32,000 bases of DNA from positions 60,001 to 92,000 of the forward strand of contig JAUWKS010000005.1 of NCBI GenBank assembly GCA_030614005.1, given 5' to 3'. Below, in pieces: positions 1 to 32,000 of the stretch. The notes beneath the pieces were generated by a model. That model saw only the letters and a list, made by a program, of their open reading frames with translations, was not told the DNA's origin and ran no database searches. The position numbers and the translations under genes are program-made. This DNA is from Candidatus Heimdallarchaeota archaeon. Lineage in GTDB: Archaea > Asgardarchaeota > Heimdallarchaeia > JABLTI01. How positions within the stretch are numbered: position 1 is the first letter of the stretch; every line of letters begins with the position of its first letter.

Positions 1-1
1 T

Positions 2-979
2 ATAGTAATAAGCGACGTTGTTTCTGATCGTGGATTTTTAACTGATTTAGCGAGTGGACATGGAACTCATGTCACAAGTACAATTGTTGGTTATAATTAT
101 GCAGATATGGTATGGATAGAAGGCATCGCTCCGGATGTGACTATCATCCCAATTCTAGTATTAGATGCTTGGATGGTTGACACTCCAGTTGGACCTGTTA
201 CTTTTAGTGGTGGGTCAAGTGCAATGATTGCTACTGGAATATACTATATTGCTGATTTAACAGAAAGTTTGGACGGACCAGTTATTATCAATATGAGTCT
301 AGGTGGTTCCGGGGAAACTCCTGAAATCGAAGCAGCAGTAGATTATGCTATTAGTAAAGGTGTAATTATAGTCGCTTCCGCAGGTAATAACGGAGAAGCA
401 GGGATGAGTTATCCCGGTGCTTATAATCAAGTAATCTCTGCAGCAGCGTGCGGTTGGACTGATATGCTTGCCCAAGGTTGGACTGCAGATGTCCCTGAAA
501 AACTTAACACTAATGATAGTTTAGGAAATGACTATCAAGTATATCTAACAGGATTCAGTAGCAGACCAAATAGAACATTAGGGCAAAAATACCGTGATCT
601 TGATGTAATGGCTCCTGGAGATTGGATCGTAGGTCCATATAAATTAAAATGGGCTCCAGTTGAATATTGGGGTTATTATTATGTCTCTGGTACAAGTATG
701 GCTGCTCCACATGTTTCAGCAATAGCTGCTTTGGTTTTAGAAATATTTCCAATGTTTGACCAAAGAGACATTGAATTTGTGCTAAAATTGGCTGCTAGTG
801 GTGTTGGTCCAAATAAACGAAGAGGCTTCCCACGAATTGGTGAAGATGTTAAAGTTGCGTATTTTGGCAATCAATACTATACTGTTTCCTGGGGAAGACA
901 TGATTATGGTCGTGGATTCTTGCAAGCTGATACAGCAATATTAACTGCATTGCTTTATTACTTCATCTTTTATCGCTAG
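2..979 (+). CDS. S8 (subtilisin-like) serine peptidase, 5' end outside the window
   Basis: The frame is open from base 2, upstream of the track start at 107. It gives the catalytic-His motif HGTHV at 59-73, the oxyanion motif ASAGNNG and the catalytic-Ser motif GTSMAAPHV. The catalytic Asp must lie left of the window. Confidence 0.95.
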   Translation: MVISDVVSDRGFLTDLASGHGTHVTSTIVGYNYADMVWIEGIAPDVTIIPILVLDAWMVDTPVGPVTFSGGSSAMIATGIYYIADLTESLDGPVIINMSLGGSGETPEIEAAVDYAISKGVIIVASAGNNGEAGMSYPGAYNQVISAAACGWTDMLAQGWTADVPEKLNTNDSLGNDYQVYLTGFSSRPNRTLGQKYRDLDVMAPGDWIVGPYKLKWAPVEYWGYYYVSGTSMAAPHVSAIAALVLEIFPMFDQRDIEFVLKLAASGVGPNKRRGFPRIGEDVKVAYFGNQYYTVSWGRHDYGRGFLQADTAILTALLYYFIFYR

Positions 980-996
980 GTCAAATACAGTTCAAA

Positions 997-1048
997 GCTT
1001 CATTGCTTGTAAAGAAAAAAACGAGTAATGAAGCGTGTCCTTTTTTTT
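997..1048. terminator. Hairpin plus T-tract between convergent genes
   Basis: gcttcattgcttg (997-1009) pairs with cgagtaatgaagc (1022-1034): a 13-bp stem with 2 G-U pairs and a 12-nt A-rich loop, followed by T8 at 1041-1048. Confidence 0.6.
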
Positions 1049-1067
1049 CTAACCAGATTTCAGTAAA

Positions 1068-2549
1068 TTACGCAGATTGTTCTTCTGCAGAACCAGAAGA
1101 CAAATTTTCTATTGAAAGAGCTTCTCTCTTTACTGGAATGAAATTGACCCAATAGATTTTCTCGGAATCTAAAAGATCAACAATTTGTTTCATGTCAGTA
1201 GTAAGTAATTTTGATTGGACTTTAGAAATTGTCCATTCCAATGATCCAATGTAGTTGGCTTTCTCCCAAACAACAAGAACTAAATGATACATCGAAACAA
1301 TCAATATTACTGCAAAAATTAAACCAAGCTCTTCACCATTGCCATATATTTTTGATTTCATGAAATTTTTGCCAGAAATGGTTCCAAATAGTAGCTGCAT
1401 AATTAATCGTGGAATATATTCAAAAATCTTCATACAATAGAGCGTGAGAGAAAGAACACCCCAACGTCTAATGAATTTCACAAAATGACGATTAGCGAAT
1501 TTATCACCTCTACCTCGATATTCAATGAAATAAAGAAACGCCCAGATGAAAATGATTTGTCCTCCAAATCGGAGTAAATAAGTTGATACTTCGGTATTTA
1601 TTTCAATTGTAGACCATGGAGAGCCAACTGCTATCAAAATGACTCCGGTGCTCATTGATAGCAGACCAATTAGAATGCCATATAGAGGTGCAAGACGCAC
1701 CTTCCCCGGATTAGCTAAGGTTAAACCTATCATTGTTCCAGCAAAGGATGTCGCAATAAATGGGAAGATTGGAAGCAAATTAGCAAATGAGATTGATATT
1801 AACCAAGCTGGGAAAGTACCAGTGCTTATTGTAATAGAACTTAAATCCAATATTGACCCACCATCAGGGTATAACCAGTTCAAATTTGGAATCCATTTTC
1901 TCATGAAGAACGTGAAAACGATTGTTCCAACAATCATACAAGCAAGAATAATCATATTTCTTGAGTGTTTTTTTAAACCATCGTTCTTACTGAAAAGATA
2001 GAGAATGAGTGTGTTTATAATTAAACAAAAACCGATAATTTGAAGTGTTTCTATACGATACAGAGACCAGATAAATTTTGAAAATCCACCAGTATAAGTT
2101 CCTGTACTAATAAGTGAACCAATAATACCATAATATCCAAGTGCTTGCTCTAACCATCCAATGATAATTAAAACAATGCCCATAAAAAACTGCTTTAAGA
2201 TTATGGGTTTTGCATTTTCATTCCTTGATAGTTTTTTGAAAACAGCATAAGAATTAACGATAGATGAAATAAACAGAAAGAATCCATGCCATGTACCAAA
2301 AAAGGCACATATTCCCAAAATGACAACAATAATGATGTTTATTTCCAAAAGTGTTTCAAAATCTTCAAGAAAACTATAATCATAAACACCCATCAATGAA
2401 TGATAAGTTATCATAGAGAATAAAGCCAATCCACGTAAGAAATCTAGTGAAGCAATGCGCTTCAATGGTTTTTTGTCTTTTTTCAATGAGTAGGTAAGAG
2501 ATTGAATATCTTCGTCTCCTTGTTGAGATACTTGAATGTATTCGCTCAT
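1068..2549 (-). CDS. Multi-pass membrane protein, heparan-alpha-glucosaminide N-acetyltransferase-like (DUF1624/acyltransferase_3 clan)
   Basis: N-terminal RIASLDFLRGLALFSM motif typical of the family, many hydrophobic segments, and LSLTLY plus GSLEW near the C-terminus. Confidence 0.75.
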   Translation of the reverse strand: MSEYIQVSQQGDEDIQSLTYSLKKDKKPLKRIASLDFLRGLALFSMITYHSLMGVYDYSFLEDFETLLEINIIIVVILGICAFFGTWHGFFLFISSIVNSYAVFKKLSRNENAKPIILKQFFMGIVLIIIGWLEQALGYYGIIGSLISTGTYTGGFSKFIWSLYRIETLQIIGFCLIINTLILYLFSKNDGLKKHSRNMIILACMIVGTIVFTFFMRKWIPNLNWLYPDGGSILDLSSITISTGTFPAWLISISFANLLPIFPFIATSFAGTMIGLTLANPGKVRLAPLYGILIGLLSMSTGVILIAVGSPWSTIEINTEVSTYLLRFGGQIIFIWAFLYFIEYRGRGDKFANRHFVKFIRRWGVLSLTLYCMKIFEYIPRLIMQLLFGTISGKNFMKSKIYGNGEELGLIFAVILIVSMYHLVLVVWEKANYIGSLEWTISKVQSKLLTTDMKQIVDLLDSEKIYWVNFIPVKREALSIENLSSGSAEEQSA

Positions 2550-2707
2550 TGGAACACCAAAATAGATTATTCATTCTTACACTTACATCTTGCATAGATT
2601 TTTGAGAATAATATATGCTCTTAGAACTTCATTACTCAAGAACTTTCCTTAACTACAATGTAAGTTCTTTTTCAAAAATCAACCAGCTCTGAGATTTCTT
2701 TTAATTG

Positions 2708-3124
2708 CTATTCCGAAGGTATGTAAACTTCATGAACATGAACCCATTCAACACCATTAACCGCTTTTTCATTATTGCGAAAGAGTGCAGAAGATAAGCG
2801 AGCGGTAGTTATACCGTTAACTTCAGCCCATTCTTCATAAGTTACTAAACAAAGATTTCCTTCAGTTAATCTGCATTGAATATTTTGAACCCATAAGCGA
2901 TATTCCTTTTTATCATCTTTTCGAGAACCATATCCGGCTTTTATTTGTTGTAGAATTTTTTCGCGAGATTGTAATTCCCCTGTTGGGGCAATTAAAATAA
3001 ATTGCTTATCTAAAGCATTCTCTACACGTAAAAACACATCATCATTGTTTTCGACGTCTGATCTAAACCATTGAGCAAAAAACGTGTGCAAACTAATTAC
3101 TTCTTTTTCACATTTCTTTTCCAT
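2708..3124 (-). CDS. NTF2/SnoaL-like small protein (DUF4440-like)
   Basis: 138 aa with the pattern LHxFFxxWF...F.LI.P.G....R..I...VTYEEW...RLSSALF...WVHVHE, which fits an NTF2-like fold. Confidence 0.65.
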   Translation of the reverse strand: MEKKCEKEVISLHTFFAQWFRSDVENNDDVFLRVENALDKQFILIAPTGELQSREKILQQIKAGYGSRKDDKKEYRLWVQNIQCRLTEGNLCLVTYEEWAEVNGITTARLSSALFRNNEKAVNGVEWVHVHEVYIPSE

Positions 3125-3225
3125 TTTTATTACCTCCAGTATTTATTTTATTGTATTGTACAAAAATTTTTCTCTCCAGTCTCGAGATAAATGAGGTATG
3201 TATCTAAATGTATTATAATGTAAAG

Positions 3226-3233
3226 TATAAATA
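3226..3233 (+). promoter_or_regulatory. Candidate TATA box for the HEAT/basic-tail gene
   Basis: TATAAATA preceded by purine-rich TAAAG; a GGTG ribosome-binding-like motif at 3269-3272 lies 7 nt before the TTG start at 3280. Confidence 0.4.
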
Positions 3234-3279
3234 GGAGAAGCGAAGTAAATTAGCTAACAATGTTAAATGGTGTGTTTAA

Positions 3280-4221
3280 TTGAAGCAAGTATCTATTACT
3301 GAAGAAGTTAGAAATTTAAAATCAAGTGATGTAAGCACTCGTAAGAAAGCAGCGTGGTCTTTAGGAGATATTGGGGATAAAAGAGTTGTAGGTCCTTTGG
3401 TGACTGCTCTAACAAAGGATAAAGATAGATTTGTTAGAAAAAATGCCGCAAAAGCATTAGCAAAGATAGGCGATCCAAGAGCAAATAAGGCTTTAAAATT
3501 TGCTAAACAGAAAGATAGAGATCCGAAAGTAAGAGAAGAAGCTGCATACGCAATTTCTAGAATTAAAGAGCTAAATTCAAAATCAAAAAAACCAAAACTG
3601 AAAGTTTCACGAACAGTAGGAAAAGTGCGTAATAAAAATCCTCCAAAAAGAAGTGAAATTTCACAAGTACACACCAAAAGACCTGTTGTTAAGAAAAGAA
3701 GGAAAGCACCTGTAAGGAAAATTGCTAAACTATCTACTCGAGTAAGTTCAAAATCAAGAAGTTCTTCACCAATTAGAAGGAGTACATCTAGTTCCTCTGC
3801 AAGGAAAAAACCATCTTCTAAAAAACCTGTTAGAGTAAAGCCAAAATCAAAACCTGCAGCAAGAACACCAGTAAGAAGCACAAAACCAAGGAGTCAATCC
3901 TCTACAAGAAAAATTAGTAGTACTGGTAGGTCAGTAAAAACAAGAAGCAGTAGCAGTTCAGCGAGACCTGTTAGAAAAGTATCTAGTAGTTCATCAAAAT
4001 CCGTTCGACGAACTTCAAGTAGATCCTCAAAACCCGTCAGACGAACTTCGAGCAGCACAACAAGAACAGTGGTTAAAGTATCTGGTAGCAAACCTAGCAC
4101 AAGACCTGTTAAGAAAGGTGTAAAAAGAACCTCAAGCTCTGTAAAGAGTTCCACCTCAAAAAGAAAAAGCAGTGATAAGTATCCTAGACCAGTTTCTTCA
4201 AAGAAGAAGAGAAGAAGGTAA
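3280..4221 (+). CDS. HEAT-repeat (PBS-lyase type) protein with a long Lys/Arg/Ser-rich disordered C-terminal tail
   Basis: Residues ~11-95 hold three HEAT-like units (DVSTRKKAAWSLGDIGD, DRFVRKNAAKALAKIGD, DPKVREEAAYAISRI). Residues 101-313 are low-complexity basic and end in KKKRRR. Confidence 0.85.
   Translation: MKQVSITEEVRNLKSSDVSTRKKAAWSLGDIGDKRVVGPLVTALTKDKDRFVRKNAAKALAKIGDPRANKALKFAKQKDRDPKVREEAAYAISRIKELNSKSKKPKLKVSRTVGKVRNKNPPKRSEISQVHTKRPVVKKRRKAPVRKIAKLSTRVSSKSRSSSPIRRSTSSSSARKKPSSKKPVRVKPKSKPAARTPVRSTKPRSQSSTRKISSTGRSVKTRSSSSSARPVRKVSSSSSKSVRRTSSRSSKPVRRTSSSTTRTVVKVSGSKPSTRPVKKGVKRTSSSVKSSTSKRKSSDKYPRPVSSKKKRRR
3994..4059 (+). repeat. 33-bp (11-aa) tandem repeat inside the basic tail
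   Basis: tcaaaatccgttcgacgaacttcaagtagatcc / tcaaaacccgtcagacgaacttcgagcagcaca encode SKSVRRTSSRS / SKPVRRTSSST; more degenerate PVR/PVK units lie on both sides. Confidence 0.8.
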
Positions 4222-4263
4222 CAAGTACCATTGCTGATAAATTGCAATAATAATTACTTCAAT

Positions 4264-4301
4264 TGTATCTTGAACGAATTAAAAATTCGCTCGTAGATAC
4301 A
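4264..4301. terminator. Long imperfect hairpin between convergent genes
   Basis: tgtatct (4264-4270) pairs with agataca (4295-4301); inner cgaatt pairs with aattcg around an aaa loop, with one mismatch and one bulge. Confidence 0.45.
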
Positions 4302-4341
4302 CTTGTACTTATTCAGAGGTTATTGGCTCGTTTAACTTTGT

Positions 4342-6726
4342 TTATTCTCTAATTGCAGTTGCTAATTGTAGTTTTCGAAGTAAATTTAGACTTGGTAAGG
4401 TCGAGATGAATACACAACTAAGTGCAAATCCGAAAGTCATAAGATAATCGCCCCAAAAATACACAGAATCCAACTCGAAAAATAACTCACTGATGAAATA
4501 TTTAATCAATCGACCCAAGCCTTCTCCACCAAGTGCTATTCCAAATAACACTGCTAAAAAGATTAAAGCGCCTATCTCTAAGATGATTTGAAGGAAAATC
4601 TGCCCCTTTCGAAATCCGAAAGTTCTTTGTAAAGCTATCTCACGAGTCCGTTCAATTATTGAAACAAAAGCTGTCACAAAGATGATCAGAAATGAAATAA
4701 CCAAAGACAAAACAATTGTTACTTTTACAATGAATAGTTGAGTATTCACCATATGAACCATTCGAGTTTCATAAGTATCTTTCATTATAGCATATTGAAT
4801 TTGGGTGTTTTCGTTTAAGTCTAAGAGCAATGAATCAATGGATGCGGTATTCAATGTGTCCATATTGGCTAGTTTAATAAATGCCCTATTTATCGCAGAA
4901 AATCCCAATGTTTCTTCAATAGCAGGGATTAACATGAAGCATGAATTTGGTATATCTAAATCTCGAACAATACCAACAATTTCAATTTGAAATTCAACTC
5001 CTAATAACGAAAAGTTGAAATAATCTCCGACTCCTAGACCCAAAGGTTTCGCAGAATAACTTGAGATAATTCCTTCTTGAGCTGATTCATTCGAAAACAT
5101 TGCGCCTTCCTTAAGACTGATGGTATACAAGGTTGAATCAGGTTGTAATCCTCTAAGATCTAGACTATATTCCGGCATGTCTGGCATTTCTGTATTTCCA
5201 CTCAAGTAAGGTTCATAACTTTCAATAAAGTCATACTCATCGAGAATGTTCTGTATCTCAGCTTCCGATTTAAAGGAATCAAACCGGGTTTGCACGTCCC
5301 AATGGATTTGATCATCAAAGTAGTTATCAAATGTTGTGTTAATTGAAGTCTGGGTTTGAATTAAAGCAAAAGAAATTGCTATAGCACTGATAAATGCACT
5401 AGTAATTAAAATACCTCTGACACGATTTCGTGAAATATTACGAAGAGGATATTTAATTGAAGTTGATAATGATGATGATTTTGTTCCTCTAACCGAATTT
5501 GGTGATTTCTTCTTTCTTTTCTTTACTTTGTATTCAGTTTTTCCTCGTATTGCTTCATATGGAGTCATTTTTACATTACTTCGACAAGCAAAGTATGTGA
5601 AGAGTTGTGATGAGAGAATGACGAGAGCAGGAACAACAATTAACCCTGGAATTGAGAAACGAGTTAATATCAAAGGTATCCCCCATCGAGAGACTAAGAT
5701 ACGTACCAATATCTGTAAAAATCCATATGAACCAAGGATTCCGAGAAGAGTAGATAATATTGAGATAATTAACGTTCGGAGCATGAAGACCCGTAAAATA
5801 ATTTTAGATTGATAACCAAAAGCATACAACATGCCTGTCTGTTTTCTCTGTTCGATAGCATATCGCTTGGTAATCAAATAAATTACAATTCCCGCACCCA
5901 AGATTATTGCACATGCCATAACAAAAAGTATTTGGGAAGTTAGATTGAGAACATCTTGGAAAAGAGAGCTAATACTGAATTCCCGAACATACCATTCATA
6001 GAGGATTTGTGCTTCAACAGGATTGACTTCTTCGCGCAAATCATCGGCAAATGTTGTTACAAATTCAAGGTCAGGATCACTTGGGAAATAAAAAGCAACA
6101 CTATTAAATTGAATTTTATTCCAATCATTAAATTCTTGGAAGGTTTCATAGTTAAGATAGATAGCTCCCTCTAAGGATAAATCATAACTCAAAAATTCAA
6201 TTGATTTTACTAACCCAACTATTTCTACTTCTTTCACTCCAGCAATTGTATAGAGGGTAATCGTATCTCCAATCCCAATGTCTAATTCACTGGCAAATGA
6301 TTCCAAAATAAAAGCTGTATCATTTTGTAATGCTGAAAATTCTCTATCTGAACTGACTTGATTGACTTTTGGTGGAGCTGTTGTATTAATTCCAATAATA
6401 CTCGTAAAATACCATTTTGATGCATGGTATAGTTGAAAACTACAAGAGGGTCGAACATCATATGAAATATTATTATAATTTGGATTTGTATTGATTAGAT
6501 CTTCAACACTATTACGAATTTCACTAGTATTACCCGCAAAACCCATTTCTAAGTACGACAATTTATATGATTCATTACTTTCTAGTATGGAGGCATTTAT
6601 GCTGGGATCAATTGAAAACATAGCTAGAGGAACGGAGACTATGACAAAGAAAACAAGAAATAACAAGAAGGTGCGTTTCTTTTGAAAACGAAATTCTCGA
6701 AAAATGGTTTTATATATTTGCCGCAT
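4342..6726 (-). CDS. ABC transporter permease, MacB/FtsX family with two FtsX domains
   Basis: Two repeats of TM1, large extracellular domain and three TMs, with EQRKQTGMLYAFG and ERTREIALQRTFG motifs. The open frame reaches 6774; ATG 6726 has GGAG upstream and overlaps the ATPase stop, suggesting translational coupling. Confidence 0.9.
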   Translation of the reverse strand: MRQIYKTIFREFRFQKKRTFLLFLVFFVIVSVPLAMFSIDPSINASILESNESYKLSYLEMGFAGNTSEIRNSVEDLINTNPNYNNISYDVRPSCSFQLYHASKWYFTSIIGINTTAPPKVNQVSSDREFSALQNDTAFILESFASELDIGIGDTITLYTIAGVKEVEIVGLVKSIEFLSYDLSLEGAIYLNYETFQEFNDWNKIQFNSVAFYFPSDPDLEFVTTFADDLREEVNPVEAQILYEWYVREFSISSLFQDVLNLTSQILFVMACAIILGAGIVIYLITKRYAIEQRKQTGMLYAFGYQSKIILRVFMLRTLIISILSTLLGILGSYGFLQILVRILVSRWGIPLILTRFSIPGLIVVPALVILSSQLFTYFACRSNVKMTPYEAIRGKTEYKVKKRKKKSPNSVRGTKSSSLSTSIKYPLRNISRNRVRGILITSAFISAIAISFALIQTQTSINTTFDNYFDDQIHWDVQTRFDSFKSEAEIQNILDEYDFIESYEPYLSGNTEMPDMPEYSLDLRGLQPDSTLYTISLKEGAMFSNESAQEGIISSYSAKPLGLGVGDYFNFSLLGVEFQIEIVGIVRDLDIPNSCFMLIPAIEETLGFSAINRAFIKLANMDTLNTASIDSLLLDLNENTQIQYAIMKDTYETRMVHMVNTQLFIVKVTIVLSLVISFLIIFVTAFVSIIERTREIALQRTFGFRKGQIFLQIILEIGALIFLAVLFGIALGGEGLGRLIKYFISELFFELDSVYFWGDYLMTFGFALSCVFISTLPSLNLLRKLQLATAIRE

Positions 6727-7468
6727 TTGATACTGCTCCATCTTCGGTTTTACTGAATAAAGATTTTGATTCATCGCTTACAATTTGACCAGAACGTAAA
6801 GTAATCACACGATCAGCATAGCATTCTAATTCTTGATCATGAGTAACCAACAGAACAGTTTTATTTTTCTCTTTAGCAATTTTTTGAATTAAGCTAACGA
6901 TATTGTTTCCTGTCTTCTGATCTAATTGTCCAGTGGGTTCATCAATTAACAAGATATCAGGGCTCTTGGCTAAAGCACGAGCAATTGCAACACGTTGACG
7001 CTCGCCACCTGAAAGCTGAAAGGGGAAATTATCCATCCGATGTTCCAACCCAACCAAGGTAAGATGTTCTTCAGCGAGTTTGCTAATATCTTTTCGTTTG
7101 CGAAGGGTTAATTCTAATACAAGTTCAACATTTTCACGGGCTGTTAGTGTTGGAATTAAAGAATAAAACTGAAATACGAAAGCTAGTCTTTTCTTACGAT
7201 AAAGTGTTAGCTCTTTATCTGAGTATTGAGCAATATCGTCTCCCAAAATTTCGATAGACCCACTAGTAGGATGATCGATTCCACCTATAAGATTAATTAG
7301 AGTTGTTTTTCCCGAGCCAGAAGGGCCCATAATAAAAACAATTTCTCCTGAGTCGACAGTAAATGAAATATTATCCAAAGCATTAACAGACATATCTCCT
7401 AATTTGTAATGCTTTGTTAAATTTGATATTTTAATGATTGAATTTGAATCTTTATGGTGGGATATCAT
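6710..7468 (-). CDS. ABC transporter ATP-binding protein, MacB/LolD type
   Basis: Walker A GPSGSGKT, signature LSGGERQR, Walker B ILLIDEPT and H-loop VTHD. Confidence 0.97.
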   Translation of the reverse strand: MISHHKDSNSIIKISNLTKHYKLGDMSVNALDNISFTVDSGEIVFIMGPSGSGKTTLINLIGGIDHPTSGSIEILGDDIAQYSDKELTLYRKKRLAFVFQFYSLIPTLTARENVELVLELTLRKRKDISKLAEEHLTLVGLEHRMDNFPFQLSGGERQRVAIARALAKSPDILLIDEPTGQLDQKTGNNIVSLIQKIAKEKNKTVLLVTHDQELECYADRVITLRSGQIVSDESKSLFSKTEDGAVSNAANI

Positions 7469-7650
7469 TTGTTTAAAGGAATTTTTTTTAATATAAATAT
7501 GTTGATTTCGGCGAATTAAATTGCGATTGTTAAAAAAAATTTATCATCTTTAAATATTGAAAAATCTAGCATCAAATCATAAAACATTTTCAATTACATT
7601 ATTTTACTCTGGGAAAGAATTATTAATTTTTAATTAATTGATAATAAGTT

Positions 7651-9288
7651 ATGGCAAATCAAGCGAAGTGGTGGCAAAAAGCAGTTTTTTATCAGATTTA
7701 TCCACGTTCATTTAGTGATAGTACGAATACTGGTGTCGGGGATCTTCGAGGGATAATAAATAAACTGGATTATTTGAAAGAATTGGGTATCGACGGTATT
7801 TGGATTTCCCCATTTTTCCCATCACCTCAAGAAGATTGTGGGTACGATATAACTGATTTTGGTTCAGTTAATCCTGAATATGGGACAATGAAAGATTTTG
7901 AAGAGCTATTAAAAAAATCACATAAAAACGATATCAAAATCATTTTGGATATTATTCTTAATCATACTTCAGCTCAACATCCATGGTTTCTTGAATCGAA
8001 AAAAGACCAAACAAACGAAAAGAAGGATTGGTATGTTTGGCGAGATGGGCGAGGTAAAAGTGGTAAGAAACCACCTAATAATTGGAACTCAATGATTGGC
8101 GGTTCAGCTTGGGAGTGGTGTGAAGAAAGAAAGCAGTTTTATCTTCATCAATTCTTAACTTTTCAACCTGACCTCAATTGGAGAAATCCTGATGTACAGA
8201 TTGCCATGTTTAATTACATCCGATTCTGGCTTGATAAAGGAGTGGATGGGTTTAGACTTGATATAATCCAAACACTTTTTGAAGATAAACATTTCAAAAA
8301 TAATCCAAAAAGCTGGCGATTTTTCCCATCCCACAATACAAATGAAGCACTTTTTCAAAAACCAAAGTACACTCAGTTTTTACCGGAAACTATTGAAGTG
8401 TGCCGAAAACTAAGAGAGCTTGTAAGTTCATATTCTCCAGAAAGAATGTTAGTTGGTGAAGCTGCAGGTAATCCTCAGATGATAAAGCCATTGTATGGTA
8501 AGAATGGTGATGGATTACATCTCTCCTTTAATTTTAAATTCGCCGGTCAACCGTTTTCAGCTCGTAAATTTAGAAGGGTTTTAGAGGAAACACAAGAAAT
8601 ACTTCCAGAACCATATTGGCCTTGTTATGTTTTTTCAAATCATGATTCTAACCGTTTAATTTCACGTCAAAAGCAAAATATTGAGAAAGCAAAATTATTA
8701 GCTATTTTGCTTCTTACGGTGCGAGGGACACCTTTCATTTATTATGGGGAGGAAATTGGTATGCTACAAGCAAAAGTACCTAAAGAGAAACAATTGGACC
8801 CTATTTCAAAGATAAAAATTTGGGGAATTCCTCTTGGTGCTCGCTATGGTCGAGATGGTTGTAGAACGCCAATGCAATGGGATGACTCACCAATAAATGC
8901 TGGTTTTTCAAAGAAATCTAAAATCGTTCCGTGGTTGCCAATTGGGCAGAACAAGAGTATAAATGTTAAAAGCGAACTTAGTGATGAAAAGTCTATGCTA
9001 ACATACTTCAAGAAATTGATCAAAGTCAGAAAACAATATGAAGCACTACAAATTGGACAACTAGATGTTTCAGAAGATAGTAATTCAGATTTGTTGATCT
9101 ATAAACGAACTTTCCAAAAACAACAGCTAACAATACTCTTGAATTTTAGCAGCAAGATACAAAACATTGCTACAATAAATAAAGTTAAACAAATATTCTC
9201 AACAAAACTATTTAAAGAACAGAAAGACGTATCTGATGAAATAACTCTGGAACCATTTGAGGGTATAATTGTAGAACAGATGAAATAA
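7651..9288 (+). CDS. GH13 alpha-glucosidase / oligo-1,6-glucosidase family
   Basis: WWQKAVFYQIYPRSF N-terminus, GYDITDF, NHTS, nucleophile GFRLDII, acid/base VGEA, SNHD and RDGCRTPMQW. Confidence 0.95.
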   Translation: MANQAKWWQKAVFYQIYPRSFSDSTNTGVGDLRGIINKLDYLKELGIDGIWISPFFPSPQEDCGYDITDFGSVNPEYGTMKDFEELLKKSHKNDIKIILDIILNHTSAQHPWFLESKKDQTNEKKDWYVWRDGRGKSGKKPPNNWNSMIGGSAWEWCEERKQFYLHQFLTFQPDLNWRNPDVQIAMFNYIRFWLDKGVDGFRLDIIQTLFEDKHFKNNPKSWRFFPSHNTNEALFQKPKYTQFLPETIEVCRKLRELVSSYSPERMLVGEAAGNPQMIKPLYGKNGDGLHLSFNFKFAGQPFSARKFRRVLEETQEILPEPYWPCYVFSNHDSNRLISRQKQNIEKAKLLAILLLTVRGTPFIYYGEEIGMLQAKVPKEKQLDPISKIKIWGIPLGARYGRDGCRTPMQWDDSPINAGFSKKSKIVPWLPIGQNKSINVKSELSDEKSMLTYFKKLIKVRKQYEALQIGQLDVSEDSNSDLLIYKRTFQKQQLTILLNFSSKIQNIATINKVKQIFSTKLFKEQKDVSDEITLEPFEGIIVEQMK

Positions 9289-9376
9289 CGACTGTTTTAA
9301 AACTAAAAGGATTTATATCAAAATACTAGTTTGAATTTGTGAATTAATATCCGTTCAAATGAATGGTGAGTAGTAA

Positions 9377-10003
9377 ATGACCACTGATGACAAATTGAAA
9401 AAAGCGGCAGCGTTAAACGAAAAGAGTTTGAAATCATTAACTAATGGTAAAATAGATGAGGCAATTGATTTTTTGGAAGAAGCGATTAAATTAGATCCCA
9501 CATTGGATCTTGCTTATGGAAATCTGGCAATTTGTTTTGCAAAACTAAGAAAATATGAAGAGGCATTGACTTCTTATAAAAAAGCACTTGATATTAATTC
9601 ATCACGAATCGCTTTTCATACAGGTATAGCAGCGATTTATCTTGATACAAAACAATACGATAATGCTCAAAAACATCTAGAAATCGCGAAAAAGATTGCT
9701 CCAAAAAATCTAGCATATTTGCTAAACTATGGTCTCTGGTTATTTGTAACAAATAGATATCAAGAGACGATAGACTTTCATGAAGAATTTCTTAATTCCG
9801 GATTATTACCTGAAACTGATTTACGTAATAAAGCCATTGTTAATTATCGACTGGCTTTTTCCTATATCGAAGTAAATAATGTTGGACGTGGTCTTGACAT
9901 TGTTGAAGAATGTTTAAACACTCCTTTCATTGCAAATGATTTTCAGTTATCTCTTGTTTTTCGACAAGTGAAAAATAAAGCTAAATATAAAATAGGTGGG
10001 TAA
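9377..10003 (+). CDS. Tetratricopeptide repeat protein
   Basis: About four 34-aa TPR units (EAIDFLEEAIKLDP, AYGNLAICFAKLRKYEEALTSYKKALDIN, NAQKHLEIAKKIAP); GGTGAG motif upstream of ATG. Confidence 0.9.
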   Translation: MTTDDKLKKAAALNEKSLKSLTNGKIDEAIDFLEEAIKLDPTLDLAYGNLAICFAKLRKYEEALTSYKKALDINSSRIAFHTGIAAIYLDTKQYDNAQKHLEIAKKIAPKNLAYLLNYGLWLFVTNRYQETIDFHEEFLNSGLLPETDLRNKAIVNYRLAFSYIEVNNVGRGLDIVEECLNTPFIANDFQLSLVFRQVKNKAKYKIGG

Positions 10004-10054
10004 AAGATTAGACTAGGTAGTACTCATTTACCTACGAAGATTATGATGTTTCTA

Positions 10055-10270
10055 CTACAAGGCAATTGTTTGCGATTTCTCTGGTTCAACAAATTCTGAC
10101 TTTACTACCAATTGTTTTCTTGCACCTGCAGCTTGTATTGCTATATTTACAGCGTTCAAAAGAATGACAATTTTTTGCCCAATTATTAAACCTATTACAC
10201 ACAGTATGATTGCTAACCACCAGCTAACTTGAATACCTCCATAAATCAAGCCTATAGCTAAACCACTACT
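10055..10270 (-). pseudogene. Possible 3' remnant of a membrane-protein gene (track ORF 10055-10249)
   Basis: The frame reads SSGLAIGLIYGGIQVSWWLAIILCVIGLIIG...SQTIAL and is bounded upstream by TGA at 10271-10273 with only a TTG start. A hydrophobic stretch LLTIIGILTEV continues upstream in a shifted frame. No family recognised. Confidence 0.3.
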
Positions 10271-10352
10271 TCAGTAAGTATTCCAATTATTGTTAATAAA
10301 TATTATAGAAAATAAAAGGAGAAAAATGATAAAAAAGCCATTTTTCTAGATA

Positions 10353-11051
10353 TTACATATCATCAGTATCAATGAAGAAGATTGCAATACAATCAACAAT
10401 GAGGATCAATTTCTGTGATGTTTGAGCTAGAATTTGTAATACTGGACTGCTAGTAATTACTTTCATTGAATAGAAAATCGCGAAGATAAGTAATGCAATG
10501 AATACAATTATTGTAATTGCTAAATCTCGATGGAACGCAGGTGTTTTTTCGGGTTTTAGAGGACGGTGTTTTCTTGTAAATCTAATCATTTGTAATATGA
10601 AGTTGAGAATACCAAAACTAGCAATAAACAGTGCTGCACCTATCCCATGAAGAATACCCCAAGTTGGTAGACCTGCAGGTATAGCTGTTAAAACTGCTCC
10701 AACTGCCATAATAAGGCCAAATATACCTTTCAAAACATTGTTTTCGAGTTCATTCTTCATAAAATAAATAATTGCTATCGCAAGAAAAATTGCTCCACAA
10801 ATACAAAAACCAGCACTAAAAATGATCATTGATGTTAAATTAGGTAGAGAGCTAGCACTAAGATATTTTCCTAGTTGGCTAACATATTCTTGAAAGAATA
10901 GATATTTTTCTGGATAGAAAATCCAAGCAAAAACAATAGTGAATACTAGAATCGGTGCAATAGTAACAATCAATCCTTGGAGAAATCTCTGGATTTTATA
11001 ATTTGGTCCTTTATCTTCGACATTTTGATTTGGAATAGTAACTGATTGCAT
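10353..11051 (-). CDS. DUF998-like (Frag1/DRAM/Sfk1 superfamily) membrane protein, tandem copy A
   Basis: About six TM segments with YVSQLG, TAIPA, LHGIGAALF and SQKL motifs, matching my recollection of the ISxLG / P / H pattern of DUF998. Confidence 0.7.
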   Translation of the reverse strand: MQSVTIPNQNVEDKGPNYKIQRFLQGLIVTIAPILVFTIVFAWIFYPEKYLFFQEYVSQLGKYLSASSLPNLTSMIIFSAGFCICGAIFLAIAIIYFMKNELENNVLKGIFGLIMAVGAVLTAIPAGLPTWGILHGIGAALFIASFGILNFILQMIRFTRKHRPLKPEKTPAFHRDLAITIIVFIALLIFAIFYSMKVITSSPVLQILAQTSQKLILIVDCIAIFFIDTDDM

Positions 11052-11072
11052 AATATTTACTAATCATTCAGA

Positions 11073-11087
11073 ATTTAAATAGATATA
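11073..11087 (-). promoter_or_regulatory. TATA-box promoter of copy A
   Basis: TATATCTATTTAAAT on the minus strand ends exactly 21 nt before ATG 11051; a near-identical element precedes copy B. Confidence 0.65.
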
Positions 11088-11212
11088 GTTTAACGAAGGT
11101 AAATTTAGCTGCTGCTAGTTTTTTTTAATTATAATTGATGGTAGCAACAAGGTATCTTCTAATTAGGGAAATCAAAAGCGAAAAATAAGAAAAAAAACCA
11201 TTTTTCAATAAA

Positions 11213-11905
11213 CTACATATCTTCGATATCAATAAAAAAGATAGCAATGCAATTGACTATTAGAATTAATTTCTGTGATATTTGCGCTAGTAAAATCAAT
11301 GTATCATTACTACTAATTATTATCAAAAGGTAGAAAAACGTGAAGAGAGACGCTACAAAGAATACAATTATTGTCATTGTAAGATCCCAATAAAAAGCAG
11401 GTGTTTTTTCTGGTTTTTTTAGACGGTGTTTTCTTGTGAACCTCAGCATTTGTAAAAAGAAGTTGAGAAAACCAAAACCAGCAATAAACAATGTAGCACC
11501 TATTCCATGAAGAAGTCTTAAGGTAGTATGATCCGCAGGTATAGCTGTTAATGCTCCTCCAACAGCCATAATAAGACTAACTATACCTTTCGAAACATTA
11601 TGTTTGAGCTCTTTCATGACAAAATAGATAATTGCAATAACAAGGAAAATTGTACTACAGATAGAAAAGCCAATGCCAAAAATAATTGATGATGTTAAAT
11701 TTGAAAGATAGTTAGCACTAAAATATTTCCCAAGCTGGCTTACATATTCTTGAAAGAAGAAGTATTTTTCAGGAAAGAATATCCAAGAAAAAACAATAGT
11801 AAAAAATAGAATTGGTGCAATAGATATAATTAATCTGTGAAGTAATTTTTGGGTTTTGAGATTAGTATTTTCTTTTTCGTTGAGAGGTGGATTAATTGAT
11901 TGCAT
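11213..11905 (-). CDS. DUF998-like membrane protein, tandem copy B
   Basis: About two-thirds identical to 10353-11051 by manual alignment; shares FFQEYVSQLGKY, RFTRKHR, KPEKTPAF and SQKLILIV. Confidence 0.7.
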   Translation of the reverse strand: MQSINPPLNEKENTNLKTQKLLHRLIISIAPILFFTIVFSWIFFPEKYFFFQEYVSQLGKYFSANYLSNLTSSIIFGIGFSICSTIFLVIAIIYFVMKELKHNVSKGIVSLIMAVGGALTAIPADHTTLRLLHGIGATLFIAGFGFLNFFLQMLRFTRKHRLKKPEKTPAFYWDLTMTIIVFFVASLFTFFYLLIIISSNDTLILLAQISQKLILIVNCIAIFFIDIEDM

Positions 11906-11926
11906 GTGATATGGTAATTATTTGTG

Positions 11927-11941
11927 ATTTATATAGATATA
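11927..11941 (-). promoter_or_regulatory. TATA-box promoter of copy B
   Basis: TATATCTATATAAAT on the minus strand ends exactly 21 nt before ATG 11905; 14 of 15 bases match the copy A element. Confidence 0.65.
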
Positions 11942-12151
11942 TCCTAGCATTGCACATAATAATGAAGCACTTTCGATGGTACTTTTTGTTTCAAAAAACA
12001 TTGAATAGCAAAGTACACAACTGTTAACCAAAATATTTTTGATTTTGTTTTAATAAAAATTTTATGCGGTTTTAGTCGAAAAAAAAGGCTTTGTAGATAA
12101 ATAGTCTGAGAGGTCATCCTATCTTCTACTATTTACCATTTTAATTAGTTT

Positions 12152-12487
12152 TCATCCTTGATATTGATCAAAGCTACTTTCTATTGGAACAGATGATTTT
12201 TCTCTTCCTCTCCTCACAAATTCCCGAATAATATTAATAGATGTAATTAAGGCGAATATTTCAAATACAATAAACGCTAATGAAAGCACTATTGCAGCAA
12301 TTATCTGAAAAGTATCCCAAGTGTAAAAAAGATCAGGTGAGAATGTGCCACCTTTAAAGAAACCTGGAATTATTAAATATTGTACTAAAGCTATTGGTAA
12401 GCTTATTCCAAATAATAAAGCTCCAATTAGTACTGATACTAGGTGGAATATTGACTTGTATTGATGTCGTGTATCCATGTATATCAA
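12152..12487 (-). CDS. Small two-TM hypothetical membrane protein
   Basis: 111-aa ORF with two hydrophobic segments and a basic post-TM patch (REFVRRGREK), 42 bp downstream of the nitroreductase on the same strand. Confidence 0.6.
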   Translation of the reverse strand: MIYMDTRHQYKSIFHLVSVLIGALLFGISLPIALVQYLIIPGFFKGGTFSPDLFYTWDTFQIIAAIVLSLAFIVFEIFALITSINIIREFVRRGREKSSVPIESSFDQYQG

Positions 12488-12529
12488 CTCTTTCTGTTAT
12501 GAAATATCCTAATTTATTAATGTTTATTG

Positions 12530-13036
12530 TTAGTACATATCCCAATGAACTAGTTCATCAAGTTCTTTTCTAGATGATTCTCGTTCTTGATCTGGATAAC
12601 CCAATGCCACTAAAGCCATTATGTTCAGATTATCAGGTACATTGAGTAATTTCTTTAGTTCTGATTCAAAAGATGTTCCAATTACTCCCGCCCAACAGGT
12701 ACCTAAACCCTCAGCATGAGCTTGAATCATAAAGTGAAGAATTGTAAGCCCCGTATCTGACATATGATATTTGGAGTGAATTTCAGGATTTGTTAAAGGG
12801 ATGAAAACTACTGGGCTTTCAGCAACGAATTTTGCATACGGATGAATTTCAGCAAATTTCTTTCTCATAACTTCATCTTTAACAATTAAGAATTCCCAAG
12901 GTTGTTTATTAGATGCTGAAGGAGCCCATCTAGCTGCTTCAAGACATTTGTTCAACTTTTCTTCTTCTACTGGTTTTGATTTGTATTTTCTTATACTTCT
13001 CCTTGATTTCAATAATTCTAATGTATCCATCTTCAT
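12530..13036 (-). CDS. Nitroreductase family flavoprotein
   Basis: RRSIRKY, ARWAPSASNKQPWEF, GLGTCW and ALGYP motifs. Confidence 0.95.
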   Translation of the reverse strand: MKMDTLELLKSRRSIRKYKSKPVEEEKLNKCLEAARWAPSASNKQPWEFLIVKDEVMRKKFAEIHPYAKFVAESPVVFIPLTNPEIHSKYHMSDTGLTILHFMIQAHAEGLGTCWAGVIGTSFESELKKLLNVPDNLNIMALVALGYPDQERESSRKELDELVHWDMY

Positions 13037-13115
13037 TCACCATTCTTTCTTATGTATCACTAATTGTTTAATAGTTATTAGTTTCCTTTTCAGTTTCAAT
13101 ACCGTCATATATCAG

Positions 13116-13383
13116 TCAATTTCTTAAGAATACCATTAAAGCAAATACAAAATAGTATATCTGATATGAACTTACCATAAATCTTTCAATTAATCCCATA
13201 AAACTACTTGTGACAAAGATTCCAGAAATTATCACTTAAATTAAAGACACACAAGCAGCGACTAATGAAAATATTGCGAAACCAGTCCAACCTTCAGTCA
13301 CTCTTAATCGAACGAACACAAATACCATTGCTGTAATTTGGCGCCAACATTCCACAAATAGCTAGAATATGAAATTTATTCAT
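13116..13383 (-). pseudogene. Degraded 3' half of a DUF998-family gene
   Basis: Manual translation: MNKFHILAICGMLA [frameshift ~13341] QITAMVFVFVRLRVTEGWTGFAIFSLVAACVSLI [in-frame TAA 13236-13238] VIISGIFVTSSFMGLIERFMVSSYQIYYFVFALMVFLRN-stop. The H...W.GF..FSL...GLIER pattern resembles DUF998 C-termini. Absent from the ORF track. Confidence 0.6.
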
Positions 13384-13486
13384 AGAAATCACAATCAGAT
13401 AGTTATAATTCTAAAATATTATTTTAAACAATTGTGTATCAATTACAAAAAAATTTCTTGTTAGAAATTAAAAATTACCAAAGTTT

Positions 13487-14452
13487 TTATTCGAGAGCAT
13501 CTTTGATTATTTCTTGGAATAGCAGTTCATCAATATTTCCACCTGACATCACTGCTACTACTACTCTATCTCTAAAAAGTGATTTGTTTTCCAATATTGG
13601 AGCTACGGCTGCAGCTGCAGCACCTTCAACTCTAATATTCTCTCTATGCCAAATAAGAGCAAGTGCTTTACGAATGGATTCTTCTTCTACTAGAACAACT
13701 TCATCTACATATTGCTTAATAATATCGAAGGTTATTGATCCAAGCTCAATGCCACCAAACATACCATCTGTAATCGAATCCTTCATTTCAACATCAATTA
13801 TTTTACCTGCTTTTAGAGATTCATAAAATGCTGGACACGCAGAAGTTTGAACGCCAACAATATTGATATCAGGTCTTTTTGATTTAATTGCAATTAAAAT
13901 ACCTGATAATAACCCTCCACCTCCCAAAGGAACCAGAACATCGGTTATTGATGGTTGTTGTTCTAATAGTTCCAAACCAATTGTTCCTTGACCTGCCACA
14001 ACTAACTCATCATTATATCCTGAAACAAAGGTGAGAGATTCTTCTTTAGCTAATTTTCTGGCATAAACTTCAGCTTCGTCATAGTTGTTGCCTTCAAGAA
14101 CCAATTCAACTTTGTATTTTCTAATCTTGTCAATTTTGTTTTGTGGAGTGCTTTTTGGGATGACAATTTTTGCAGAAATCTCTAGCTGTTCTGTAACAAC
14201 ACCAACAGCTTGAGCGTGATTCCCAGAAGAAACTGCCAATACTCCCTTCTTTTTTTCCTCTATTGAGAGATTCAACATTTTATTCAAAGCACCTCGTATT
14301 TTGAAAGAATTAGTTATTTGTTGGTTCTCTAATTTGAGAAATATTTGTCCGCTGCAGTAACTGCTAAGGTATTCAGAGAAATGTAAAGGAGTTTCATTGA
14401 TGAAAGGTTGAATTATTTCCCGTGCTTTCTCTATTGCTTGAATATTGACCAT
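13487..14452 (-). CDS. PLP fold-type II threonine/serine dehydratase (catalytic domain only; EutB/IlvA-like)
   Basis: LKLENQQITNSFKIRGA with the PLP lysine, SSGNHAQAV, phosphate loop VPLGGGGL and SGGN; no ACT domain. Confidence 0.93.
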   Translation of the reverse strand: MVNIQAIEKAREIIQPFINETPLHFSEYLSSYCSGQIFLKLENQQITNSFKIRGALNKMLNLSIEEKKKGVLAVSSGNHAQAVGVVTEQLEISAKIVIPKSTPQNKIDKIRKYKVELVLEGNNYDEAEVYARKLAKEESLTFVSGYNDELVVAGQGTIGLELLEQQPSITDVLVPLGGGGLLSGILIAIKSKRPDINIVGVQTSACPAFYESLKAGKIIDVEMKDSITDGMFGGIELGSITFDIIKQYVDEVVLVEEESIRKALALIWHRENIRVEGAAAAAVAPILENKSLFRDRVVVAVMSGGNIDELLFQEIIKDALE

Positions 14453-14596
14453 AAATTAGTAGTAGTCTATAACAATTTATTAATTTTGTAAACTCTTTAG
14501 TATCAAAAATGGAATACAGAATATTAATTAGAACTGAGATTACTTTTGATATCAAGATTAGCTGAATATTAATTTTGATAACTGGTGTTTGAATTG

Positions 14597-15541
14597 ATGA
14601 AAATTGTCACTCTAAAAGAAATAAAGGAAATTTTAGGAAAAATAGATTCGATTAAAGAGATAGAGAAAGGTTTTGTAGAATATTCAAACGGGAATGTTGT
14701 TGTTCCTCCAGTTGGAGAAATGATATTCAAAGATCCACCAGGTGACGTTCACATAAAGTATGGATATATCAAAGAGGATAGATTTTTCGTTGTAAAAATC
14801 GCTTCTGGTTTTTACGAAAATATAAATTTTGGTCTACCAAATAATTCAGGTTTAATGTTATTATTCACTCAAAAAACCGGGGAGTTACTCTGTATCCTCC
14901 TAGATGAAGGTCATTTAACGAATATTCGCACTGCTGCAGCAGGAGCTGTCGTAGCATGTTATCTTGCACCGAAGAAGGTAAATCGTATAGGTATTTTTGG
15001 TACAGGTGTCCAAGGAAAGCTTCAGCTCGAATACCTAAAATCTTTTGTCAAATGCAATGAAGTCATTGTTTGGGGTCGAAGTCAACAGAGATTAGATTTA
15101 TACAAAGAGGAAATGAAAACTTTTGATTTCAATATTGAAACAACACTCAATGCTGAAGATGTAACCTCTACTTGTAATTTCATTGTTACTTGTACTCCAT
15201 CAACATCTCCACTAATTAATTCAGACCAAGTGATGAAAGGAACACACATTACAGCAGTTGGATCTGACACGCCGGAAAAACAAGAATTAGATGCAAAAAT
15301 ATTACAAAAAGCTGATCGTGTAGTAGTTGATAGCATTAGCCAAGTTTTATCTCGAGGGGAGAGTTTTCATGCTCTTGAAATGGGCTTGATCACTGAAGAG
15401 GATTTAATTGAACTAGGAAATGTAATACAAAATAAAAAATTGCAAAGAGCATCAGATGATGAAATAACAGTAGCAGATCTAACTGGAGTAGCAGTTCAAG
15501 ATTTACAAATAGCCAAAGCAGTTTGGGGAAAAATTTGTTAA
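14597..15541 (+). CDS. Ornithine cyclodeaminase/mu-crystallin family imine reductase, EutC-like subfamily
   Basis: GDVHIK...KIASGFYEN..GLP, LLDEGHLTNIRTAAAGA, Rossmann GTGVQG and DLTGVAVQD. The track start 14585 (GTG) is probably the GGTG ribosome-binding motif for the in-frame ATG 14597. Confidence 0.9.
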   Translation: MKIVTLKEIKEILGKIDSIKEIEKGFVEYSNGNVVVPPVGEMIFKDPPGDVHIKYGYIKEDRFFVVKIASGFYENINFGLPNNSGLMLLFTQKTGELLCILLDEGHLTNIRTAAAGAVVACYLAPKKVNRIGIFGTGVQGKLQLEYLKSFVKCNEVIVWGRSQQRLDLYKEEMKTFDFNIETTLNAEDVTSTCNFIVTCTPSTSPLINSDQVMKGTHITAVGSDTPEKQELDAKILQKADRVVVDSISQVLSRGESFHALEMGLITEEDLIELGNVIQNKKLQRASDDEITVADLTGVAVQDLQIAKAVWGKIC

Positions 15542-15590
15542 AATAATTAAGTGGAGAAATATACTAATAATAACAGATAGAAATCAATCA

Positions 15591-16724
15591 ATGGAGAAGC
15601 AGAAAATGAAAGTTGACGATTTTTTGGTAGAATTATTTATGGATAAATATGAAATGAATGTTGAGATAAACATTGCAGAAACCTGTGTTGATCCTTTTAC
15701 ACTAGGTGAGTTTCTTAAATTAGTGGAGTATGAAGATTTCTTTGAGGATTTTAAAAGTAAAAAATTAACATATGGACATATTACCGGTTCACCAGAATTA
15801 AGACAAGGTATTGCAAATTTGTATGATACGATGAGTGCAAAGAACATACTCTTGAGTGGTGGTGCTATTGGAGCAAATTTTCTTTCATTCTACAGCTTAA
15901 TTGATTCTGGAGATACCGTTGTTTCTATTTTTCCAGCCTATCAGCAATTGTATAGTGTTGCAAAATCTTTCGGGGCTAATGTTAAATTATGGAAGCTGAA
16001 ATGGGAAGAAAAGTGGCAACCAAATATAGACGATTTAGCATCTCTTGTTGATAAGAAAACAAAAATGATAGTTATAAATAATCCACATAACCCCACAGGT
16101 TGTTTAATTAGCAACAAACAACTCAAACAAATATGTGAAATAGCAGAAGACTGTGATGCTTACGTTCACTATGACGAAGCCTACAAAGGCCTCTATCTGA
16201 ATGATAATGACAAGATTACTTCAGCAGTAGATATTTATGATAAAGCGATTTCTACAGGATCTTTTTCAAAAGGTCTATCTCTAACAGGATTGCGATTGGG
16301 ATGGATTGCAGCAAGTGAAGAGATTACAGAAAGATTTGCCGGATATAGGCAATATACAACAATTAGCAATGGAATGTTAGACGATGCACTAGGAGCATTA
16401 GCAATGAAACATGTGGATCGAATTTATGAAAGAAACATTGGTATAATAAAAACGAATTTCAAAATACTTGCTGAATTCATTGAAAAAGAACCACTACTAG
16501 ATTGGATCCCACCAAGAGCAGGAAGTGTAGGATTCTTAAAACTTAATTTAGATATGCCAACTGAAGATTTTTGTGTACAGCTTATCAATCAGAAAAGTAC
16601 TTTTCTAGTTCCTAGCACTTGTTTTGAAATGGAGGGCTTTCTACGAATAGGATTTGGAAACAACACTGAAGTGTTAAAGGCAGGGTTAATCCGGTTAAAA
16701 GAATTCCTAGATACTATGAGGTAA
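15591..16724 (+). CDS. Class I/II PLP-dependent aminotransferase
   Basis: NNPHNPTG, DEAY and the PLP lysine in GSFSKGLSLTGLRLGW, with the conserved Arg in FLRIGFG. Confidence 0.93.
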   Translation: MEKQKMKVDDFLVELFMDKYEMNVEINIAETCVDPFTLGEFLKLVEYEDFFEDFKSKKLTYGHITGSPELRQGIANLYDTMSAKNILLSGGAIGANFLSFYSLIDSGDTVVSIFPAYQQLYSVAKSFGANVKLWKLKWEEKWQPNIDDLASLVDKKTKMIVINNPHNPTGCLISNKQLKQICEIAEDCDAYVHYDEAYKGLYLNDNDKITSAVDIYDKAISTGSFSKGLSLTGLRLGWIAASEEITERFAGYRQYTTISNGMLDDALGALAMKHVDRIYERNIGIIKTNFKILAEFIEKEPLLDWIPPRAGSVGFLKLNLDMPTEDFCVQLINQKSTFLVPSTCFEMEGFLRIGFGNNTEVLKAGLIRLKEFLDTMR

Positions 16725-16730
16725 GTGTAA

Positions 16731-17597
16731 ATGGAAGAACAAGAACTAAATCAACTATTTCCTACTATTTCTTCTCGAGAGAAATTCTATATAGAAATGG
16801 TTGATGGTGCAAAAGTAATGGTGTACAAATTTCTACCAAATGAAGAAAAAGAATCAGAACTAAAAGCTCCTATATTATTTGTTCCAGGGTTCACATCATA
16901 TTTCAGTCAATGGTGTACAATCATAAACTACTTGGTAGAGCAAAGACACACTGTGTATGTTTTTGAAAGTAGAGAGAAAAAGACTTCTACTTCAAAAGTA
17001 TCTGCCCCTCGCTCTGATACTGATGGACTAATTGCCGATTTAAATGATGTAGTAGCATTTCTTAAACTTCCACAACCATTTTTTATGATTGGAAATTCAC
17101 TCGGATCAACAATGATTCTAAAACACGTTATTGATAATGAAACAAATAGTGCACAACTACCAGATAAAATTGCATTGCTTCAAGCAGTGTACACCTCATC
17201 ACCTCTTCAACGGTTTATAGATTTAGCAGAAAGAAAAATACTATTCCATATTGTAATGAGGTTTATGCTAACATTTTCACCAATTATTTTCTGGAAAAGC
17301 AGAAGAAAGACACCAAACTCATATCGAAATTCTATAAATAATTTAAGAAATACTGAACTAGAAAAAATGAGAATTGGTTTTATCTGTTCTGTTACTTTAA
17401 GAATACTTGATGATTTGCCTAAAGTAAAAGTTCCTACATTAGCAATTGGTATTGGAAATGATGCCACACATCCTAAAGAACAAGCAATACTAATTTCTGA
17501 ACAAGTAAAGAATGGTTTCTATCATGAAATCCCGGATAAAGAGACTATAGATTCTGAAATAACTGCGAAGATCATCACTGATTTCCTCGAAAAATGA
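16731..17597 (+). CDS. Alpha/beta-hydrolase fold protein
   Basis: Oxyanion loop FVPGF, nucleophile elbow GNSLG and an acid candidate in GIGND; 6 bp after the aminotransferase stop, consistent with an operon. Confidence 0.85.
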   Translation: MEEQELNQLFPTISSREKFYIEMVDGAKVMVYKFLPNEEKESELKAPILFVPGFTSYFSQWCTIINYLVEQRHTVYVFESREKKTSTSKVSAPRSDTDGLIADLNDVVAFLKLPQPFFMIGNSLGSTMILKHVIDNETNSAQLPDKIALLQAVYTSSPLQRFIDLAERKILFHIVMRFMLTFSPIIFWKSRRKTPNSYRNSINNLRNTELEKMRIGFICSVTLRILDDLPKVKVPTLAIGIGNDATHPKEQAILISEQVKNGFYHEIPDKETIDSEITAKIITDFLEK

Positions 17598-17810
17598 TTA
17601 ATGCTATTCATAGTAAAAAACTAATCTCTCTATTTCGGAATTTTTTTGCAAGAGTTTTAATCCTTTCTCTGTTCTTTTTTTTGTAATTAACATTTTTTTT
17701 TACGTATATTAGTTGTATTCTTAAAATAACTGAAAAAAATCTTGCAATTAATTCAGAATTTGAATAAATAAATCTTCCGTGTTATTACTAAAAGAATAAG
17801 AAATCTTTAT

Positions 17811-18617
17811 TTGATTTCATTAACAAAAAGAGAAATTGTGGGAAGAGTCATGCAGAGCAAAAATAAACATGATATGATTATGTTTACATTTAGATTATTA
17901 TTAGCTATTTTTAGTTGGATTGTATTAGTGATGATGTTTTATCAAAATGTAATAAGTCAATCCAATATATCTTCAGGAATATTAGCTGCAATTGGCTCAT
18001 ACAAATATTACTCTAGGCAAACCAATCTATTGGTTGCGTTATGGTATAGCTTTGCTCTGATATTTCATTTTAAACCAATTTATCTTAAGAAAATACAAGG
18101 TGTGCTCAAAGGAGCAATTACAGTTTATATTACAATAACTTTTGTAGTTTTTGCTGTGATGTTGAGTGATTTGTATCACCCAACAGGTATTGATAGTTTC
18201 TTGAGTGTTTGTTCACATTATCTTATTCCTATTATGTTTGTTGTTGATTGGTTTATATTTGAAACAGATAACAACTACGAGTGGAGATATCTAGCCTATT
18301 GGATTATTTATTTACTTCTTTATTTGATTTTTACAATTGTTTATGCATATTTTACAAATAACTATCTCTACCCATTTCTCAATATTCAAAATTTAGGCTG
18401 GGGTAAATTTACCTTAAATGTAGGTTTATTAATAGCTGTATCTCTATTTTTTGGATTACTATTTATTAGTGCGAATAAAATTATCAGATACACAATTGAA
18501 AAGAGGAGTTTATCGAAAGATAATGTCAATTTTATCAACTTTGGCTCCAATAAAAAATCAAGAATCCCAACTTCGACTGAATATTATGATAGTTTTTGTA
18601 TTGTGATATCATCTTAA
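17811..18617 (+). CDS. Pr6Pr / FAR-17a/AIG1-like multi-pass membrane protein
   Basis: About six TMs with YKYYSRQTN, HYLIPIMFVVDW and YPFLN motifs. The true start may be a downstream ATG. Confidence 0.8.
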   Translation: MISLTKREIVGRVMQSKNKHDMIMFTFRLLLAIFSWIVLVMMFYQNVISQSNISSGILAAIGSYKYYSRQTNLLVALWYSFALIFHFKPIYLKKIQGVLKGAITVYITITFVVFAVMLSDLYHPTGIDSFLSVCSHYLIPIMFVVDWFIFETDNNYEWRYLAYWIIYLLLYLIFTIVYAYFTNNYLYPFLNIQNLGWGKFTLNVGLLIAVSLFFGLLFISANKIIRYTIEKRSLSKDNVNFINFGSNKKSRIPTSTEYYDSFCIVISS

Positions 18618-18731
18618 ATCAAGACAATTGTGGTGTTAAATTAGTTGAATCTGTTTTAAATGATGAAGTTTGTAAATATGCAATAAATTTACTTGATATC
18701 ATTCTAAAACAAGTGGAAAAAAGAATATTTA

Positions 18732-19247
18732 TCAAACTTTTCTTTTTCTTTCTTTTTTAGTAAAAATTCTTATGAATACAAAAAAGAACCAAGAAAAGAT
18801 GATTGTGAATGGGATAATAGTTAACACTGCGACTAAGTTTTTTACAATTATGTATTCAGAAGCAATACCAAATACAAGCGCAAGCGAAATCCCTAATGAA
18901 ATCAAAAATGAGATTCCATAAATTATCAGACTCTGTCTGTTTAAGAACCTTGATTTACTTTTATTCTTTTCTGAGAAATCACTACTACCACATTTGATAC
19001 AATATTGAACTCCTGTTGGATTATTAAAAGAACAGATATTACATTTTTGAATGAATAGTCTCTTTGCTTTGGCTTCCAATAAGATTCTATTCATATCTTG
19101 ATTGCATTCAAGGCAGGTACTATTTTGCTCTATTTGGAGTAATTTATGATCTGTGGCCTTTCCGCAATATGGACAAAAAATAATATTATGATATACGCCC
19201 TTTTTTCTTGCTTCAGGTTTTTCAATTTTCTCCTCTTCTGAAACCAT
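18732..19247 (-). CDS. Double zinc-ribbon protein with two C-terminal TM helices
   Basis: CPYC...CLEC and CNIC...CIKC pairs, then two hydrophobic helices and a basic tail. The open frame extends to 19334; ATG 19247 (MVSEEEK) is my preferred start. Confidence 0.75.
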   Translation of the reverse strand: MVSEEEKIEKPEARKKGVYHNIIFCPYCGKATDHKLLQIEQNSTCLECNQDMNRILLEAKAKRLFIQKCNICSFNNPTGVQYCIKCGSSDFSEKNKSKSRFLNRQSLIIYGISFLISLGISLALVFGIASEYIIVKNLVAVLTIIPFTIIFSWFFFVFIRIFTKKERKRKV

Positions 19248-19386
19248 TTCAATCCTCATTTTGTTATTCAATTGCTTGTTATTTAAGGAATTGTATTCAT
19301 AAATAAGAAAAAACATCATTGCAATTAGTGGCAATATTTATTAATGTTTTTTGCCAACTATTGTATAGTGCTCGGAGAAAACTTGA

Positions 19387-20568
19387 ATGACTAATACAAT
19401 TGAAATTTTTGGAAAAGATCAAAAGGAAATTGAGAAAAAAATACATTCCATTGAAAATGGGTTAATTCCTATAGCTATCGAAGATAATCAGCTTGCACCT
19501 CAATGGACTGAGAAAGCTAACCTCGAGGAACGAATGGAATTCTATAATGTTCCAGGTTTAAGTATTGCTTATATCAATAATTTTGAAGTTGAATGGTCGA
19601 AAACTTTTGGTATAAGAGATGCACGAACAACAGACATTGTTTCACTTGATACTCTGTTTGAATCAGGCTCAACAGCAAAATCGTTTACAGCATTAGCAGC
19701 ACTGCAATCTGTTGCAAAGAATTTATTGAATTTAGATGAGAATGTTAATGATAAATTGAAGGCTTGGAAAATACCTGAGAGTGATTTAACTAAAGAGGAG
19801 AAAGTAACACTTGAACGTCTTTTATCTCACACCGCAGGAATTAACAGACCTGATAGTATGTTTGGATCAGAACCAGGTTCTATTCTAACAATTGACCACA
19901 TCTTAAGTGGAGAGAAACCAGCTTTAAATGATCCCGTGAAAGTCGAATTCGTACCTGGATCAAGTCACCAATATTCCAATCTTGGATATATCATCATTGA
20001 GAAACTTTTAACTGATATTTACGGAAAGTCTTTCGTTGATTTAATGAAAGAAATTATTCTTGAACCTCTCTCAATGAAACGTTCTACATTTGAGTATCCT
20101 GAAGGTGAACTTGGAAAAAGGACTATTGTTCCACACGACCAAAATGGTGATGCACAAGAAACAGGAATAATGCGTGGGGCTGCTGCTCATGGCGGTCTTC
20201 TAACTACGCCTGTTGAGCTTGGCCAATTTGTAGTTGAATTGATGAAAGGCTATAATGGTAACTCTAAAATTCTTTCTCAAGAAACAGTAAAACAAATGCT
20301 AACACCTGTTTTACCTCTTGATCCAGCAAAATTCTTTGGTTTTACGGGGCAAGCATTAGGAATGTTTCTAATAGAAAAAGATGATAATTTGTTCTTCACA
20401 CATCCCGGAACAAATATGCCTGGTGCAGTATGTTTTATGGCAGGAAGTCCATCTGCTAGTCAAGGATTAATTGTTATGTCAAATGCTATCAAAGCAGAAT
20501 TGCTTCATTTGGAGATTCTCCATGGAATTGCTACAATTTTTGATTGGCCATTTTGGCAAAAAGATTAA
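19387..20568 (+). CDS. Serine hydrolase, class C beta-lactamase/AmpC-like family
   Basis: SxxK motif (STAK), YSN and HPG; VPGLSIA and LLSHTAG are also present. No signal peptide. Confidence 0.92.
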   Translation: MTNTIEIFGKDQKEIEKKIHSIENGLIPIAIEDNQLAPQWTEKANLEERMEFYNVPGLSIAYINNFEVEWSKTFGIRDARTTDIVSLDTLFESGSTAKSFTALAALQSVAKNLLNLDENVNDKLKAWKIPESDLTKEEKVTLERLLSHTAGINRPDSMFGSEPGSILTIDHILSGEKPALNDPVKVEFVPGSSHQYSNLGYIIIEKLLTDIYGKSFVDLMKEIILEPLSMKRSTFEYPEGELGKRTIVPHDQNGDAQETGIMRGAAAHGGLLTTPVELGQFVVELMKGYNGNSKILSQETVKQMLTPVLPLDPAKFFGFTGQALGMFLIEKDDNLFFTHPGTNMPGAVCFMAGSPSASQGLIVMSNAIKAELLHLEILHGIATIFDWPFWQKD

Positions 20569-20600
20569 TCGATTAAAAGAAGCTAGAGAAGAGTGATTGC

Positions 20601-21695
20601 ATGTCTAATAATTATCTGTCTGAATTGGATCATAATGATATTCGTATTGTTAGCACGCTTGATTCTCTTCCACACAGGAGCTCCACAGAAAGAATTAGTG
20701 TGGAATTGGATATTCCATCACGGAGCATTCGTTATCGGTTATCGAAATTAAAAGAAAAAAATATTCTAAAAGAGCAAACGGTTATTACTCATGAACGAAA
20801 GCTCGGCATTCGGGAATCTTTTATTATTATTGAAGAAAATCCCAAATACAGAGAAACATTTCAGAAAATCATTGGGGAGAATCCTGCTCTAAGCTGGTAC
20901 GTTCCTACTTCTGGAAAGTTTCAAGGATTTATATTGCATTCAATAAATACAATGAATGTACCAGATTATCCTCAGCAATTATTAGCACTAATGAAAGAAA
21001 ACGAGATAGTTAATGATTATTTTCATTTTGAGATAATTGATTATCAGGAATTTGGATGGAACTACAATTATTTTAACACAGAAGGGAAATGGATTTGGAA
21101 TTGGAAGATTTGGGAAGATAATATCAGAAATAAAAATTATAATCAGGAATCAGTCGTGTTTGAAGAAAACCCTGAAGTAACTAATTTTGATTATCTTGAT
21201 ATTCAAATATTGAAAAATCTCATTCTTTTTGAAAGTATAACGCAAAAGGAGATAGGAAAGAAATTAGCACTATCTGAATCACAAATTGGCCGAAGGATTC
21301 GTTCAATGGAACAAAGTGGAATTATTCGCGGTTATCGAACTGGTTTCGCACCCTTTTCTGAAACTCAAACAGTTATGTGTATGATTAAAATTGGCGATTC
21401 CTTTGATCGTATTGTGAATATTCTAAAACAAATCCCATATCCAAAAACAATAGCTTTTGAAAATAGACAATCGATTGGTTTTGGTTTTCAAATACCAACC
21501 AATGAAATGAAGGGTTTTCTCAATGGACTTCATTGTTTGCGTCCTCTCATAGATTCATACTTTGTTCAATATCAACTAAGAAGCCCAACTTTCAATCCGC
21601 AGATATCTTTTGATTTGTTTGACAAAGGTTCAAATGATTTGAACCGAGTAGTAAAAGAATATGAACGATCTTTAGAATTCGTTAAAGCAATCTAA
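20601..21695 (+). CDS. Transcriptional regulator with two tandem Lrp/AsnC-type winged-HTH modules
   Basis: LDHNDIRIV...ISVELDIPSRSIRYRLSKLKEKNIL and FDYLDIQIL...IGKKLALSESQIGRRIRSMEQSGIIRGY. Confidence 0.8.
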   Translation: MSNNYLSELDHNDIRIVSTLDSLPHRSSTERISVELDIPSRSIRYRLSKLKEKNILKEQTVITHERKLGIRESFIIIEENPKYRETFQKIIGENPALSWYVPTSGKFQGFILHSINTMNVPDYPQQLLALMKENEIVNDYFHFEIIDYQEFGWNYNYFNTEGKWIWNWKIWEDNIRNKNYNQESVVFEENPEVTNFDYLDIQILKNLILFESITQKEIGKKLALSESQIGRRIRSMEQSGIIRGYRTGFAPFSETQTVMCMIKIGDSFDRIVNILKQIPYPKTIAFENRQSIGFGFQIPTNEMKGFLNGLHCLRPLIDSYFVQYQLRSPTFNPQISFDLFDKGSNDLNRVVKEYERSLEFVKAI

Positions 21696-22563
21696 ACATT
21701 GGTTCAGCTTTGCGTAGGATTTCACCAAGTTCATTTGCACCATCCTTATTGAAGACTAGCGCATCTAGATTGATTTTCTTGTTAGGTTTATTTTTGTATT
21801 TCTTAGCTATTTCCTTTAATCCTAATAATGCATTGCTGATAAGTTCAGTATAATTTCTCAATTTTCGAGCTACAATAATCAATAGCAGATGTGATTCAAT
21901 CTTGTCTCCTATTTGAATGCATTTTTTGAATGCTTTTGGTATTCGGATAAATAAAGTAAATGGCAAATTTTTATCAGATAAATATTCTACAATTCCAATT
22001 AAATCTTGAATATTGGTAATTAAATTGCTGATTTTCACTTTCTTTTTTGAATGTGGCTCTCCTTCACTTTCAAATCGCGAAACTAATAAGTAAATATTCA
22101 GAATTAAATCTTCGAAATTCTTTTCACTGAAATAATACATTTTTTCATAATCGAAATTACCCTTTGAAATATAATCTGAAGTGCCAAAAAGACCTGTACT
22201 AATATCATATATGAATTTTTGATTATTGATTAAATTTTGAGCTGATTTACAGATGTTTATGAGTATATCAAAAAAATAATCAGATGCTAAGAGATTTAGT
22301 GATGATTGGTAAATTTTCTTTTCTAAAGCCTTCAAATTTTGAATGACTGGTTTTAGGTTCTCAACAAACACACTTGAGTGGTAAGTTAAACTCTTAATTT
22401 CTTTTAATATTAGCAAACATTCACGAGCTTCGGATGCAATAATGTCAATATTATCTAGCTCAGCTAAATGCATTTTTTTTAATAGATGAGAATTTTCCTT
22501 AATGTGCTTCAAATATTCCATTTCTTGAAAAACGATTCTAACCATTTTTTCTGATATCTCCAT
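21682..22563 (-). CDS. Helical hypothetical protein
   Basis: 293-aa ORF with amphipathic helices; its 3' end overlaps the regulator's 3' end by 14 nt. Only a faint PhoU-like resemblance. Confidence 0.6.
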   Translation of the reverse strand: MEISEKMVRIVFQEMEYLKHIKENSHLLKKMHLAELDNIDIIASEARECLLILKEIKSLTYHSSVFVENLKPVIQNLKALEKKIYQSSLNLLASDYFFDILINICKSAQNLINNQKFIYDISTGLFGTSDYISKGNFDYEKMYYFSEKNFEDLILNIYLLVSRFESEGEPHSKKKVKISNLITNIQDLIGIVEYLSDKNLPFTLFIRIPKAFKKCIQIGDKIESHLLLIIVARKLRNYTELISNALLGLKEIAKKYKNKPNKKINLDALVFNKDGANELGEILRKAEPMFRLL

Positions 22564-22741
22564 TTGATAAATAACTTAACTGAATTATAATTTCTAATCT
22601 TTTAAAAAATCTTCCCCAAAACTTATGATTTGTCAAATAGCTATTAACGGATGTCATTTAAATACCTCTCTGAATTAGATAGAATTTATAAAAATGAAAA
22701 TAATACTATATTCCAATCTGTAACATTAAGAGTGAACAAAG

Positions 22742-24241
22742 ATGGACGAGTACAGCATTGATCAGATTCAAGAAAAAATGGAAAATGGGGAACTAACAGC
22801 AAGGAAAATCATCGAGGTATTTCTAAATAGAATCCAAGAAGTAGACAAAAATGGACCAAAAGTAAATGCGATTATAGAGATTAATCCTGATGTACTAGAT
22901 ATTGCAGATACTCTCGATAAGGAACGCAAAAACAAGAAAGTTCGTGGACCACTACACGGCATCCCAGTTGTTATTAAGGATAACATAGAAACGGCAGACA
23001 AAATGATGACTACTGCTGGATCTCTTGCTCTCGAAGGGCATATAGCTTCTCAAGATTCATTTATTGTTCAGAAACTCAGAGATGCAGGTGCAATCATATT
23101 GGCGAAAGCAAACCTCAGTGAGTGGGCTAATTTTCGTTCAACACGTTCTTCCAGTGGTTGGAGTAGTCGTGGAGGTCAAACATTGAACCCCTATGTTCTT
23201 ATTAGAAGTCCTTGCGGTTCGAGTTCAGGTTCAGCAGTAGCTGTTGCAGCGAATTTATGCACGGTAGCAATTGGTACAGAAACAGATGGCTCCGTTATTT
23301 GTCCAGCTCAAATAAACTCTGTTGTTGGAATAAAACCCACTGTCGGATTAGTAAGTCGTTCCGGAATTATTCCTATAAGTCATACTCAAGATACTGCCGG
23401 ACCAATGGGAAGAACTGTTCGTGATGCAGTTATACTACTAAATGCCCTTGTAGGTGAAGATACTCGAGATAGTGCTACAACAAAACATACAAAGAAACTT
23501 CCTGAAGATTATACTGAATTTTTGGTGGGAAATGGATTAAAAGGTGCAAGAATAGGCGTTGCTCGAAATTACTTTGGCAAAAATGATAATGTGGATAAAC
23601 TAATGGAACAAGCAATTGAGACAATGAAAGATTTGAGTGCAGAGATTATTGATCCAATAGAAATTACTACTTTGAAAGATTTTGGAGATTCAGAATTCCA
23701 AGTCCTATTATTTGATTTTAAAAATGACTTGAATGCATTTTTAGCTACAACAAGTTCTGGTTGTAAAAATCGAACCTTGAAAGATATTATTGAATTCAAC
23801 AAAGAACATAGTGAAGAAGTGATGCCTTATTTTGGGCAAGAGCTACTAATTAAAGCGGAAGAAAAAGGTCCATTAACAAGTAAGGATTATTTGGAAGCAT
23901 TAGAGAAATGCGATAAATATGCTCGAAAAGAGGGTCTAGATAAAATTTTGGTTGAAAATAAACTTGATGCTATTATTGCTCCGAGTGGGGGAATAGCATG
24001 GCCAATAGATTGGGTAAATGGTGACCATTTCACTGGAGGAAGCTCTTCAATTGCTGCAGTAGCAGGGTACCCAAATATTACTGTTCCATTAGGATATGTT
24101 TGGGGTTTACCAGTAGGTATTTCATTCTTTAGTGGCGCATTTCAAGAACCTATTCTGATAAAATTAGCTTATGCATTCGAGCAAGCAACCAAAGTTAGGC
24201 AGCCACCGAAATTTTTGAAAGAAGTAAATTACGAGAAATAG
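22742..24241 (+). CDS. Amidase signature family enzyme
   Basis: Ser-cisSer-Lys triad motifs IKDNI, CGSSSGS and GTETDGS; GG.T.NPY and AGYPNITVP. Confidence 0.95.
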   Translation: MDEYSIDQIQEKMENGELTARKIIEVFLNRIQEVDKNGPKVNAIIEINPDVLDIADTLDKERKNKKVRGPLHGIPVVIKDNIETADKMMTTAGSLALEGHIASQDSFIVQKLRDAGAIILAKANLSEWANFRSTRSSSGWSSRGGQTLNPYVLIRSPCGSSSGSAVAVAANLCTVAIGTETDGSVICPAQINSVVGIKPTVGLVSRSGIIPISHTQDTAGPMGRTVRDAVILLNALVGEDTRDSATTKHTKKLPEDYTEFLVGNGLKGARIGVARNYFGKNDNVDKLMEQAIETMKDLSAEIIDPIEITTLKDFGDSEFQVLLFDFKNDLNAFLATTSSGCKNRTLKDIIEFNKEHSEEVMPYFGQELLIKAEEKGPLTSKDYLEALEKCDKYARKEGLDKILVENKLDAIIAPSGGIAWPIDWVNGDHFTGGSSSIAAVAGYPNITVPLGYVWGLPVGISFFSGAFQEPILIKLAYAFEQATKVRQPPKFLKEVNYEK

Positions 24242-24325
24242 GTAAACAATTCATAGAATGTATCCTTGGATACTTTTTTGAGGGAATGTATCCAAAATAT
24301 ACCATAAAACACTCAACAACCAATT

Positions 24326-24640
24326 GTGAACAATATGACTGATAAAATATATCGTTCAATAAGTGAAAATATTATGAATAAAGAAATTACTCTTAGAGGC
24401 ATTGCTATGGATGCAAAAGGTGGTGCAGTACTCATATTATTCGAGGGAGAAGTAATCTATTTGCAAAATATGGACAGTTGGGATGATGCTTTATTCAATA
24501 AGGGCGTTCTTGTAAAAGGGTTATTGGTTGAAAAAAAATTAATTCCTGATCCTATTGTTGCAAAAGATGGAGCGATAAGTGCAGGTGCTATTGGCACTCA
24601 ATATGTTTTAGAGAATGCAAAAGTAATACAGAAAGAATAA
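24326..24640 (+). CDS. Small beta-rich hypothetical protein (OB-fold-like)
   Basis: 104-aa ORF with ITLRGIAMDAKGGAVL...IYL...SW...GVLVKGLL pattern, protein-like and co-oriented with the amidase. Confidence 0.6.
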   Translation: MNNMTDKIYRSISENIMNKEITLRGIAMDAKGGAVLILFEGEVIYLQNMDSWDDALFNKGVLVKGLLVEKKLIPDPIVAKDGAISAGAIGTQYVLENAKVIQKE

Positions 24641-24709
24641 GAAACTCTTGACCTCAGAATTTCTTACAATTTCGTTTTATAGATTACTAGTTGACACTAT
24701 ATTTGTGTA

Positions 24710-24859
24710 TTAATCTTCGCTAGCTTTCATGTTATCCCAGAATTCTTTTGGTGGGTGTGCTAAATTCCAATCTACTCGAGTATCATGAATTACTCGAGAG
24801 CAATATGGATCTCCTTGAGCAATAGTATGTTCCATTGTTAATATGAAATTTGTCTCATA
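24710..24859 (-). pseudogene. 3' remnant of an L-2-amino-thiazoline-4-carboxylic acid hydrolase-like family gene
   Basis: Manual translation YETNFILTMEHTIAQGDPYCSRVIHDTRVDWNLAHPPKEFWDNMKASED-stop. The TIAxGDxxC motif is what I recall for this family's C-terminus. A stop lies immediately upstream, about 20 nt after the RCK gene end. Confidence 0.6.
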
Positions 24860-24879
24860 CTATTTTTAATTCCTTATTT

Positions 24880-26129
24880 CTAATGATTATTTTTCTTTTT
24901 TTTGTAGACTGTTTTTACAACCTTTCTTTTCTTAGAGATATTTTTTCGAGTCTTCAAAGTGTCTCTTGATTTTGGATAGATGCCTGATGTATTTCTAACC
25001 TTATTTTGTAATAACTGAAACGCAAAAGCTGATGTTGAAAAAGTAGTTGCATCAATTGTTTTTGCAATTTCTGCTAATTCCTCATCAAACATTCGGACAA
25101 ATAATTCTATTTGAGGATACTTTTTCTTAACTGCTACAGTTAAAATGATTGCATCTGAGAATAGTTCCTCTGTATTCCAGCAGATATACATCTGAGAAAT
25201 TTTATTCATATCACATCGTTCTTCTAAGTTCTCAACAAATTGCACTCGTTCCTCAAAAGATGAACATTCGGTAAATCTTTGTAGACTTCTGCATCAATTT
25301 CAGGATCGATTAGATAGACATTACTTTCTAAATGGTTGCCGAAATAATCAACCATACGAACAACAATACTATCATTTTCTAAAACTATTATACTGTTCTC
25401 TTTAGTAATCTTCTCACTCCATTTCACAACAGAATTCATCGTCCATTTGGATAAGGAAAAGGTGTATGCATTCCAAGGTTCGCTAGTTAAATACTCTCTA
25501 AAGTGATCATTGAAAACGCGCATATAAAGATCACAGGTACTATTTAGTTCCCTTACTTTTACCGCTGCAATTAAAGCTCTTCGAAGGTCACTAGTAACAC
25601 AAATAACTTCCTTACATTTTTTGACTCCAGCAAGTTCCATAATATCAATGTCAGTATAATCTCCTACAACAACTGGTTGATGAAAATTAATGAGATCTTC
25701 AACTTTGGTCATATCTATTTCCACGACGGAATATGGTTGATTGTTCTCTCTAAGATATTCAACTACACGCTTCCCTAAATGGTTACATCCTAAAACTACT
25801 GTATGATTAGATTTACGAGATGACATTTTCCTGGAACTTATTATTGGATTATATCCATAGAACTCTTGTAATGTTGTTAGAATAAATGTTAAGATAAGCA
25901 ATTCAAACAATAAAGGCCATATGAATTGGTACAAATTGTTCAAGGTTTCACTTGCTTCACTTGGCTTAACACAAATTGATATCAGTAAAATCTCCCAAAA
26001 CTTTGCGTCCTTTTCAATGATAAGAAAAGTAATTATCCCTGCTATCCAGAATAATAGAAAAATAAGAAATGGTACTCTAAAATTTTTTAATTGATCCCCG
26101 AATGTCCTCATTCTGCTACGTGGTTTCAT
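24880..26129 (-). pseudogene. Two-TM plus two-RCK (TrkA-N) channel-like gene split by a 1-bp frameshift
   Basis: Track ORFs 25224-26129 and 24880-25245 join into one 416-aa protein if one T is added to the T4 run at 25255-25258 (VHLFEERVQFVENLEE). RCK motifs HTVVLGCNHLG, VVVGDYTD and VRMFDEE are present. Confidence 0.8.
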
Positions 26130-26363
26130 ACTCTAGTATTAAACTGTAGAAATATAATAAAGCTTGTGAAAAAAACCTTTGAAAATATGTATTCATTATA
26201 CTATGATGTGACTATTATAACCAAAGTTATTCATTGAATGTTTCAAATTTTCATTACATTTCCAGTCGTTTTTTCTCAATCTGATGAGAATGTTTTTTTA
26301 GGTAAATGAAAAATATTCTATTTATACAGATTATTTTAGAGATGAATAAAAGTAGTTGATTAA

Positions 26364-27323
26364 ATGACTTCCTCAATTGATGATTCTGAAGAAAAAAATT
26401 ACTCCTTCAATTTTAAAAACACTAAATTCAAATATACTGTAGTTTCCGTCAAATTTTTCGACGAGCTTCAAAAGGACTTGGATAAATTATATCAAAATGA
26501 GAATCTTAGTACGCACAAAAATTTCCGTGTCTATATCGACAAGATGAAATTTGTTCTACCGGAAGATTTTCCCTCAGCAAAGTATGTTATATTATTAGCA
26601 CGAGAAACTAAGCTTGGGTTAATTGATCTCAATTATGAAGGTAAAAAACACCAGATAATGATCTCTCCTGGTTATTTTGGTAAATCGAATTATGATCAAA
26701 ATGAACTAATCGATTACATAAAGACGAATATAACAAAGAGTTCTGATTATAGAATTGAACCTGTGACAGGCAATTTGCACATAAAATCAATAACTGTTAG
26801 AAGTGGGTTGGGTCGATATGGCAGAAACAATTTATGCTATATTGATGAAATGGGTAGTTTCATTGCATTACGTGCATACCTCACAGATTTTGATTTTAAA
26901 GAAGAAAAATTCTTTGATATGAGATTAATGGATGCTTGCGAGAATTGTCGAATATGTGTTACAAAATGTCCAACTCAAGCTATTTCTGAAGATAATTCGC
27001 CTATAGATGTTGATAGATGTATCACCCTTTATAATGAAAATCCCGGTGAATTGCCAGATTGGATAGAACAGCCGTTACATAACGCCTTGTTTGGATGTAT
27101 GAGTTGTCAAATGTTTTGTCCTGCAAATAAAGACGTAATGAAGAATCCACTTCATTTAGGTGAACTCACAGAGGAAGAAACGATGTTACTGTTAAAAGGT
27201 ACAAAAGACAGTCCTTTGCTTGCTTCAATAAGTGAGAAGCTACAAATTCCAATTGCTAAACATCAGGATTATTATCTATCGGTAATTCAAAGAAACCTTA
27301 AAGTTCTGTTAGAAAAAAGTTGA
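26364..27323 (+). CDS. Epoxyqueuosine reductase (QueG)/reductive dehalogenase-like 2x[4Fe-4S] protein
   Basis: SGLGRYGRNNL, CENCRICVTKCPT, CIT and GCMSCQMFCP motifs. Confidence 0.85.
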   Translation: MTSSIDDSEEKNYSFNFKNTKFKYTVVSVKFFDELQKDLDKLYQNENLSTHKNFRVYIDKMKFVLPEDFPSAKYVILLARETKLGLIDLNYEGKKHQIMISPGYFGKSNYDQNELIDYIKTNITKSSDYRIEPVTGNLHIKSITVRSGLGRYGRNNLCYIDEMGSFIALRAYLTDFDFKEEKFFDMRLMDACENCRICVTKCPTQAISEDNSPIDVDRCITLYNENPGELPDWIEQPLHNALFGCMSCQMFCPANKDVMKNPLHLGELTEEETMLLLKGTKDSPLLASISEKLQIPIAKHQDYYLSVIQRNLKVLLEKS

Positions 27324-27526
27324 TAATAGATTTTCCTGAGCTAAATCAATTATTTGGATACCTTTATTTACATAAAACTGTAATACAATTACAGACAATC
27401 AGTCGAGATTAGCGGTAACGATATTTCAGATACTTACCTCTCTGATACAATCGTACTAATAATCGCAAAGGAAGGCATTCGTACTTCTGCAAGGTTGATT
27501 TGTCAATTTACAAAGAGGTATAGCTG

Positions 27527-29137
27527 ATGAACAATAATACTCGCAAAGAGATATTAGAACAAATTGCAGAAGGAATAATTTCTGCAGATGAAGGTTTTAG
27601 ACTTCTTCAAAAATTTGAACGAGCAGATGCTGAAATTTCACATCTGGTTAACATCAATTCTCATACGCCCGTTTCAACAGATGTTTTTAATGAAATATCT
27701 ACAAACATTGCACCTTATATTAAACCAGAATTTTTGCTTGCATTACGCGAATTTAATTTCGAAGAAGGTATCACTCACTATGAGTTAAAAGAATTCATTT
27801 TGAAAGAGCTCAATAACGATTATCAGAAAGCTATAGCCAAATATGGTTATAAGAAACTCTCCAAGGATGACCTCTACAGTTTTCTAACAAATGGCATCAC
27901 CCCAGAATATTTGTATGAGTTAAAAAGACGTGGCTATTCCGATATTCCAATATCTCAATTGATCAAGATGGGCATTCACAATGTCGAAGTAGATTTTATT
28001 GATGATTTGAAGGACCAAGGTTATGATGGTTTATCTCCAAATCAATTAGTAAAAATGTCTCTACGAGATGTCACACCCGACTTTATTTCTACATTAAAAG
28101 AACTCGGTTATCAAAATCTTTCTGTTAATCAATTAGTGAAACTTCAAAGTGCAGGGATAACTGCCAAATATATTATTGAACTTGAAAAGGCAGGATTTAG
28201 TGAACTTGCCCCCAGTATTTTGTTAAGTTTAATCACTGCAGGTGTAGATAAGGAATTTATCAAAAAAGCACGAAAGGAATTTGGAAAAGATATTCCATTA
28301 AACCAAATCCTGAAAATGAAAAAATATAGTGTAACAGATTCTTTCGTAAAAGAAATGAAAAGTTTGGGTTATGATAATCTCTCACCAAACCGTTTTGTTG
28401 AATTGAAAAAGAGTGGTGTAGATACCGGTCCAATAACAAATTTGGAATCTCTAGGCTACTCCAATATTTCAGTCGATACTTTGTTGGAACTACAAAAACA
28501 TGATGTTTCTATGAACTATATCAATAAAGTTCTTGATGCTGGGTTGAAAGTTAAGGATATTGAAGATTTTATCGAACTTTCAAATCATGATGTTTCACCA
28601 CGGTTTATTGAACATGTAATGAAATTAGATCTAAATATCAAGGATATTGATGACCTAATCGAACTCTCAAGTCATGATGTTTCTATTGAATATATTCAGA
28701 AATTGAAAGATAGAAATATCCAAATAAAAAATATCGATGAATTGGTAGAATTTGCAAGTCATGGCGTTACTCCAGAATATATTAGCAAACTTCAAAATGC
28801 GGGTTTGAAAATCAAAGATTTAGATGAATTGGTTGAATTAGCTAGTCATGATGTATCTCCACAATTTATCATTGATTTACAACAATCTGGTTATGGAAAA
28901 TTTGACATCGATGATATTATAGAATTACATGATAATGGAATAGATGTTAAATTCATGACAAAAATAGCTGAACTCGGGTATTCTAAACTTGATGTTGACC
29001 AACTGATCGAGTTCCATAATCATGATATCGATGCAGCATTCATTCAAGCGCTTAAGAATAAAGGAATAAAAAAACTTACTCCTGATAAACTCATTGAAGC
29101 AAAAGAAAATGATTTATTGAATTTCTTTGATGATTGA
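27527..29137 (+). CDS. N-terminal SHOCT-like domain plus a 29-aa tandem helical-repeat solenoid
   Basis: RKEILEQIAEGIISADEGFRLL resembles a SHOCT-like oligomerisation helix pair. Residues 111-516 are 14 consecutive 29-aa units. GAGGT ribosome-binding motif upstream. Confidence 0.85.
   Translation: MNNNTRKEILEQIAEGIISADEGFRLLQKFERADAEISHLVNINSHTPVSTDVFNEISTNIAPYIKPEFLLALREFNFEEGITHYELKEFILKELNNDYQKAIAKYGYKKLSKDDLYSFLTNGITPEYLYELKRRGYSDIPISQLIKMGIHNVEVDFIDDLKDQGYDGLSPNQLVKMSLRDVTPDFISTLKELGYQNLSVNQLVKLQSAGITAKYIIELEKAGFSELAPSILLSLITAGVDKEFIKKARKEFGKDIPLNQILKMKKYSVTDSFVKEMKSLGYDNLSPNRFVELKKSGVDTGPITNLESLGYSNISVDTLLELQKHDVSMNYINKVLDAGLKVKDIEDFIELSNHDVSPRFIEHVMKLDLNIKDIDDLIELSSHDVSIEYIQKLKDRNIQIKNIDELVEFASHGVTPEYISKLQNAGLKIKDLDELVELASHDVSPQFIIDLQQSGYGKFDIDDIIELHDNGIDVKFMTKIAELGYSKLDVDQLIEFHNHDIDAAFIQALKNKGIKKLTPDKLIEAKENDLLNFFDD
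27770..29134 (+). repeat. 87-bp period coding tandem repeat (14 clear units, 1 degenerate unit, partial ends)
   Basis: Consensus roughly L-S/D-x-D-x-L-I/V-E/K-L-x-x-H-D/G-V-S/T-x-x-F/Y-I-x-x-L-x-x-x-G-Y-x-x. CAT(His) codons fall at 28499, 28586, 28673, 28760 and 28847, an exact 87-bp spacing. Confidence 0.95.
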
Positions 29138-29152
29138 ATGATACTGTAAATG

Positions 29153-29186
29153 AAAAAGGGTTATTAAATTGACTAATCCTTTTTTT
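29153..29186. terminator. Hairpin with T-tract after the solenoid gene
   Basis: aaaaagggtta pairs with taatccttttt (11 bp, one G-U, 10-nt loop) and runs into T-rich sequence. Confidence 0.6.
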
Positions 29187-29281
29187 ACTTTCTTTTTTCC
29201 ACCAAAAGCAATCTTAAAAAAAGTTAATCCTCCCATTATATTAGCTTAATTCCACATTTATGGTATTTCTGCAGATTTCAT

Positions 29282-29435
29282 TCACTCTCTGTTTGAAAAT
29301 CCTAAAATTCTATTACAATGTGGACAAGTATACATAAACACACTATATCTAGTATGTTTTATTAATGGAGTTTCCACATGTTTTTCCCAATAAGGACAAA
29401 GCAGGTGGTTTTTGTTCTGATAGTTTCTTAGACAT
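29282..29435 (-). pseudogene. Small zinc-ribbon gene with a frameshift and a Cys-to-Trp change
   Basis: ATG 29435 MSKKLSEQKPP, one extra base near 29402, then LCPYWEKHVETPLIKHTRYSVFMYTCPHCNRILGFSNRE-stop. Length is 154 nt (3n+1). Not in the ORF track. Confidence 0.6.
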
Positions 29436-29516
29436 ATTTATCAAGAAATTGACTATTTTCTAATTGCATTGTTGATTTGCAGTAATTAAAGGTTTTTTAC
29501 AAAACAACAAACAATT

Positions 29517-30716
29517 TTACTTCTGTAAATCTTCAATAGAATCTATTGTAATTTTCTGTAAACATATAGGGCATTTACCTTGTGTTTTTAACCATTCGAA
29601 GAGATGGGTAAGATGGGCTTTGGATTCACAGAGAGGACATTGACCAATTTCTTGATTTTGTGAAATAGGTAATTTGCAAACAGAACATTTGAGGGTTTCC
29701 TTGTTGCAATTTGAGCAAATTTTCTGAGTTTTAGAAATCGGGCTCATGCAATAATAACATACAAGTCCATTTCTTGCTTCTTTAAAGTTAAATATATTAT
29801 CAATTTCAGCTCTAAATTGAGAATCGCCCAATAACATATTTTGAAGATCTTTCTCTTGTCGTCCTCTTTCGTTTATGATTAAATGTCTCGAGCCACTCTT
29901 ACTATCAAATCGAGCTATCCAAAATAAATGGTAAAAAGTATCAACATTTTCAAATTTGGTTATTTTGAAATCCTTTTTAATTTTCAAAGCATTTCTCATA
30001 CCAAGAAACCATTGCCTTTTGAATTTCTCCACAATGCTATTCTGTATAGCAATCTTACCATTTGCTTCTTTTCTTAATTTTCTCGTTTGGTTTTTGAAAT
30101 CAGTAGCTTGTTGTCTGTATTCTTTGTATTCAGGCGATGATTTATTAGAGGAGTACATTTCAGCATTTTTTTGAGCAATGTCTGCTTTTTGTTGAAGAGT
30201 GTCAGCTTCTGTAAATAATGGTTGCACTTCTTCTCTAGTTTTTTCTAAATCCAATACTAACTCATCATGACGGTGAATATATATTTCAAATAAGCTAGTA
30301 TAAACAATGCTAGGATCTAAAAACTGAATCACGGGTACATTAATAGTATACGAACCTAAAAGGTGCAAAAGCCTTTTTTCCTCTTTTGAATAAATCAATG
30401 TTAATGCTTTTCTTCCTCCTTTATCCAGTAAAAGTTTCTGAACAAAAGGAAATGAAAATTTACCCAACATAAAATTACTTCTTGTATGAATTTTAGTTGA
30501 AGTATCAATAGGAGAATTCTGTTTTGTGTAGCTAATCTCAAATTGCCGTACTGGCCATAACACTGGTTTGAGATAGGTTAATTTTTCAATTATTTTTCTC
30601 TGTAAGAGCCCCCCTTTCTTCCGATGCCTTTCGACTATTTCTTTGATTTTACTTTTCTCTAAATTATTCTGAATAACGCGATAACTCACACGGGAAGGCT
30701 CCTGGAGAAAATTCAT
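29517..30716 (-). CDS. Coiled-coil protein with a C-terminal zinc ribbon and a RING-variant domain (putative E3-like)
   Basis: Helical hairpin at about residues 150-235, CYYC...CSNC, then CSVC-x12-CPLC-x4-H-x2-H-LFEWL-x5-CPIC. Confidence 0.75.
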   Translation of the reverse strand: MNFLQEPSRVSYRVIQNNLEKSKIKEIVERHRKKGGLLQRKIIEKLTYLKPVLWPVRQFEISYTKQNSPIDTSTKIHTRSNFMLGKFSFPFVQKLLLDKGGRKALTLIYSKEEKRLLHLLGSYTINVPVIQFLDPSIVYTSLFEIYIHRHDELVLDLEKTREEVQPLFTEADTLQQKADIAQKNAEMYSSNKSSPEYKEYRQQATDFKNQTRKLRKEANGKIAIQNSIVEKFKRQWFLGMRNALKIKKDFKITKFENVDTFYHLFWIARFDSKSGSRHLIINERGRQEKDLQNMLLGDSQFRAEIDNIFNFKEARNGLVCYYCMSPISKTQKICSNCNKETLKCSVCKLPISQNQEIGQCPLCESKAHLTHLFEWLKTQGKCPICLQKITIDSIEDLQK

Positions 30717-30880
30717 CTTAATATTTTACTTCAGATTGATTTTCAAGTAGAATTAAATGGATATTCATGTTATTTAAACATGATAATACCTCTATTTTGA
30801 AGAAAAAGTGATTTCTTCATTTACTAACTCTTTGTTTAATTACCAACTGTTTTTAAAGCTAATTTGCACTTAATTTCAAT

Positions 30881-31627
30881 ATGGTAAGGATTGATTATTG
30901 TTCGATTTGTGGGAAAATGCTGCATGGGATTGTACGTAATTGTAGTTATTGTGCTAGAACATTGTGTAGGAAACATTGTGTAAATGGATTGTGTCCAGAT
31001 CATCAACATACGATGACAGCTAAACAATCAAAACAACTTGGACAACAAACTAATTCATCAATTTGGTTAATTATATGTGTATGTCCTATTGGATTATTTT
31101 CACTTATGTTTGGTATATTTGGTTTGATTTGGGGGGATGGCTTAATTTTTGGGCTTGTTAGTATGTCAATTTTTGTTGTTGTTATTATTGTAACAGTTCT
31201 AATTCTTAGAAGGAATAGCAGACGTATTGATAACATTCATACTGAAATAAATCAAGATCGACAGCAATTAGTTAGCATTTGTCCAAATTGTGGCGGTCCA
31301 ATTATGGCTAGTAATTCTTCATGTTCGAATTGTGGTACACCTGTTGATTATTTAACATCTCAGCCATTACCCACTCCCCAAAAAATAAGTAATGATCAAG
31401 AACACCACATACCTCCACCTCCTCCTGGTTGGACACCGAATCCACAAATCGACAGAGGTTTACAAGAAATTGTTGATGCAAATCCTGGGTCCAAAATTGA
31501 AGTCACAGGATTTTATGATGAGGCAACAAATTCCGGATTTCATATTTGTAAGCATTGTAACATGAGATTTGAAACCAAAGGTAATACTCGAGAGTGTCCT
31601 TATTGCCGAAAACCATTATATGGTTAA
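30881..31627 (+). CDS. Multi-zinc-finger two-TM membrane protein with a polyproline segment
   Basis: N-terminal C-x2-C-x10-C-x2-C-x4-C-x2-H (AN1-like), two TM helices, CPNC...CSNC, PPPPPGW and C-terminal CKHC...CPYC. Confidence 0.75.
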   Translation: MVRIDYCSICGKMLHGIVRNCSYCARTLCRKHCVNGLCPDHQHTMTAKQSKQLGQQTNSSIWLIICVCPIGLFSLMFGIFGLIWGDGLIFGLVSMSIFVVVIIVTVLILRRNSRRIDNIHTEINQDRQQLVSICPNCGGPIMASNSSCSNCGTPVDYLTSQPLPTPQKISNDQEHHIPPPPPGWTPNPQIDRGLQEIVDANPGSKIEVTGFYDEATNSGFHICKHCNMRFETKGNTRECPYCRKPLYG

Positions 31628-31833
31628 ATCAAATTTCTTTTTCTGTTTTTCTCTCTATTTCTTCTCGTTTTCTCTTTTAATAAATATACAACAAATTACA
31701 AAAAATAGTAAAGTTAATTGAATATGCACAATATCCTATATTCCTAATTTTAAGAAATTCATTCTTTTTGATTTCCATTTTCTAAGAATTGATATATTTC
31801 ATTTAATGGTAGATGATCGGCAATACTGTTTAT

Positions 31834-31998
31834 TTAATATGCTCGTTTAATAACTAGATTTTCAATTAAGAAATCTGCAGGTACTAAGTTCACTTGCCCT
31901 TCCCTTTTGCCAGTTTTAAATCCCTTTTTAATTGCTTTATTCATAGTTTTAGTGAGACCACCCTTAACGTATTTTAGCCAAGATTTCTCTACACCAAA
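31834..31998 (-). CDS. C-terminal 54 aa of a gene starting beyond the right edge
   Basis: Open frame from the edge: FGVEKSWLKYVKGGLTKTMNKAIKKGFKTGKREGQVNLVPADFLIENLVIKRAY-stop. Faint resemblance to TldD/PmbA C-termini only. Confidence 0.5.
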   Translation of the reverse strand, partial: FGVEKSWLKYVKGGLTKTMNKAIKKGFKTGKREGQVNLVPADFLIENLVIKRAY

Positions 31999-32000
31999 TA

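Follow-up and report, generated by a model that had tools for sequence, protein, structure and literature searches.

We report a gene family, confined to a single genus of Heimdall-group Asgard archaea, in which a small, conserved HEAT-repeat head is followed by a long, disordered and strongly basic tail. With confidence a little above even, we favor a reading in which the protein would act as a cytoplasmic two-part tether, with its polycationic tail on nucleic acid and its HEAT face on a specific partner. The member described here lies in a window of 32,000 nucleotides from a Candidatus Heimdallarchaeota archaeon (contig JAUWKS010000005.1, positions 60,001 to 92,000), whose 3.6-Mb genome is 90% complete and AT-rich, with about 32% GC.

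A conserved gene with a TTG start codon

The coding sequence occupies positions 3280..4221 of the plus strand and specifies 313 amino acids followed by a stop codon, an assignment based on the ORF call, the orthologs, the pattern of indels, and dN/dS. Translation begins at a TTG codon that directly abuts an upstream in-frame TAA, and the protein does not contain a single Met. Across the ten orthologous genes, the start codon is ATG in seven and TTG in three, including the one in this species, and it always falls at the same aligned position. A Shine-Dalgarno-like GGTG, read from the sequence, lies 7 nt before the TTG (3269..3272, plus strand), and nine of the ten orthologs have GGTG or GGTGG 6-7 nt 5' of their start codon. 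Farther upstream, the TATA-box-like TATAAATA (3226..3233, plus strand), which was also read from the sequence and lies ~47 nt 5' of the start codon, is a candidate promoter element. Seven of the ten orthologous loci have a TATA-like (T)ATAAATA/AAAATAgG at ~45-50 nt 5' of the start, while none is visible in the 60 nt upstream of L014, L016, and L019.

We considered whether an out-of-frame ATG at 3260 could be the true start, displaced by a frameshift. This was rejected because the other seven orthologs begin with ATG at the aligned codon; the same arrangement is present in all three TTG-start species. The coding strand is A-rich (AT skew, +0.21), with codons dominated by AAA, AGA, TCA, and AGT, and two antisense ORFs (3276-3881 and 3894-4247) are Leu/Phe-rich mirror images of this strand rather than genes. 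An Rfam search of the window gave no match. On the comparative evidence presented here and below, the ORF encoding the HEAT repeats and polybasic tail is a real gene.

The family is confined to one genus

Six-frame searches recovered orthologs in 10 of the 11 species of the genus, this one included, each in single copy; the genome of the remaining species is 69% complete. Every ortholog has the same HEAT head followed by a basic tail, so the head-plus-tail architecture put forward in the preliminary description is real, and the tail is missing from none of these homologs. Four features unite the window protein and its nine orthologs: the head, a KVKVS[RK]TVG junction, a tail that is acid-free and no shorter than 160 residues, and a basic C-terminus containing PV.

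A full-length profile made from the ten orthologous proteins was run against the class (82 genomes) and the phylum (399 genomes), and only in this genus did its matches reach the tail. Matches from other genera spanned profile positions 5-99 only, at about 60-70 bits versus 260-410 bits for the orthologs, and none of the ORFs checked around these head matches had a basic tail. The combination of head, junction, and polybasic tail was not found in the remaining 388 Asgard genomes. Scanning 185,579 prokaryotic species by pattern, with one genome for each, recovered the nine loci once more, along with ordinary HEAT proteins; the nine are labeled Candidatus Heimdallarchaeota, 'Promethearchaeati', and, once, Bathyarchaeia. 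In a collection of 15 billion proteins, we found only the cluster of the most divergent ortholog, and the exact window protein was absent. The cluster is annotated as 'hypothetical protein' or 'HEAT repeat domain-containing protein' and comes from MAGs of Candidatus Gerdarchaeota or Heimdallarchaeota. The congeneric MAGs likewise carry one or the other of these two names, in agreement with the Asgard host that had been suspected from the sequence; they come from cold-seep and hydrothermal sediments (the CSMAG and HM7_B34 assemblies, for example). Public records of the family bear only the two protein names given above.

Separate searches with the head and the tail had also been proposed. A protein search with residues 1-125 retrieved only generic multi-HEAT proteins and the family member P0008. 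A tail-only profile (A2), searched against 1.84 billion representative proteins, returned nothing at E <= 0.001 and missed its own member P0008 as well, probably due to composition filtering, and this empty result is uninformative about distribution. Neither Pfam, PDB sequence and fold searches, nor the literature searched contained a described family with this architecture, as the preliminary description had supposed.

Since the family is confined to one genus, it is a young, genus-level, and convergent invention. The same distribution contradicts the earlier suggestion that the protein bears on the origin of linker-histone or SR-like tails. Together, the one-genus range and the fast-changing tail point to convergence, and the family offers no window on the origin of these eukaryotic proteins.

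A three-repeat HEAT head with a conserved basic and aromatic face

The head comprises residues 1-101 (3280..3582, plus strand) and was defined by Pfam, AlphaFold2 (AF2), Foldseek, and phmmer as three HEAT_2/PBS-lyase-type repeats with a net charge of +12. Pfam HEAT_2 (PF13646) matches residues 13-92 with an E value of 7e-18 and 65.1 bits (cut-off, 27.7), and HEAT_PBS (PF03130) matches the head with 40.9 bits (cut-off, 20.9). An AF2 model built from the ten orthologs has six helices in residues 6-101 (pLDDT, 84-97), which stack as helical hairpins of ~31 residues. Both analyses bear out the three HEAT units noted previously. A Pfam match to Cnd1 (condensin) was dismissed as ordinary HEAT cross-talk (E = 0.0013; 19 bits versus a cut-off of 26.4).

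Foldseek and phmmer matched the head to the artificial binders of the alphaRep type, to MTH187, which served as the natural template for these, to the phycocyanin lyase CpcE, and to the deoxyhypusine hydroxylase DOHH, with TM-scores against alphaRep chains of up to 0.88 (normalized by target). The fold is that of the generic thermostable HEAT-like scaffold. Look-alikes of the protein in the ESM Atlas were generic small archaeal HEAT clusters only, with scores of <=0.90.

The phmmer alignment with alphaRep proteins sets the repeat register of the head. In alphaRep libraries, repeat positions 18, 19, 22, 23, 26, and 30 are randomized and make the concave binding surface (PMC3754942), and these are the most conserved positions of the head across the genus. 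The concave face is formed by K22, K23, and W26; R50, F51, K54, N55, K58, and K62; and K83, E86, E87, Y90, and R94. Its conservation, measured as the mean majority fraction within the genus, is 0.88 compared to 0.62 in each repeat's other helix. Alignment A1 shows hardly any variation in the head among the orthologs, and none of the 27 HEAT stretches in the genome is more basic than the head, which has +12 per 100 residues compared to a range of -14 to +10. These properties suggest that the head is a specific binder whose ligand would be either acidic or a nucleic acid.

A disordered polybasic tail whose charge looks selected

The tail (residues 102-313; 3583..4218, plus strand) was delimited by composition, pLDDT, ortholog charge, and dN/dS. 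Residues 101-313 contain 40 K and 34 R, or 74 basic residues in all, together with 57 S, 17 T, 18 P, and 23 V, while one Asp and one Glu are the only acidic residues. Our recount of basic, serine, and acidic residues is identical to the hand count made previously. The net charge of this region is +72, and that of the whole protein is +84. The AF2 model assigns the tail a pLDDT of 40-62, mostly below 50, with no secondary structure, and so predicts it to be disordered. Hydrophobic residues (F, W, Y, L, I, or M) account for only 7 of 215 tail residues, and no amphipathic or hydrophobic segment, signal peptide, or transmembrane segment is present in the protein.

The short motifs listed earlier are in place, with SPIR at residue 163, TPVR at 196, and KKKRRR at the terminus. 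RRxS motifs also occur, but calling them numerous was an overstatement, as RRTS is present twice (243 and 254), along with one RRSTSS. Counts of RS/SR dipeptides are 11 for this tail (215 residues) and 2-8 for the orthologs. What does recur in the tail is the unit [KR]P[VI][KR][KR], reminiscent of the DNA-binding SPKK repeats in H1; relative to shuffled sequences, the shorter [KR]P[VI] motif is over-represented in 8 of the 10 ortholog tails. TRF detected a 33-bp tandem duplication at 3985..4049 of the plus strand (period 33, 2.0 copies, 84% matches) that encodes two copies of SSRSSKPVRRT; this duplication shows that the tail grows through in-frame slippage.

Two conserved motifs, both defined in alignment A1, flank the variable part of the tail. 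The junction motif KELNSKxKKxKVKVS[RK]TVG spans residues 96-114 (3565..3621, plus strand), with S110, T112, and V113 being invariant and their neighbors at least 90% conserved. The C-terminal end, YPRPVSSKKKRRR, covers residues 301-313 (4180..4218, plus strand); most orthologs end in PVPVKKK[RK][RK] preceded by R/K, with P304 at least 90% conserved and K309 invariant. Neither the junction motif nor this ending is found in any other ORF of the genome.

Between the two motifs, the tails of the orthologs are only 26-75% identical to the tail of this species. All ten tails nonetheless measure 160-230 residues, carry a net charge of +0.27 to +0.38 per residue with 0-4 acidic residues, and consist of 25-40% S+T with few hydrophobic residues. 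The homologs thus keep the length class and the charge of the tail. The Ser/Arg richness and motifs emphasized in the preliminary description are not shared in this way: 27% Ser, 16% Arg, and the RRxS and S/T-P motifs are found only in this species and its two closest relatives (G000/G001/G010), while the remaining seven tails, rich in K, T, S, P, and V, contain 6-10% Arg, 0-4 S/T-P, and half as much serine.

At the DNA level, indels between close species measure 3, 12, 30, and 45, every one a multiple of three, and the frame is open over 160-230 codons in ten species at dS values of up to 1.3. By the Nei-Gojobori method, seven of eight pairs give a head dN/dS of 0.05-0.26, the closest pair being the exception at 0.55; tail values are 0.27-0.67, which is below 1 in all eight pairs. 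Replacements to D or E in the tail number 0-3 per pair versus 2-11 expected under a simple one-nucleotide-neighbor model (for example, 0 versus 8.3 and 2 versus 11.2), with the caveat that the pairs are not independent. Since the tails keep their charge and acidic replacements are depleted while the sequence drifts, charge looks like the selected property of the tail. A tail dN/dS of up to 0.67 shows that the constraint, as estimated from these pairs, is weak.

Other basic tails and neighboring genes

Among stop-to-stop ORFs of at least 100 codons, 22 reach a net charge of at least +22 in an 80-residue window. Ten of these were scanned against Pfam, and the carriers identified include eL32, uL18, uS3, Rpo7, an HhH protein, and an M24 (MetAP-type) peptidase, as well as an actin-like protein and an epimerase. 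Since the carriers are mostly ribosomal, RNA, or DNA machinery, tails of this kind appear to sit mainly on such proteins in this lineage. The ribosomal-protein tails are likewise long, basic, disordered, and without acidic residues, and they too grow by slippage. However, they contain 33-40% K, 11-16% A, and 0-3% R and sit on proteins with known RNA contacts, whereas the tails of the HEAT family contain 6-16% R, 9-11% V, and 1-5% A and sit on a protein-binding repeat scaffold that is not known to act on RNA. This difference in flavor makes the analogy a loose one. None of the other 26 HEAT stretches of the genome has such a tail.

The genome encodes two histone-fold genes, and its protein kinases, as identified by Pfam, are three of the RIO type and one 215-residue Bud32-like ORF. 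Neither PP2C nor the polyphosphate kinase PPK1 was found in this 90%-complete genome. The genes next to the HEAT-tail gene, an S6PP_C-like gene and a MacB/ABC transporter, are common to the three closest species only; in the remaining species, the neighbors are unrelated metabolic genes. No conserved neighbor or operon that would point to a partner or process was found across the orthologous loci.

A possible electrostatic tether and alternative explanations

In the tether reading, electrostatic attraction to a polyanion would anchor the protein through its disordered C-terminal polycation (+72 here), which selection keeps free of acidic residues. The likeliest polyanion would be nucleic acid, in the form of RNA (ribosomal or not) or of the AT-rich chromosome. 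Since similar tails in this genome are mostly found on ribosomal and RNA-handling proteins, RNA would be at least as likely a target as chromatin. The three-repeat head would then present its conserved basic and aromatic concave face to one specific ligand. We infer nucleic-acid binding, a tether logic, and a partner from these features and from precedents in other organisms: the H1-like tails of AlgP and PhaF bind DNA, while their helical heads act on granules, which these proteins position (PMC9239181); basic low-complexity regions of prokaryotes have been linked to RNA and DNA binding (PMC6821194); and positively charged proteins adhere to ribosomes in vivo (PMC5726854). A polycation of this kind would also bind polyphosphate, acidic lipids, and acidic proteins. 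If the tether reading is true, the polycationic-tail habit of this lineage would extend from ribosomal proteins to a protein-binding scaffold. With a folded head of 100 residues and a tail, the protein offers a compact and tractable model for how Asgard cells use charged disorder.

The alternatives differ mainly in what they make of the tail. The tail could be a tolerated, slippage-driven low-complexity expansion, with function residing only in the head, or possibly also in the two short motifs, and the charge being a by-product of A-rich codons. We consider this unlikely. Such an expansion would fit the fast change of the tail in identity and dN/dS, its variable length and in-frame 33-bp duplication, the A-rich coding strand with its AAA, AGA, TCA, and AGT codons, and the tendency of this lineage to grow such tails on many proteins. 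However, the frame has stayed open in ten species, dN/dS is below 1 in every pair, and acidic residues are nearly missing even though K-to-E requires a single transition. Furthermore, since neither the other HEAT stretches of the genome nor the related HEAT ORFs checked elsewhere carry such a tail, its growth does not seem to be a general drift of HEAT genes. It is exceedingly improbable that this is no protein-coding gene, the frame being open by chance in A-rich DNA that follows a short HEAT gene or through an error of assembly. The TTG start, the Met-free protein, the openness of both strands across the region, and the absence of the exact protein from the 15-billion-protein collection would be expected in that case, yet the same open frame is present in ten independently assembled MAGs. 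The orthologs, the conserved Shine-Dalgarno site and start position, the conserved junction and C-terminal motifs, and the purifying selection seen at the codon level effectively refute it.

According to the preliminary description, Ser/Thr phosphorylation of the tail would switch a protein that condenses either chromatin, in the manner of linker histones or protamines, or RNA, in the manner of SR proteins. The tail is indeed H1-like in being K/S/T/P-rich, nearly free of acidic residues, and predicted to be disordered; its [KR]P[VI][KR][KR] unit resembles the KPAA-type DNA-binding repeats of AlgP (PMC9239181); a quarter or more of each tail is S+T; and the AT-rich genome has only the two histone-fold genes. 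On the other hand, S/T-P, RRxS, and high Ser/Arg are confined to three close species, and the kinases found are of the RIO and Bud32 types, with no PP2C detected at 90% genome completeness. Since the sites are not conserved and the kinase complement is thin, the phospho-switch is unsupported. Pfam also finds neither the winged-helix globular domain of H1 nor an RRM, the 11 RS/SR dipeptides are far below the content of an RS domain, similar tails in the genome are mostly on ribosomal and RNA proteins, and a one-genus family cannot be the ancestor of eukaryotic H1 or SR tails. We therefore regard the switched condenser as quite unlikely. A related proposal, that the genus independently evolved a linker-histone- or nucleolar-like organizer whose tail condenses chromatin or RNA while its HEAT face recruits a partner, with phospho-tuning in the three Ser/Arg-rich species, is distinctly improbable in our estimate; condensation by such an organizer would possibly proceed by phase separation. 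It is very improbable that the tail tethers the head to a different polyanion instead of nucleic acid, for example to polyphosphate granules or an acidic membrane face. AlgP, with its H1-like tail, does localize to polyphosphate granules (PMC9239181), and we infer that electrostatics alone cannot discriminate among polyanions. However, a search of the 90%-complete genome for the polyphosphate kinase PPK1 found none, and the protein lacks an amphipathic or hydrophobic segment, a signal peptide, and a transmembrane segment. In addition, RNA and DNA are by far the most common polyanions of a cell.

Comparison with known systems

Folded heads that carry a polycationic, disordered tail of the H1-like kind are already known, and the combination of such a tail with a HEAT head in an Asgard archaeon is undescribed. 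The head itself is closest to MTH187 and alphaRep (PDB 1TE4 and 3LTJ), with which it shares 40-47% identity, the same register, and the same fold, as well as a concave binding surface made of the same six repeat positions (PMC3754942). Unlike the family described here, these proteins are tail-less, and their natural members have no assigned function.

The C-terminal domain of H1, protamine-like proteins, and Hc1/Hc2 share with our tail a long disordered polycation containing S, T, and P and hardly any acidic residue. In contrast to H1, the only folded part here is the HEAT head, as Pfam gives HEAT/ARM-type families only and no Linker_histone domain. The H1 tail is K/A/P-rich with S/T-P-K-K, whereas the tails here contain 1-5% Ala and 0-4 unconserved S/T-P per ortholog. 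There is no Pfam match to an Hc1 domain, and an Arg content of 16% here and 6-9% in most orthologs is not protamine-like. Similarly, the RRM of SR proteins was not detected in the Pfam scan, and a domain dominated by RS/SR is absent. Since the family is restricted to one genus, its likeness to H1, protamine-like, and Hc1/Hc2 tails is convergent.

PomY of Myxococcus xanthus consists of a coiled coil, seven HEAT repeats, a basic intrinsically disordered region, and a wHTH-like domain (PMC13170346). It resembles the family in combining HEAT repeats with a positively charged, poorly conserved disordered region, and it acts at the nucleoid and forms condensates (PMC13170346). On the other hand, PomY is 682 residues long and has a coiled coil, a C-terminal globular domain, and a PomXYZ/ParA-like system, none of which is present here, and the two proteins share no homology beyond generic HEAT.

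The nearest counterparts in design are AlgP and PhaF of Pseudomonas, which combine a small alpha-helical domain at the N-terminus with a disordered, Lys-rich, Pro-containing short-repeat tail of ~150-200 residues (PMC9239181). The net charge of AlgP is +55 (PMC9239181) compared to the +84 of the whole protein here. In both systems, the tail is a mutational hot spot with in-frame gain and loss of repeats (PMC9239181), and the proposed logic places the tail on nucleic acid and the head on cargo. The sequences are unrelated, however; the head here is HEAT_2, and the host is archaeal with no known link to granules. The tail is also Ala-poor and Ser/Thr/Val/Arg-rich, with [KR]P[VI][KR][KR] instead of KPAA. 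Since KPAA tetrapeptide repeats are absent from the tail, in which TRF finds the single 33-bp duplication only, the resemblance to AlgP and PhaF would be functional and architectural only. If the tether reading is correct, the family would give archaea a counterpart to the H1-like tail proteins of bacteria, with another kind of head.

Gene neighbourhood and start region of the HEAT-repeat gene

The HEAT-repeat gene (window 3280-4221, + strand) lies beside a gene for a 138-aa protein (2708-3124, - strand) that matches S6PP_C, the NTF2-like C-terminal domain of sucrose-6-phosphate phosphohydrolase; the phosphatase domain is missing from this protein, leaving S6PP_C solitary. The S6PP_C gene was the sole gene seen near the HEAT-repeat gene across several species of the genus (genomes G010, G004, and G005), at a distance and in an orientation that vary between them. 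We also found a gene for a 493-aa multi-pass membrane protein (1068-2549, - strand) that has no Pfam match at E <= 0.01 and is missing from the orthologous neighbourhoods in the two closest species.

At the start of the HEAT-repeat gene, an out-of-frame ATG opens a seven-codon mini-ORF (MLNGVFN, then stop; 3260-3283, + strand), which overlaps both the Shine-Dalgarno-like GGTG (3269-3272, + strand) and the TTG start codon. This ATG is present in all three species whose HEAT-repeat gene starts with TTG, and the mini-ORF may be either a very short upstream ORF or a product of chance.

The ortholog at 1489-2316 of locus L068 (DATKZI010000061.1) comes from a MAG publicly labelled "Candidatus Bathyarchaeia archaeon." A genome search places this MAG in the window's own genus, in which the other members carry Heimdallarchaeota or Gerdarchaeota labels; the Bathyarchaeia label is probably wrong.

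Remaining genes of the window

Two adjacent paralogous DUF998 membrane-protein genes (10353-11051 and 11213-11905, both - strand) are a tandem duplication. Four ORFs of 200-399 aa (17811-18617, + strand; 18732-19334, 21682-22563, and 29517-30716, - strand) have no Pfam family at E <= 1e-4. The remaining genes have routine metabolic and transport roles (amylase, amidase, PLP enzymes, and an ABC transporter). An Rfam search of the window returned no match.

Basic tails elsewhere in the genome

In the genome that holds the window, long Lys/Thr-rich, acid-free tails occur on eL32, uL18, uS3, Rpo7, an M24 (MetAP-type) peptidase, an HhH protein, and an actin-like protein (basic-tail loci L146-L155; contig positions C89:15561-23235, C43:11600-12799, C122:10108-10914, C109:418-1335, and C54:12823-14136). 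Unlike the HEAT protein's tail, these contain 33-40% K, 11-16% A, and 0-3% R. The M24 peptidase carries its tail on the N-terminal side, as does eukaryotic MetAP2.
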